Shown here one piece after another: positions 1 through 64,000 of a stretch of 64,000 bases of DNA. The DNA lies in NCBI GenBank assembly GCA_034226945.1, contig CP120461.1, positions 62,001 through 126,000 on the forward strand, given 5' to 3'. The notes under the pieces were generated by a model that saw only the letters and a list, made by a program, of their open reading frames with translations, searched no databases and was not told the DNA's origin. Position 1 is the stretch's first letter, and each line of letters opens with the position of its first letter. Both the position numbers and the translations under genes were made by a program. This DNA is from Picochlorum sp. SENEW3 (taxonomy: Eukaryota).

Positions 1-2092
1 TTTGCTAGAATACCAGACTATTTTTGGCATCAGTGCTTCGGTGAGCGTCCCAGACTCCTTTCCTGATCCAAGCTATCTTGTGCGCACAAAGGATCTGGAT
101 CTGAACCAAGAGTTCATGTCGATACCGAAGCGAAGAAGTGAAGAAAACACCCTGAAACGAATAGAGATAGCTCAGCGGATGAATAGATCTGGGGCAAGCG
201 AAGAAGCAGTACATAAACTGAAAAAGTTTTCCCTGGATCCATTGCTGTTATATTCTCCCAAGGATGACTGCGAACGGATTTTCAAAGGGAAAAAAATCAT
301 AGAGTTTTATTGGGTGCGTGACTGGTGTGCGCTTTTTCGTGCGTATCCTAACGTGAGCATAAAGGCCAAGATGTTGTATATTCGCAGGGAGAGGGGATGA
401 ATACTGATGTGACACTTCCAGTGTCTGGATTCCATCTGACCAACTGCTTCGATTTGGTTGTCCCTGATAAACTCCATACATTAGACTCAGGTATTGGGTC
501 GATGCTATACTGCACAAATCCTGAGCAAAAGAACTCTCTGTTCAATATCTGCATGAATATGTCAGGAAGAAATCGGAGCACCATTACCGAAATCATGAAT
601 CAAACTGTGGAGGATTCCTCCCCATGGCCGAATTATAGCCTACCAACATCCAAATTCAGAGATCCAGAGAATAGAAAGATAAAAATATCGAGTGAACAAT
701 CTGCAAATCTGCGTCGATTGGCATTGATTGCCTGTCTTGCTGATGAGGCTCTTTATCCAATAATCCCTCCTTTGAAAGGTGAGTGCCGCATGGGAATGCA
801 ATTCATTTTTTTGTTTATTATTGTGGCTTCATCACAACAATACATGAACTTCATTGCAGCCTATCTCGATGTAGAAGAGTGTATCAATAGAAAGATACAC
901 ACGGATGAGTCGATATCCACAATGCATGAGTTGATCAAGAAACTGCGTCAGGAGATGCTGAAAGCCTGGTCAGCAGTGTCACAGGATCTTAATCTTAAAA
1001 TCCTGAAATGGTTTTCACTCTATAAATTTGTGTACGAAGTGAAACGATCTGGTTGTGCCAGTGTCACAGATACGCATCATCACGAGAGGACCCACAAGGA
1101 CATCAAAAAGGCCAGTGGATTTACCAACAACCATCTTGATACATTGATGGGGCAAACCATTGCAAAATCTATTAGAATAGCTCAAACGAAAGATTTGATT
1201 AGCAGTTCTGGGGCCGCTCGAAAGTATAACACCATTGTACGCTCTCTCATTCCAAATGCAGATGAGACATCTCTAACAGCAATCCTATTGTGCAGAGACA
1301 AAGATGCATTGCCAACAAGGCGCTCACCATAGTGAAGAGTCCAATGCTCGTGAGCAATATGATGGATTTGAATGAGAGTATCAAGCCTTTTCAGGCGTAT
1401 TGTCCAGAGATGGCCCGCCTGAAATACTGTGTGGAGATTCTGTACAGGGTGAATCTCAGACAGACATCCAAGCATGTGTCACTGCCACTTGATACCAAGG
1501 TAAATTGCATGCTGTGAAACGGTTACTAATATGATCATTTATTGCTTAAAATATTATGCAGATTGAGATTTATTCTGGAGCATATATTCCATACCATCAG
1601 ACTCCAGGCTCTGAGATGGATGCCAAAAAGATTCTTGGAAGGGTGGCCATAATTGATCAAGTAAACAAGGTTCGAAATCGATTCAAGCAAGGAGAATGCC
1701 AAGAATCAGAGGAGAGACAAGAAATAGATAGATTGGTTCAGCGACTGGGTTCGTTCGTCACAGCAAAAGGCAATACACTGTCTGAAGAATGGTATGCTGA
1801 GGTGATTTGTTTTGTCCGAGTCACCCCACCGCCCACCGCACGTATGGAGACTCATGAGACCGCATTCGTAAGATGGTATAAGGAAGTGAAGGCTACAGAG
1901 ATTCATGATCGCATTGGGTTGCCTGTGCTCCAACTGGAGAAGACAACGAGGCCATCTGTCGCAGACAGCCAAATCCAGACTGAGCCATTCACAGACTTGA
2001 GCCTCACCAGAGATCTCATGCAGCCTGTATTCCTCCAGCGAGTTCCTGGAACACAAAGGAAATGGTATATGCACAATAAATACGTGCGATGA
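1..2092 (+). CDS. CACTA/EnSpm-Plavaka-like DNA transposase, 5'-partial; exons <1-313, 388-1236, 1296-1499, 1562-2092
   Basis: Three phase-0 GT-AG introns (314-387, 1237-1295, 1500-1561) with CTAAC/CTAAT branch motifs join four ORFs in frame. Motifs PDKLHTLDSG, KILKWFSLYKFVYEVKRSG, DTHHHERTHKDIKKA..TNNH and AFVRWY resemble CACTA/Plavaka transposases. Confidence 0.7.
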
Positions 2093-2565
2093 GAGTACGA
2101 AGCAAGAAGTATAGTCTAAAAGGCTCCCTGCAAAGGAAGGTCAGAAGACTTCGTCCACTGACTGGCTGATCAGTTCATTCATCAGATTATATGTATCCGT
2201 CTCGACATGTAATTAAAATTTTTAATTAAAATTTTCAAAAAATTCGGAGAATTTTGTATTATTACGGGTGGAAGACGGAGATCTGACACAGAAGGAGTGA
2301 TACGGTCAACAAACATCACTGTCAGATACGCCACGGCGATTGCCTCTCAACGACAGCATTGGCGGAGCATCGGAACCACGTCGTCGTCTCGCGACGTCAT
2401 CCAATGGGGGCGTCTTCCAGGCGTCGATTTTACGGAGATCTGACACTGACGCTCTTTCGGTGCCGGCATCAGACACGGGTGGAGGACCGCTCAGACGACA
2501 CTAGAGACGGGAATACATCAGTCACGCGTGTTTCAAAAACCGCAGATGTGTCGCTCCAATACGTG
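1..2565 (+). mobile_element. Right part of a CACTA/Plavaka-like DNA transposon; putative terminus ...CCAATACGTG (reverse complement CACGTATTGG)
   Basis: Transposase is followed by an AT tract (2210-2250), subterminal direct repeats ACGGAGATCTGACAC (2275-2289, 2432-2446) and ACGGGTGGA (2264-2272, 2475-2483), and a CAC-starting candidate TIR. The left end is outside the window. Confidence 0.5.
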
Positions 2566-4101
2566 GCGCTTTTTGTCTCGCTTTTTGTATCTTCGTTCCT
2601 TGAACACGTAGGCTGCCTCGAAATCGTGTGCAATGCAACATTCCCAAACATATACGAGGATGAGATTGCTCCTAGGTTTTCGGGGCACTACATGGATTTT
2701 ACAGGAAGTTCGATATACCTCAACAGACAGGTTGACCAATCGTCTCAAATCTTAGAGAGTGGAGTCTTTGGCAATCCTCATTCGAAGAGCTCGAGCTCGA
2801 AGTTATCGACTTCATATGTTGAGGAAATGAGGGCCAAGATTTATGAATTTTTCTCAGCCAGTCCAGAAGAATACGAAGTGGTCTTCACACGGTCGGCAAC
2901 CGGAGCCCTCCACCTCATGGGTGAAGCATTTCCATTCTCATCCCGAGGCTCTAATTACGCGTACTTGGTATCAAATCATAATAGTGTACTCGGTGTTCGC
3001 TCATTTGCGCAAAAGAGAGGGGCGAGGATCGGTGCGGTTACGGAGGAGATGGTGGATGCCTGGCTCCTTTCTCCAGATGACCCTGTATGGAAAGGAAGCG
3101 TGTTTGAGGCACGAGACAATGATGGGCAGTCATATAGTTTGTTTGCATATCCAAAGAAAGACAATTTTGAGGGAGTTTTGTACCCTGACCGATGGATTGA
3201 GGAGGTGAAGAATATGTCGACTGCCAATCACGAGTGGATGGTCCTGTTGGACACAGCAGCATATGCACCAACGTACAGGTTGAATTTGACAGATATTCAT
3301 CCAGATTTCGTAGTTATATCCTTTTATAAAGTATTTGGACTTCCTACGGGAGTGGGTGCATGGTTGATGCGCAAAGAGAGCGAGAAAAAGTTAAGGCGCC
3401 TATACTGGGGTGGATCAAGTGTCTTCACAGCAACAGCGGCATTGCCATGGGATATACGATTCCAGGATACAGCGAAATGGGAAGATGGAACCTTGCCATT
3501 TTTAGATATCGTGAATCTAAAGCCTGGGTTCGATACGATGCAGTATCTTGGTGGCATCGACAGTGTGCAGAGGCATGTCACATGCTTGGGGCGTTACATG
3601 TCTGAGCAGTTGCAGTCCCTAAAGCATTCAAATGGAAATCCAATGCTTTTACTGTACGGAAAGCATTATGACGATTCCTTAAGGCAGTCAGGTATCGCTA
3701 ATTTCCAGATTTTGAAGCCTTCAGGAGAGCTTTTCAGTTACAGGACTGCAGCGTTGGTGTTGTCTGAGCAAGGGTTCCAAGTTCGGGATGGCTGCATGTG
3801 TAATCCAGGTGCATGTTACAAAGCAGTCGGTGTGACAGATAAAGAAGTGCGATTAAAAGCAATTAAAGCCGAAGGAAATTATAAAAACTGGGAATGGATC
3901 CATGTCATGCGGGATGGCGAGCTTGTGAAACGGCCCTTGGGGAGCATCAGAGTGTCTCTGGGTTGGATGAGCCGGCAGGCAGACATTGATGCCTTGGTTG
4001 ATTTTCTGAGTGAGACCTATCGAGATGTCGAGGAAGACCCTCAACCTAGTAATGAAGAGTCAATGAGTGTGACAGAAGCAGATGCTTTTATTCGGTGTTG
4101 A
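2404..4101 (+). CDS. PLP-dependent aminotransferase class V, molybdenum cofactor sulfurase-like (NifS-like domain only, no MOSC); true start uncertain
   Basis: YMDFTGS, FGNPHS, VVFTRSATGAL, NHNSVLGVR, LLDTAAY, SFYKVFGLPTGVG (PLP lysine), RDGCMCNPGAC, GSIRVSLG. Hydrophobic stretch ALFVSLFVSSFL begins at ~2566. Confidence 0.8.
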   Translation: MGASSRRRFYGDLTLTLFRCRHQTRVEDRSDDTRDGNTSVTRVSKTADVSLQYVALFVSLFVSSFLEHVGCLEIVCNATFPNIYEDEIAPRFSGHYMDFTGSSIYLNRQVDQSSQILESGVFGNPHSKSSSSKLSTSYVEEMRAKIYEFFSASPEEYEVVFTRSATGALHLMGEAFPFSSRGSNYAYLVSNHNSVLGVRSFAQKRGARIGAVTEEMVDAWLLSPDDPVWKGSVFEARDNDGQSYSLFAYPKKDNFEGVLYPDRWIEEVKNMSTANHEWMVLLDTAAYAPTYRLNLTDIHPDFVVISFYKVFGLPTGVGAWLMRKESEKKLRRLYWGGSSVFTATAALPWDIRFQDTAKWEDGTLPFLDIVNLKPGFDTMQYLGGIDSVQRHVTCLGRYMSEQLQSLKHSNGNPMLLLYGKHYDDSLRQSGIANFQILKPSGELFSYRTAALVLSEQGFQVRDGCMCNPGACYKAVGVTDKEVRLKAIKAEGNYKNWEWIHVMRDGELVKRPLGSIRVSLGWMSRQADIDALVDFLSETYRDVEEDPQPSNEESMSVTEADAFIRC

Positions 4102-4206
4102 AATACTGTACTGTACATGATGTTACCGATCAATTCTACACACAGGCGAACTGGTCAGAGGCCCCCCCCATACATACATATACCTACCCATTCGTTTCTC
4201 AGCATC

Positions 4207-5168
4207 ATGAACTCTGCAGGACACGGGAAAAAAACACATGACGACCCCCTTCAGGCACCAATTATGCAAGAAATGGCGACTGATTTTACCGAGGTGGAGG
4301 GCGTCGTGGTCAGACAAGTGACTCAATATGTCGATGCAGTCGCTCTCGCTGCAGGATTGGCATACGAGGCCAAGAATAAGTATCAGGTGCGATACATACT
4401 TTTTCCCTTTCGGAAAAAATGCGCCACTTTGATCGAGAATGTGAATGTTCTATGCAGGTCGCTGCCCTTCCACAGGGGAAGGTGCCAGCAGAGACAAAGG
4501 CCAGAGATGAGAAATACTGGTATCCAACTGCTGCTGATCTCAAAGGTCTGGATGAAATCATGTTTATCCAGGAAGAATCAAGTTTTCTCAATAGAGTGTT
4601 CATGGCCTGTATCGGATGTTTGAATTTGAGGCCATTGAAGCTGCACTTTATGGAGCGGGGAACTGATGTGATTGTTGCAGACAGACCTTACAAGATTGGT
4701 GGCTGCTGCGGATGTCCTCTTGAGATGAGAATCCGAAAGGGGAATACATTGATCGGAAAAGCGATTGAAAATTTCGAGCCGTATGGAACCAAGTGCTACG
4801 AGTTCTGTTGTCTGTGCACCTCGTACACATCTGTTCAGATGGACGGAAAGAGAGCATACAAATTCACATTGCGTCGGTCAAATTGCTGCTGTGGACGAGT
4901 AAATAACTGCTGTGGAGCTACATGCCTCAACGAGACGCTGATCATCGATGTTTTGGACTCGAGCGGCAAGATGGTTGGGGTGATCACCAGGTATTATGCT
5001 CCAGGGGAAAATTGCGAGGCCTGTTGCAGGGCCGGGTATGGGTTTGTGAATTTTGCACTGAAATTTCCTGAGGATACAACATCTGATGAACGTTTGATGC
5101 TTCTGAGTGCCATGATGGCACAAGAATACCAGTTTTCTAGAAATGGAGGGGATGACAACAATGGATGA
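4207..5168 (+). CDS. Phospholipid scramblase-like Cys-rich protein; intron 4387-4457
   Basis: EAKNKYQV, EESSFLNR, LRPLKL, GGCCGCPLEM, multiple CC motifs, FALKFPEDTTSDERLMLLSA; GT-AG intron joins two ORFs in frame. Confidence 0.7.
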
Positions 5169-5482
5169 GTAAGAAGCAACTGTTTCTTTGTGTTTCTCAT
5201 CTGTGCTCCCGATACTTGTCTGTCATGATATCTTTCAAATCTCAAATTGCTGCAATGCTTGTCAGCCTGCAGCCGTGGCATTGCTTGTTCTTATAGTTTT
5301 ATCTTCATTCCTTCTATTGCCAATGATGTCTGGAGTGGGGCCGGCCCCAATGGATGGATTCGATCAGTCGATGCAGTCGCTCCATTGACCGGGAACTCCC
5401 AGTTTGGTGCTGTAACCCACATTAATTAATTCATAAAAAATGCCTAGGTAGCCATGAATAATCAATAATTCAAACCCTAGAT

Positions 5483-7081
5483 ATGGGGCCGCAAGTGCAG
5501 AAGGCTCCGACCGGCGCGGTATCAAAAGATGGCAGAGAGAGCCAAAAAAGGCCCGTGCTACTTGTGCTCGTTCCGGGAGCATTTTTGTATCCAAAAGATT
5601 ATGATGCATTAAAAAAAGCATTAGAAACAGTGTCGAACGAGTTATATCGGCAGAAGGGGATAGCGGTGACGCTAGGTGTCGCCTGTCCAGACTGGACGAA
5701 GGTGGACCCAGCCAATTTCAGCCAATCCATGGACGTGGTGAACGAAGCGATCGAGGAAACAATTGCCATGGTACAATCTCTTGAAGACTCAGGTTTCGAG
5801 ATTGAAAAAAATGTGTTTGGTCGATATGAAAACGTCGTGGTGGCTTTGCATTCAGTGTCAGCCCTTGCTGCTGGCCTGTTCCCGTTTCAAAAGGCAAAGC
5901 ATCTCATCCTGTTGGGGAGCAACTTGGTTCATGCGTCGGGGTTGTGGCCATCCTTGGACACATATCCACTTTCTTCTTTGTCAATATATGGCGATTTAGA
6001 TGGCCAATCTCACGCAGCAAAAGCAGCGATTGCCCTGTGTGCTGGTCGGCACAAAGATTGCATGCGAAGCCATTACTTCTGCATGATTCCGAACTGCAAT
6101 CACGCAAGTTTCAGCAACGGAGTTCGAAACACTCTGCGTGGAGACATTGCAATAACATCTCCTGACGTGAGGCTCGATGATACTGCACACGCAATCTGCA
6201 ACACAATTGCCCAATTCTTGGCAAGTGAATATGCACAAAGTGGCGAGGCTCGGGAGTTTTTGAATTGTGAGACAGAAAAAACCTGGAAGACATTATCCCC
6301 ATATTTGCGAGAACTTGGGAGGCTTCCCTCTGACTATGACTGCTCGACATCGAGTATCTCGAGGAGCGATGGAGAGCTGGAACGTGTGTTGTCATATGCT
6401 GCTGGCAGAGAAGCAGCCACAATGGCTTCTACATCGCCAGAGCTGCTCAACCATCCTGGAGAGCTTGGAAGGGCAGAGGAATTTGCTATACGAGCTCAGC
6501 AACTAATTTTGCAGCCTATTTTGGGTCATACCAAGTGCAATATCAAGGTGACTGCCCAGGTGCATACATCTCAGAAGAATTTCATGTACAGCAAAGCCAG
6601 GATGTGTCCCGAAAAAAGCAGTGATCTTCACATCAGCGTCCAATGCATCAGTAATGTTCAAGTTCAAGGCACAGAATTCTCCATGGTATCTCCATTCTAT
6701 GCCCTGAAATTGAAATCCCTGAAGCAGGTGTGCATCATGCTGCAGCATGATGTGGCAGATGACACAGAGACCATCTGCGAAAAGCTGTTCAATTCTTCCT
6801 GGAAAAGAGCATTCGATGCAAGTGCAAATCATATACGAGAGAGATTCACTGAGCGAGGGCAGCCATTAATTTGCAAGGAAATCCATCCATCCCGAGCACC
6901 AGACTGGGTCACATCAAGGCCAGTCTTGACTCCTGGGTGCCTGGAAATCAACGCCTTCACCACAAAGGAGGAAGCAGATACATCCGACGTATCTGGGTGT
7001 CTCTACTATCAGTGTCCGAGCGTAGCATGGTGTATGGAATACATCATGGTCCATGGATTGAAAGATGAATATCAAAGATGA
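5483..7081 (+). CDS. Uncharacterised protein with probable alpha/beta-hydrolase N-terminal fold
   Basis: 532-aa ORF; LVLVPGA, VALHSVSA (nucleophile-elbow-like), IYGDLDG, NHASF. Confidence 0.55.
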   Translation: MGPQVQKAPTGAVSKDGRESQKRPVLLVLVPGAFLYPKDYDALKKALETVSNELYRQKGIAVTLGVACPDWTKVDPANFSQSMDVVNEAIEETIAMVQSLEDSGFEIEKNVFGRYENVVVALHSVSALAAGLFPFQKAKHLILLGSNLVHASGLWPSLDTYPLSSLSIYGDLDGQSHAAKAAIALCAGRHKDCMRSHYFCMIPNCNHASFSNGVRNTLRGDIAITSPDVRLDDTAHAICNTIAQFLASEYAQSGEAREFLNCETEKTWKTLSPYLRELGRLPSDYDCSTSSISRSDGELERVLSYAAGREAATMASTSPELLNHPGELGRAEEFAIRAQQLILQPILGHTKCNIKVTAQVHTSQKNFMYSKARMCPEKSSDLHISVQCISNVQVQGTEFSMVSPFYALKLKSLKQVCIMLQHDVADDTETICEKLFNSSWKRAFDASANHIRERFTERGQPLICKEIHPSRAPDWVTSRPVLTPGCLEINAFTTKEEADTSDVSGCLYYQCPSVAWCMEYIMVHGLKDEYQR

Positions 7082-7282
7082 TAATCCCGAGGCAGCAAAT
7101 TCGAAATCAAATGCAGTTGTGCTCCACGGATATGTGAGATGATTATTCCTATTATCCATTTTTAAATTAATTATCATTAAATTTACAATCGACTTCATCA
7201 ATAACGATATCATGGCCCAATAGCGATTAGATTTTGAATTCCCCCATTTGTTTTGATACGCCCAATAAGACTCCGAGGCAAC

Positions 7283-8065
7283 ATGATAAAGACTGCCATT
7301 AATATATCTCAATTGTATAGGATGATGAACAGCGTAGAGAACAACGTTGGAGGTGGTGAAGGTATAGAAGGGTTGTATGGGAGTATCACCGGAGCAAATA
7401 TGGAGCGCATTCTTCAGTGCATGGAAAAGACGACTGGTCTGTGTGGTACCAAGCATTCTGTGCTCATGGACGTGGGATCAGGTCTATGCAGGCCGTTGCT
7501 GCATGCGATGGCGACGAACAGAGCCACGTCCTGTGTTGGTGTTGAAGTCGACTCTGTCAAGTGCCTCAAGGCGGAGGCCTTTTGCTCGCAGATACAGAAG
7601 AATATGAGGAAGAAGGAAATGTTATCAGGTAGCGATTGGAATATAGATATTGTTTGTTCGGGCATAGAATCTCTCGACACTCTTGGTTCTGTGACACACG
7701 TGTACACCTTTTGGGAGGGGGTCCCAGTGGAAGCCAGGGCTGGCCTAGGAAGGTTGTTCAGAGAAAGTACCAGAGCCACGACTATAAGTGTTGTACAAAG
7801 GGCTATTCGATGTGGAAATCCAGCCGAATTTCTTGATGATGAGTATGGGTTTGGTCCATTGAGAATGGTGGATTCCTTCAGAGTGTCCATGTCTGGCAGT
7901 GGGAGGAGCTTCATGGCCTATATATTCGTCAAGAAAGAGCCAAACTTCATCAAAGCGATGTTTCACGAGGAGAACGTGCGACGCATCAGTGGAAGAAAGA
8001 GACCATCCTCGGAGGATCCCGAGTGCAAAAAAGCAGCAACAGAAAGAAGAACACGTATTGATTGA
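7283..8065 (+). CDS. DOT1-like SAM-dependent (histone H3K79-type) methyltransferase
   Basis: LYGSITG, LMDVGSGLCRP (motif I), VGVEVD, THVYTF; basic C-terminus. Confidence 0.65.
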   Translation: MIKTAINISQLYRMMNSVENNVGGGEGIEGLYGSITGANMERILQCMEKTTGLCGTKHSVLMDVGSGLCRPLLHAMATNRATSCVGVEVDSVKCLKAEAFCSQIQKNMRKKEMLSGSDWNIDIVCSGIESLDTLGSVTHVYTFWEGVPVEARAGLGRLFRESTRATTISVVQRAIRCGNPAEFLDDEYGFGPLRMVDSFRVSMSGSGRSFMAYIFVKKEPNFIKAMFHEENVRRISGRKRPSSEDPECKKAATERRTRID

Positions 8066-8164
8066 TTGAAATGCAATCGAGCTGATTGCTTGCATGCACT
8101 CAGTGGACCTATTCAAAACTATTTCTCTGAATTTATTTATATCCTTGTAAATCTGACACACGTG

Positions 8165-9316
8165 ATGGCCTGGGTCGTCCCGAAACGCCTCTTGGGTAAT
8201 GTGTCCCAACCTGGAAGGGTTGGTACCCAGCAGCACCCAAAAACAGTGTATACTCTCAGGATAACAACTTCTTCTGATAGAAAAGCTTCTCTTAGTGAAC
8301 CAGCCTCGGGGGTGTTGGTGTGTCTCGTCAACGACAGTGGAGATTCGCTCTTGCGGTACATTCCAAACTGCGAGAGCGCATCAGACGTAGACTCTGCTAT
8401 GAGGGAAATTTGTGCAAATATAGAAGATATACCACTGGGAGCTGACTGCTCTTTGAGCATGGGGTCCCCTGCTCCGGACTCCAAGTACACGAAGCACAGG
8501 TTTGAGCAAGGCGCTGTGAGCGAGGTTAGCTTTGTCGGGCCAAATCTGGGACCACACCTCTGTGGAGTGATTGTGGGGCCTCAGAGCGGAACTTGGGGAT
8601 GTTCAGACGTCGTTGTATCATCCTCAGCAGAATATGGGGGAATATCATGCAAGTTTCTAAACACAGATGGGCGTACGATACTTGGGGAGGACCCATTGCA
8701 TTCTGCAGCATACCTGGAAAGGGTGCCTGACGGATCGATTGTGTATGGTCAAGGGGAAAGCGCTCGTGTGTTATCAGCAAGCGATGCTCTAGAGGTGGCT
8801 GCGAAGAATATGGTTTGGTACAACACGATGAAGAAGAAACTGTTGTTCTATACCGCAACTGTTGGTTGTGTGGGGATGTTCCTTGTCCAGGCGTCCCTTG
8901 GCTCGGCAGCAGCGTTATCATTTGGATGTGGAAGCTTAGCATCATTCGGATATCAGCTTAGTCTACAGAAGAAGGTGGACAACATTGGTGCGCAGCCCAC
9001 TCTGGAGAAAAGCGCAAACATGCGCCTGTCATCTCCCCTGATCAATGCGCTCCCTCTAGTTGGCGTGAGTTTGGCAGCGTGGACAGTGTATTCTAATCCA
9101 AGTCTCTTGGGACAGACAATGGAATCATCCAATGATGTAGTCGATATGACGAGCAATTTCAGTCTCACCATGGCGTTGCTGGCTGGATTTGCGTCTCAAA
9201 AGTTGGCTGTGATTCTGTTTTCTGTCGAGGGAGTTCCTGGCTTTTCAGTGCAGCAAAAGTCTCCATCCGTGGATTCTTCCTCATCATCAACGTCCTCATC
9301 AAATAATAACACGTGA
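8165..9316 (+). CDS. Probable plastid protein with PLAT/LH2-like beta domain and C-terminal TM helices
   Basis: YTLRITTS..GVLVCLV, RFEQGAVSEVSF.GP.LG, GTW; three to four hydrophobic segments at the C-terminus. Confidence 0.55.
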   Translation: MAWVVPKRLLGNVSQPGRVGTQQHPKTVYTLRITTSSDRKASLSEPASGVLVCLVNDSGDSLLRYIPNCESASDVDSAMREICANIEDIPLGADCSLSMGSPAPDSKYTKHRFEQGAVSEVSFVGPNLGPHLCGVIVGPQSGTWGCSDVVVSSSAEYGGISCKFLNTDGRTILGEDPLHSAAYLERVPDGSIVYGQGESARVLSASDALEVAAKNMVWYNTMKKKLLFYTATVGCVGMFLVQASLGSAAALSFGCGSLASFGYQLSLQKKVDNIGAQPTLEKSANMRLSSPLINALPLVGVSLAAWTVYSNPSLLGQTMESSNDVVDMTSNFSLTMALLAGFASQKLAVILFSVEGVPGFSVQQKSPSVDSSSSSTSSSNNNT

Positions 9317-9439
9317 CTTGTCGATGTTGCCAATAGCGGAGTCATGCATGCCACGTGGCATCGGATCCAATGGTTTCGTGCGTACTTTCTGTTCAGTGCT
9401 GAGCAGTGCGCAGGTATCCAGAAACAAAAATATAATATT

Positions 9440-9673
9440 ATGGGTATAATGAATCAAGAATACAGACAACAAGAGCGAGAAGAAGACGGGTTTACCCCAA
9501 CGCGAGGTGAAGGCTCGCGAGAGCTCAACGACACAGGAAGCGCAATGGAGCAGATTGTCGAACACGACGTCGACGAAGAGTTTGAGAAGGATCATCCATC
9601 CCCGGATCATATTAGAACCCTCCTGGACCAGAGGGATGAGATGAAGAGATTTGGATTGCACCACAAGGAATAA
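9440..9673 (+). CDS. Small acidic hypothetical protein
   Basis: Purine-rich short ORF followed by TGTAA at ~9726; no recognisable motif. Confidence 0.35.
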   Translation: MGIMNQEYRQQEREEDGFTPTRGEGSRELNDTGSAMEQIVEHDVDEEFEKDHPSPDHIRTLLDQRDEMKRFGLHHKE

Positions 9674-9736
9674 GAATCTCATGTACCTCATTACAGTATC
9701 ATATGCATATCGTTCATTCATCCGTTGTAAATCATA

Positions 9737-10363
9737 TCACATATCAATATTGTGATGGTGGCTTAGCATTGAATCCTCATATTTTTCAGTACCCGGGGTA
9801 GAAGTTGGACGGGCTTGCCTAGAGTTGAAAAATGGCAGCACATCCAGCTCAGATACCATACCCGTGCAATGGCCACTTCCTTGGTCGATAACAGGAAGTT
9901 TCTTCACTTTATATGTATTCATCAGGGATAGTGCAGACCCCACTGTGTCATCTGCCCGGACAACAACAGGAGGGGTAGTCATGACATCCCCCACCACCAC
10001 CCCATCTTTTGTATCCAGATCAAACCTCGTAACAACCCCAATCAACCCACCCTGCGCATCCAACACTGGAAGGGCACCCTGTTTCTTCATCTTCACGCTC
10101 CCTTTCAATTCATCGACGTTATCTTCCGCGTGACAATACTGCAGAGTGTCGACGTGGTCTCTGTATGCGTCAGGGTGCTCAGCCTTTTTCTTTCTATCCA
10201 AAAGCTCTCCCAAGGTCATCAGAGGTCCTTTTTGTTTCTTTAGAGGGGCTTGACTCCGCCTCCAAGCCGAAGACGATGTCGCTCCGTAGTCTCGTGCTCT
10301 CACAGCAATGCGTCGCTTCGAAACTCGAATTTCACAGCGCAGCACCCTCGAACCCAACGTCAT
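9737..10363 (-). CDS. CBS-domain pair protein with probable organellar transit peptide
   Basis: GALPVLD..G.LIGVVTRFDL, VGDVMT.PPVVV, KLPVID...CTGMVSELD. Confidence 0.85.
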   Translation of the reverse strand: MTLGSRVLRCEIRVSKRRIAVRARDYGATSSSAWRRSQAPLKKQKGPLMTLGELLDRKKKAEHPDAYRDHVDTLQYCHAEDNVDELKGSVKMKKQGALPVLDAQGGLIGVVTRFDLDTKDGVVVGDVMTTPPVVVRADDTVGSALSLMNTYKVKKLPVIDQGSGHCTGMVSELDVLPFFNSRQARPTSTPGTEKYEDSMLSHHHNIDM

Positions 10364-10527
10364 ATTGAGAAATAAATGATGAAAAATGTATTTGTCAAGA
10401 CTAGGCCTACGCGCGTATCTCTGAAGAGTGTCGACCGTGTTTTATTTTATGATTCAGAAATCAATTCACACAAAAGCCATACATAGATGCATGCAATCGT
10501 TACGTAATTATAAATTTAAATACATAA

Positions 10528-11129
10528 TTATAAACTACTGACACTGGTCTCTGCAACTCTGTTTGCATGGATCAGACTCAGCCAGTCCGACACATGGGTT
10601 GGCAAGAGCCCCATCAGGTTAACTCGATACAGCGCAAACAGAAATCCGAGCAGGTGAATACCACAGAATAGGATCCGAGGCGTTAACACATCTACTTTTG
10701 AGCCCGGGATCGATCGGAAAGAAGCACCAGACTTGAGTATGGCATTCACAGGTGAATACATGCCATTGATCACAGTTAGGATGGAGAAAAAGTGCAGGTT
10801 TGACCCAGCCATGTACATCATGAAGGATGTCATTAGAACCTGTTTGATAGGAGAATATGCAAGGTTCTGAAGTGCCGCTGTTCGTCTGTCAAAGAGTTCT
10901 TTGGACTCCTCCTGCTGCTGTGCTGCCTTACCTGCTCTACCTGATGTCGAGGCGGTTGATGCCCTTTGGCGCTGCAGTGAGGACAGAGCCTGCGTTAGTA
11001 TATGAATGCGAGACATGTATAGCGCAATGCGAGAGTTTATCGTACCACAAAGCCAGGCGGTTTTGTCTTTGTCTCAGCCTTGTCCTGTACAGACGACACA
11101 TCTATCGCATAGCGATCGCAGAATGACAT
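10528..11129 (-). CDS. EMC4: ER membrane protein complex subunit 4; intron ~10990-11045
   Basis: KPPGF in exon 1; AYSPIKQVLMTSFMMYMAGSNLHFFSI and MGLLPTHVSDWL; intron GTACG...TACTAACGCAG. Confidence 0.88.
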
Positions 11130-11361
11130 GTTCTACTGTGAAATAATTATGAAATTGGTGAAATAATGAGAACAGATGTCGAGGACGGTGTCTTGTACAT
11201 CTTCACAGGATGGTTGGGCATTTCCCTCTTACCAGGGGTGCCGGGACCATCAAGGGTACTCATTGATGGGAAGGTCGAAACATCCCAGACTAACCTACGA
11301 ATATTGATTGAGCCAACCTTTTATGAATGAATCAAATTGTCAGTATGATGTCACATGGGAT

Positions 11362-11835
11362 ATGAAATCTGATAAAGATGAGGATACGCGTGCTACTGAG
11401 GGTGGGACACTGAGAGCAGACGGAACCCGGCGGAAGGAAAGGAAAATTCGTCCAGGATACAATCCTCCAGGTTCTGTGCAGGTGTACGTTCCAAGGCACC
11501 GGCGAGCGAGGGGGGAGGTGAGGGTGATTGTCATCTACGGATACTGTGTTTTGGGCAATGCGTGGTGGTTCTGATCAGACGTGGTGGGTGTGTAGGATGG
11601 GACCACTGGGCCTCGTTCGTTAACTGACTTGGCAAACAAGTCCAAAAGTGTCGACAGGAAGGACGTGCACGAGGACGATGGCGTTCGTGAGTTGGAAAAT
11701 GAGATTGAGAAATTGACACTACAAACTGCAGAGAGAGGAAAAAAAAATGGGGTGCAAGATGAGAGTGATGATGAGCAGCCTCCTCCTGGATTTACACGGC
11801 ATGATAGGAGTACAGTAAGTAAAAAAAGAGAGTAA
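11362..11835 (+). CDS. PYM1: Partner of Y14 and Mago (WIBG/PYM family); intron ~11518-11595
   Basis: TLRADGTRRKERKIRPGYNP...VYV Mago-binding motif. Confidence 0.75.
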
Positions 11836-11841
11836 ACGACT

Positions 11842-13248
11842 TTAGAGAATTTTTCTGCGTCGACGAGGTGTCTTTCGTTCCATATAGAACTCTTCGTCCT
11901 CGTTGAGCTTGCGTTGAGTTCCATCTGGCATGGCAATGTAACGCTCATGCTTGAGTTTGGATTCCTTCCCAATGGGCGTGACGACAAGGCTCCATCCTTC
12001 CTTTGGTCTCACCGGGGCTTTCGTTCTTCTGCTTTCTCTGCTGATTGTTTTGCCAATCAGGCCTAAATTGAAATCTAGTTTGCGCTGGAATTCCTCCACC
12101 AAATTGGCTTCTTCACGAGCAGCAACAACTTCCTCCTGCTCTTCGAGGGATTTAATTCCTAATATCTCCTTGGACAGCTCTGGAGTGATATCGTCTGTCG
12201 TAATATCTTCAATACTCTTCCCCAAAGCCTTTTCCAATGCTTGAACTACATCTTCCTGCCTAATCTGTGCATACTCTGGGAACGATGGTAGACTCACATG
12301 GTGCTTTTCATTCGATCCGATGCCTTGGTCACAACGAAGGACATTTTGCATCAGAGACTTTGCTTGCTGCGCGATGGGGTCTGTTTTTGCTTCCTCATCC
12401 TTCTCAGCAATCTCCTTGAGCCGCAGGATTGCCAAAACCCGCTGCTGCCTGATGCGGAAAATTTCAGACAACCTTTCCGGCGTGTACTTTTCTGGATTCT
12501 CTTTGTACGCTTGGTACATTGTATTTTTGACCGAGTCACTAAGGCGAGCATTGTTCCACGCGTCTTGCGCTTTCCCTCCCGTCAGGTCCAGACCCCAATA
12601 CACTGCTCCGAGTTCCTCATTCACCCCCAGAGCTTGATACGGAAGTCTACCTGGAGGCGCTGCATTCACAACCTTTTTCTCAATCGGACTGGAGATTGGA
12701 GTACCTGAAGGGATCGCAGCATCCCTCTCTGCAGACCCTTTGTACAATCGAATGAGCTTTGCCAGAGCTGCCAACGCATTCCTCTCCCGGCGGCGAAGCC
12801 CGTCCACATTTTGAGCCGTCGACGGGGCCATTGAGAAATACAATTCAATCGTATCAGCTAATAACCGCAGCTCCCTGTCGCTCATCGTCTCCTTCGGCTT
12901 CTTAAATGCAGCCAACGCTTTCTTGTCCCCCTTCTTCACAGCCTCATACAACTCGAACAGATCGTTGGACATTGGTACAATTCGTTTGCTCTTATATACC
13001 CTTCTACTCTCATCTTGCTCTGTTCCATATCGATCCTTGAACTTTCTTCCGCGGGGAGCCCTTCGGCCACGGGGCGATGATGGCCTATTTCCTCCATCAG
13101 ATGCATCATTTGATACATATGATTTATGTGAAGAGGAAAAATTGGACACTGCTTTGGGACTCGAACCTCCGCAGAGACTCTCGGCTGCCGCGACGAGGCC
13201 AGGACAGCGCAGTCCACTCACCACCCTTCTCGTGGCTCTGTGGAACAT
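11842..13248 (-). CDS. Mitochondrial ribosomal protein mS45-like (Bot1p domain)
   Basis: Mitochondrial-type presequence; LSDSVKNTMY..Y...PEKYTPERLSEIFRIRQQRVLAILRLKE. Confidence 0.7.
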   Translation of the reverse strand: MFHRATRRVVSGLRCPGLVAAAESLCGGSSPKAVSNFSSSHKSYVSNDASDGGNRPSSPRGRRAPRGRKFKDRYGTEQDESRRVYKSKRIVPMSNDLFELYEAVKKGDKKALAAFKKPKETMSDRELRLLADTIELYFSMAPSTAQNVDGLRRRERNALAALAKLIRLYKGSAERDAAIPSGTPISSPIEKKVVNAAPPGRLPYQALGVNEELGAVYWGLDLTGGKAQDAWNNARLSDSVKNTMYQAYKENPEKYTPERLSEIFRIRQQRVLAILRLKEIAEKDEEAKTDPIAQQAKSLMQNVLRCDQGIGSNEKHHVSLPSFPEYAQIRQEDVVQALEKALGKSIEDITTDDITPELSKEILGIKSLEEQEEVVAAREEANLVEEFQRKLDFNLGLIGKTISRESRRTKAPVRPKEGWSLVVTPIGKESKLKHERYIAMPDGTQRKLNEDEEFYMERKTPRRRRKIL

Positions 13249-13401
13249 GGTAAAGATGTATTAAAGAGGAAATAAATAAATACTATATCCATCCGGAGAC
13301 CGCACGCCGTGGGTATTACCACAGATTGGTTCAGAACTATGATCACCCTTAAGGGTATGCTCTAGAGCATGAGATCTCATATGCATATGAGATGATCATC
13401 C

Positions 13402-14100
13402 TCACGAGGACGTCTTGTCATCCCATCCTCTCACCCAATTGGCTCCCTTGGGAGCTTTAGTGGCCGCAAAGCTTCCGTAGAATGACATTGTATCTTGCAC
13501 GCTCTCACGAATCATCTACACAGCAGACACAATGTACATTGATGAGGCATGCCTACAGAATCACAATTGTATGCCATCATAGACGCACCCGGAACGCTCG
13601 ATTTGACTCAAGATGGGGCTCTGGATCAATTTGACCGGTGAGGAATTTGAACAAGTCTGGGTTTTCGATTGCCAAGAGCTCTTCAAAATCTCCGAGCTCT
13701 TCCTCCGTCAGTCCCTCCAAATTATCCCTTGCCCACTGGCCAATGATGAGATCGAGCTCCAACCACCCACGCTGCTTTGCATGATACATCAATCTATTTA
13801 TATTCTGCATAGGGTACCCGGATGGGGGTGTGAATTATGATCAGCAGGCTGTACAGCCTCACATGTGAGGTGAAACCAACATACTCTTCTAGGTGACCCA
13901 GATGTGCCTTCGCCACCAGTCTTTGCATCTCCCGAGGAATATGATCGAGACGCCATTGTATTCAAATGGTAATGGTATGTCACGGGAGAGATGCGTGATC
14001 CTCCACGCAGGGTTTTCCCAAGCAGACAATGCTCTTCACATTGGAAGGCAAGCCTCTTTGCCACCGACCATGACAAGCGCTGAGATAGTCTATGAGCCAT
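13402..14100 (-). CDS. SDHAF2: Succinate dehydrogenase assembly factor 2 (Sdh5); three exons
   Basis: RLMYHAKQRGWLELDLIIG, ENPDLFKFLTGQ; last exon ends WVRGWDDKTSS*. Confidence 0.88.
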
Positions 14101-14309
14101 ACTATATATACCATGTACTATGTATTACATGTGGCGAATAGCGTTGTCGTTAAAAAGGTTCATATGCATTCCGTAATTTGATAACAAAAGAAGATTTTCT
14201 TGAGAAAAAGAAATGTGTCGCACAGCACGAATCTATCGAATGTATGCAATCTTGACCTGTTCAATGTATTCTGAACATCAGATCGATTATAATTGAGCAA
14301 TCATCCGGA

Positions 14310-15347
14310 ATGATGAGTACGTGGAGGTGGAATTTTGTGGAGTCTTCGAAAGGGTCTTGTCGTCACTCTGGATCAAGTATTCATTCGGTGAAACCTACGC
14401 ATCGATGGAATAGAAGGATCAAATCTTTACCAGAAGGACATCGAGTACGATTGCCAGAGGCTAGGCTCGTTTCAGATCATGCTTCACCTGAGGAGAGCAG
14501 AGGTTGTACAACCAAATCTGTGATGATTGCGGGGTTGAGCTGCATTCTTGCGAGTGCGCTTGTAGTTGGTCAGGCTCAGGCTGGGGACGATGATCTGTCG
14601 CCGTATGAGAGACGCAAGTTGGAGACTGAGAGAAGGAGGGAAATGTTGAGATCATTGAGGGAAAAGGCAGAACAGAGTGCTGCATCTGTAGATGCCACAC
14701 CCTCTCCTCCATCTGTGTACAAGCCATCAACAGCTCCTTCAGTGCCGTCAATTCCGCAGGCGCCGGCCCTGAAAGAAGAAGATAGGTCAGATAAAGGGAA
14801 GGAAGGCTCGTCGTTGCCTTCTTTCTCTGCCCCATCATTTGATAAAATGCCATCATTTTCATTTGGTGGCAAGGCAGAAGACGAGAAGAAGCCTGTTGCT
14901 CCCCCAGCACCTTCTCCTCCTCCTCCTCCTCCTCCTAAGGCAGTCATGCCGCCACCACCACCTCCTCCTCCCCCAAAGGTGGTCACGCCACCACCACCAC
15001 CACCACCACCACCACCACCAGCTCCCCCAAAGGTGGTGACTCCACAGAAGCCATTGACACCACCCCAAGTTGTCATGCCATCCAGTCCAGCAAAGAGCTC
15101 AACGGGCGATACATTGGAACAGTGGCGCCAACAGCAGAAGAAGGACCTTGCGGAGAGGGAAAAGGTGGAGAAGAAACGGGCACAAAAGCAGAAGAAGAGA
15201 GGGATCATGCCAGTGTGGCTGGCAGAACTGTTTATGATTGCCTCTCTCCTTGGAGTGGGTGTTGCATCCGTGCTGTTCAGCGACAGCATTGCCACGCTGT
15301 ACAACAAAGTCAATAGAGCATTGACAAAATCTTTTACAAAGGAGTGA
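14310..15347 (+). CDS. Proline-rich, probably thylakoid-associated protein with C-terminal TM helix
   Basis: Transit peptide, hydrophobic segment ending AQA, poly-Pro tracts (14900-15030), C-terminal TM helix. Confidence 0.6.
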   Translation: MMSTWRWNFVESSKGSCRHSGSSIHSVKPTHRWNRRIKSLPEGHRVRLPEARLVSDHASPEESRGCTTKSVMIAGLSCILASALVVGQAQAGDDDLSPYERRKLETERRREMLRSLREKAEQSAASVDATPSPPSVYKPSTAPSVPSIPQAPALKEEDRSDKGKEGSSLPSFSAPSFDKMPSFSFGGKAEDEKKPVAPPAPSPPPPPPPKAVMPPPPPPPPPKVVTPPPPPPPPPPPAPPKVVTPQKPLTPPQVVMPSSPAKSSTGDTLEQWRQQQKKDLAEREKVEKKRAQKQKKRGIMPVWLAELFMIASLLGVGVASVLFSDSIATLYNKVNRALTKSFTKE

Positions 15348-16247
15348 TTATGACGAATCAAAAGAAAATGACACTGTTCCATCTCGATTCTCCAACCGCT
15401 GGACTCGCCGTCTCCCCCATTCATCCACAGTCTGGGATGATGATGCCTTGTCATCATCATTCACCGCACTATCAACCGACCTGATATGTAACTTTTTCAA
15501 TTTGTTCTGCTCTTGTATCACTTCACTAATCAAATGAAGTTGCTTCGCAGCCACATCATGGACTGACGCAATCAACTCCTCTACACCCTCAACCCGTGAC
15601 TCCAGCAACTCCATTCTAGCACTCGTCTCCTCCAGCACGTCCCCCGCAAGCGCCCCATCCTGCTCCACCATTTTCGCAGTATTTCTAACCTCTCTCCCCA
15701 CCAGCCTCGTCCTCGTCTGAAGCTTATCCACCTGGCGCATCATAGAGTCCATCGTCCTCCCATGCTCCTCCAACCCAACTTCAACCTTCCTCAACCTCAG
15801 CATTGCCTGAGACGTCGGCGAGGCACGCTTCTTCCGTTCTGACAATACAGAAGATATCTTGCGCATCAACACCGCCCCCATCAGGAGCCCCGTCATCCAC
15901 ACAGGCGCCTGCTCAGCACGCTCAACCTGCTTCCTAGAACTATACGCCACTTGCACCCCCACAGCCCCACCCAATACAACAATCTCTACAGCATCGACAG
16001 CCTTATCAAGTACATTAAATCCTCCCCCCTCCACCTTTGCTGTCCGACGAGTACTGCGACGACGCTGGGGCGAGGACGACGAATGCTGCCCAGTCCCTTC
16101 GATTCTCAGACGACCCCTGGCATGTTTCCTCTGTCGCTGTGATTTTATGCTACAAATCAAATCTACTCCAGTATTCCTACTTCCAACTACGATCCCACAT
16201 ACACCTGTCGAAGAGAATTTCAAACCAAACAGCGACATTCTTGTCAA
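15348..16247 (-). CDS. Probable plastid membrane protein with coiled coil
   Basis: 299-aa ORF; two hydrophobic segments followed by a heptad-rich region. Confidence 0.55.
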   Translation of the reverse strand: MTRMSLFGLKFSSTGVCGIVVGSRNTGVDLICSIKSQRQRKHARGRLRIEGTGQHSSSSPQRRRSTRRTAKVEGGGFNVLDKAVDAVEIVVLGGAVGVQVAYSSRKQVERAEQAPVWMTGLLMGAVLMRKISSVLSERKKRASPTSQAMLRLRKVEVGLEEHGRTMDSMMRQVDKLQTRTRLVGREVRNTAKMVEQDGALAGDVLEETSARMELLESRVEGVEELIASVHDVAAKQLHLISEVIQEQNKLKKLHIRSVDSAVNDDDKASSSQTVDEWGRRRVQRLENRDGTVSFSFDSS

Positions 16248-16930
16248 ATGTCTTGAATACGGGTATCAGCAACACTTACAATGACCCAATGTTCAAGAAT
16301 ATTCGAATCAACGTAATAGAATGAGTCCCAATGCAATGAACCCTCCCATGGGTGGAACCATAAAGCGCCCTATATATGTTATACAATATCTTCGATCAAC
16401 CCATCCTTTGCATAGGAACATCTAATCGACCAAAATATTGACGCAGCAAATCCCATAACAGCCTCGAACAACTCCTTCAGTGTTTAAAATCAAATCAAAG
16501 ATTATATCTTTGTGGTAAAGCAGTAAAGTAGGTTCATAATTGGGTGATTTTGGTTGCATATGTTGTACCTAGGTAGACCGACCGTGTGCTTGCAAGCAAT
16601 TGCCGAGGGTCGACTGAGCAATGATTGACCGACGAACGCGGGACAAACTCCACAGCACGGTGACCACTGTTGATTGTTATAATTATACACCACTGGGAAT
16701 TATATTTAATAATTCATTGGATACGTACGATTCCGGGGTGAGGGAGCGTATCGGTGAATCTGGGAATTCTGCGGTGGTCGAATTTCGCTGCTCGGGCGCT
16801 GTTGACTCGACAGGTTGGCTATTGGGGGTTGGGTGTAGGGGATTTGGGTTGGAATTCAGGGTTATACTTGGGGGTTTCGGTGATACTGTGTTCTGACGGA
16901 TGGTGTTGACTTTTGTGTGCAGTAGACGCT

Positions 16931-17857
16931 ATGAGAACAAGTACAAGGAGAGCTGCAGGGAATCGGCGACCGAGGGATGTGCAGTCGTCGTTGAGCTCGA
17001 ATTATGATTCTGTTTTTGTGCACAGGAAGAATGCCTTGTACAGGAGAGCGGCAGAATTGAGTGCAATCACTGATTGTGAGATTAGCATCATTGTGCTCAG
17101 TCCTGATGGGGAGTTGTCTCAGTTTTCAACAGCTCCAATGAAGAAGATTTTGAGAGCGTACAGTAGACTATGCTCTAGTCCTCACGAGATTCATAATATG
17201 GAGTCTATTCAGAAAAAGCTGGTGAGTGCAGGGGGAGAGGGTGTTGGGTTGCTCATGCCGCAGGAGGATGAGGGGGTGCAGAAGAAGCAGAAGCAGAAGC
17301 AAAAGAAGAAAGTAGCCCAGAAGAAGAATGTGAAGAAAGTCGAGGACGACTTGGAAGATGCGGGGGAGATGATTGAGGCTATTCTAGCCATGCGAGGCTC
17401 GACAGTTAAAGAGGAGCCAGGGCGTGATGAGAATCTGGGTGATGGGGATGAAGACAAGGGGACTGGCACTGATACTGACGAGACTCTGGAGGAGGGAAAT
17501 GGGATGGACAGATCTGGCACAGTGTCGAATTCTTCGGAGAAGAGGCAGGGGGAGTCTGGGGATGGGGAACCAACGCATGGAAAGAGGCGACTCACAGAGG
17601 TGCAAGACAGTGTTCAGAAAAAGCATAGGTTGAGTAAAGTGGATTTTTCTAGGGATCAGCAATCAGTCCAGACGGCGGATGAAAAGAAAAAGGCGCAAGG
17701 GCGATGTGACGATAAAAGTCCAACTCGGCTTGGGGCTGATGCCCGAGGGCACATTGGTGTTGGGACACCATTGAACAGGAAGCAGAAACCCTTGCCTCCG
17801 TCTGTCGATCCCATTCCTCTTCTGGGGCCAGATGTGCGTCCACGCACTGATTCTTAA
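16931..17857 (+). CDS. Divergent MADS-box (SRF/MEF2-type) transcription factor
   Basis: VFVHRKNALYRRAAELSAITDCEISIIVLSPDGELSQFST...ILRAY matches the MADS core. Confidence 0.8.
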   Translation: MRTSTRRAAGNRRPRDVQSSLSSNYDSVFVHRKNALYRRAAELSAITDCEISIIVLSPDGELSQFSTAPMKKILRAYSRLCSSPHEIHNMESIQKKLVSAGGEGVGLLMPQEDEGVQKKQKQKQKKKVAQKKNVKKVEDDLEDAGEMIEAILAMRGSTVKEEPGRDENLGDGDEDKGTGTDTDETLEEGNGMDRSGTVSNSSEKRQGESGDGEPTHGKRRLTEVQDSVQKKHRLSKVDFSRDQQSVQTADEKKKAQGRCDDKSPTRLGADARGHIGVGTPLNRKQKPLPPSVDPIPLLGPDVRPRTDS

Positions 17858-17925
17858 AAATAATTCATTCCCGTATATCGTATGATTCTGGTATGTATTG
17901 CTTGTAAAAGAATAATAAATAGTGA

Positions 17926-20687
17926 TCAATGATGATGCCTGCGTGATTTGTGGTGCCTGGACCGACGTTCTTTTGACCTGGAACGATGTCTTGAGTGGCG
18001 CTTCTTCTTTCGTCTACGTTCTTTGGACTCCTTCACTATGCGAATGGCTTCCTTGATACGTGCATCGTCGTCATCATGATGATGATCATCATCATGCTTG
18101 TCCTGTGAAGGTGCTTTCAGACGATGTCTTTCATCAGTTTCTGGTTTTTGTTGTGCGTCCTCTCTCGAACGTCCTCGCTCGTGCCGAGATTTTTCCTTGT
18201 GAAATTTTTGGAAACCAAAATCGGTTGAGGGCGACATGGTAGGTCTGCGTTCGGAACTGTCAATGGAAGGTTTGAATGCATTCTCAAGATTGGTGGGAAT
18301 GATTGCCGTTGCATCACATTTTTCTTCCTCCTCATCAGAAGATGTGTCTTCAAAAATAGCCTGAAACAAGTCAAGCGGCTTCTCAGAAGGCATTGTGTCT
18401 GGTGCAACGATAGGAGAGCCTCCCTGTTGATTTCCGTTCGTAGCAGCTGGCTCATCAGATATGAGAGAGTCTAAGAATTCCTGCGCAGCAGCTACAGCAT
18501 CGTCATGTGCTGGCTTGCTTTCTGGCTCTGCATTGTGCGTCACGTTGGCGGATAGCGTCAATTCGTCGCTTTTAAATTTTGTCTTGACGGGATCGCTGGT
18601 TGGCTTTCTATTCAGAAATGGGTTTTCCACACCGAGCCTTTTGCATAGCAGAGGTTCTGGGATCCACTCATCTACACGGCGGACTGGTATGCCACTGCTG
18701 GCCGCCTTTTTGGCCTCTGTTATTTTGTCTTCAGGAACCACAGATGTTCCAGATGATGGTCTGCTTAGATCAAAAACGGTCACAACCTTTCTAGTGGTGG
18801 GTTTCTGTATACTCTCCTGTGTACCTTGAGTTTGCCGCGGGATACCTGGAGTCAACCCTGGTTTAAGGTGCGTTGCTGACTCTTTCTCGCTTGCCTTTAC
18901 AAACGTAGATGCCATTCGCTCTTGAAACTTTTTTCTGTCCTTCTCAGGAATGTTTTTGAGCGCATCTTCCAGACTTGGCCTCTTGCTCATTGCTTGCATT
19001 TGCCTTTGGCGAGAAAAATCCTCAGATGAAGATACAATTCTTGTAAGACTTTCTTCTCCTAAAATTGCACCCCGTTGTTCACTATCTAGCTTATTTTTGT
19101 ATATGGATGATCTCAAATGCTCCGGGTGAATCATTCTAAAGTATTTTTGCACGCTCCAAACATAATACTTGTGATACTGGTTCTCTGGCAAAATGAAACT
19201 GTACTGCTCCGTTTCCGATTTCTTAGACGACGCAATATTCTCAAATTCAGGTCCTGAGCGAGCAACTTGAAGAGCTACTTGATCAATCAGAAGTTTTTCC
19301 CGGCCTTGTGGAACGATCGGAGGTGCTTCCACTGGAGTATCACCCCAAACATGCCTCAAAGTGCTCTTTTGCACAAGGGACGTAGGAGTCTTCGGAATGT
19401 ATGCGCTATCGATCTTAGGACTTGGATAAAATGTTGGATGTAAAATATCCCTTTCATTCGACTCCACAGAAGACACAAAGCCTGAAATACATCCTCTGCG
19501 AGACCTCTCAGATGATGGGTGGGATATCAGGGGCAGTGATGCCTTCCCCTCAATGGCCTTTGCACGATACTTTCCCGTGATTGACTCCAGGTCAATATCG
19601 TCATCTTGGACTTCAAAAGAATACCCTTCCAACGCCAACGTGTCCCCAAGCTTCTCTCTCAGCAATCCTTGATGCCTGGAAAGAGGCATACCTGATGCAT
19701 CCAAGCCTCCTATTCCTTCTACTTGGTGCATTGCATCCGTCGACACATAATCTTCCATCGTGCCAAGTGCATCGTCTTCATCCAATACGCCAGTACCAAA
19801 TGCGACACCTCTTCCTCGCCTACCTCTTCCAGACCGCTGTGCAGACTGTTCACCTCTCTGCTTTGCATGCCGAAACTCCTCTGCACCTTGAAACGGATCA
19901 TATCCCAGCCCAAATGTATCTGATTTTGCTTCTATTTTTCTAACGCTAACATTTTCAACCCGTAATAATCCTTTCAAATGTTGAATGTCCTGGAGGCTTG
20001 TGGCCCCCTGCATCAAACGTTGTGCTTCCTGTTCATCCTTTGCCTCGAGACCCTTCCCTTGCCTCCATCCCATCCGGAGTAATAATCGTACACCTACTCC
20101 CTCTGATACAGGGGTTATCATTATATCTGGGACAAGGAGAGGAATACTCCCAGATTCCTGCTGTTCCATCCTCCGGGATTCTTCCTCCTTGGCAGCCCGG
20201 CCAAAGGTATCATACTGTGCTCTGGTCTCCAATGTCGTCCTGTTGTACTCTTCCAACTCATCATCATCTAAAAATTGTTCAATAGACTGTGTCTGGGCCT
20301 TCGTCCTATCGTCCCTCGATGATTTGAATGTTGCAGGCTCCCATCCCTCTGCAGAACCAACAGTATTCCAGTATCCAGCACTCCAGCCTCCTTCAAACGC
20401 CCCGTGAAACCTCTTTCGCCCCTGACGATCCGTCACTTCCTGCGAAACATGATATTGTTTATAATACTCCAACTCCGACCACCACCAGACGAGAATAGAA
20501 AGAGGGTACTGAGCAAACAACTTCCTACCTGTTTCCACACTGGTAACGCTTTGCCCACTGCCCCCACCCTGGACGAATGATTCGCTTTACCATGAGATTC
20601 GTACGTTTTCAGGTGGTCTCCAAAGAAATGGTAATCTTCAGGCTCCTTCTTCTCGGCAGAAGAGGGCTCTGCTGCTTGCCTTTTCAT
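17926..20687 (-). CDS. TGH: G-patch and SURP domain protein (TOUGH/GPATCH1); intron 20440-20528
   Basis: PVWKQEVTD..GRKRFHGAFEGGWSAGYWNTVGS.EGW.P; G-patch GVRLLLRMGWRQGKG; SURP; W.PEPLLCKR; DLFQAIF. Confidence 0.9.
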
Positions 20688-20948
20688 GTGACGAAATGTT
20701 CCACGCACGTCACCCCACAGCAAGATACAAACATGTCATTTCTGGTAGTAGCCAATGCTTTAAAATGAAGAAACACAACAGCCTATGCACGCATGGAAAT
20801 GAATTGGTAGCCTCAAGATGGGGTCGTTTCAATATTCAAATTCTCGGAAAAAATGAGCTGATATCTCAGCAATGTAGTTCATACCAGGATTGAGACCTTG
20901 AACAATGCAGGAAAGATTTTGAGCTTTTGACAGTACACTTAAAATTTC

Positions 20949-21884
20949 ATGCTGCGATTGATCAGGAGTATGCAGCCAGTTCTTCATCATGGGTACCCAT
21001 TACCTCAACCACGCATGTTTAGTAGTTGTGCTCGGCATGCCTCGAGGTTTTCTGTATCCTGTGCTGCCAGAAAATCTCTTGTTGAAGGTAAAAATAGCAA
21101 CTTAATGGCTGGCATTGATCCTGAGCACAAGGAAGAGATCGCAAGGATTCTCGAGCTTGGTCAGAGGTCACAGGAGTCCTGGGGTTCCGAAATTTCCAGT
21201 TTTTATTCTCCTGCAGTAATTGCCGATGCAATGACAGCATTGAATAGAATGTCTGAGATTAGGTGTATTGCCTGGGGGGGCTATACCAGAGCTGAACGGC
21301 AAAGAATTATTGTTGGACGCGAGGAAGTTTTGGTTGGGGATGTTACCGAGCTTTCTGACGACGTCATTGCAGCGGTTCAAGTGAAAGGTAACTTTTTGTT
21401 TGATTCTGCATCTCATCCAGACTTTTTAGGGGCCTGTTTAGGGACTGGTATCGAAAGGGCTGTCATTGGGGACATTCTAGTTCAAGGTGATACAGGAGCA
21501 CAGATTATCTGTACACCCTCAATAGTCGAGCATCTCGAAGCTACATTGACCCAAGTGAGGACAGTTTCGGTGAAAACAGAGAGAATACATGTAGCAGAGC
21601 AGCTGCGAGTTCCCGAGGCAAGGGTGAAGGAGATGCAGAGTGTTGAGGCTTCTTGTAGACTCGATGCAATTGCCTCTGCTGGGTTTCGAATGTCACGAAA
21701 CAAATTGGCTGACATGATCAAGGCTGGAGATGTTCGAATAAACTGGAAGACGTGTAAGAAGCCCAGCCTTGAGGTGTGCGAAGGAGATATGATTAGTGCC
21801 ACCGGAAAGGGAAGAGTAGAAATAAGCAGCATTTCCACCACGAGCAAAGGCAAGTTCATCGTGGAAATGCAGCGATTCACATAG
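20949..21884 (+). CDS. Photosystem II S4-domain RNA-binding protein (YlmH/Sll1252 family)
   Basis: WGGY..AERQR, GNFLFD.ASH.DFLG, ASCRLDAIASAGFRMSR, GD.IS..GKGR. Confidence 0.88.
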   Translation: MLRLIRSMQPVLHHGYPLPQPRMFSSCARHASRFSVSCAARKSLVEGKNSNLMAGIDPEHKEEIARILELGQRSQESWGSEISSFYSPAVIADAMTALNRMSEIRCIAWGGYTRAERQRIIVGREEVLVGDVTELSDDVIAAVQVKGNFLFDSASHPDFLGACLGTGIERAVIGDILVQGDTGAQIICTPSIVEHLEATLTQVRTVSVKTERIHVAEQLRVPEARVKEMQSVEASCRLDAIASAGFRMSRNKLADMIKAGDVRINWKTCKKPSLEVCEGDMISATGKGRVEISSISTTSKGKFIVEMQRFT

Positions 21885-21939
21885 ATCCATCATCATTTAA
21901 ATTTGATATTTATTTATTCCATTGGTATACGAATGTATC

Positions 21940-23357
21940 ATGTTGCCCAAGCTGCGGCTCCAGAGTTCAGTTCAGGCTTTGTACAGACGTACCCATCAGT
22001 ATTTTAATCAGTATTTCTCAGTATCAAGGATTCATTGGACAACTGGTATCAATATATATACAGCCATGGCCGATGTGTCGATGAAAAGTGCAAATCAGGC
22101 CGAGTTTGAGCGGTTCTCAAGTCCCAAGACATGCCCCTCTTGCGGACAAAAGAGCTTTCGACATTCAGTTTTTAGAAAGCACATACATAGATGTTGCCCA
22201 GACCTTCTCATGGTAAGCAAGCACACTCATAGCGCAGATGGGACCGCACATTTTGAAAGTGAGCGGGATGTCGAGGAATGGCTGAGAGCTGCAAGAGCAA
22301 AGGAATTAGAGCTTCATAAGAAAGCAGTGCGTGATTTGCAGTGGTGATATCGTTTGACTATGCGTGACTGTATTTGCATCTTTGTGCAGTTGGATATTGC
22401 GTTTAGACAACGGGACGAGGATGATAATCCCATTCGGCAAGGCCCAGAGGAAATTGCTCGGGCTATAGGAGCAATAGATGTATCTCGGGCACAAAAGCTG
22501 CTGAAATCTGCAATGAAAGCCATTCCATTGGCAGCAGATTACGATCCTATTCATGTTATATATGACGATGAGCATATTATTGGCCTTAATAAACCCCCTT
22601 TTGTCATCACTGCTCCCAAGCACAGATACACTGGAGGAAGCCTGGTCAACAGAGTTATTGGAAACATGGGAATAGAGCCGCTCGTCGTGCATAGACTCGA
22701 CATGAACACTACAGGTGTCGTAATGTTCGCCAAAAGCAGCAAGGCAGCGTCGCTACTCCACAAGCAATTCAGAGAGAAAATCCCCCAAAAGACATACCTG
22801 GCCCTGGTCCTGGGCACTCCCGACTGGATGACAACGACAGTCGATGCTCCCATCGGAGAGAGTGCCATCGAAAAGTATGTTTACATGATCACCTATGCGA
22901 TCGAAGGATATCCTGCTCAATATTCAAGCCTTGATTGTCTACTTGCAGGGTTGCCAGAGCAGTCACAGAGGATGGCAAACCAGCTATCACGGATTTCAAA
23001 GTCCTTGCCTCGTCACAGCATGCCGATTTTAGCTCCTACAAAGCTTCACCGTGCATAGATCCAGAAACAGAACAGCGTTATAGATCATGCAGAACGTGTT
23101 CCCTGATAGAGTGTCATCCAAGGACAGGAAAGACACACCAGATCCGTGTTCACCTCGCTCATCTCGGTCACTGCATCCTCGGAGATGATCTGTATGGTAT
23201 CATTGGACCATGTATCAATAGACATGCACTCCATGCTGCAAAATTGTCGCTGAAGCATCCATCACATGACAATGATGCATTCCAGGTGGAAGCCCCTCTC
23301 CCAGAAGATTTCCAATCGGCCATGAAAGCCCTCGGCTTCGAGGCCATGGCACCCTAA
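21940..23357 (+). CDS. RluA-family pseudouridine synthase; two introns
   Basis: LNKPP, VHRLDMNTTGV, KTYLALV, PRTGKTHQIRVHLAHLGH.ILGDDLYG, ALHA. Confidence 0.9.
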
Positions 23358-23392
23358 TAATGTATACAAATCTATTTGAATAAAAAAGAAAG

Positions 23393-24400
23393 ATGAAGAT
23401 TGAAGTACCCCTGAGTCCCTGGGAGAGCGATATCGGCAACGTGACTCCGAATGAGAATGCCACTGCAAAGCCCGTGTCTGGACGCAAACCTACCCCTTTT
23501 AGATCCAAAAAAGTTCATCAATTAAATGAGAATAGTCCTGATGTCCGATCTTTTTGTTTGGATCGTCCTCCTCTGGCTGATATAGGGAATGAGGGAAACG
23601 TAACTGAATCTGCCCGCGACAAGGTGGTTGGCGATCTTATATCGCTGACGCCCATGACTGGGCATAAAAACAATAGTTCAGAGGAGGGAACACCCAAAAT
23701 ATTCACAGGAGGTAAAGGGGAGGCTGTGAAGAGGGGCGGGAGGGCAGTTCCGGTTCCAGACCTCTTATCGTTCGATCCTCTCGGGGATCCTGATACTGGG
23801 CATGAAGGTGATAGCAGCCGTATTCAACAATTGGAAGAGACGATCGAGTTCTTGGAAGGGGAGTTGGTGAAGAGTAAGGCACCTCAGGATGCTTTGGAGA
23901 AGGAAGTGGAGGAGCTGAAGGATTGTGTTGTAGATATGGACAAGGAGAAGAGGGCGGTGGAGAAGAAGCTGGAAGAGACGTTGGTCGAAGTAGAACGAAT
24001 GAAGGTGAATTTGGAGGAGGCCTCAGATCGCGTGGCCGGGAGCACGAGACGCGAGGCAGCACTGCAAAATAAGGTCCGGTCTCTGCAGGCCTTGCTGCAC
24101 ATGGCGACATCTGAGAAGGAGACTCTGGCGGAATACTCACGTATGGAACGGGATGTCGAAAAGAAAGAGTGGGAAAACGATAAGAAGAAGATTGAAATGC
24201 TGGAAAAGCAGAAGAGTGATATGTCGGGGGGATATTCCAATGCAGAGGTGGATGCACTTGTAACAGAGAATGATACATTGGTGAGGAAGATGCGATATGT
24301 TACTAAAAAGCTGTCGGCCTATCAGTCAGATCTGGATGCAGCCGCACCCCAAATTGGTCATTTGTCTCGTGAATTACAGCGTTGGTTTGAGAATTTTTAG
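23393..24400 (+). CDS. Coiled-coil hypothetical protein
   Basis: 335-aa ORF with an E/K-rich heptad C-terminal half. Confidence 0.6.
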   Translation: MKIEVPLSPWESDIGNVTPNENATAKPVSGRKPTPFRSKKVHQLNENSPDVRSFCLDRPPLADIGNEGNVTESARDKVVGDLISLTPMTGHKNNSSEEGTPKIFTGGKGEAVKRGGRAVPVPDLLSFDPLGDPDTGHEGDSSRIQQLEETIEFLEGELVKSKAPQDALEKEVEELKDCVVDMDKEKRAVEKKLEETLVEVERMKVNLEEASDRVAGSTRREAALQNKVRSLQALLHMATSEKETLAEYSRMERDVEKKEWENDKKKIEMLEKQKSDMSGGYSNAEVDALVTENDTLVRKMRYVTKKLSAYQSDLDAAAPQIGHLSRELQRWFENF

Positions 24401-26271
24401 TAGGTTATGACCATTTCTCTCTTGCTCATATCATACACCATGTCGAGGGCCTCTGTCAGAGCAACCTGGCCGAATCTGGTGATGTAATTTGCATTCACCT
24501 TTAATTCTTTCGGCGCGCCGTCCGGGTTGTTTTTTAATGACTGAGCCAATGCGCAGGCACCATCATCTTTGATTTCGTTGTAACCAATATCTAATTCAGT
24601 AAAGTTGACATTCTCGTGTTCCTTCATGCCTCTGGCCAAATAAATCGCCCCATCATCGCCGAAACCATTCCCTCTCAAGTCTAATGTCTTAATTGTCGTA
24701 TTAAACATGACCAAGTCAGCAATGGCCTTTGCTCCTTCCCCTCCCCCAAGCTTGCACCATCCCAACTTGAGCACCTCTACTTCCATATCATACTTGAGAA
24801 CGTCTGCAAACGCCTTTGCTCCCTCTGGACCAATCGGATTATACCCCAACTCGAGTGTTCTCAGCGATGTGTTGCCTTTGATACTTGCCGCAAGCGCTTT
24901 GGCTCCATCAACCCCGATATTATTCCCACCAATATCCAAGGTGACAATGGACTTTTTACCATCCAAAGCAGAAGCCAATTTAAACGCCCCCGAATCACCA
25001 ATGTCGTTCATATAAAGATTCAAAGTCTCCAGCGTCCCGACAGATCGCAAGAGATCCGAAATAGCAACTGCCCCTTCAGGCCCTATGTTGTTGTTGGCAA
25101 ACTCGAGCAACTTGATATTCCCACCTTGTCGCTGACTCAATGCCTCACAAATAGCAATCACACCTTCATTCCCCAACTCATTCCCTTTAATAGAGAGCTC
25201 TTCCAACGTGGTGTTTTCTCGTAATGCACTGGCCAGGACCTTTGCCCCCTCTTCTCCAAGATAGTTGTCGCTGATATTCAGCCTCTTCAACGTGGTATTC
25301 TCCTTCAAAGCATCTGCAATACCGGTTATCCCATCCACATCAATCGCATTGCTGCACAGCTCGAACGCCTCCAATGTTGTATTATTCTTCAGCATTTCAG
25401 CCAACGCTTTTGCTCCGACATCCCCAATATTATTGCTTCCAAGCCCAAGAGTCTTGATCTGGCACCCTCCAGCCAGCGCAGAAGCCAATGACGTCGCCCC
25501 CTCATCTCCGAATGCATTCGTATCCATCACCAAATTCTGAAGGCATGTATTGGATCCCAGCGCTTGTGCCAACTGCGCAGCACCAGCCTCACCAATCCCA
25601 TTCTTTGAAAAATCTGCGGCAACGCACCGCTCGTTGAATGACAGAGAGTCCACAATATACGAAAACCCTTCATCCCCCAAATTCTTCGCAGAAAGATCAA
25701 CAGTAGGCTGATTCCTCACCTGAGCCATAAAATCATTCAACCTCTGCTGACTCTCCTTCGCCAACTGCCTGCTCTCCATGGCCTTTTGCACCTTTGGAGC
25801 CTGAGAGGTGAACACTTTATGTCCCACAAACCCAAGCCCAGCAAGCCCGCCCAGAGCCACCACACCGAGCGCCCCCATTTTCCACACATGGCCTATGTTT
25901 TCCTGCTGCTCATCCGCTGGCAATTCGACAGCCTGATGAAACTCGTGTTGAACCACACTCTCGGTAGGAGGGGTGTCTTCCTCGCAGCAAGCTCCCTTCT
26001 CTTCATCCTCGACAGATGACGACACCACTGGCTCATCATCGAATATATCAGTGTCATCCACCACCACATTCTCCTTTGGAACGATGAGGACATCATCTCC
26101 AGACGCAGCCTCGTCATTGTCACTCGCCAATGCAACCATGCCACGCATTGCCCTCCGTTGCCCTCCGATTGGATCTATACATCTATATTGTCCAGGTAAT
26201 AATACACGACGACGGCAATCAAGGATCGATACGCTCGACGAAGGAGTCAAGGCACGTGGCAGCCCAACCAT
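24397..26271 (-). CDS. Plastid-type RNI-like leucine-rich-repeat protein with one TM helix
   Basis: Many LxxLxLxxNxIGxxGAxxLA repeats after a transit peptide, an acidic region and a TM helix. Confidence 0.85.
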   Translation of the reverse strand: MVGLPRALTPSSSVSILDCRRRVLLPGQYRCIDPIGGQRRAMRGMVALASDNDEAASGDDVLIVPKENVVVDDTDIFDDEPVVSSSVEDEEKGACCEEDTPPTESVVQHEFHQAVELPADEQQENIGHVWKMGALGVVALGGLAGLGFVGHKVFTSQAPKVQKAMESRQLAKESQQRLNDFMAQVRNQPTVDLSAKNLGDEGFSYIVDSLSFNERCVAADFSKNGIGEAGAAQLAQALGSNTCLQNLVMDTNAFGDEGATSLASALAGGCQIKTLGLGSNNIGDVGAKALAEMLKNNTTLEAFELCSNAIDVDGITGIADALKENTTLKRLNISDNYLGEEGAKVLASALRENTTLEELSIKGNELGNEGVIAICEALSQRQGGNIKLLEFANNNIGPEGAVAISDLLRSVGTLETLNLYMNDIGDSGAFKLASALDGKKSIVTLDIGGNNIGVDGAKALAASIKGNTSLRTLELGYNPIGPEGAKAFADVLKYDMEVEVLKLGWCKLGGGEGAKAIADLVMFNTTIKTLDLRGNGFGDDGAIYLARGMKEHENVNFTELDIGYNEIKDDGACALAQSLKNNPDGAPKELKVNANYITRFGQVALTEALDMVYDMSKREMVITY

Positions 26272-26378
26272 GCTCTTTCGCTCGCTTCTATACCACCACT
26301 TGATCAACGAGACTATGGTTTGGTATGTACTCGAGTCTAAATTTTACAATCTCTATGGATGATGGATGGCGCATGCCA

Positions 26379-26903
26379 TCATGTTTTTGTTTTCCTCTTC
26401 TTCTTCTTCTTATTTTTCTTCTTGGAATGCATGGCATCTGCTACTGCTCTATCCATCCCATGCGCATGTGGGATGGTGTCTTGGTGTGGGGGAGATTTCC
26501 TCTTTTTGGCACGGGATGCATCATCATCATCATGATGATGAAAAGGCATGTCCCCATGGCCCCCCTGTCCTGCTGCTCTTGAAATATCCTTTGTTACCAG
26601 CGCTTCCTGTTGCTCTTCGACATCTATAGGGCCCGCAATCTGGCCAAATGATAGTATTCCTTGGCGGCTTTCTGTCGCAATGCTAGGATTTGTCCGTGTC
26701 ATGACAATGCACCTGGTCTTTGACGCTTCAACTGCCCAGTCTTCCGAGAATCCCGAAGAGCCTTGGCCATCCTGTACTCTATATGAAACACTTGGTTCTT
26801 CAGTGGTGTTTGTATGCGTTGCTTTGTCCCTATCGGTGGCAGCAGCTCGTTGCATGAACTTGAGCTGTTTGATTTTCGAACTCAGTTTACCATGGGCTGC
26901 CAT
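26379..26903 (-). CDS. MPP6: M-phase phosphoprotein 6-like exosome cofactor
   Basis: LSSKIKQLKFMQRA and GILSFG motifs; Lys-rich tail. Confidence 0.65.
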   Translation of the reverse strand: MAAHGKLSSKIKQLKFMQRAAATDRDKATHTNTTEEPSVSYRVQDGQGSSGFSEDWAVEASKTRCIVMTRTNPSIATESRQGILSFGQIAGPIDVEEQQEALVTKDISRAAGQGGHGDMPFHHHDDDDASRAKKRKSPPHQDTIPHAHGMDRAVADAMHSKKKNKKKKKRKTKT

Positions 26904-27110
26904 GGCTCTTCTGTTGTTTGGGACAGCTTCCTGCTGTTTTATATAAAATTTTCTCAATGATGACGTGCGTCACGTGTGCTTGATTGTTGTCAACAGAAGA
27001 TTCGAATGCTCTGTATTTAGAAACTTGAACAACTCCCCTTGTGGCTGCCTTGTTGATGACAGCCATCTCGCAGCACTGCATATACATAAAATTGACGAAG
27101 AAGAAGACGT

Positions 27111-29450
27111 ATGGAGATGAGGGGTAGTGGAAAGAAGTTTGTGTTTCGACTCTTGGACAAGGATGACATTCGCAAAGAATTGGTAGGGCGACATGTGTAC
27201 ACGCTTTGGCCTGATAATGGGATATGGTACAAAGGGAAAGTGAAGAAATGTAACCCTGCGGAGATGACGGCACTTTTGTTCTATCAGGGGACGGATGAGA
27301 AGGAAGAGGCCGACCTGGAGGAGTTGATTGGGGAGAAGCAGATTGCCTTCTCGGAGGAGCGGGCTGGGGATTATGTGTGTGGGCCGAATGAGATTGAACA
27401 GAAGCCAGAGCATTTTGCGGAGGGAGAGGATGGTGAGGTGGATGATGGTGCGATACTGCGCGATTCTGACTCGGAATACAACAGCGAGAGGGACGATGTG
27501 CCATCGTCGTCTGATGATGAGGATGATGAGGTGGTGGGTCGATCCAAGCGGAAGAGGAAGCCAAAGGTTATGGAGGATTTTCTGGATGATGATGCGCTGG
27601 GTGATGAGCTTCCACTAGCGATGCGCAAGGCTGCAGGGGAGACGAGGAAGAAAACAAGAGCTGTGGAAGAAGATGCAGAGGAAGATTTCGCTGATAGATT
27701 GATTCAATCGGCGACGATGAATGTGAGGAGAAGCGTAAAGAAGAATAACACGAATGATCCTGAAGTGAGGGAGAAGGTGAAGGCTGCATTGCAGCAGGGG
27801 CTTGATATGGCGTATGGTGAGTTGGGAGGGAGTGAGGAGGGGTTGCAAGTACCTGCTGATGTGGCGTCGATTGTCGAGGAGGCTTTATTTGGAGCGTATG
27901 GAGGAACGACCAAGGATTATAAGACCAAAATGCGGTCCCTGCAGTTTAATTTGAAGGATCCAAATAATAAGGAATTGAGGGCACATGTGCTGCGTGGAGA
28001 TATCACTCCAGATACGTTTGTCAGAATGACAGCGAATGAGCTTGCATCGAAAGAATTAGCCGAGTACAGGAAGAAGAAAGAAGAAGAGGCTTTAAAAATG
28101 TCAGTATTAGATGCGGAGGCGGCAGCTAAATTTTCAACTGCAGCTGCATTGGAGACGAAAGAAGACAAGGAGAAGCGTCTTCAGCGGGAAATGTTGATTC
28201 GTGAGAAGGAAGATTCTCGCAAGAAGGATGTGGTCGAAGATGGCGATAAAAATTCTGATGAGGCTGTGGCTGAGGAGCATCATGATGGAGAGGGAGGTGA
28301 TGGAAAGGAAGATATGCAACGAGAGCTGCCTGCAGGAGCGCCTGAGGCAGGAAAGGGAAGAGAAGATGATGGCGACCTCTTCGGTTACGACAAGGACGCC
28401 GCCGAGCCTGACACCGCAAAGGCAGCAAAAAGTCTCGATTGGGCTAGTATAAAGTCCGCATCTATGGAAGCGTCGAAATTGCAGGCAAACTACGTATCTG
28501 ATTTGGGTGGTATGGAAGCTGCACCAGATGACCATGATGCTGCACCACCTGTGGGTCCTACTGTGGATGAGAACCTGGAAAAACTATTTTTGCCATGTCC
28601 TGAACCTCTGACTTTGGGTCCTCATGTTTGGGAAGGTCTAGTGTCTGTTCCTGGTGTTGGTAATAGCACAATGTCTGCAAGTGCTCTACAAGGGAGTGGG
28701 GATCTGCAGTACTTGCTTGGTAAAGGACTTACAGCACGGGGGAGACTGTCGTTGCAGAAACTCGATTCTTTCCTGTCAGAATTGCATTTGTCAAAACATA
28801 GAACGGCTAGTGTTGGGGTGTTACAATCAGCAAAAGGGAAACCAAAGTCTACAGATGTTGTTGATTCGCATGTCTTGGCATCACATTACAGGCAGAAAGA
28901 CAGGGCCGGAGTGGCACAATCGAGCAGCGGTGTAGAGGTGTATCTGATTCCTAGTGGACCGCTTTCGGAGAAAATTTTAGTTGCTGTACACTCTTTAGAT
29001 CCTGAAAATATAGAAACATGCATGGCAGTTGGGGAACAAGGGCCTGTCATGGACAATGGCATGCTTCTTGCTGTTGTTGTACACAAGAAAGAGATGGCAG
29101 CAAAGAAGCGGGAAGCAACTAAAAGTGCTCCAGAGGTAGCCCTGCCAGAGGGCCTTGACTTCAATGCGATATCAGCTCTTGCTGCAGCTATAGGGGTTGG
29201 ATCCACAGAGGCTCCCCCTCCTCCTCCAGCTCCTCCAGCACCACCCATGCCAATGCAATCAGCAGTCCAGACTGATCAACAACAAGATGGTGGAGTGAAT
29301 GCACCTATATTTGATCCTTCTGCTCTAAGTGCTCTCTCTCAAGCTCTTGGAATCCCCGAACAGGCGGCCCCAATGGCGCCAGCTCCCCATGCGGGATCGA
29401 ACCAGAAAACTAGACCAATGCAACATCTGAAAGACCCTAGGCGACAGTAG
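27111..29450 (+). CDS. Tudor-like + TFIIS central + SPOC domain protein (PHF3/DIDO/BYE1-like)
   Basis: LVGR....WPDNG.WY.G; YKTKMRSLQFNLKDPNN.ELR..VL.G.I.P...V.MT..ELAS; VWEG..., ARGRL SPOC segment. Confidence 0.85.
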   Translation: MEMRGSGKKFVFRLLDKDDIRKELVGRHVYTLWPDNGIWYKGKVKKCNPAEMTALLFYQGTDEKEEADLEELIGEKQIAFSEERAGDYVCGPNEIEQKPEHFAEGEDGEVDDGAILRDSDSEYNSERDDVPSSSDDEDDEVVGRSKRKRKPKVMEDFLDDDALGDELPLAMRKAAGETRKKTRAVEEDAEEDFADRLIQSATMNVRRSVKKNNTNDPEVREKVKAALQQGLDMAYGELGGSEEGLQVPADVASIVEEALFGAYGGTTKDYKTKMRSLQFNLKDPNNKELRAHVLRGDITPDTFVRMTANELASKELAEYRKKKEEEALKMSVLDAEAAAKFSTAAALETKEDKEKRLQREMLIREKEDSRKKDVVEDGDKNSDEAVAEEHHDGEGGDGKEDMQRELPAGAPEAGKGREDDGDLFGYDKDAAEPDTAKAAKSLDWASIKSASMEASKLQANYVSDLGGMEAAPDDHDAAPPVGPTVDENLEKLFLPCPEPLTLGPHVWEGLVSVPGVGNSTMSASALQGSGDLQYLLGKGLTARGRLSLQKLDSFLSELHLSKHRTASVGVLQSAKGKPKSTDVVDSHVLASHYRQKDRAGVAQSSSGVEVYLIPSGPLSEKILVAVHSLDPENIETCMAVGEQGPVMDNGMLLAVVVHKKEMAAKKREATKSAPEVALPEGLDFNAISALAAAIGVGSTEAPPPPPAPPAPPMPMQSAVQTDQQQDGGVNAPIFDPSALSALSQALGIPEQAAPMAPAPHAGSNQKTRPMQHLKDPRRQ

Positions 29451-29464
29451 ATACGTACAAAGAC

Positions 29465-30355
29465 TCAACTGACAAACGACACCTTAATATTTTTTGACTG
29501 TAAAAATATAACGGCACTCTCTGAGACATACCCACCGACATTGTAGTTATTAAATGAATTTCTTGTGAGCAAAATCTCAACCAGACTTGGAGTGCAATGG
29601 TTGATCAGAGCCATCAGATTGTCATCCGTGACACTCGCAACATACGCAATGTTCAATACTTTCAACTTGTAGAATGTTACTGGAGAGTACATCCACCACG
29701 AGGACAACTCGAACTGCTCGCACCCAGTGAGGGATAATCGTTTCAGGTTCTCTCCCAACTGCAACCAGGCCAGAGCTCTGTCTCCCTGCTGACGGCAAAG
29801 GGGGTTCCATCTGTGACAGAACGAGACATCTAGTTCCTCTAAATGCGGGGTATACTTGATCCAATCCCCACTTCCCGCAGTATCCGGTGCATGCGCCGTG
29901 CGCAATCGCCTGATTTTTGGAAGCCCAGCTTCAGCCACGAGCCTGAGGCATCTACTCAAGTCATGCTCCTTCATGGAGCCATAACTTAGGTCCAGAGTTT
30001 GAAGGTTCTTGCAATGCGGGTACAATATGTCACAAAAATGCTTCGAGTACTTGAAAGCTGACCTGGACAAGTCCACATCTCTCACGTGAGTTGATGCATG
30101 ATGAAACAAAAAACGACTTGCCTCGAGCTCCTCAGCAGACCGAATAGCCTGCCTTATTGCCACGTTCCTTGAATTCTTTAGAATCTCGTGAACGATGCAT
30201 CTCCATAATGTACAAACAGAACTCAGTCTCACTGCAACTTTTGCAGTGTCCACTCCCCAGCAAGGCCGTGTCAGCCTTGGGTTTTCTTCTTCTACTCCAC
30301 CAAACACTGCACAGGCAATGACTTTTTCCAACAAATACTCATCCAAACATTCCAT
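29465..30355 (-). CDS. F-box/LRR-like protein
   Basis: LDEYLLEKVI...LSSVCTLWR; LxxLDLS repeats. Confidence 0.7.
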   Translation of the reverse strand: MECLDEYLLEKVIACAVFGGVEEENPRLTRPCWGVDTAKVAVRLSSVCTLWRCIVHEILKNSRNVAIRQAIRSAEELEASRFLFHHASTHVRDVDLSRSAFKYSKHFCDILYPHCKNLQTLDLSYGSMKEHDLSRCLRLVAEAGLPKIRRLRTAHAPDTAGSGDWIKYTPHLEELDVSFCHRWNPLCRQQGDRALAWLQLGENLKRLSLTGCEQFELSSWWMYSPVTFYKLKVLNIAYVASVTDDNLMALINHCTPSLVEILLTRNSFNNYNVGGYVSESAVIFLQSKNIKVSFVS

Positions 30356-30614
30356 CCAACCGGAGAAGAGAGATTTTTAAAACTGACAAATAATGATGGG
30401 TTTTAAGCCATAATGCTCTGAATGCCTCCCGAATGGCACACTCGTATCATCAACAGCAGATGCACCAAGGCGCAACCCGCCAGTCACCCACGTGGCCATG
30501 GACAGATCAGCGGGCCATTGTCAATTTTGGAAGCCATCCGAAAACAAATACACTTGATCATAGATCATTATTCTACCAATAGTATAGTACGTGTCATTAT
30601 TGGCAGTCTCGAAG

Positions 30615-31163
30615 ATGCAGGATCCATGGGCAGAACCTTTGACAAAGCGAAACGTTCCAGTGGTCCAGTCGACCAGTAGCAGTGATAGCGACCTTGATTC
30701 CAACGAGCAGTGCCGTAAAGAAGACGAGACGTGCTCGACTGAGACGAATACTGTCACGAGAAAGAAGGCTGGAGCGATTCTTCCCAATCCCGAACAACTG
30801 TTGGGGACAGACAGCAAAAGGCCCAAATTTTTGGATCCTGAAGCTCTTCGCGACGCCCATTCATACGGAAAACCGAAAACATCTACCAAAAAAGATATTG
30901 AAGAGCCTCATGTTACTGAAAAGGAATTTGACATTGCTCGGATGGCTCCTCCATTGAAGGGTTCAAAAGAGCAAGATAGTAACAGAGTTATCAAGTCAAA
31001 GGCTCTAGTGTACGACAAAAGGAGCGACGACGCACCGAGAATCGACAGAGACAAAAAGGCTCCTGTGAAAGAAAAGGAAAAGTTGAAACGAATCAAGGGT
31101 CAAAGCACGCATTCGTCTTGGAAGAGCGAAGGTGAAATGCTTTTGAGACAACAATACGACTGA
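30615..31163 (+). CDS. Conserved eukaryotic hypothetical protein
   Basis: C-terminus KEKEKLKRIKGQS..SSWKSEGEMLLRQQYD resembles a conserved plant/protist motif. Confidence 0.6.
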   Translation: MQDPWAEPLTKRNVPVVQSTSSSDSDLDSNEQCRKEDETCSTETNTVTRKKAGAILPNPEQLLGTDSKRPKFLDPEALRDAHSYGKPKTSTKKDIEEPHVTEKEFDIARMAPPLKGSKEQDSNRVIKSKALVYDKRSDDAPRIDRDKKAPVKEKEKLKRIKGQSTHSSWKSEGEMLLRQQYD

Positions 31164-31208
31164 CATGTCATTATTCAGCACAAAATTTATTTATTTATTC
31201 ATGGATCT

Positions 31209-32782
31209 TCAACCACTCTCAGTTATTTCTGAAGACGTATCATCTTTTATGTGGGATTTTATCACACTCTCAAACGCAGAAGCCACCAAAGCTATCCTTG
31301 TCCCTGGTAGTATTTGCAGATCAAAGTCCTTGTATACAGAATCTGTTACGCCATACACCTTGTCGGCCAACTCTTTGCTTTCTTCCATCGTTGCAGGAAA
31401 CGATGATAGCATATTTTCAAATTCTAATGTCTGGTTGTCTTGGCTGGCAGAGGCTTCAGTCCCCTTGCCATGCACATCTTTCAATCTATCATATGACCAT
31501 TTCAGCGATGATAAAATTGGTCCGTAGAGCTTACTGCTCGCTACATCACATTCACTAATATTCAGAGATGCCTTCTCACTCTCATCAGCACCAGGACTCG
31601 ACTTTCCATGGTCTGAATGATTGGATTCTCCCTCTTCATGTGGCGAATCTTTGGTTTCAGAGTACCCTTCACCTACAAACAGTGAACATGCCTCGTCTTC
31701 GTTCTTTCTTTGGCGCTTTGGATTATCATTACTTATTAAGCTCGCCACATCACTCGCACGAGGGCTATCTTTCGCCTGACTGGGATGCACCAGTGAGGAA
31801 TCTCTCCTCTGCTGCCGAGGGTGTTTCCCATGGTGCTGCAGTGCATTCCCCTTGATCGGGCTAATACCTTCATCGGCGCTGGATGATACGATCTTTTCTT
31901 TCAAATTAATGTTCTGTGATACAGACTTGCCAAAAGACTTGGCCTTGGAGTCGGTCAGATCACTACCATCATATGTGAGTGATGCTGATGGTGTCCCACC
32001 AATTTCTACTAGAAATCGAATCACCTCATGCGACGTGGACACAAGCCACAGCACTTGATATATTGTACTCTGTGTCGTACAAACCCCTTCCAATTCCTTC
32101 GGGAGCTCGTCCCGCGAGTGTGCATGCACTGCCTCCTGAATAACTCGCCTCACATGGCCCATGGCCGTACTGAATGCTTTCCTATCATTCTCTCTCACGT
32201 CATCCTCCACCCCCAGATCGCACCTCGATTCAGTCTTTCGTATATAGTCGTAAAAATCTTTATTCAATTCTATATCCCCAAATCGCACCAGAACTTCAGC
32301 TAGAGAGGACTCGTTCGCCTCTGCACGCTCTGACACCAAAGCCCCCTCATCACCTCTCTCCTCTCCCTCCGACACACCATGATCACGTGCACTAGACTCA
32401 TCTTTAGGTACACTTTCTTCTGCCTTGCGTTTCTTTGGACTTGGAGGCACCACAGCAATCCTCTGCACATCCTCCTTCTCTTCCCCTACAGGACTGGTGC
32501 TGTAGTGAACATTCAGCTGCTTGAATGCCTTGGACGTCTCTGCAGCAAAATACCCTCAGACGTATTTACATGTCCCCACAGTGTTGCCTTTACTCAGTAT
32601 AACGTACCAATGACGTGCGAGTTCTCCTCTGCTGGGGAACTGCTGGGTCCGTTGGCCAGAACTGCCTCATCCCCTACAGTCAGAGTGGCTCCGATATCAC
32701 GGATTCCATCGATTTCATGTGTTCGTAGCTTTTTACAGGTATTGCCAATGTCTCCATTGGATTCCTGACTGGTCCGTGACAT
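31209..32782 (-). CDS. Low-complexity hypothetical protein; probable intron ~32541-32607
   Basis: 419-aa ORF extendable to a TGCAG acceptor, with upstream exon MSRTSQ; NLS-like PKKRK. Confidence 0.5.
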
Positions 32783-32879
32783 GCCCTGTGTTGACCCTTT
32801 TCAAAGGACAAACGCAGACAGTGCGTCACCATGTACCCTTCTATCAATATCCGCTGGTATTATAATTTTACATGAAATA

Positions 32880-34391
32880 TTATTCAGGATCTTGGGTAAA
32901 CAAGGCTTGGATTTCCTCGAAATCTTTTCCTTTGGTCTCTGGAATGTTGGAAAAGACCCACCACATGCCAACACAGGTGATCAGAAAGATGGTGAAGAAG
33001 GTTCCATTGGCTCCAAAGACCACCACAGATGTCAAGAATACTTGGCAGACGATAAAGTTGGTCATCCAATTGAAAAAGCTTGCAATGCCCATGCAGAATC
33101 CCCTCACATCCTGCCTGAAAATCTCAGAGCAGATGATCCATGGGATCGGACCCAATCCTGGCGAGAATGCGAGGAGATATGCGCATGTGAGGAGAAATAT
33201 AGATGCGGAGTAGACGAATGGCGTGGGACAGGTGTGCTCAAAGGCGGTGACATCCATCTTGTCAAGCGAAGATGCACATAGAGCTGTTGCATTGAACATC
33301 TCATGCTCATCCTTGCTGATGCAGATGCCAGAACCATCTGTATATGAAGAATCCATACAGAAGACACATCCAGATGAGATGCACGCGGAGCATGTCGTGG
33401 GCGATGATGGGCATGTTGAAGCCCCTTGAGCAGGGTCCACCAGTGGGGATGTGCGAGAAGAAAGGGTGAAAGCCACGCTCATCCCGAGCAATGTCACCGC
33501 GACACCGAAAAGGCTGATCAAAAGCACTCGTCTCCTACCATGATGATCAATGGTCCTCTTTCCAACAAGTGTCCCGAGAAAATTGCATCCAGCTGGTATC
33601 ATGGACAGTTTCAGAGAGGTCTGAATCGATACAATCCCCGCACTCTCTAATATCAAGGGTAGAAAATACATGACGGTGTTGATACCCGCCAATTGCTGAA
33701 GCATTTGAAGCCCAACACCAAGCTTTACTTGATCCCATACAGGTCTCTCTAGAACACTCTTCCACGCCCTTTTTGCAGTACTCGTCTTCTCATGCGCAGG
33801 CTTTATGTATACTAATCCTACAGCCTGAATACACGCTGGTATGATTGACAGGCCGAGCATCACCCTCCACGTACCCCTCACATAACTGCACACCACATTC
33901 ACAATGTATGCTGCCAGCTGTCCAACTGTCACATACACTGTATTCATCGTCACAAACTCCCCTCGTACATGCGCAGGTGCATGCTCACTAATGAATACTG
34001 GAACAATCACTGCCGATGCACCAATGGCAAGCCCCACAATGAATCTACCCAAAATCAACTCCAAACATGACCCTGCAAAGCACATCAGGATGCCACCCAG
34101 CACAAAGATACCGTCGGTCAACACCAATATCCTATGCCTTCCATACATATCAGCCGCCATCCCAAACACGACACTCCCCAGCGCTCCGCCGATGAGCGTA
34201 CTGGACACGATAGTTCCCTGAATCCAAGACGAATACACTGGGTCGTCATCAGGGAACATATCATCCTGTCGAATATACGGGAGAGCCCCAGCAATCACTC
34301 CAGTATCAAAACCGAACAAGAACCCTCCCAGTGAGGCTACGGTACTACAGACAAACAGCGATGCCTTTGGGGCATTGAGACTTGACGACAT
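32880..34391 (-). CDS. MFS sugar/inositol transporter (INT-like, with Cys-rich PSI-like loop)
   Basis: GGFLFGFDTGVI, D.YGR, QQLAGINTVMY, CSACISSGCVFC loop, PGLGPIPW, PETKG. Confidence 0.9.
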   Translation of the reverse strand: MSSSLNAPKASLFVCSTVASLGGFLFGFDTGVIAGALPYIRQDDMFPDDDPVYSSWIQGTIVSSTLIGGALGSVVFGMAADMYGRHRILVLTDGIFVLGGILMCFAGSCLELILGRFIVGLAIGASAVIVPVFISEHAPAHVRGEFVTMNTVYVTVGQLAAYIVNVVCSYVRGTWRVMLGLSIIPACIQAVGLVYIKPAHEKTSTAKRAWKSVLERPVWDQVKLGVGLQMLQQLAGINTVMYFLPLILESAGIVSIQTSLKLSMIPAGCNFLGTLVGKRTIDHHGRRRVLLISLFGVAVTLLGMSVAFTLSSRTSPLVDPAQGASTCPSSPTTCSACISSGCVFCMDSSYTDGSGICISKDEHEMFNATALCASSLDKMDVTAFEHTCPTPFVYSASIFLLTCAYLLAFSPGLGPIPWIICSEIFRQDVRGFCMGIASFFNWMTNFIVCQVFLTSVVVFGANGTFFTIFLITCVGMWWVFSNIPETKGKDFEEIQALFTQDPE

Positions 34392-34466
34392 GTTTTGCTG
34401 AGCACATGTTTCTCTTCTTCTTCTTCTTATGATAATGACATATCGGTATATCAAAAATAATATTTA

Positions 34467-35093
34467 TCATTCATCGTCACTGCAACTGCTATCATCATCG
34501 TCATACAGGGCCAATTTCTTCCCAGGCTTTTTCAATTCGCCCACGGGAGCTCGAGCCAATCCAGCTGAGACGGCCACCTTGACATCCTGTCGGGTCTTTT
34601 TCGCCATATCCTTTACTTCTTGGACATCTACTTCTACATCTACGTCTGGTTTCTGCACGGATTTCTTCACATACTCCATCGCCACCTTTTCCAATTCCCT
34701 CTCCTGTGCCTGGCTCTGCCAGGTCCTCAGCTTGGCCTCTGCAGTCTTGTGCCTCACCCTCCTCCCTTGCAGGTCTCGACATGCGTCTATATTGTCCGTC
34801 ATCTTATGTTTACCAGCAGCCTTGAGGTTAGAACCAAAACCACCCTTTCCACCCACGAGTGGAAGAACACAGTGGACCATTGCGCCGTGCTGTAGGGTGT
34901 CTAGAGATGACCGACACACATTCTTCCCCGAACTCGTGTACACAGACACCTCTATTGTATCAGAGTCTATATTTTCTACATTTTTCTGTATCCTATGAAC
35001 CAAAGAAGAGGGCGTATCTTCCTGTGTAACGTCGACAGTGGCAGTTGTTCCATGCGTGGACGTGACTATGAGTTGTTTGAAGAGCCCAGGCAT
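34467..35093 (-). CDS. SDE2: SDE2 ubiquitin-fold splicing/replication-stress factor
   Basis: UBL followed by LVGG|KGGFGS cleavage motif and NIDACRDLQGRR. Confidence 0.88.
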   Translation of the reverse strand: MPGLFKQLIVTSTHGTTATVDVTQEDTPSSLVHRIQKNVENIDSDTIEVSVYTSSGKNVCRSSLDTLQHGAMVHCVLPLVGGKGGFGSNLKAAGKHKMTDNIDACRDLQGRRVRHKTAEAKLRTWQSQAQERELEKVAMEYVKKSVQKPDVDVEVDVQEVKDMAKKTRQDVKVAVSAGLARAPVGELKKPGKKLALYDDDDSSCSDDE

Positions 35094-35283
35094 TGTTACT
35101 CTATTTATAACAATGTCTGGTTGAACATTTACACACGACACGTGTTATTGTCAATAATAATAATCAGAATGACATCAGCATCAAGGACGCGCATTCAAGT
35201 CCCAATGCATTGGGACTTGAAATCAATTCACAGTGATGCATGCATGAATTTTATTTTCACAATAATAACATATATTTTCATAG

Positions 35284-35994
35284 ATGTCAGCTGATACGAA
35301 AACAAAGCGTGGGGCCAAGGGGAAAAAGGCTGTAGCAAAGGCGGACCATGCAGACGACGAATTGAGCAATGTTGTGTACGTAGGACACATCCCTCATGGC
35401 TTTTATGAAAAGCAGATGAAAGATTATTTCTCTCAATTCGGACATGTGGCCAAGATTAGACTTTTGAGGAATAAAAAGACTGGGAAGAGCAAGCACTATG
35501 CATTCCTGCAGTTTCACACGACAGAGGTGGCCGAGATTGTGGCTGATGCTATGAATGGCTACCATTTTTTCGGTCAAAAATTAGAGGTGAAAGTTATGAG
35601 AAAGGCAGATGTCCACGAAGAATTGTTTAAAGGGGCGAATAGAGTGTTCCGAAGGATTCCTTGGAGGGAGATTGAGGTGAAGCGCCACAATAAGGAAAGA
35701 ACAGAGGAGGAGGAAAAGAAGAGAGCAGATAGAATGGCACGATTGAACCGAAAGAGGGCTCAGAGGATTGCAGAAGCAGGCATAGAGTACACATTTGATC
35801 CTTTGGAAGATGAGGATGAAGTGCCTGTGGATGCCTCAACGGAGAAAAAGCAGAAGAAGCAGAAGAAAGCAAAACGCACTGTAGTCGAAAAGGTAATTGA
35901 AAAGAAGAAGGAACCAAAAAAGCCAGCGAAGAAGAGTAGACAATCACCTGTGGTAGGCCGCATCACCAGAAGCAGAGCCAAAAAGATGACATGA
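35284..35994 (+). CDS. NIFK: Nucleolar RRM protein (NIFK/Nop15)
   Basis: VVYVGHIPHGFYE.QM..YFSQFG, RNKKTGKSKHYAF, VHEELFKGAN. Confidence 0.9.
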   Translation: MSADTKTKRGAKGKKAVAKADHADDELSNVVYVGHIPHGFYEKQMKDYFSQFGHVAKIRLLRNKKTGKSKHYAFLQFHTTEVAEIVADAMNGYHFFGQKLEVKVMRKADVHEELFKGANRVFRRIPWREIEVKRHNKERTEEEEKKRADRMARLNRKRAQRIAEAGIEYTFDPLEDEDEVPVDASTEKKQKKQKKAKRTVVEKVIEKKKEPKKPAKKSRQSPVVGRITRSRAKKMT

Positions 35995-36422
35995 CCTTGG
36001 TTTCACATTTGTTATTACACGCAAAAGGGTAAAAAACGTTGCAAAATTAAGTGTACTAATTTTTTTGCTCTACATAAAATCTGTTGTTGTTGTGGACTCA
36101 TGCCTACCACACCTGCTGGCGTGTGAACATGTCCATGGAGAAAAGGCACTCATTTCCTTGTCTACGTTCAAATACGTTACCTTGCTTGACGTATCTAGCA
36201 TTCATCTTCAAAGGCAAGGGCATTGCCAAAAGAAAGAAAAGGAGAAAGAAGAAAAGATAACAACCAAAATGCATCCAAGCATGCATGAGATATGGCTCAT
36301 CCATCCCTGCATGAAAAACTCAAATCCAGCTGTACCAACGAGCTCCGTCTGAATGTATGTTATCTCAGGCTGATGTTTTCAGAAGATTCATTAAAATTGC
36401 GCAACGCAGATGGAAAAATGCC

Positions 36423-37477
36423 CTAGAGAGTTATGGGCTTTGCGTCACCAAGTCCCAACATGTTCACATTGGATGGGCTAGATTCACAGGAATCTGATGG
36501 CTTGGTGGGGCACGCTTTTACGCGAAGCTTTTTCGAAGCAGGCTGGTGAGCTGCTTTATCACTCTCAAAAGCAGAATTGATGCTCGCTACTGCAGCTTCA
36601 TAATCAAGAGACAATGCCAACTTTGGCTTCCTCACTCTCTTGCTAGTCTGCATAGCCTTTGAAGAAAGGCCATCGCATTTCTCCACATTGGAAGAATTCT
36701 GACGAATTATCTCAGTCTCTAATTCGTAGAATCCACCTACGGCGGATACCAAGAGATCTTCGTCCTCTTCCTCAGAGGCACCTCCCAAGGTTCCGTCCTT
36801 CTGGACACTCAAGGTCTTCCAAGCACTTGTTGCCGTGTTTCTTCTAGGAGAGACTCGTGCATTGGCGGTGTGAGTGCTTTTATCAGACTCGTTCTCAGAC
36901 ACAGCCTTAATATCATACTCGTTCAACTTCAAAAAGTTCAAAACCTCTGGGTCCAAGTGTCCCATCACATCAGACAGATCTACTGCAAAAGCAATGCCAA
37001 CCAACGATGTCAGTCGTGCATCCACGGTATCAGATTGCGTTATAGTATCATTAAATGACCGAATAACCCCCTCAAACATGCTCAACAAAGCCCAGTCAAA
37101 GCGCGTTCGCCGACCGAATGTCATCGGCGAACAACTGCCAAGACAAAGCATTCCAGCAATGGTCACCCATCCACCCCATTAATTATGCAATCTCATGTAC
37201 AGTGCAACATACCTTCGCCAAATGGACTGGAAAAACCAGCATACGGTGGAACTGCCCCCGCCACCCGACCCCGCATATACGGGGACGACTCCAACGAGAA
37301 CACCTGCATCGATTCCTGAGCTCCTTTGCTTGCCAACTGTTCACTCGAGCCAAATGAAAAACTTCCACCCAGAGATGGATACATATAATCCTTTGGATCC
37401 AGGCTTGTTACGGATTCTAGGGCACTCTGCGGAACACCGAGAGACGAGCCCAGTCCTGCGTAGATATTCTTGCTCAT
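36423..37477 (-). CDS. Hypothetical Ser-rich protein; probable intron ~36983-37212
   Basis: Two ORFs joinable by GTATGT...TTGCAG; KLALSLDY motif; no firm family. Confidence 0.45.
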
Positions 37478-38010
37478 GCTGCTGGTGTGATCAAATTAAT
37501 AAAATATACAACTCTGCTCCAAAATTAAATGATAATGTGCGCAAAAGTCTCCCTTTACGCGCTCCAAAAGTTTGTTGATTGCCGGCTGATTTCCTCTCGC
37601 TTTTCAGCCTCTAGCGCCACTCTCGGGTACCGATTGTGCACCCAATCCAACGAATTTGTATTGCTATAGTAAATTAAATATTGGTGTAGGCGTCGAGGGC
37701 AGGGTGCACCCTGAATTGGTCGTTTCGCGAATTCGGCACCGTGTGCGGCACGTTTGACCCAGGACCGAGATACATGCTTGAGGGTCGACTCAAATCTCAA
37801 CTCATATTACAGTAAAAAGGTGAGCTCATGGCCATTGTGAGCACATCTGTGCCTACCGAGATCAAGTACTACTGTTAGCAGTATATTGACAGCAATAACG
37901 TTATTGGTATTACATAGAGTGATGAAATAGATATATAAATATTAATCTCTCACAATGGAGAACCGAAATGACACTCCATTACTTTGGCAGGATACCCCTG
38001 CGTATGTTAG

Positions 38011-39114
38011 TTAGAGTCTGGCATCCACAGCAACCATGCATATGTCTTTGATCTCATCAATCTTTTCTTGACTCATCGGCTTCCTATCATTCAGGGGTTT
38101 CTCTTCGACCGCGAATATCTTTGGCCAGTATTTGCCAGTCAAGTACAATCGGGATGCATCACGAGGCTTGATAGCAATGCCATTCAACACGTCAGGTCTT
38201 GGATCTGACTCTTCCGACGCATCATGGTTCTCGTCGACCTTGTCCTTTAATCCCCGAGCATCTATCCATCCGACAACCTTTCCGTTCGACGGGTCAATCT
38301 TTGCTATGCAGCTCCTTTGGTAGACGTTGCCATAAATCAAACCATCCACCCACTCCAACTCATTGATCCATACGACATCTGTTCCTTCGAATGTCACAGG
38401 GATCTGCTTCACGAGCGAAAAGTCACTGGGATCGATGAATGAGAGCACATTGCTGGAATCACTGAGAATCAAATTGGTCCCATCATCTGTGAGTCCCCAC
38501 CCATCATCCTGAGTATGTTCCTTCACCTGTCTTCTGCCCAAATCGTCGACATCGTAGACGTACGTTTCATTGGATTTCCAAATTAATTGATACAGCTTGC
38601 CGTCCAATACGGTCAATCCCTCTGCGAATTCATCAGCAGGAAGGTCTCTCGACCGAATCAGCTTTCCAGACTCAAGGTTGAATTCGGCAATTCTTGAAGC
38701 TCCATAAATACCGGCACTCGAAAAGTCACTGTATTCGCAATCGTCGCATCTTTTGTGAATTTCAATACCCTGCGTGTACACTGTCCTGTCCCTATCGAAC
38801 TCTTCCACAATCTTGTAGGATGAAAGGACTGGTCCTTCTGGCTGTGGTGATGGGGGTGTTTTGGGCTTTGGATCTGGCACCTCCACACCATCATCCTCGA
38901 ATACATCTTCTGCAAACACCACGGGAGGAGGAGGAGGAGGCGAAGGCCTCCTCTTTTTGGAGGGAGGCTTTGGTTTGCGACAACTGTCCCCCTTGTTGTT
39001 CTTCTTCTTGGGGACTCTACATTTTTTGGCCTGGACCAATGCGCCGTGTGAATCCAAGCAAGATACCAACACAAAAATAATAGCTAGCAAGAAAAAGTAC
39101 GTCCGTAGGCCCAT
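38011..39114 (-). CDS. QCT: Secreted glutaminyl-peptide cyclotransferase (plant/bacterial beta-propeller type)
   Basis: Signal peptide; YTQG, S.G.YG.S, FAEGLT, GWGLT.DG..LI.SD, INELE, DVLNGIA, TGKYWP. Confidence 0.92.
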   Translation of the reverse strand: MGLRTYFFLLAIIFVLVSCLDSHGALVQAKKCRVPKKKNNKGDSCRKPKPPSKKRRPSPPPPPPVVFAEDVFEDDGVEVPDPKPKTPPSPQPEGPVLSSYKIVEEFDRDRTVYTQGIEIHKRCDDCEYSDFSSAGIYGASRIAEFNLESGKLIRSRDLPADEFAEGLTVLDGKLYQLIWKSNETYVYDVDDLGRRQVKEHTQDDGWGLTDDGTNLILSDSSNVLSFIDPSDFSLVKQIPVTFEGTDVVWINELEWVDGLIYGNVYQRSCIAKIDPSNGKVVGWIDARGLKDKVDENHDASEESDPRPDVLNGIAIKPRDASRLYLTGKYWPKIFAVEEKPLNDRKPMSQEKIDEIKDICMVAVDARL

Positions 39115-39385
39115 GATGGACTCACGCGGTGTCTACGTGTTCTTTGTTCAAATGCGCTTCCTTGTGTCCCCTTTCCCTTTCTATTCTTTTTTTTCGTCTC
39201 TGCGTGTTCTCTGATCTTCAAAGTGCTATTCTTTACAATAATAATCAAAAGAGTATGCAACTAAGCCCTTTGGAAGCAGCTTCACAACGTTCAGCTGCCA
39301 GCTTCCACCTCGGGTTCCAAGTGATCCACAGCATCAATTGGTAATGTCACACCTACGCGAATGCATTCATTCATTCGTTCATTCA

Positions 39386-40312
39386 TCAGAGGGAGCAACT
39401 GGGTCCTAGAAATTCATGTAATCGGGGGGAAAAGACTTCATAGATGACGGTGAGGGGTTTTTGATTGTGCCAGAAGATGTATGTCCTCGCCCAGAATGGG
39501 CCCTTGCATCCAAAATGCCTGCAGTAGGAGAAAGCAATGGAGGAAAAAAGATGCCTACATCCAGTACATGATCAACGCCTGCATACCTTTCTAATTCTTC
39601 GCAGTATCCATGCTCTACTTCTATGATCTCTCTAAACAATTCTGTACGCTCTGAGCTCAGTGATGTCCATATTGGTTTGCTCTTATCCTTCAGGTACTCA
39701 TCAACCACGTCTCTCCTCCACCACGACGAAGCATACACGTACGGCCTCTCCACCTCATCAGACATTTGAAGGAAAACTTGCCGTCGGACTGTGCGGAATT
39801 CTTCTTCCATCTGAGGAATGTATGCCTTGCCTGGGATTGACTGGGCAGAAAACAGCCCCACATCTTGCATTTCTAGGCACTCAACTGTGACTGTCTGACC
39901 AGTCATAAGCTGAAGATGTCGCGTCACTGATCCATCGCTTAATAGTGTGATCTGCACAATACGATACACATGTATGAGACGTGCATAACTAATTGGACTC
40001 CATGGCACGTTTGGATACCTTCCAAGGGGGGGTCAACTGCTCAGGAAGACTTCCAGGCTGCAAGGCTTCTGCCTCGGATCCTCGCCAAATCAAATTATCT
40101 AGTCGGTAATACGCATCAGGCATCGCCCACAGGCGGTAGTGCCTCGATGGAAACCTGTAACGAAACCCACATGTGGCAATCTGGTGAGGATTACTTGTGT
40201 TGGGCGATATCTTCCCATGCCATACCACCGAGGGATTCATCCTTTGCATTTGAAAACAATGTGAATCACATCGCTTCGGTACCTGTACTAGAACATGGGC
40301 AATCAACCCCAT
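39386..40312 (-). CDS. Chorismate lyase-like / DUF98 (Ycf21 family) protein, probably plastid-targeted; two introns
   Basis: LLSDGSVTRHL, RQVFL, YASSWW, PIW.SL; final exon PFWARTY.FWH..KPLTVIYEVFSP. Confidence 0.82.
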
Positions 40313-40406
40313 CTCCCGGTGATTGATGGCCACACAGGATGATTATTCAGTACTCAAGGTACATTGCCCCACGGTGACCCATTAATTGAAACTTACATTA
40401 TTATAG

Positions 40407-43400
40407 ATGGAATTTATAACGCTCTGTGGGAATGGGCGCATGTCCTTTCCTGGCAGATGCAGTATCGGAAGTGCCAGGCCCTTCCTAGCGTTCCAGTCGT
40501 CTACGGGTCATTTGAATCGACGATGTGTATCACAAAGAGCATCGTCTGAGAAGACTCTAGGACAATATGCACCAGTTGGTACGGGAGGAAGAGGTGTGAG
40601 GCATGTGCTCAGGGCTGCTGCGGAAACGGAGCAGTCGATTGGGGCGGAGGCTCCGACAGCGCATGCTCTCAGTTTGAAATATGGAAATAGAAATGTACGT
40701 GAATGCATTGCTGGATCTGTATGATTGCGTGTTTGTTTGACTCCACTCTTGCATGCCTCTAATTTTGTTGACGGTTGCTGGATTGGACTCATGATGACTC
40801 GCTTCTTGGTGCAGATTACATTAGAAACTGGAGAAATTGGGAGGCAAGCGTCTGCAGCTGTCATGGTGACGGATGGGGAGACGGTGCTGTACACCACAGC
40901 ATGCTCAGACAATGATTTTGCAAGTGATGGCAGTTTTGCTCCGTTGCAAATCAATTATACCGAACGATTTAGTGCAGCAGGTAGGACGAGTGGGTCTTTT
41001 TTCAAGAGGGACTCGCGTCAAAAGGAAAATGAGGTTTTAGTATCTCGCTTGGTCGATAGACCAATCAGACCCATGATTGCAGATGGCTGGCCTCATAGCA
41101 TCCAGGTTCTTCAGTGGGTGCTGTCATACGACTTTGAGAATTCTCCAGAGCCTCTTGCCATCACTGCTGCTGGTGCAGCTCTGGCGCTATCTGATGTGCC
41201 GTTGAAGAATGTCGTGGCGGGCGCTCGTGTTGGCTTGTTGAATGGTGAATTTGTGGTGAATCCAACCGTGTCGGAGACAGAGCAGAGCTCTCTTGATCTT
41301 GTCATGGCAGGGACCAAGGATGCTGTGTTGATGATTGAAGGTTTCTGTGACTTTTTGACAGAGGAGCAAATGCTGGAGGTGAGTAAACTGTCATGTAGGG
41401 TACATAGTGTGTGTGTGCTGGTGATGTGAACACTAAATCATGGCATCTATAGAAGCTTTCCTTATTTTTCTCAGAGGAAGGCACATGATACCAACATTTA
41501 GGACGGTATCTGAGGCACTTTTTTTTTAATGTCTGATAATGCATTCGTGCTGTCTTTCTTACGTGTTTGGAGCTGAGGATGAATGTGTCATGTGTGTGTA
41601 GGCGGTCCGGCTTGGACAGGAGTCGATTGCTGAGCAATGTCGATGCATCGAGTCTTGGGCTGATGAACTGGGCAAAGAGAAGCGAGTGGATGATTTGAAA
41701 ATTCCGCCAGCAGGTTTGGATGAGACCATCATGGGAATGATTGGAAATGAGATTGAAGATGCGTACAGAAATATTTCAAAGAAGAAGAGTCGATCAGAGG
41801 CTGTTGCTGTGTTTAAAGAAAGGGTGAAGGAGAAGCTCGTGATTGTCGAGGGTGAAGATGAGGATGGGAGATTCGATGCAACGACTGTTTCTATGGGATT
41901 GAAGCGAGTAGAATCTAGGGTGATGAGGAATTTAGTGATCCGTGATGGGTACAGGGCTGATGGCCGAGGTGTCAAAGATGTGAGGCCAATCTGGAGTCGG
42001 GCTGGGCTTTTGCCACGAACTCATGGATCTGCATTGTTCACACGTGGAGAGACACAGGCTGTGGCCGTCACAACATTGGGATGCAAAGCATCTGCGCAAA
42101 GAGTTGATTCAATGGCCTCTGAAGAGGACGAAGAAAGAAGGTTTTATCTGCAGTACTTTTTCCCGCCTTCTTCTGTGGGTGAGACCGGTAGGGTTGGAGC
42201 TCCAGGGAGGCGTGAGATTGGTCATGGAAATTTGGCTGAGCGTGCATTGGTACCTACTGTACCAGAGGAGAAGGAATTCCCGTATACGATTAGGGTGGAA
42301 AGTACCATTACCGAGTCCAATGGTTCTTCCTCCATGGCCTCAGTGTGTGGAGGTTGCCTCTCCATGATGGATGCAGGTATGTTTGTTTGAAAAATACTAC
42401 TATTACAGGCCTTACTTCCTTGGCGGGGCGTGACGCGTATGCGAATGATCACGACTCGAATGCATGTGGGCCTAGAGTTATCGTTGCCGAAGAAGGAGAT
42501 ATCGTAAGGGAAATTTTCCTCTCCATGGAGATTTTTCCCTTGGTTGCTCCTTCTACATCAATCGTCTATTCTTGCATACTAACGAACAACTAAATCATTA
42601 TATAGGAGTGCCCATCTCTCGAATGGTTGCTGGGGTTGCCATGGGACTGATTTTAGAACCAGATGGAAAATTTGTCGTCTTGACAGACATTCTAGGCAGC
42701 GAAGATGCTCTGGGAGACATGGACTTCAAAGTTGCTGGAGATGACAATGGTGTGACAGCTTTTCAAATGGATATTAAAGTCGAGGGAATCACTCTCGAAA
42801 TTATGGAGCAAGCACTGGCACAGGCAAAGGAAGGAAGGAAACACATCCTTGCAGAAATGAAACAGTGCAGCCCTCCCCCTAGAAATATCCTGTCACCATA
42901 CTCCCCACGAATATCATTCATGACCGTTCCAGTAGATAAAATTGGTGCTGTAATTGGATCTGGTGGCAGAACCGCCAGAGGCATTCAGGACGAGACTGGC
43001 GTTGAACTCGACTTTGACCAAGATGGCGCGCTGCAGCTCAAAGGTCCGAGCGATGAGGCTATTGAGCAATCCAAGAGTATCATTCTCAACATAATAACAG
43101 ATCCAGAACCTGGAATGGTGTATAGAAATGCAAAGGTAGTGCAGGTTACTTCATTTGGTGCCTTTGTGGAAATTGCACCCAAGAAGGATGGTCTCTTGCA
43201 TGTGAGCGAGTGGGATTTCAAACGCACAGCATCCATCGCCGATGTCGTGAAAGAAGGCGATGTTGTGGATGTCATGGTGATTGAGGTGTCAGCATCGAAC
43301 GGCAAGGTGAAACTTAGCAGAAAGGCCGTTCTCGAATTAGATGGACACAAACCACCCGAATCTGTCCTCCAAGAGGAAGAGGACAAAGAAGACTTGAATT

Positions 43401-43687
43401 TGCTCTCAAAAGAGGAGCTCAAGCCAGGGGCTATCCTCAGAAATGCAAAAGTCAAACAAGTTCAAGGCTATGGTGCTTTTGTCAATGTTGCCAAAGGGAG
43501 GGATGCTCTTCTCCACGTGAGTGAATGGGATAGTGAGCGGACAGAAGTCATGAATGACGTTGTCTCAGAAGGTGATACCGTGGATGTGATGATCCTCGAG
43601 GTGGAGCCAGATCAGAAAGGTAAGAATGGCAAAATTAGGGCGAGTCGCCGGGCAGTTATAGAACATGATAAGAGTAGTAATGAGTAA
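40407..43687 (+). CDS. PNP: Chloroplast polyribonucleotide nucleotidyltransferase; three introns; KH and two S1 domains
   Basis: LETGEIGRQAS, SRLVDRPIRP, RTHGSALFTRGETQ, RREIGHG.LAERAL, ESNGSSSMASVC, DILGSEDALGDMDFKVAG. Confidence 0.95.
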
Positions 43688-43709
43688 TGTAACATTCATT
43701 TTTTGTACG

Positions 43710-45302
43710 TCAAGGATCATGCAATGTCCTCCATGTATCTCTCAATACAGCCGTGCTTTCAAGTGCTTTCCAATCTCCTTCTCGTTCATACGTTTTTAAC
43801 AGAATATTCCATGTCGCTTCATCAGGATACACGTGGGGATTTTTTTCTAACGAGTCAAACAACTCCTTCACCCCATTCAAATCCCCTGCATCCGATCGGG
43901 CAGCCATGAGGGTATTATACGCAATTCTGTTTGGTTCAACACCCGTATCAATCATCAAATCCCACACGCTATCCGCCAAATCTCTACTCTTCACAGCCTC
44001 ATCTTTTGACACATACGGCACTGTCCTACAACATGCAATTGCCGAGGATGCAAGCTCGACTGTGATCGCCACATCATGCTCTTGTACCTGATGCAATACA
44101 AATGATACAGCTGTTCGACCAGCCTGCGACCGCCTCCCCGCCTTCAACAAGGCAACCATGGTATAACTATCAGGCCGTATACCAACCTCTTGTGTCATCC
44201 TTTTATACGCCATCAAGCACCCATTGTACTGCCGAGCAGTCGCATATGCATACAACAGTGCATTCCAATGACTTCTATTTGGCCTATCACGCCCACTATT
44301 CTCACTAAACTCGTCTAAAATTGCCTCTGCTGCTGCTGGCCATCCACACCTTGCATACCCAGATATCAACTGTAATGCCAGCGTGGCATCCGGCCTCAGA
44401 TCCACCCGTCTCAACAATCCATCCACTGTCCTCGTCTGAGACCACTTTTGCGTCGATGCCAACGCATGCATCAACGCCGAATACGTCCTCACATCAACCT
44501 GTAAATTCCCATCAAGCCGCAACTCCTCCTCTAACGCTAATGCCGTCTCCACATCTCCACAGTCTGCTGCAATCCTAATCACAATATTATACCCATATTC
44601 ATTCAGCGGAAGCCCCCGCATTTTGACCTCCTTGAGTATCCGAAGAGCCCCTTTCAAATCCTTAGAAGGACGAAACGTCTTGAGCAACCCTGCCGTGCTC
44701 AAACACCCCGGAGTAAAAGGACATTGCATCCTCGACACATTCCTCCACGCCCGCACCGCCCTCGCAGGAGGACACCTTGCCGCCTCCAAACCTTCAAACA
44801 ACTTGAGCAACGAATGCTCATTCGCCATCGCTTTCAACCGCATCCAATGAAACAATTGCTCCGCCACATCCGGACGCTTGTACTTGCCAAGAATTCGTAT
44901 ACACCAATTCAGCGTATTCACTGGCTGTTGCTCCAAAAATTCCTCATCAAACTCCCCCAACTCGACCAAATGATGCACAATCATCCCCTGACGAGACACA
45001 GGCACTGTGACAGTATTCACATCACCGCTCCTGGACTCATGCTTCTTTGTCGTCGCCTTTTTCTTCTTCTTCTTATGCTCGATTCTTTCTCGAGAGGCCA
45101 CATCCCTCGCATCATCCCCACCCCTGCCACTACTGACATGATTGTCTTTGTTCAAACCATGCTGAACAGCAAGCACACCCCGCTCCACCCTCCTTCTACT
45201 CAAGCAACACCATAAAGATGATAGTTGATATATCCCCACCAGTCCCTTTGAGTTCGGAACAGAGGCAGCATGGCTGAGAGGCATCCCTCGGCAACATCCC
45301 AT
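43710..45302 (-). CDS. Pentatricopeptide repeat protein
   Basis: ~35-aa repeats: YNIVIRI, YSALMHA, LISGYARCG, WNALLYAY, YNTLMAA, WNILLKTY. Confidence 0.9.
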   Translation of the reverse strand: MGCCRGMPLSHAASVPNSKGLVGIYQLSSLWCCLSRRRVERGVLAVQHGLNKDNHVSSGRGGDDARDVASRERIEHKKKKKKATTKKHESRSGDVNTVTVPVSRQGMIVHHLVELGEFDEEFLEQQPVNTLNWCIRILGKYKRPDVAEQLFHWMRLKAMANEHSLLKLFEGLEAARCPPARAVRAWRNVSRMQCPFTPGCLSTAGLLKTFRPSKDLKGALRILKEVKMRGLPLNEYGYNIVIRIAADCGDVETALALEEELRLDGNLQVDVRTYSALMHALASTQKWSQTRTVDGLLRRVDLRPDATLALQLISGYARCGWPAAAEAILDEFSENSGRDRPNRSHWNALLYAYATARQYNGCLMAYKRMTQEVGIRPDSYTMVALLKAGRRSQAGRTAVSFVLHQVQEHDVAITVELASSAIACCRTVPYVSKDEAVKSRDLADSVWDLMIDTGVEPNRIAYNTLMAARSDAGDLNGVKELFDSLEKNPHVYPDEATWNILLKTYEREGDWKALESTAVLRDTWRTLHDP

Positions 45303-45642
45303 ACCAGCTCCTCCTCTCTCTCCTCGTCGTCAGCGACTACTAGTCGTATCGTTCTTCCTTGTCAAAAAAACAAAGAGAAACAATCTCATAGCAGTAGTAG
45401 GAGTAGTAGTATCGTCGCATCAGGCAGCCCCAAACAAGAGTACATGGTCTTCTTCTTCTTCTTCAATGTATTCTTTTACGGAAGAAAAGATTTTCCGTGT
45501 ATAAAACATAAAAACAAGGAAATCTTTCGTCATCTAGAACCAAGACCCCCCCTCTTGAATCTCACCGACACGAGTCACCACGTAGTAAACCAAAAGAAAG
45601 AAGAATATCAGATATATACATCCCAGGTATTATCAATCAACC

Positions 45643-46451
45643 ATGATGGCCTCGACAACCACTGCCCGTCATCTCTTCGCTGCCAAGAACACGACCACCC
45701 GTGCTCGTAGTTCTTCTCACGTGTGCGCTGCTGCTCGACCAACATGGTACCCAGGTATGTGTTTAACAAGTAATTGCTACTCGCATGGCGACCCTCTGAC
45801 TGACACTCTGTGTCTCTCTGATCATGAACAGGTGCTGCTGCTCCAAAGCATTTGGATGGATCCATGCCAGGAGACTACGGATTCGACCCACTCCGCTTGG
45901 GAACCAACACCGAGGTTCTCCCATACTATAGAGAAGCCGAGTTGACCAACGGCCGATGGGCCATGGCCGCCGTGGCAGGAATCCTCTTCACTGACTTGGT
46001 GGGTGCTGGAGACTGGTGGACTGCCGGAGCCAAGGAGTATGCCTTGGACACCAAGACCCTCTTGGCCGTGGAGATTCCAGTCATGGCTGTCCTCGAAGCC
46101 CTCCGTGTCAAGGGATGGGAGAGGACCGGAGAGTCTGGTGCCTTTGGCATGCACCCATTCGACCCAATGGGCATGGCCTCTGATGAGAAGAGACTCAAGG
46201 AAATTAAAAATGCCCGTCTTGCCATGGTTGCCTTTATCGGATTCTGCTCCCAGGCTGCTGTCCAGGGAATGGGACCAATCGAATGCCTGAAGAAGCATTT
46301 GGAAGACCCAGGCCATAACAATATCTTCACCTCCTCCGTGGGAGCTGAAGCCACCGTAGCTGTCATGGCACTGTCCATTGCCCCAGTGATTATCGAGGCC
46401 AAAAAGGCCCTGGGCGATGACGATGAGGAATTCCGCCCAATCCCATGGTAA
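45643..46451 (+). CDS. LHCA2: Light-harvesting complex I protein, green-algal Lhca2 type with extra C-terminal helix; intron 45755-45831
   Basis: GDYGFDPL, EAELTNGRWAMAAVAGILFTD, EIKNARLAM, DPGHNNIFTSSVG.E followed by a fourth hydrophobic helix. Confidence 0.85.
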
Positions 46452-46535
46452 ATGTCATCCCATGCCACCAGGGGAATACAATATGCCACACACATATAAT
46501 TTTTTCTTGTTGTAAACAGAGGAATAAATATAATC

Positions 46536-47158
46536 ATGACCACGGGACTTGTCCGACTGACCCATGCGAGTCGCCCAGGCAGCATCACGCGCCATGGGCA
46601 CTGCTCTTCTTCTTCTTCTTTATCTTCCATGCTGATGGTGAAAAAAAGAGGAGGAAATCGGAATCATAATAATCATCATATTGCTGCGAGAAGACCACTG
46701 ATTGTGGGACCACGACAGGCAGGCAGTGGAGAGCCTTTTTCTTCCAACAAGGAGAATTCTCCTGCAGGAGAAGGAGAACAAGAGCATGATGATGATGATG
46801 ATGATGATGAGATTTTCAATCCTAACAATCAGGTATGAATGTTATTCATTCACGTCCATGTTTATTTCCATTCTTCTTCTACTTCATAGAAAACTACCAC
46901 TCGCATTCTTTTGATTCTGATACATTTATACATGTCTGTGTGTAGATTCCAGGCACATATAGGGATGCCATGAATAGTAAGACTGAGTTGGGTGCTGCCA
47001 TTAAGGATGCCTGTTCTGAATTAGATGCATTGAAGAATCTGGAAGAGAGTGTTATTCAAGAGGCTGAGGAGTTGTTGAAAGGGGTTGGGTTCAAAGGAAG
47101 TCTCTTCTCATCATCATCCAACCAGCAGCAAGAGGATGATGATTTTAATGAACCGTAG
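46536..47158 (+). CDS. Small hypothetical plastid-like protein; intron 46833-46945
   Basis: Splicing joins NPNNQ to IPGTYRDAMNSKTELGAAI in frame. Confidence 0.55.
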
Positions 47159-47230
47159 GCATTGTTGTTATTATTATTATTCCGAATGAATGTATATTTA
47201 TTGTTGCTTTTGCGATATGTATAGCATTGT

Positions 47231-48355
47231 ATGAGATTGTTGAGAATGGTAAGACGACTTGTTGTCGTCGGAACGTCTGCCAGGCAGGGGCCGAGCTCTC
47301 TGTTGGCACAACGACCCAGTGGTCTGGTTGCCATGCGCAGTAGCAGTAGTAGTAGCCATGATGTCGTTATGGCTGAGAAGAAGAAGAATCGAGAGAAGAG
47401 GCTGATCTTGACGGATGCGATGGCGTTGCTGTATCGATCGCATTTCGCATTTCCCCATTCCAACAACCATCGATTGACGACGACCAAGGGGCGGGATACG
47501 ACGGTGGAGTTTGGGTTTCTCTCTACTTTATTGTCTTTATTAGAATTAATGCCTCATCCGACGCATATGGCTGTGGTGTTTGATGCATCGGGGAAGACGT
47601 TTCGGCACGAACTGTATCAGGGGTACAAGGGGCAGAGGCCTCCTGCTCCGGAGGAGGTGGTGGATGCGATTCCTGTAGTGCTGGAGGTGCTCAAAGCGAT
47701 GAATGTGACGAGTGTGCGGGTGCCGGGGGTGGAGGCGGATGATGTGATTGGGACGCTGGCGAGGAGGGCGGTGGAGGAGGAGAATATGACGGTGGCTGTG
47801 GCATCACCTGATAAGGATTTTTTCCAGTTGCTTCGGCCCGGGTTGATTCTGTTGCGTCCACCGAAGAAGAATCAGTACTATGATGCGAGTCAAAAGTATT
47901 CTCTTGTTCCGTATACAGAGGATGATTTTGTGGAGGAATGGCAGGGTCTGGTTCCCAGTCAGTTTGTTGATGTGTTGGCGCTGATGGGGGATTCCTCGGA
48001 TAATGTGCCTGGTGTGCCTGGGATTGGTCCAAAGATGGCAGTGTCGTTGTTGAAGCAGTTTGGTACGTTGGAAGAGGTGTTGGTACGGCGGGATGAGGCT
48101 ACACCCAAACGGGCAGCCACAGCATTGGCAACGGATGATGCCGTGGCTGCGGCGCGGTTGAGCAAGCAGTTGGTCGAGTTGAGGACGGATGTGGATGTGC
48201 CTGCGACGAATATAGATATAGATGCGGCGTTGAGGCTGACCGTGCCTGAGGATGGTGGGAGAGAGGTGTGGCGGTTGTTTAGAGAATTGGAATTTGCAAG
48301 CCATGAGAAACGGCTTCGAGCTTTATGGAATACTGATTCTTACACGTTTATGTAA
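47231..48355 (+). CDS. Organellar 5'-3' exonuclease (Pol I N-terminal/FEN-like)
   Basis: D.MALLYRSHF, VVFDA.GKTFRHELY..YK..R, EADDVIGTLA, SPDKDF.QL, LMGDSSDNVPGVPGIGPK. Confidence 0.92.
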   Translation: MRLLRMVRRLVVVGTSARQGPSSLLAQRPSGLVAMRSSSSSSHDVVMAEKKKNREKRLILTDAMALLYRSHFAFPHSNNHRLTTTKGRDTTVEFGFLSTLLSLLELMPHPTHMAVVFDASGKTFRHELYQGYKGQRPPAPEEVVDAIPVVLEVLKAMNVTSVRVPGVEADDVIGTLARRAVEEENMTVAVASPDKDFFQLLRPGLILLRPPKKNQYYDASQKYSLVPYTEDDFVEEWQGLVPSQFVDVLALMGDSSDNVPGVPGIGPKMAVSLLKQFGTLEEVLVRRDEATPKRAATALATDDAVAAARLSKQLVELRTDVDVPATNIDIDAALRLTVPEDGGREVWRLFRELEFASHEKRLRALWNTDSYTFM

Positions 48356-48357
48356 CA

Positions 48358-50660
48358 CTATTGAATCATGCGGTCTTGTTTGGCTTTGCCATCTGGGATG
48401 TCAAAGAGGATGACTGGGTTGTCGGGGGAAATGTCTGCTGGGACGCTGTCGACAATGTAGTATCCTTTTCGTTCCAGTTGGAGAATGTCTCCCTTCTTGA
48501 GATCTCTCATATTGACGTCTCCAAGAGCCTGTATGACGTGTTTCGAATTTCTGTTGACGCAATCTTCGAATGTGTCATCCTCTTCCAGCTTTTTCTTGGT
48601 GATGAGGTATCCATAGTGCTCCAGTTGGAGAGGGCAGACGTCGCTGGTGTCCGCCAACCATGTCAGCTTGAGCTTGGTCTTTTTAAAATCTCCCTGAAGA
48701 TGTAAGCGTGCGTCGATGGAGGTGATGGTATCGTTCTCGCGATGAATGGTGTTGATGATGGCATTACCCCATCCCATGAGGGTGACTTCCTCACCCTCAG
48801 AGAGAAGGCATGCATCGTCGTAATCGATCAGAATTCTATCGGTACGGATCTGTTTCTTCATTCCTGCGGGTGGATATTTCAAATGTTTGGGTACCTCTAC
48901 TGTCTCTGCGGCTGCTCCGGAGAGGGAGACTGTCACCCTGTCCTTCTTGATGACGGCAGTGTGCCTGGGGCAGACTGGGTCGATGTATTTTTTATTCATC
49001 GCCCAAATCTTATCCCATTCTTGATATGTGATATTCTTTGATGCACCCTGCGTGAGCATGAATTCTCTTAATGCCTCAATCTGAAGTCCTCGTCGCAGGA
49101 TGCCCTGAACTGTTGGCATTCGTGGGTCATCCCATCCATCCACAATTCCCTCGGTGACAAACCATGTCAGTTTTCTTTTGGATAAGACGGTGTACACAAA
49201 TGATATACGAGCGTAATCCCACATTGTCACGTGTGGCAATTCTGGCCAGACGCTCTGCTGCAGTTTGAGAATCATGTAAAACTGCGCCTCTCTATCCCTG
49301 TATTCGGACGTACGAAGGGCATGCGTCACGCCTTCGTATGCATCTACAAATGGACAGGCAAAATCGTAGGTTGGATAACACTTGTATGTATATCCTGTTC
49401 GCCAGTGATGACCATCATTGCATCTGAAACAGACTGGGTCACGCAGTGCCTTGTTGGGGTTGGACATGTCCAATTTGACTCGAAGACAGTTGGCGACTCC
49501 TTCCTCGGAACCAGCAATCATTTCTTTAAAGATGCGTTGAGTCTCCTCGATTGGTCTGTTGCGCCGTTTGCTTTCTACACCGTGCATGCGCTCCTCTCTC
49601 ATCTGCTCAACTGGGGTGTCATCGGCGTACAACAGCCCAGCTTTGATCATTCTATCAGCGCACTCAAAGAGTTGTGGAAAATAATCCGACGTATATGTAA
49701 TCTTCTGGTACCGAAGTTTGAGGCGTTTGCAATCCTCAATGATATTCTCCACAAATTCATCCTTCTCTTTGGATGGGTTGGTGTCATCAAATCGCATCCT
49801 CATGACCCCATGGTATCTGTCAGCAATCTCTTGATTGATCAACGCAGCCTTCGCATGCCCAATATGAAGGTATCCAGAGGGTTCCGGAGGGAAACGTGTC
49901 ACCACAGCCCCATCCACAATATTTGGCAATTTGATAGCAAATGGGTCCCCTGCATCTCCTTTGGTAACCTTGACGCCCTTTGATTTCTCAGCCTTTTTCT
50001 TTTTAGGAGCATATGTTTCCGCGAGAGCTTTCATCGCTGGAAGAGAGTCGATATGGCTGAACCATCTGTCCACGTGATGGTATGTCTGGCGCATCCTCTG
50101 TGCCTGAGGGGCAGCCATGAGCTGCCCCCAGATGGCAATATCGGCAAGTGTCAACTCATGACCGACAAAATACGTTCTGCAAGACAAATACACATCCATA
50201 GATGCACATGCAGCATCCAAACCTGTACCAGGGACAACGTGCTTCTCAGCAAAATCCAGAAACGAGTCAATCTGACAGGCAGCCAGTGGGCTCCTCCCGT
50301 ACAGCCCTGTCTCCGCTACGATCCCACTCGATCGAGCAATGTATTTCATACAGGAACACAGTCCCTCCAAGACCTCTCCACTGCACACCAAACCGTATCG
50401 ATGTTATCCATGTTCCTATTGGCAATATACGAAGAAGAATGTCCTCAGCATGTCAGTCACGTGAGAAAGGTTGCTCGAGCAGCGGCAAAGGCACCATACC
50501 TGGCATCGAAACGGAATTCAATCGTTTTCTTCAGTTTTTCATCTTCCTTTTTGGCAAGATCCAGGTGCAATACGTCAGCTGCCGCCAAAATGCCACATGG
50601 AGGAGCATCTTTGGGATGACACAATACACCACCAATGGTGGCCTTCTCCTTGGTTGCCAT
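48358..50660 (-). CDS. Cytosolic glutamyl-tRNA synthetase with GST-like N-terminus; one intron
   Basis: TRFPPEPSGYLHIGHAK, RFDDTNP, THALRT.EY, LSKRKL, WDDPR.PT, QLERKGY. Confidence 0.95.
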
Positions 50661-50854
50661 ATTTTTATCTACTATAATGTGATGACAATGACTGAATGTG
50701 ACTGTGTGGCCTTGTATCTGTCAAAAATCGTCGAGTTTTTATTTCATTAATTACGGTGAAAATTTTGCACTCGATTCATCAGTTATAGGAAACTGCCCAC
50801 TTTATAGTGGAAAAAGTGACAAATTTTGTCAAAAAGAGTGCAAAATGTATAGGG

Positions 50855-51058
50855 GTCAAGCACCACGACTTTGCCGCCCATGACCGCCTCGGGCCGTGTC
50901 ATGATATCTCGAAGGCATCAATCCAAGGCATCGAGCTGCCACTTGTTCATCGCCGAGGCCTCGTCCAAGACAATCAGCCCCCTTTGCGCAGCAGGCCAGC
51001 TTCATGCGACTCCCTGGCAGTGCTGCAGATCAGCTGCTCGCCTTCGAAGTTGGTATTG
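50855..51058 (-). pseudogene. Helitron-type PIF1 helicase fragment with frameshift and stop
   Basis: Minus strand reads CSTARESHEAGLLRK/[frameshift]/LIVLDEASAMNKWQLDALD*CLRDIMTRPEAVMGGKVVVLD, i.e. PIF1 Walker B through the GGK-motif III region; stop at 50918-50920. Confidence 0.75.
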
Positions 51059-51065
51059 TGTAGGG

Positions 51066-51863
51066 TTACAAAAATGATGTTACGGCAATGATGACTTCAG
51101 CAGTTATGGCTACTGCTGTCGCAGTTGCTTCAGCAACCACTCCAGCGACTTCAAGTGCGCTAGGTGTCTGCTCCTCCACTGCGGCGCTAGCTTGGCCCTC
51201 TGTTGCCAAGCGTTCTCCCTCTGCCAGTGCCTGCTCCTCGGGCGTCAGCATTAGTCGACGCCTCCTACTCCCTCCTGCTGCAGTAGATGTGGTATTCACA
51301 AGAGACAACCCGTCTTGGTTGATTTCAAACACCTCTCCCGATGTCGTGGTCACCACGGCAGCCTCACCCGGAAGCACTTGGGCAGACGCCACGTTGTACA
51401 CAGTCACTGCCGTGTCCCCATCACTGGTGTTGGTCGTCACCGTCAGGCGTTCCACCCCCAACAGTTCACGAAGACTCGACATCTCGTACAACATGCGACC
51501 ATCTCTCACCCTCACAACCGATCCAACCGCCACTGGCTGCCCAGTCGACCTGCTCACCATGATCCCATTGTCATTGCCAACCACGCTGTCCAATTTCACC
51601 ACCATGTAGATGGACCCCGCGAATGCGGCCAGGAGCACCACCAGCGCCACAAGGAGCTGCATGACGATGGATCGGGTCAGCTTTCGGTCGTCCGCCGCAC
51701 GCTTCTCGTCCACCAACAGCCCAACCACGGCGTCCACAGACACCTGGCCCTCGCTGCCCGCAGACTCCTGCAGGCGACGCCCCACGTCACGGGGCATGGT
51801 CCTGCACTGCAGTAGGTCATCCAAAGAAACCTTGCCACCGTGTGGAAGATCAGTGTTCATCAT
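51066..51863 (-). CDS. Type II membrane precursor 'A1': EF-hand-like N-terminus, TM, beta-rich domain, RRRRL, hydrophobic tail
   Basis: Intronless GC-rich ORF; paralog of A2, B1 and B2. Confidence 0.75.
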   Translation of the reverse strand: MMNTDLPHGGKVSLDDLLQCRTMPRDVGRRLQESAGSEGQVSVDAVVGLLVDEKRAADDRKLTRSIVMQLLVALVVLLAAFAGSIYMVVKLDSVVGNDNGIMVSRSTGQPVAVGSVVRVRDGRMLYEMSSLRELLGVERLTVTTNTSDGDTAVTVYNVASAQVLPGEAAVVTTTSGEVFEINQDGLSLVNTTSTAAGGSRRRRLMLTPEEQALAEGERLATEGQASAAVEEQTPSALEVAGVVAEATATAVAITAEVIIAVTSFL

Positions 51864-52106
51864 ATTTTGCAGCACGACAAATAACCGGGCGTTGGAGAGA
51901 AACTGGCAACACCGCGAGATGGGACGTCGAAGAGGAATACGCAGCGATACCTTATTGTTATGCCACGGACGGTGCACGCCCTAGATATATGTATATGTAA
52001 ATGTATACCCGAACCAGATCGATGTCACCGAAGACGAATTTGGGAGTGCCTGGGTGGCAGACACCCCCATGGTTGCTTTAAAGCAGAGAAATTTCTCCAA
52101 CCCGGG

Positions 52107-52145
52107 CCGCGGGGCCCCGCGGACTGCGCGCAGTCTGCATGCAGA
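52107..52145. promoter_or_regulatory. Three chained palindromes in the divergent A1/B1 intergenic region
   Basis: CCGCGGGGCCCCGCGG (52107-52122), GACTGCGCGCAGTC (52122-52135), TCTGCATGCAGA (52134-52145); identical copy at 54947-54985. Confidence 0.45.
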
Positions 52146-52307
52146 TTGGAATCTACAACGTCGGCGTCACAAAAAAAAATACAATTGCCAACAATCTGTT
52201 TCTTTCATACTCACGTACATACAATCTCTTTCGCACCGCAAAGCAGAGTCGTGGTGTTTCTGTGAGGGCCATTCGACGAGGGAAGGAGAAGAAGAAGAAC
52301 ACACGGC

Positions 52308-53051
52308 ATGAGCAACGTAAAACAGGCGGACGTAGTGAGCCACGTGGCCCTGGCAGACGTGTTGGAGTGCAGGACGCTGCCTCGGTCTGTGGCCGCGAAC
52401 CTGGAAAAGGTCGCCGGCCGCGACGGCCAGGTGTCTGTGGACGCCCTGGTGGAGATGGTGGTGACGGACCACGAGTCCGGAGGGAACCGCAAGGTTCTGC
52501 GCCGTTCGGTCCTGGGCATTACGATTGCCATGGTGTGCCTGTCTGCGGTGGTGTGCGGGCTTGTATTTGGCTCGGTCCACCTGACCACCCAGATGCAGGT
52601 GCAGGACGGGGTGCTGCACGCTCGCGACAGCGCTGACACTGTGATGCATTCGGGGACAACGGTGGCTGCGTTCAGTCCTTCAGACCTCAAGACTGTTGAC
52701 AATCTCCAGATGAGTTCGATGCAAACTCTGCTATTTTCTGAGGAGGATGGCACCATGCACATGTACCGGGTATCTTCGGTGTCTTCACGTCCCGATGGGG
52801 AATTCGAGGTGGTGGCCACGTCGGGCGAGGAATTTGTGGTGTCCGCCGAGGGGACCATTCAGGTGATCAACAACGGATCTTCATCCGGGGGGCGGCGACG
52901 ATTGCAACAGTCTCTTGGGTCTCCCCTCCCAATCGAGACTCTCTGGATGCTTGGAAAATCTCTTTTTCAATTGCTTACTGATGCTAAAGAACAGACGAGG
53001 GGCGATCCCCCCCCCGCGTCAAGACCTTGTTTTACATGCTCAGAGTTTTGA
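52308..53051 (+). CDS. Type II membrane precursor 'B1': EF-hand-like N-terminus, TM, beta-rich domain, RRRL, amphipathic tail with Cys pair
   Basis: Intronless GC-rich ORF, divergent from A1; shares L..CRT.PR.V...L...AG..GQVSVDA, T.SGE.F and GG.RRRL with A. Confidence 0.75.
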   Translation: MSNVKQADVVSHVALADVLECRTLPRSVAANLEKVAGRDGQVSVDALVEMVVTDHESGGNRKVLRRSVLGITIAMVCLSAVVCGLVFGSVHLTTQMQVQDGVLHARDSADTVMHSGTTVAAFSPSDLKTVDNLQMSSMQTLLFSEEDGTMHMYRVSSVSSRPDGEFEVVATSGEEFVVSAEGTIQVINNGSSSGGRRRLQQSLGSPLPIETLWMLGKSLFQLLTDAKEQTRGDPPPASRPCFTCSEF

Positions 53052-53054
53052 CAA

Positions 53055-53160
53055 GTATGCGCATATTGCTCCAAGAGAGCTTGCTCATGAGGCAGGATAT
53101 GATGCATTCATGACTGGCACGGTGTTTGCTTGCCTGGTTGCCCATGCCTCTGACATTGCC
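53055..53160 (+). pseudogene. Fragment of a PARN/CAF1-family deadenylase
   Basis: LAHEAGYDAFMTGTVF matches the PARN ExoIII HEAGYDA motif; no start codon and no rest of the gene. Confidence 0.65.
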
Positions 53161-53498
53161 GAGACCAGCAGTTCAGAAGAAGAGGACGGCCAATTGTGCC
53201 TCGTGTAATGGTTCAGCTACGGCGATATAACCGGGTGCTGATGAACAGACGAGAAACGACAGTGTGGGTGTAGGTATTTGACCATTACATTGTCCGCATC
53301 ACCCAGTATTGATGCCAGGTACAGAACTGATGGATCAAAATAAGGCGACTCCTTTAGACGAGCTCTATCGCATGGTGGCATCAGACAGTGCAGATTCTTC
53401 ACTGGTGAGGAGATATACGACATTCTATTTTTTGGGGCACACCTTCGTGAAATCCGTTCGCTCGGGGACGGGAACCACGGAATCAATTAAGAGCGGCC

Positions 53499-53540
53499 TT
53501 ACAAAATTCGGCTTAAATCTGGCCTGCTTTAGCCCTCATT
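53499..53540 (+). repeat. 42-bp dispersed repeat, second copy at 56831-56872
   Basis: TTACAAAATTCGG(C/T)TTAAATCTGGCCTG(C/T)TTTAGCCCTCATT, 40/42 identical. Confidence 0.9.
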
Positions 53541-53917
53541 GTGCGGGGCGGCGATCTGACGTGGGCGGTTTCACCGTGTGAAGTGTCCACGAGACAATTG
53601 CTTGACCAACCATCATTGACGGCCAATACATTGAATGTCTGAAATTCAAGACATCGATACATGATAAACGCAAATAGAGCGATGTTTGATAGACTTTTTG
53701 TCTTAACGATTTCTTATAATTATTTATAATTTCTCATGGAGACATGGATACCTAATCATGCAGCTGTGGTGCAGACATGCATTCAATTTTGGGTGATACA
53801 TACATGCAGCGAGAGACATGGGGCGAGCATTCAATGATTTGCCGCCCCTCAGAGACTAAATAATTGAATGAACAATTGGGTCGCTGCGCTATCGCAATGG
53901 GTTGCGCTTTACTAAAG

Positions 53918-54703
53918 TTACAATAAGCCAATTACGACGATGACTGCTTCAGCAACCGTGACTGCTCCTGCAACCACACCAGCAACAGTAAGTGCATCTT
54001 TGTCATCTTGCTCCTGCACTGCGGCGCTAGCTTGGCCCTCTATTGCCAAGCGTTCTCCCTCTGCCAGTGCCTGCTCCTCGGGCGTCAGCATCAGTCGACG
54101 CCTCCTACTCCCTCCTGCTGCAGTAGATGTGGTATTCACAAGAGACAACCCGTCTTGGTTGATTTCAAACACCTCTCCCGATGTCGTGGTCACCACGGCA
54201 GCCTCACCCGGAAGCACTTGGGCAGACGCCACGTTGTACACAGTCACTGCCGTGTCCCCATCACTGGTGTTGGTCGTCACCGTCAGGCGTTCCACCCCCA
54301 ACAGTTCACGAAGACTCGACATCTCGTACAACATGCGACCATCTCTCACCCTCACAACCGATCCAACCGCCACTGGCTGCCCAGTCGACCTGCTCACCAT
54401 GATCCCATTGTCATTGCCAACCACGCTGTCCAATTTCACCACCATGTAGATGGACCCCGCGAATGCGGCCAGGAGCACCACCAGCGCCACAAGGAGCTGC
54501 ATGACGATGGATCGGGTCAGCTTTCGGTCGTCCGCCGCACGCTTCTCGTCCACCAACAGCCCAACCACGGCGTCCACAGACACCTGGCCCTCGCTGCCCG
54601 CAGACTCCTGCAGGCGACGCCCCACGTCACGGGGCATGGTCCTGCACTGCAGCAGGTCATCCAGAGACACCTTGCCACCGTGTGGAAGATCAGTGGTCAT
54701 CAT
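53918..54703 (-). CDS. Type II membrane precursor 'A2', duplicate of A1 with a different tail
   Basis: Near-identical to A1 up to ...GQASAAV; tail QEQDDKDALTVAGVVAGAVTVAEAVIVVIGLL. Confidence 0.75.
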   Translation of the reverse strand: MMTTDLPHGGKVSLDDLLQCRTMPRDVGRRLQESAGSEGQVSVDAVVGLLVDEKRAADDRKLTRSIVMQLLVALVVLLAAFAGSIYMVVKLDSVVGNDNGIMVSRSTGQPVAVGSVVRVRDGRMLYEMSSLRELLGVERLTVTTNTSDGDTAVTVYNVASAQVLPGEAAVVTTTSGEVFEINQDGLSLVNTTSTAAGGSRRRRLMLTPEEQALAEGERLAIEGQASAAVQEQDDKDALTVAGVVAGAVTVAEAVIVVIGLL

Positions 54704-55187
54704 ATTTTGCAGCACGACAAATAACCGGGCGTCGGAGAGAAACTGGCAACACCGCGAGATGGGACGTCGAAGAGGAATACGCAGCGATACCTTATTGTTA
54801 TGCCACGGACGGTGCACGCCCTAGATATATGTATATATAAGTGTATACCCGAACTAGATCGATGTCACCGAAGACGAATTTGGGAGTGCCTAGGTGGTAG
54901 ACACCCCCATGGTTGCTTTAAAGCAGGGAAATTTCTCCAACCCGGGCCGCGGGGCCCCGCGGACTGCGCGCAGTCTGCATGCAGATTGGAATCTACAACG
55001 TTGGCGTCACAAGACCCTCCCTCGACCAGGGCATCCTGTCACAAACAAAACAATTGCCAAGAATCTGTTTCTTTCATACTCACATACATATAATCTCTTT
55101 CGCACCGCAAACCAGAGTCGTGGTGTTTCTGTGAGGGCTGCCGTTTGCGACAAGTCGACGAGGGAAGGAGAAGAAGAAGAATACGGC

Positions 55188-55922
55188 ATGAGCAACGTAA
55201 AACAGGCGGACGTAGTGAGCCACGTGGCCCTGGCAGACGTGTTGGAGTGCAGGACGCTGCCTCGGTCTGTGGCCGCGAACCTGGAAAAAGCTGCAGGCCG
55301 CGACGGCCAGGTGTCTGTGGACGCCCTGGTGGAGATGGTGGTGACGGACCACGAGTCCGGAGGGAACCGCAAGGTTCTGCGCCGTTCGGTCCTGGGCATT
55401 ACGATTGCCATGGTGTGCCTGTCTGCGGTGGTGTGCGGGCTTGTATTTGGCTCGGTCCACCTGACCACCCAGATGCAGGTGCAGGACGGGGTGCTGCACG
55501 CTCGCGACAGCGCTGACACTGTGATGCATTCGGGGACAACGGTGGCTGCGTTCAGTCCTTCAGACCTCAAGACTGTTGACAATCTCCAGATGAGTTCGAT
55601 GCAAACTCTGCTATTTTCTGAGGAGGATGGCACCATGCACATGTACCGGGTATCTTCGGTGTCTTCACGTCCCGATGGGGAATTCGAGGTGGTGGCCACG
55701 TCGGGCGAGGAATTTGTGGTGTCCGCCGAGGGGACCATTCAGGTGGTTAATAATGGGCCTTCATCCGGGGGGCGGCGACGATTGCAACAGTCTCTTCCCC
55801 TCCCAATCGAGACTCTCTGGATGCTTGGAAAATCTCTTAATCAGTTGCTTACTGATGCTGATGAACAGACGAGGGGCGATCCCCCCCCCGCCCCGTGTAT
55901 CCCAAATCTCTTGGGCTGTTGA
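55188..55922 (+). CDS. Type II membrane precursor 'B2', duplicate of B1 with a different tail
   Basis: Three substitutions versus B1 before RRRL; tail ends GDPPPAPCIPNLLGC. Confidence 0.75.
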   Translation: MSNVKQADVVSHVALADVLECRTLPRSVAANLEKAAGRDGQVSVDALVEMVVTDHESGGNRKVLRRSVLGITIAMVCLSAVVCGLVFGSVHLTTQMQVQDGVLHARDSADTVMHSGTTVAAFSPSDLKTVDNLQMSSMQTLLFSEEDGTMHMYRVSSVSSRPDGEFEVVATSGEEFVVSAEGTIQVVNNGPSSGGRRRLQQSLPLPIETLWMLGKSLNQLLTDADEQTRGDPPPAPCIPNLLGC

Positions 55923-55924
55923 GG

Positions 55925-56606
55925 TGATGGTGCATAATACAACAATCCATTGTGTTCAGTCACAGCATCCATGTTCATGTGGTCCAAAATGGATGGTACT
56001 GGAACCTTCTGCTTCCAACACTTTCGAATCAATCCAATAAACTTCTGTCTGTCTTGTACAGCTGCTTCAACCTCTTGACAAGAGTTTCGTCCAGCTGCAA
56101 TCCCACAGCAACAGTGTTCAAAGCAACTTCTGGAGGTCTGCTGAGCAAATCAGCAATACAGTTCTTCTTCTCGTCGATGTATTGAATATCCAGGTTGTAA
56201 TCAGCCATATTTTGTAACCATCTGCTTTGTACCAGATTGAGATCTTTTTGAGTGAGCATGTGGGCCAAAGGCCTGTGATCAGTAAAGACCACATTCTTAG
56301 GCTGTCCTAGCAGGTAACTCCTGAAACGTCACACAGCGAGCCTCATAGCAAGAAATTTCTTATCATAGACCGAATACTTGAGCTCTGCATTACCCAGCTT
56401 TTTAGAGTAATATCCAAGAGGATGATACATGCCATCCACCAACTGTGTGAGCACTCCTCCAATGGCATGCTCGGAAGCATCTGTGAACAGGTAAAATGGG
56501 TTGGACACATCCACCAATCTCAAGACTGGGTACGTGGTCAAAGCATTCCTGAGCACCTCATAAGCTTGCTGAGCTTTCCGTGTCCACACAAAGGGCACAT
56601 CCTGCT
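55925..56606 (-). mobile_element. Ty3/gypsy LTR-retrotransposon pol relic (RT connection/RNase H)
   Basis: PFVWT..AQQAY..L...L...PVL, LFTDAS..AIGGVL.Q, YYSKKL, VFTDHRPL, RWLQ, N.IADLLSR; in-frame stops at 56329 and ~56029. Confidence 0.9.
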
Positions 56607-56938
56607 TGGTGTTTGTTGGTGTTTGGAGTGGAAGAGGAAATGGCATGTGACAGGCCTCTTCGACTCCAAGCCAATCCTGCCCTGCCAATCAATACCAAGA
56701 GTTTCTCTCCTGGTATTCTCTTCGTCGATCCACAATTTGCACGAGTGTAACATTGTGGCCAAAAACAGTAAAAATTTTTATATCATGACCCAAATTTGTA
56801 CCATAAAAGTGGTACAAATTACGAAATTTTTTACAAAATTCGGTTTAAATCTGGCCTGTTTTAGCCCTCATTCATCATGACGAGAATGTATGGCCTTGAC
56901 GTTCTAGTGTTTGAATTTTTTACACAAATTTCTTGATT

Positions 56939-58078
56939 ATGGGGGCATCAATCATACCCAAAGAAGCACAGAATGATCCCAGTGAGTTTGGGGTCATTCA
57001 GCATGGGGACAATGTTGCAATCTATGAAAGACCAGATGCTGTCAAATCTACCACCATAGATGAGCATGGAATATACCAGAGTCGAGATGGGCTACATGAG
57101 ATGAAGGTAGGAGTGCGATATTGTTTACTAAGACCTGTTTTCAAACATGTCATGCAACTTGAATGCAAAACCATGTGCGTGCAGGATTGGATAGGGCGAG
57201 AGTACGGCACGAGACTGATTAATTCCAAGGGAAAATCTATATATGTAGTCAAATTGACTCCGGAATTATGGACGCTGGCATTGACGCATAGGACCCAGGT
57301 GCTGTATGTGGCTGATATAGCCATGGTGGTGTTCAAGCTGGAGCTCAAGCCTGGGGCTCTCGTGTTAGAGACGGGGACGGGAACGGGTTCTTTGACGACG
57401 TCCCTTGCGAGGGCTGTGGCGCCGCATGGTAAGGTGGCGACGTTTGATTATCACGAGGAGCGTGTGGGATTGGCAAGGAAGGATTTTGAGAGGCATGGTA
57501 TTGATCATGTGGTGGATGTTACCCGCCGAGACACGCAGCGAGATGGATTTCCTGAGGAATATATAGGCAAAGCGGATGCGGTATTTTTAGATGTTCCGAT
57601 GCCGTGGCTGGTGATTGGTTCGGCAGCTGCGTGTTTGAGACCAGATGGGATGGTGTGTAGTTTCAGTCCTTGCATCGAGCAGGTCCAGCGGACCTGCGAC
57701 GCGTTAAATTCGAATGGATTTAAGGATATCCAAACCATGGAGATTCTGCTTCGAGAACATCAAATTGTGAAGGAAGGGTTGCTGTCTACTATTGATTTGA
57801 TGTACATTCAGCAGGGACGTAGAGCCAAGGCTGCGACAAAGAATGCAGAGGGACCTCCGGAGAAGAAAAAGGTCAAGCTGAGCGAGGACGCTCATAATCA
57901 TAGTAATGCAAATGATGCGAATAGTGAGAAACAAGAAGGAAATGCCACGGGGAAACAAGAAGCGAACAATAAGAAGAAGAAGCCACAAAAAGAGTTGATG
58001 AGCAAGCCTGTCTTTGCAGCCAAAGGCCATACTGGATATCTTACATTTGCTCGTCGTGCTGTATCAATTACAGGTTAA
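56939..58078 (+). CDS. TRM61: tRNA (adenine58-N1)-methyltransferase catalytic subunit; intron ~57107-57185
   Basis: PELWT..L.HRTQVLY..DI, VLETGTGTGS, DAVFLDVP.PW, SFSPCIEQVQ, HTGYLTFA. Confidence 0.93.
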   Translation: MGASIIPKEAQNDPSEFGVIQHGDNVAIYERPDAVKSTTIDEHGIYQSRDGLHEMKVGVRYCLLRPVFKHVMQLECKTMCVQDWIGREYGTRLINSKGKSIYVVKLTPELWTLALTHRTQVLYVADIAMVVFKLELKPGALVLETGTGTGSLTTSLARAVAPHGKVATFDYHEERVGLARKDFERHGIDHVVDVTRRDTQRDGFPEEYIGKADAVFLDVPMPWLVIGSAAACLRPDGMVCSFSPCIEQVQRTCDALNSNGFKDIQTMEILLREHQIVKEGLLSTIDLMYIQQGRRAKAATKNAEGPPEKKKVKLSEDAHNHSNANDANSEKQEGNATGKQEANNKKKKPQKELMSKPVFAAKGHTGYLTFARRAVSITG

Positions 58079-59573
58079 ATAGTGTATTGAATTCGTTTGT
58101 TAATCGTGTCATTGCATTTGCGTATTGGCCTCCATGCCAATAAATGTGTTTGGGGTCTTTTGAGCAGACCCAAAACTCTGAAATTCTCTCCAAGACAGCG
58201 GGGGGCACATCATGACCTGCCTCGAGTTCTTCTGGACCTTTTGGATCTGGCATGAATTCTCCATTACAAACAGGACACCGACTCATCAAATGTGATTTTT
58301 CCACAGCGATATCAAATACCGTGATGATTTCCTCTGCCTGTGCCTTTTTTGTCTCATTTATCACAAAATACAACTGACCAGACACTCGTCTAGCGTAAAA
58401 TATCGTATCTTTGGTTAAAATAACCCTATTTTCAGACTCTGCTTGTTCTACTATACGTCTCTGGGTCAAGTATCGTTCCCATTTTGACAATGTAGGTGCA
58501 GCTTCGGCATCTATTCCCCATAAACGTAGCTGGCGGGCCAGGCCCAAGAGCATGACATCGCAGATAAATCGAGGCCCTTGTCCTCTCACATTCGGATCAG
58601 GGCTATCTCTCCATGGAATGAACTGCGGCAGAATCTTGTGCAATACCTTGGTACGGCCAGTCTTCTTCTTCTTCTGGTGCTGTTTTCCTTTGGCGCTTGA
58701 GGCATTCCAAAACCCACTCTTCTTCGAAATTCGGCGCGATGTGCCATTCGACCATGACCAATCTTGTCCAAATTCTGATACCACAGTTCTCAGCGTGTCA
58801 CTACCGTCAAACTCGAGCACCTGAGGCTGCCGTGTCAAACAATACATGCCCCCTTCCTTGCATGGATGTGCCACACGCTCCATCAAGGCTCGTATCTTTT
58901 GCTCACCTTGGTCCTCTAGAAGACTCCGATACATACAGAAAGCTACGATGAATAGATCCAGTAGACACGCCGCGTCATTTGCAGCATAGAGCACTTGCTC
59001 TGATGACAATGGTTTCTTTTCCCATGCAGAGCATTGCAACGTCTTATCCAGAGATACCCCTAAAACATCCATCAACATGGGGCTCAATCCTTTCATTTTG
59101 AACGTTCCATGTAATCCAGGAGCACCCATATGCCAGAGCCGTGTATACAACTGAGTCACTTCAACAGCACCCAAGGCAGGTGTGCCCACACAGTCTAGAG
59201 CTAATGACACAGCCTTGATGTCCGTATCCAACGAATGCCCAATCTTCAAACACAGGGAGTTCTTCAAAAGAATTTTGAAGGCGTTTCTGATACACCCCTT
59301 GTCCCCAACCGTATCAATGTCAATCACAAACGTCTTTTTGTGCAATTCCTGGGACCCTTCAGGAACACTCAGACATGCTAATTGGACCACACTGGCACAT
59401 GGCGACCCAGAGGATGTCATATACGGAGGCCACTCAGCATCAATACCAACCACAATCGCATGCTCCAGGGCACGCTGACATGCCTGCATGTCCAGCACCG
59501 TTTCAACCACCATCACCCCCCTGGGTGACAGACTGCAGTCGGAACAGGTACTTGTCGTGTCGGCTACCGACAT
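58068..59573 (-). CDS. EXD3: EXD3/Mut-7-like 3'-5' exonuclease with Mut7-C (PIN + Zn ribbon) domain
   Basis: VGIDAEW, LDKTLQCS.W...PLS.EQ..YAA.DA, FICDVML.GLARQLR..G.D, SRCPVCNG, FWVC...K.IYW.G. Confidence 0.85.
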   Translation of the reverse strand: MSVADTTSTCSDCSLSPRGVMVVETVLDMQACQRALEHAIVVGIDAEWPPYMTSSGSPCASVVQLACLSVPEGSQELHKKTFVIDIDTVGDKGCIRNAFKILLKNSLCLKIGHSLDTDIKAVSLALDCVGTPALGAVEVTQLYTRLWHMGAPGLHGTFKMKGLSPMLMDVLGVSLDKTLQCSAWEKKPLSSEQVLYAANDAACLLDLFIVAFCMYRSLLEDQGEQKIRALMERVAHPCKEGGMYCLTRQPQVLEFDGSDTLRTVVSEFGQDWSWSNGTSRRISKKSGFWNASSAKGKQHQKKKKTGRTKVLHKILPQFIPWRDSPDPNVRGQGPRFICDVMLLGLARQLRLWGIDAEAAPTLSKWERYLTQRRIVEQAESENRVILTKDTIFYARRVSGQLYFVINETKKAQAEEIITVFDIAVEKSHLMSRCPVCNGEFMPDPKGPEELEAGHDVPPAVLERISEFWVCSKDPKHIYWHGGQYANAMTRLTNEFNTLFNL

Positions 59574-59844
59574 CCTGCTCGTCCCCGTACGCCTTCCACA
59601 AATACTACTCTCCCATCGATCTATCTAGTGAATTTGTTTTGTCATGAGAAGGTGAAGGCGTGGCACTGTGGCATCTCCGATGCCCATTCAAACTCCCAAA
59701 GTAATTCGTGAATCCCACGATTCCCGAATATCGTGTCCATATACCTGGATATGGTACAGATTTTGTCAGTCCCCATGTCTCCAAGCAGTCACAATCTTAC
59801 ACGTAATATTCAGAAACGTACTACCTTTGCAGCAATTAAGCGCG

Positions 59845-60704
59845 ATGCAGGTACGATGCTTATATCTGTTCCCAGAGAAGAGCGTTGTCGTGGTGACGAA
59901 AGATTGGCTGTGGATGAAACATCCAGACAGGCAGTCGCAGTACACGACCTTGTCCTTTCAGGTCCATACACCCATCTTATTTCATGAGTCAAAGCATATT
60001 TATTGCATGTATATGCTGGAAAGAGACGGTTGCTGACGAGAGTCTTGTTGTTTTTTGTGCAGACTGTCAGTGTGAAATCCACCTTTGCTACCACCCGTGT
60101 GGCTGCAACCCGTGCTAGCAGAGCTAGCGTACGTGTGTATGCTGCTGATAGAACTCTCTGGTTGCCAGGAGCCACCGCTCCAAAGCACCTCGACGGGAAG
60201 ATGGCTGGAGATTTCGGATTTGATCCATTGGGATTGGGAACTGACCCAGAGCGCCTCAAGTGGTATGCCGAGGCCGAGAAGACCAACGGCCGCTGGGCAA
60301 TGGCTGCCTGCGCTGGAATCCTCTTCACTGAGGTGCTCGGAAAGCCAAAATGGTTCGAGGCTGGTGCCGAAGAGTACTGGATGCCAAACAATGCATTGCT
60401 CGCTGTGGAAGCTGTGATCATGGGATTCTTGGAGCTCAAGAGATATCAGGGATGGAAGGACTCTGGAGTGTCTGGATTCATCAATGCATTCCCATTCGAT
60501 CCAGCTGGAATGAACTCCCCAGATATGGCTGTTAAGGAAGTGAAGAATGGCCGTCTTGCCATGGTTGCCTTTGTAGGATTTGCAGTTGCTGCTCTTGTGA
60601 CTCGTCAGGGACCAATCGAGGCCCTCACCAGCCATTTGGCCAGTCCATTCGAGAACAATATTATCGGAAGCATTGCCAATCTTCCAAATGTGATTGGAAA
60701 GTAG
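59845..60704 (+). CDS. LHCA9: Light-harvesting complex I protein, Lhca9 type; 6-nt first coding exon and intron 59851-60062
   Basis: RLKWYAEAEKTNGRWAM, SGFINAFPFDPAGMNS, KEVKNGRLAMVAF; ATGCAG|GTACG donor. Confidence 0.88.
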
Positions 60705-60741
60705 ATAGTGTCTTTTTTTTAAAAAGCAATAGCAACAACCA

Positions 60742-61881
60742 TTATTCACTCACATGTTCTTCAGCAATCGACATGAACTGGATTCGCACAATTGGGTATG
60801 TCTTGTCTCTGATCAATACATTGTTTACTCCCCACAAAATATCCTCCCAAAGCAAACCATCCTCCAACACTTCCTTGTGTGACATTGGCAGGGGAATCCC
60901 TGCCTTTCGGTATTCCTTACAGGACAAGATAGACTTGCACTTTGCAAACATAAACTTCTCTTGTCCATTACTCGCTGCTGTAGATGGAGATAACTCATAT
61001 CGCGAGGAATACGTTTCCAGAAGCATCACATGTGACTTCAATTTGGCAGAGGTCCTATCATGAGGCTTCAATCCCTGATCACACACAGCCTGCAGAGAAT
61101 ACTTGATCCAGGGATCATTATTCATACTAAAGACGACTGTAACTTCCTGTGAATGCTTCTGCTTTCCAGGGCCCATGGAGGACCTGGTGACCATGCGCTC
61201 ATGCCTGGCAGGCGTAAATGTAGGCACCACTGGTGAGAAATTACCAGACAACGGGCTCAAATCATAACTGTTTCCACTCCGAGTCACAACCCACGCCTTC
61301 TCAACACTGAATGAACACCCCTGAATAGGAGAACACCACGATCTAGACCTGATAGAATTGCGTGCCACTGACTGATACTTGTCCTGCGCCGGCAGTGGCC
61401 TCACCACGGCACGGATCTCCGCAACATCACGCAGAGGACTAGATATCGTGTGGTGTATATACCCATAATGCATCAACACAGCCACTAAGTCAGAATCAGA
61501 GGTATACACATCACTCCCCCACAGCTGCCTAGCTTTGACCTTGTGGTTACTGCTACTGACAAATTGCCCAGGAATCCTGACTTCAACGTCCTCATGCCCC
61601 TGTGGTGTGAGATGCTCTGTCAACTGATTCAAAGACTCCCCAGGCCTATAGACTAACACAGGCCTTCGGGCTCCTGCATACACACGATTGTCCGTGAGTG
61701 TTTCATTCCAGTAGTACTATCACGCGAGCGAATCCAAACATGCGGCTCCTCAACCAATTATTCACGAGTACGTGATAAACCTACCAGTCTTTTTTACCAC
61801 TCCAGGCACTGAATCATCCACTCTCGCAACCTTGCCAGTTGGCCCATCCTCGACGAGACTCTCCGATGGTCTCTTACTCAT
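60742..61881 (-). CDS. Rxt3/HDC1-like histone deacetylase complex protein; one intron
   Basis: VEVRIP, RQLWGSDVYT.DSDLVAVLMH.G, RNSIRSRSW, QEVTV.F...N.PW.KY. Confidence 0.85.
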
Positions 61882-62245
61882 CCCTGCTTCTTCCTCTTTG
61901 GTGGATAAATATCTGATGCGTATACTATAAAATCCAGCTCAGGATTTCTGTATTCTACTCGCTGCTTCCCTGTTCTTGGTTGGGTCAGACACCAGCAGAA
62001 ATGACAGACTGAATGAAACGGACAGCTTTCTGTCTCAAGACACACCAACAAAGAAATGGAATTATTTCACCAGAGTTTATTTTTTCAGAAATACGCCTAA
62101 TGTTTTGTTTGTTTCAAAAGCGATGCAGATCTCGACTTGGAAACATTCCTTAATTGATATATTAAATCGGATCTGGGCGTACGCCTTCCGGGAAAAAACG
62201 GCTCTTACAAAGTCAGTATCATCATCATCATGTACGAATGCCATA

Positions 62246-63138
62246 CTACGCGGCTTCCTTCTGGGCCTCCTTTTCTGCGGCACGCTCAGCCTGCTTTCTC
62301 TTTTCTCTCTCCACGAATTCCTTCATTATTTCCTTGGCAGCCTTGAGCTTGGACAGGATGTTTTTGTAGGTGACCAAATCAGCATTGACACGCTCCTGAG
62401 GAATGCCAACCCCTTCTACCAGGCCTCCAAGTGCCTTTGGGTCCTTGGCACCTGCCAATTCGAGCATTCTGAACAACCCTACGGCGAAAAATTTGGTATA
62501 CAGGAATTTTCCTGATGAAACCTTTTCGGCAATGGATGCCATGATCTGCTGGCATTCATTGCCATCAGAGGAAGGGAGGAGGGCGTCCACAGAACCTGCA
62601 GATGTTGCTGCCGCCTCCAGCATGGATGCGTCCTTCCTGTACTGCTCTGGGCTCTCTTCGAGAGCAGAAATATATGCGTTGAAGACTGCTTCTTGCTCTG
62701 CCTCTGGGAGTCCCTGCAAAACCTGATCAAAAATGGAGCAAATGCCGAGTGCCATGACTGGGTTGTACACATAGTTTGCATTCCACCTATACAAGTGCTG
62801 CTGCACCAACAGCTCCAGGACGACAGTGCTGTACAGAGATGGCAGTGGCCTGTTGAATGCCTGCAAGAACTTGGCCTTGGCATCCGCAACTGTTGGCGTG
62901 GCTGCAGAAGCGGTAATCGTCAGAGACGTGCGTCCAGAGGAAACACTCTGACGAGGCACTCTCTGAACACGAACAAAGACGGAATGTGCCTGTCTTGGCC
63001 TACATCATAAATATATCGTCAAAATCAACCAATGCATTCCATATACGGGTGAAAAGGTGCGATCGACCTGGGACCACAGAACGTCAGGCTGACGGCACAC
63101 GTACCTCTGCAATGCAGCCACTGGGACTGAACATCCAT
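62246..63138 (-). CDS. THF1: Thylakoid formation 1 / Psb29
   Basis: TVADAK..FL..F.RPLPS.Y.TVV.ELLVQQHL, YTKFFAVGLF..LE, V..DL..YK..LSKL..AKE; 5' exon approximate. Confidence 0.9.
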
Positions 63139-63478
63139 GGTTTATTTTAGTAAAATTCATCGTTTAGTGTACGAGAACAGAGAATTATAGAGTAGAGAGT
63201 GATGTCTCGTGTTGGATAGAGTCTCCCCTGTCAAACCAATCGAAGGCTCGTATCCTGCGTCGATTGATCGAATCGATGCTGTATATTTGTATAATATCAA
63301 AATATAAGGGTAATCTTGGGGCAATGGTTGCCTAAGGATGATTGGCACAGTGGCCATTCATGATTCGACTCGAATCATTCGACTCGAATGCCAGTCAAAA
63401 GCACGTTGAGCACATTTGCTGATGGAGATGTCATATGCTGTATCTATGGGTTACATCGTATTCATACATGTGATAATA

Positions 63479-64000
63479 TCATGCCCTTTTGGTCGCACCA
63501 ATCAGGACAGAGCCTCGAGCCAAGTTTGGTCTGCCACCCATGGCAGGGCCTGCTGCGACAGGGTCTTCGTCATCGCCCTCGTTCCCTGCGGCCTTGATCA
63601 TGTCCATGAGACTCTTTGGTCGGATATCTTTGATACCTCTGCAGTCCTCGTCTACAGAAATAACTTTGAGCAAAAATTCTTCATTCATAGACCTTGAGAT
63701 GACAACGACATGATCATTGGCTTTCAGGATACCTCCTGCTGTGGCCATGGCCACAGCCTCTTCGAGGAGGCCTTCGCCAGAGCTTGAGGAGGGTGTTGCC
63801 AGGACGGGGACGAGTCCGTAGGTCAGCAGGGACTGGCGGGCTGTTGAACTACCTTCCAGGATCCACCTCATACCGTCTCTCTTCAGGTATGGAATGACGA
63901 GGGTCAAAATGGGTTGACTTGGACGATACTTGGCAACAAGGGCTGCAGTTTTGCCGGTATGTGTGAGGCACACGATGAGTGCTGCGGACACACTTTCTGC
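63479..64000 (-). CDS. Pyruvate kinase C-terminal domain (5'-partial)
   Basis: A.LIVCLT.TG.TA.LVAKYRP..PIL, ARQ.L...GL.PVL, G......DHVVV. Confidence 0.88.
   Translation of the reverse strand, partial: AESVSAALIVCLTHTGKTAALVAKYRPSQPILTLVIPYLKRDGMRWILEGSSTARQSLLTYGLVPVLATPSSSSGEGLLEEAVAMATAGGILKANDHVVVISRSMNEEFLLKVISVDEDCRGIKDIRPKSLMDMIKAAGNEGDDEDPVAAGPAMGGRPNLARGSVLIGATKRA

Follow-up and report, generated by a model that had tools for sequence, protein, structure and literature searches.

A divergent A/B gene pair is present twice, as four ORFs according to the ORF list and translations, in the window, a 64-kb stretch of the Picochlorum sp. SENEW3 genome (GCA_034226945.1, CP120461.1 positions 62,001-126,000; coordinates below are window positions). 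We consider it moderately probable that these genes encode paired members of an extensive, so far undescribed family of algal type II proproteins, in which a conserved head is joined through an S1P-type motif to a replaceable cargo tail. The head would start with a short cytosolic EF-hand, whose exiting helix would continue straight into the signal-anchor helix, followed by a glycosylatable beta domain of ~100 residues and a disordered Gly/Ser linker ending in the motif, all sequence past which would be exchangeable cargo. A Golgi subtilase of the S1P/SBT6.1 type would cut at the motif during secretory transit and so free the cargo from its anchor: for B, a soluble peptide of ~45 residues with an amphipathic helix, a Pro-rich stretch and one Cys pair, and for A, an acidic peptide of ~60 residues, probably attached to the membrane via its hydrophobic C-terminus (a second helix or a GPI-type signal). 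Gene conversion or recent duplication would keep heads and promoters nearly identical, and recombination at or shortly after the motif would swap the tails, whose variability may serve at the surface or in secreted form in conflict or recognition.

Two Copies of a Divergent Gene Pair

The first pair comprises A1 (P0001; 51066..51863, minus strand; 265 aa), an ORF for a type II membrane precursor of the A subfamily, and the B subfamily ORF B1 (P0002; 52308..53051, plus strand; 247 aa). The second comprises A2 (P0003; 53918..54703, minus strand; 261 aa; motif 54092-54106, tail 53921-54091) and B2 (P0004 minus its first residue; 55188..55922, plus strand; 244 aa; motif 55773-55784, tail 55785-55919). 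The B2 ORF is open already from 54909, and its start was set at 55188, at the conserved MSNVKQ, as indicated by comparison with the aligned B1 and P0023 sequences. That A and B are paralogs is shown by 32% identity across 198 residues (E 4e-24). At E≤1e-3, A1 has 18 relatives, of which those with names are from Picochlorum, and B1 has 12.

The genes of pair 1 diverge from an intergenic region of 444 nt (51864..52307), presumed to be a bidirectional promoter, which is duplicated along with the genes; coordinates and duplication place its counterpart in pair 2 at 54704..55187 (484 nt). The four ORFs, their paralogy and the divergent intergenic region had all been described in the initial annotation and stand as described. 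When the two halves were compared by blastn, unit 1 (51126..53017), whose ends fall within the 3′ portions of A1 and B1, matched unit 2 (53963..55891), with 97.2% identity between 51126-52172 and 53963-55012 and 94.7% between 52166-53017 and 55038-55891. The module is therefore duplicated as had been proposed, but not as a simple abutting tandem, since a non-repeated spacer of 945 nt separates the units. No further copies were found in the 64-kb window.

A Family with a Type II Layout

A profile search placed the proteins in a family of 157 representative clusters at E≤1e-3 (81 at E≤1e-10), with named members from Picochlorum, Nannochloris desiccata and Micractinium. Neither a Pfam model nor a literature description of this family was found, in agreement with the earlier remark that no described family with this paired organisation could be recognised. 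Its members share a cytosolic EF-hand, a signal-anchor helix, a luminal beta domain of ~100 aa, and a disordered linker with the motif, followed by an unrelated tail; the sequences support the prediction that all four window proteins are type II carriers of this kind, with a conserved front, a basic motif and a variable tail.

In A1, residues 34-45 (51729..51764, minus strand) form a degenerate (pseudo) EF-hand loop, which can be aligned with the canonical EF loops, 12 residues long, of the relatives. The EF-hand-like loop noted initially is thus homologous to genuine EF-hands, but the window loops are one residue shorter, with the ligands missing at loop positions 1, 3 and 12, and no Pfam EF-hand match was obtained for the window proteins at E≤1. 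A canonical EF-hand is present in 80 of 94 other family members versus 0 of 28 A/B members, and the A/B subfamily, judged by these sequences, is restricted to the Picochlorum lineage, where the Ca2+ ligands retained by most other members have been lost from it. Teneurins carry EF-hand-like motifs in their cytosolic domain; the algal proteins likewise combine Ca-binding-like motifs in a cytosolic N-terminus with a peptide at the extreme C-terminus, but have nothing comparable to the very large teneurin ectodomain with its YD shell. As described in PMC4408839, teneurins are type II membrane proteins with a bioactive C-terminal associated peptide.

The signal-anchor helix of A1 spans about residues 67-89 (51597..51665, minus strand) by hydropathy and AF2: hydropathy over 19-residue windows peaks at 71-89 (mean KD 2.64), and the model has a helix at 43-92 with pLDDT 80-93. 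The luminal beta-rich domain covers about residues 95-190 (51294..51581, minus strand), with strands at 139-190 (pLDDT 70-83) and N-x-S/T sequons at 145 and 190; the confidence of the domain model is moderate (mean pLDDT 64.8). This domain gave no Pfam match and no clear structural or fold match, and in Pfam the window proteins matched neither BRICHOS (E≤1) nor any other domain; the initial annotation had rightly claimed no BRICHOS homology. BRICHOS precursors (BRI2/ITM2B, arenicin), the analogy drawn in that annotation, are type II membrane proteins in which a luminal domain and a basic site precede a C-terminal peptide; the likeness is one of overall layout, without a corresponding match in the beta domain.

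An N-in/C-out topology is predicted because of charge bias, glycosylation sequons and even cysteine counts. The helix flanks carry on average 4.09 K+R on the N side versus 1.09 on the C side, with N exceeding C in 110 of 113 members; sequons occur at 0.15 per 100 aa on the N side versus 1.38 on the C side, and lie within 25 aa ahead of the motif in 74 of 128 members; and among the 68 of 131 tails with at least four Cys, 57 have an even number. These indicators bear out the type II layout, with the tail outside the cytosol, that had been proposed initially.

The Basic Motif as a Candidate Processing Site

The consensus of the linker motif across the family is G-R-R-(R)-L-[L/M/Q]. Of 144 members, 114 have the strict form RR[RK]{0,2}L, with a G directly ahead of it in 77 of these 114 and L, M or Q directly after it in 98; the loose form is found in 131, and 13 lack even that. 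In A1 it reads RRRRL (R200-L204; 51252..51266, minus strand), a candidate S1P-type processing site and recombination junction in a segment that is disordered in the AF2 model (pLDDT 38) and directly follows the last strand; in B1 the translation gives RRRL (R196-L199; 52893..52904, plus strand). The tails after it measure between 3 and 549 aa, and many are rich in Cys; when 128 of them were clustered at E≤1e-4, they fell into 95 clusters, 78 of them singletons, supporting the view that they are mostly unrelated to one another by sequence. Some carry DUF285 (E 5.5e-88), I29+Peptidase_C1 (a papain-like protease), FAS1 or ubiquitin. One family member carries the source label 'surface protein'. 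The general plan of a basic motif with variable tails, first noted for the window, therefore extends to the family.

AtSBT6.1/S1P prefers R-(R/K)-X-L according to PMC7162652, and the family motif fits this consensus, which suggests that it may be cleaved by an enzyme of this type. S1P/SBT6.1 substrates of plants and animals (the pro-peptides CLEL6/GLV1 and RALF23; bZIP17/28 and ATF6) are alike in having a luminal motif of the R-(R/K)-X-L type in an exposed linker, and the membrane-bound bZIP17/28 and ATF6 also share the type II orientation. They show no homology to the algal family, in which the conserved part is the anchor with the beta domain and the variable part comes after the site. An RXL motif is, according to PMC4557024 and PMC5501833, a general endoprotease motif in diatom secretory proteins, where in silaffins, cingulins and SiMat7-like proteins motifs of this type (RRIL, RRNL) are cut in secretory precursors; these are biosilica proteins with signal peptides or C-terminal anchors, and they show no homology to the algal family and no EF-hand.

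A conserved motif at a domain boundary, here ~110 residues away from the membrane, could also serve a role other than cleavage. The proteins might be uncleaved variable surface proteins, with the head as a membrane stalk, the tail as a permanent, fast-evolving exposed domain (such as an adhesin, or one that viruses, bacteria or grazers meet as target or decoy) and G-RR-L-L as a structural or sorting motif. Topology and extracellular-type cargo (DUF285, FAS1, Cys-rich tails) would fit this equally well, as would the label 'surface protein', but a short basic motif that is kept across very divergent members, lies in a disordered linker and agrees with the consensus of a known subtilase would more typically be a site recognised by an enzyme, and papain-like proteases with their own propeptide, one of which is found among the cargo, are normally soluble enzymes. 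We therefore regard permanent display as possible, with a chance well below even.

Release of the cargo has also to be weighed against regulated intramembrane proteolysis, in which the tail would be a sensor, the luminal motif cut would license a membrane cut, as in ATF6 and bZIP17/28, and the EF-hand peptide would be the signal. Known S1P/S2P substrates have this layout of a type II protein with an S1P-type site on the luminal side, AtS1P cleaves membrane-anchored bZIP factors (PMC7162652), and the cytosolic part and helix are the most conserved at the nucleotide level in B comparisons. What makes this reading unlikely is that the cytosolic part, a single EF-hand rather than a transcription factor, has only ~65 residues and no DNA-binding or other effector domain, and that the Ca2+ ligands are lost in the A/B members of the window. 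Moreover, a putative cut at the motif would leave a luminal stub of ~110 residues, longer than site-2 proteases are known to accept.

Tails, Pairing and Selection

In the part ahead of the basic motif, 1 residue distinguishes A1 from A2 and 3 residues distinguish B1 from B2, so that the alignments confirm the near-identity reported there initially. The same annotation had described the tails as rewritten, which holds for their distal part only. The A1 tail (residues 205-265; 51069..51251, minus strand) has an acidic stretch and then a hydrophobic extreme C-terminus; between the A tails the first ~28 residues after RRRRL are kept save two substitutions, and the last ~30 diverge. In the B1 tail (residues 200-247; 52905..53048, plus strand), with its amphipathic helix, Pro-rich stretch and two Cys, the first ~37 residues are kept in B2 save two substitutions and an indel of 2 residues, and only the last ~10 lack homology. 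In the precursors of conopeptides, cathelicidins and frog-skin antimicrobial peptides a conserved pre-pro region precedes a C-terminal mature peptide that is hypervariable, and the algal family shares with them the conserved leader, basic site, hypervariable and often Cys-rich product, and unequal rates of evolution of head and tail. Those animal precursors are soluble with a cleaved signal peptide, whereas the green-algal proteins have an uncleaved signal anchor and a cytosolic EF-hand, and their cargo can be a whole domain of several hundred residues.

Both divergent partners are present in L001 and L005, the two metagenome loci with enough upstream sequence to show pairing, in the same arrangement as in the window, a recurrence of the head-to-head pair that the initial annotation had proposed to look for; a third locus, L007, has B and then an inverted A. 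In the tree, A and B are sister clades whose internal branches run in parallel (SH-like support 97, 96, 100). The pairing is seen in the Picochlorum subfamily only, not in the wider family. Tail dN/dS is 0.42-0.70, with no positive selection detected; the check on the tails that had been suggested at the outset accordingly returned an omega of 0.4-0.7, not above 1, which would be compatible with relaxed constraint rather than diversifying selection.

The initial annotation had suggested that A and B release matched peptides, which would serve either as a two-peptide toxin or antimicrobial or in mating or self/non-self signalling. The pair is conserved as a unit with a presumed common promoter, the two trees branch in parallel, the tails vary between strains, and in one metagenome locus (L008) a related B tail runs on into a 6-Cys domain, absent from B1 and B2, whose pattern we take to be knottin-like. 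Against this, both A tails are acidic and close with a hydrophobic segment at their very C-terminus, so that their product is more likely to be held in the membrane than to be a free or secreted peptide; the B tail is slightly acidic, not cationic (residue count of the B1 translation); the window tails matched no recognisable domain in Pfam, and no toxin or pheromone domain; omega is below 1; and the pairing is seen in one subfamily only. We hold matched peptides to be quite unlikely. The window tails, with no Cys in A, two in B and no recognisable domain, could, given the L008 extension, be degenerate remnants.

Head/Tail Discontinuity at the Motif

Identity falls across the motif from 0.72 to 0.20 among 16 A sequences and from 0.65 to 0.15 among 10 B sequences. 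Between A1 and A2 it is 100% over nt 91-585, and the last 45-nt windows show 65, 49 and 67% versus 98-100% upstream; between A1 and L001 the head shows 87-100%, followed by 71, 40, 33, 42 and 16% across and after the motif. Because dS between A1 and A2 is 0.025 in the head versus 0.324 in the tail, the difference between the copies comes from mosaic recombination or gene conversion, not from rapid rewriting. Between strains, homology breaks at or just after the motif: it is lost at 51264, near the A1 motif, in a contig of run X2, and at 52906 in B1, followed by a different tail, in a contig of the oligo-dT metatranscriptome run X12, both within a codon or two of the motifs. Seven X12 contigs lie mostly on coding parts of A1, B1 and B2; they come from a mixed community and may include DNA, and hint weakly at expression.

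Bacterial polymorphic toxins (CDI, Rhs) join a conserved delivery part through a short junction motif to swapped, non-homologous C-terminal cassettes. The head/cassette plan and the homology breakpoints at the junction are the same in the algal proteins, but these are eukaryotic secretory-pathway proteins in which a junction cut would be that of a host subtilase, and no toxin domain or adjacent immunity gene was recognised at the algal locus.

That the tail differences are a by-product of a segmental duplication ending inside the genes, by read-through into unrelated DNA or decay of pseudogene ends, is very unlikely: although the unit ends (51126/53963 and 53017/55891) fall inside the genes, within ~20 codons of the 3′ end in A and ~11 in B, and the distal end of B1 is absent from every other match, the whole A1 tail recurs (58-82% nucleotide identity) in L002, a clearly different lineage whose head has 80-93% nucleotide identity except in one 45-nt window, the A2 tail recurs in P0005 and the B2 tail in P0023, the distal A1/A2 tails remain alignable with a hydrophobic end in both and a tail dS of 0.32, the head/tail discontinuity is family-wide, and three of the four tail ends are found conserved and in frame in strains independent of this one.

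Two duplicated head-to-head gene pairs

Three of the four genes of the locus were placed from the ORF listing and its translation, A1 at 51066-51863 on the minus strand (265 aa), B1 at 52308-53051 on the plus strand (247 aa) and A2 at 53918-54703 on the minus strand (261 aa); B2, on the plus strand (244 aa), occupies 55188-55922, its ORF being open from 54909 and its conserved start lying at 55188. Protein A aligns with B over 198 residues at 32% identity (E 4e-24), which makes the two genes paralogs; they stand head to head, 444 nt apart in pair 1 and 484 nt apart in pair 2. The duplication covers both sides of the pair, with 51126-52172 equivalent to 53963-55012 at 97.2% on the A side and 52166-53017 to 55038-55891 at 94.7% on the B side, and a unique spacer of 945 nt separates the two units. 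No further copy of the A/B genes was found within the 64-kb window. Alignment confirmed the differences that the initial annotation had counted ahead of the basic motif (RRRRL in A, RRRL in B), namely one residue between the A copies and three between the B copies. Its description of the tails, the parts beyond the motif, as rewritten goes too far: only about 30 C-terminal residues in A and 10 in B are unalike, and the rest of the tails is alike.

A wider family with a common plan

At E ≤ 1e-3, the databases contained 18 A-type and 12 B-type relatives, and all the named ones are from Picochlorum, a small green alga. Their alignments are well conserved through RRR(R)L and variable beyond, the pairwise identity averaging 0.72 ahead of the motif and 0.20 behind it for A (16 full-length proteins), and 0.65 and 0.15 for B (10 proteins), with gaps counted as mismatches. 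A profile built from 27 A and B proteins and searched against 1.84 billion representatives extended this to a wider family, in which 157 clusters passed E ≤ 1e-3, 81 of them also E ≤ 1e-10 and 9 even E ≤ 1e-30. Cluster look-ups named only Nannochloris desiccata and Micractinium outside Picochlorum, both of which we take to be Chlorellales, and Picochlorum also has members of the more typical, non-A/B kind. A Protein Atlas language-model look-up with one family protein (P0036) gave leads to diatoms, chlorophytes and haptophytes that all scored below 0.9, on which we claim no wider range; the luminal part of A1 gave no usable match there, and searches with two family profiles (A8 and A3) found no relatives on viral contigs.

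The common plan consists of a cytosolic EF-hand, one hydrophobic helix, a beta-rich part of about 100 residues and a Gly/Ser-rich linker with the basic motif, which together form the head, followed by the tail. No Pfam model for the helix-plus-beta core was found in the window proteins and the family members scanned. The initial annotation had recognised no described family, and our literature search likewise found no description; the Picochlorum costavermella paper lists expanded gene families without names, and its table S9 might include this one (PMC6141220).

The EF-hand-like loop noted in the window proteins departs from the canonical pattern, a loop of 12 residues whose oxygen ligands occupy positions 1, 3, 5 and 12, with Gly as residue 6 (PF00036/PF13202). 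In A and B, the loop has one residue fewer and has lost ligands 1, 3 and 12, and none of the four proteins has a Pfam EF-hand match at E ≤ 1. The canonical ligand pattern is present in 80 of 94 non-A/B members and in none of 28 A/B members. Among 26 distant members scanned, 20 matched an EF-hand model at E ≤ 0.01, two of them reaching the curated cut-off, and 29 of 149 members matched at E ≤ 0.001. The loop is thus, judged by sequence, a degenerate form homologous to the true EF-hands of its relatives. Since each chain carries a single EF-hand, dimerisation is suggested, possibly of A with B.

Topology and predicted structure

The only N-terminal hydrophobic segment of A and B begins at about residue 67, behind some 65 hydrophilic residues with a positive flank, and is predicted to be a signal anchor, not a signal peptide. 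Across the family, Lys and Arg number 4.09 per 15 residues before the helix and 1.09 after it, with the excess on the N-terminal side in 110 of 113 heads, and the density of N-x-S/T sequons rises ninefold from one side of the helix to the other, from 0.15 per 100 aa before it to 1.38 after it; in 74 of 128 members, a sequon lies no more than 25 residues ahead of the motif. At least four Cys occur in 68 of 131 tails, and their number is even in 57 of these 68. The charge bias, the sequon density and the even Cys counts support an N-in/C-out orientation and hence the type II topology originally proposed.

An AlphaFold2 model from a deep alignment (149 rows) reached a mean pLDDT of 64.8, compared with 49.5 from an earlier shallow alignment. 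It predicts a helix-loop-helix with a short strand within the loop, the exiting helix running on into the membrane helix (43-92, pLDDT 80-93), then a five-strand antiparallel sheet (139-190, pLDDT 70-83), and it places the motif inside a low-confidence segment (192-210, pLDDT 38). A Foldseek search of the PDB with the whole model returned nothing at E ≤ 0.001. Its best matches were the AtaA stalk and chains of the dystrophin-glycoprotein complex (E 0.05, TM 0.12-0.17); the latter, presumably sarcoglycans, held ranks 2, 4 and 8 (E 0.05-0.2, TM 0.16-0.17), were absent from the best 50 in a second look with VIA, and no Pfam match links the window proteins to them. The wide VIA search gave long-helix matches only (Z ≤ 5.3, residues 41-109), and in the second look (Z ≤ 4.7) the beta part resembled single propeller blades (Z 3-4). 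A PDB search with the A3 profile gave no solved relative by sequence (0 matches at E ≤ 10). These fold searches, all made with the whole model, gave no convincing match.

Heads and tails have diverged to different degrees

To compare heads and tails, nucleotide identity was scored in 45-nt windows along the gene, the A1 motif ending at nt 612. A1 and A2 are 100% identical over nt 91-585 and 98% identical to nt 675, after which identity drops to 65, 49 and 67%. Against the related metagenome locus L001, from another strain, A1 shows 87-100% to nt 585 and then 71, 40, 33, 42 and 16%; the comparison with L003 is similar, and L002 has one and the same tail type as A1 throughout (58-82%). The synonymous divergence behaves in the same way, with dS rising from 0.025 in the A1/A2 heads to 0.324 in their tails, and from 0.047 to 0.19 for B1/B2. 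Uniform mutation after one duplication cannot explain this contrast, which would reflect either the homogenisation of heads and promoters by gene conversion or the replacement of tails.

One contig from each of two public sequencing runs, its end beyond the breakpoint translated by hand, places such a junction at the motif. The contig of run X2 follows A1 as far as 51264, where the first Arg of the motif is encoded, and continues into a tail of the type found in the family proteins P0007 and P0008; in that of X12, an oligo-dT metatranscriptome, the match to B1 ends at 52906, just past the motif, and is followed by a tail like that of P0034. The dN/dS ratios of the tails (0.70 for A1/L002, 0.70 for A1/A2 and 0.42 for B1/B2; 0.09-0.22 in heads) indicate weak constraint, and no positive selection was detected in the tails in these three comparisons. 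Conversion appears to act between the inverted partners as well: P0020 (A-type) and P0031 (B-type), both of another Picochlorum lineage, are identical over their first 51 residues and far more diverged over the remainder (38% identity over the whole alignment), which implies gene conversion also between the 5′ ends of A and B. In the window, the EF-loop DNA of A and B is 83-84% identical over 57-59 nt, as against 32% identity for the proteins overall. We regard the architecture of the family and its mosaic evolution as very probable.

The A/B pair as a unit

Eight related metagenome loci (L001-L008) were recovered, of which only L001 and L005 have clearly enough upstream sequence; both show a divergent partner about 465-480 nt away, so that the head-to-head arrangement recurs in both. 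In L007, a B gene is succeeded by an A gene in inverted orientation, the arrangement of B1 and A2 in the window, and the other five, with 2-487 nt of upstream sequence, are uninformative on pairing. A FastTree tree of 102 heads of at least 170 residues (26 shorter heads omitted, midpoint root only) groups A (15 rows), B (10 rows) and A+B as clades with SH-like support of 97, 96 and 100, and the order within the two is parallel, P0020/P0021 being basal in A and P0031/P0032 in B. Together, the clades and their parallel branching imply a single origin of the pair, by inverted duplication in the Picochlorum lineage, and its joint inheritance since then. Seven X12 contigs lie mostly on the coding parts of A1, B1 and B2 (90-99% likeness), weak evidence for the expression of these three genes; X12 has no cover from 52988 to 55249, a stretch that takes in the spacer, A2 and the promoter of pair 2, and this has no bearing either way.

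Diversity of the tails

The tails range from 3 to 549 residues (median 79), and BLAST at E ≤ 1e-4 sorts the 128 of at least 25 residues into 95 clusters, of which 78 have a single member. Known domains occur in the tails of a few members: DUF285 (E 5.5e-88, and in at least 10 of the 54 matches of one family search), a cathepsin propeptide with a papain-type protease, FAS1 and ubiquitin. Among the Cys-rich tails, P0014 and P0019 have 12 Cys and P0030-P0032 and P0034 have 7-8; other tails of close relatives are Gly/Ala-rich and hydrophobic, or Pro-rich. A cassette common to A and B was considered and rejected, as the P0014 A tail was unlinked to the P0030 and P0034 B tails in tail-versus-tail BLAST, all of them being Cys-rich. 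The tails of the four window proteins contain no Pfam domain; those of A are acidic and have a 19-residue hydrophobic stretch at the C-terminal end (hydropathy on average 1.82 for A1, 2.54 for A2). The tail of the B-type gene of L008 (L008:3-635, plus strand) opens with an amphipathic helix and a Pro stretch like those of B1 and B2 and continues with six Cys spaced C-x6-C-x6-CC-x3-C-x9-C, which we take to be a knottin pattern; B1 and B2 stop before the six-Cys part. By eye, the first 15-20 residues after the motif resemble a short amphipathic helix in P0020, P0029, P0031, P0034, P0051 and B1/B2, irrespective of the sequence behind it, and this helix could be a common pro-segment.

Proposed release of the tails at the basic motif

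Of 144 members covering the region, 114 have the strict motif RR[RK]{0,2}L and 131 a loose form; the residue before the strict motif is G in 77 of the 114, and the one after it is L in 60, M in 25 and Q in 13. The Golgi subtilase S1P/SBT6.1 is described as preferring R-(R/K)-X-L or R-(R/K)-L-X and as older than the plant-animal split (PMC7162652), and for secretory proteins of diatoms, RXL-type sites are taken to serve generally in processing (PMC4557024, PMC5501833). RRRRL and RRRL in the window proteins fit this preference and are predicted to be exposed in the lumen, where an S1P/SBT6.1-type subtilase would cut and free the tail. Four features favour release: the motif is conserved and of an enzyme type, and stands in a disordered linker precisely where head meets tail; it is predicted to face the lumen; normally soluble enzymes occur among the cargo; and the recombination junctions also lie at the motif. 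Cleavage there is, in our judgement, somewhat favoured. The window B tail would then be a soluble two-Cys peptide with an amphipathic helix and a Pro-rich stretch, and the A tail would probably remain held in the membrane or gain a lipid anchor.

The same topology and variable tails would be expected if these were surface proteins that are never cleaved, a possible though doubtful reading, against which the soluble enzymes and the enzyme-type motif speak for release. Signalling by release of the EF-hand peptide, through cuts of the site-1/site-2 type, would draw on the same motif and on the cytosolic EF-hand, which is degenerate in the window proteins, and we consider it improbable. The initial annotation had proposed a matched two-peptide toxin or mating signal; the recurrent A/B pair is in keeping with two components, and the window tails carry no recognised domain that would point to such a function, so that we hold this reading to be distinctly improbable. 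It is highly improbable that the differences between the copies are an artefact of the duplication junction, because three of the four tail ends recur in other assemblies.

Conopeptides, cathelicidins and BRICHOS precursors also combine a conserved leader and a basic site with a hypervariable product, and bacterial polymorphic toxins, with a conserved N-terminal part and non-homologous C-terminal cassettes, likewise exchange these cassettes at a junction motif. The A/B family belongs to none of these systems: a BRICHOS domain is absent from the Pfam results at E ≤ 1 for the window proteins; a signal anchor takes the place of the cleavable N-terminal signal peptide of conopeptides and cathelicidins; and, unlike polymorphic toxins, the window tails have no toxin domain and no immunity gene was found downstream of B1, the sole ORF in the 866-nt spacer (53312-53581) being without a Pfam match.

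Possible significance

Proteolytic release of the tails, if true, would be a general and unnoticed route by which small green algae make and diversify secreted or surface molecules, coupling a conserved carrier, ancestrally fitted with a cytosolic calcium sensor, to an exchangeable product. This would set an algal example beside conotoxins and cathelicidins, with their precursor logic, and beside the polymorphic toxins of bacteria, and would offer a handle on the interactions of pico-algae with bacteria, viruses, grazers and each other, of whose molecular basis, to our knowledge, very little is known. We suggest tentatively, and think it unlikely as a whole, that Chlorellales and possibly other phytoplankton have a eukaryotic counterpart of polymorphic effectors, in which a type II carrier bears swappable cargo, the subtilase site is the recombination junction and the Picochlorum A/B pair acts together at the cell surface. 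The carrier would be ancestrally Ca2+-sensing, the cargo would comprise knottin-like Cys-rich peptides, DUF285 repeats, FAS1 and proteases, and the Picochlorum pair would be co-regulated and serve to combat or recognise other cells, viruses or bacteria. Our confidence in any specific biological role of the window genes is low. Production hosts are being developed from Picochlorum strains, and secretion engineering could draw on a native anchor-plus-release module. Even without cleavage, this is a large family whose core has no Pfam model, with heads in concerted evolution and tails as exchanged cassettes.

Surroundings of the locus

The A/B module is set in ordinary gene-dense DNA, with a somewhat higher G+C (0.52-0.57 versus about 0.47). 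It is flanked by genes for a Glu/Gln-type class I tRNA synthetase (48358-50349, minus strand), with a weak GST-like N-terminal match, and for a GCD14-type tRNA methyltransferase (56939-58078, plus strand). The 89-aa ORF at 53312-53581 was considered as a partner gene and rejected, having neither a Pfam match nor any support. In P0024, a Picochlorum gene model, the tail corresponds to a +1 frame ORF overlapping B2 (55627-56040, plus strand) and RRRL is absent; the gene model or the assembly probably has a frameshift just before the motif. Directly downstream of B2 lies a retroelement fragment, a 105-aa ORF at 56329-56646 on the minus strand with the RNase H-like domain of an LTR-retrotransposon reverse transcriptase (RT_RNaseH_2, E 9.4e-25). 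A 42-nt direct repeat (95% identity) is found downstream of B1 (53499-53540) and of B2 (56831-56872) and is not collinear with the duplicated units; the depth maximum of the public run X15 falls in the bin with its first copy, which suggests a dispersed repeat.
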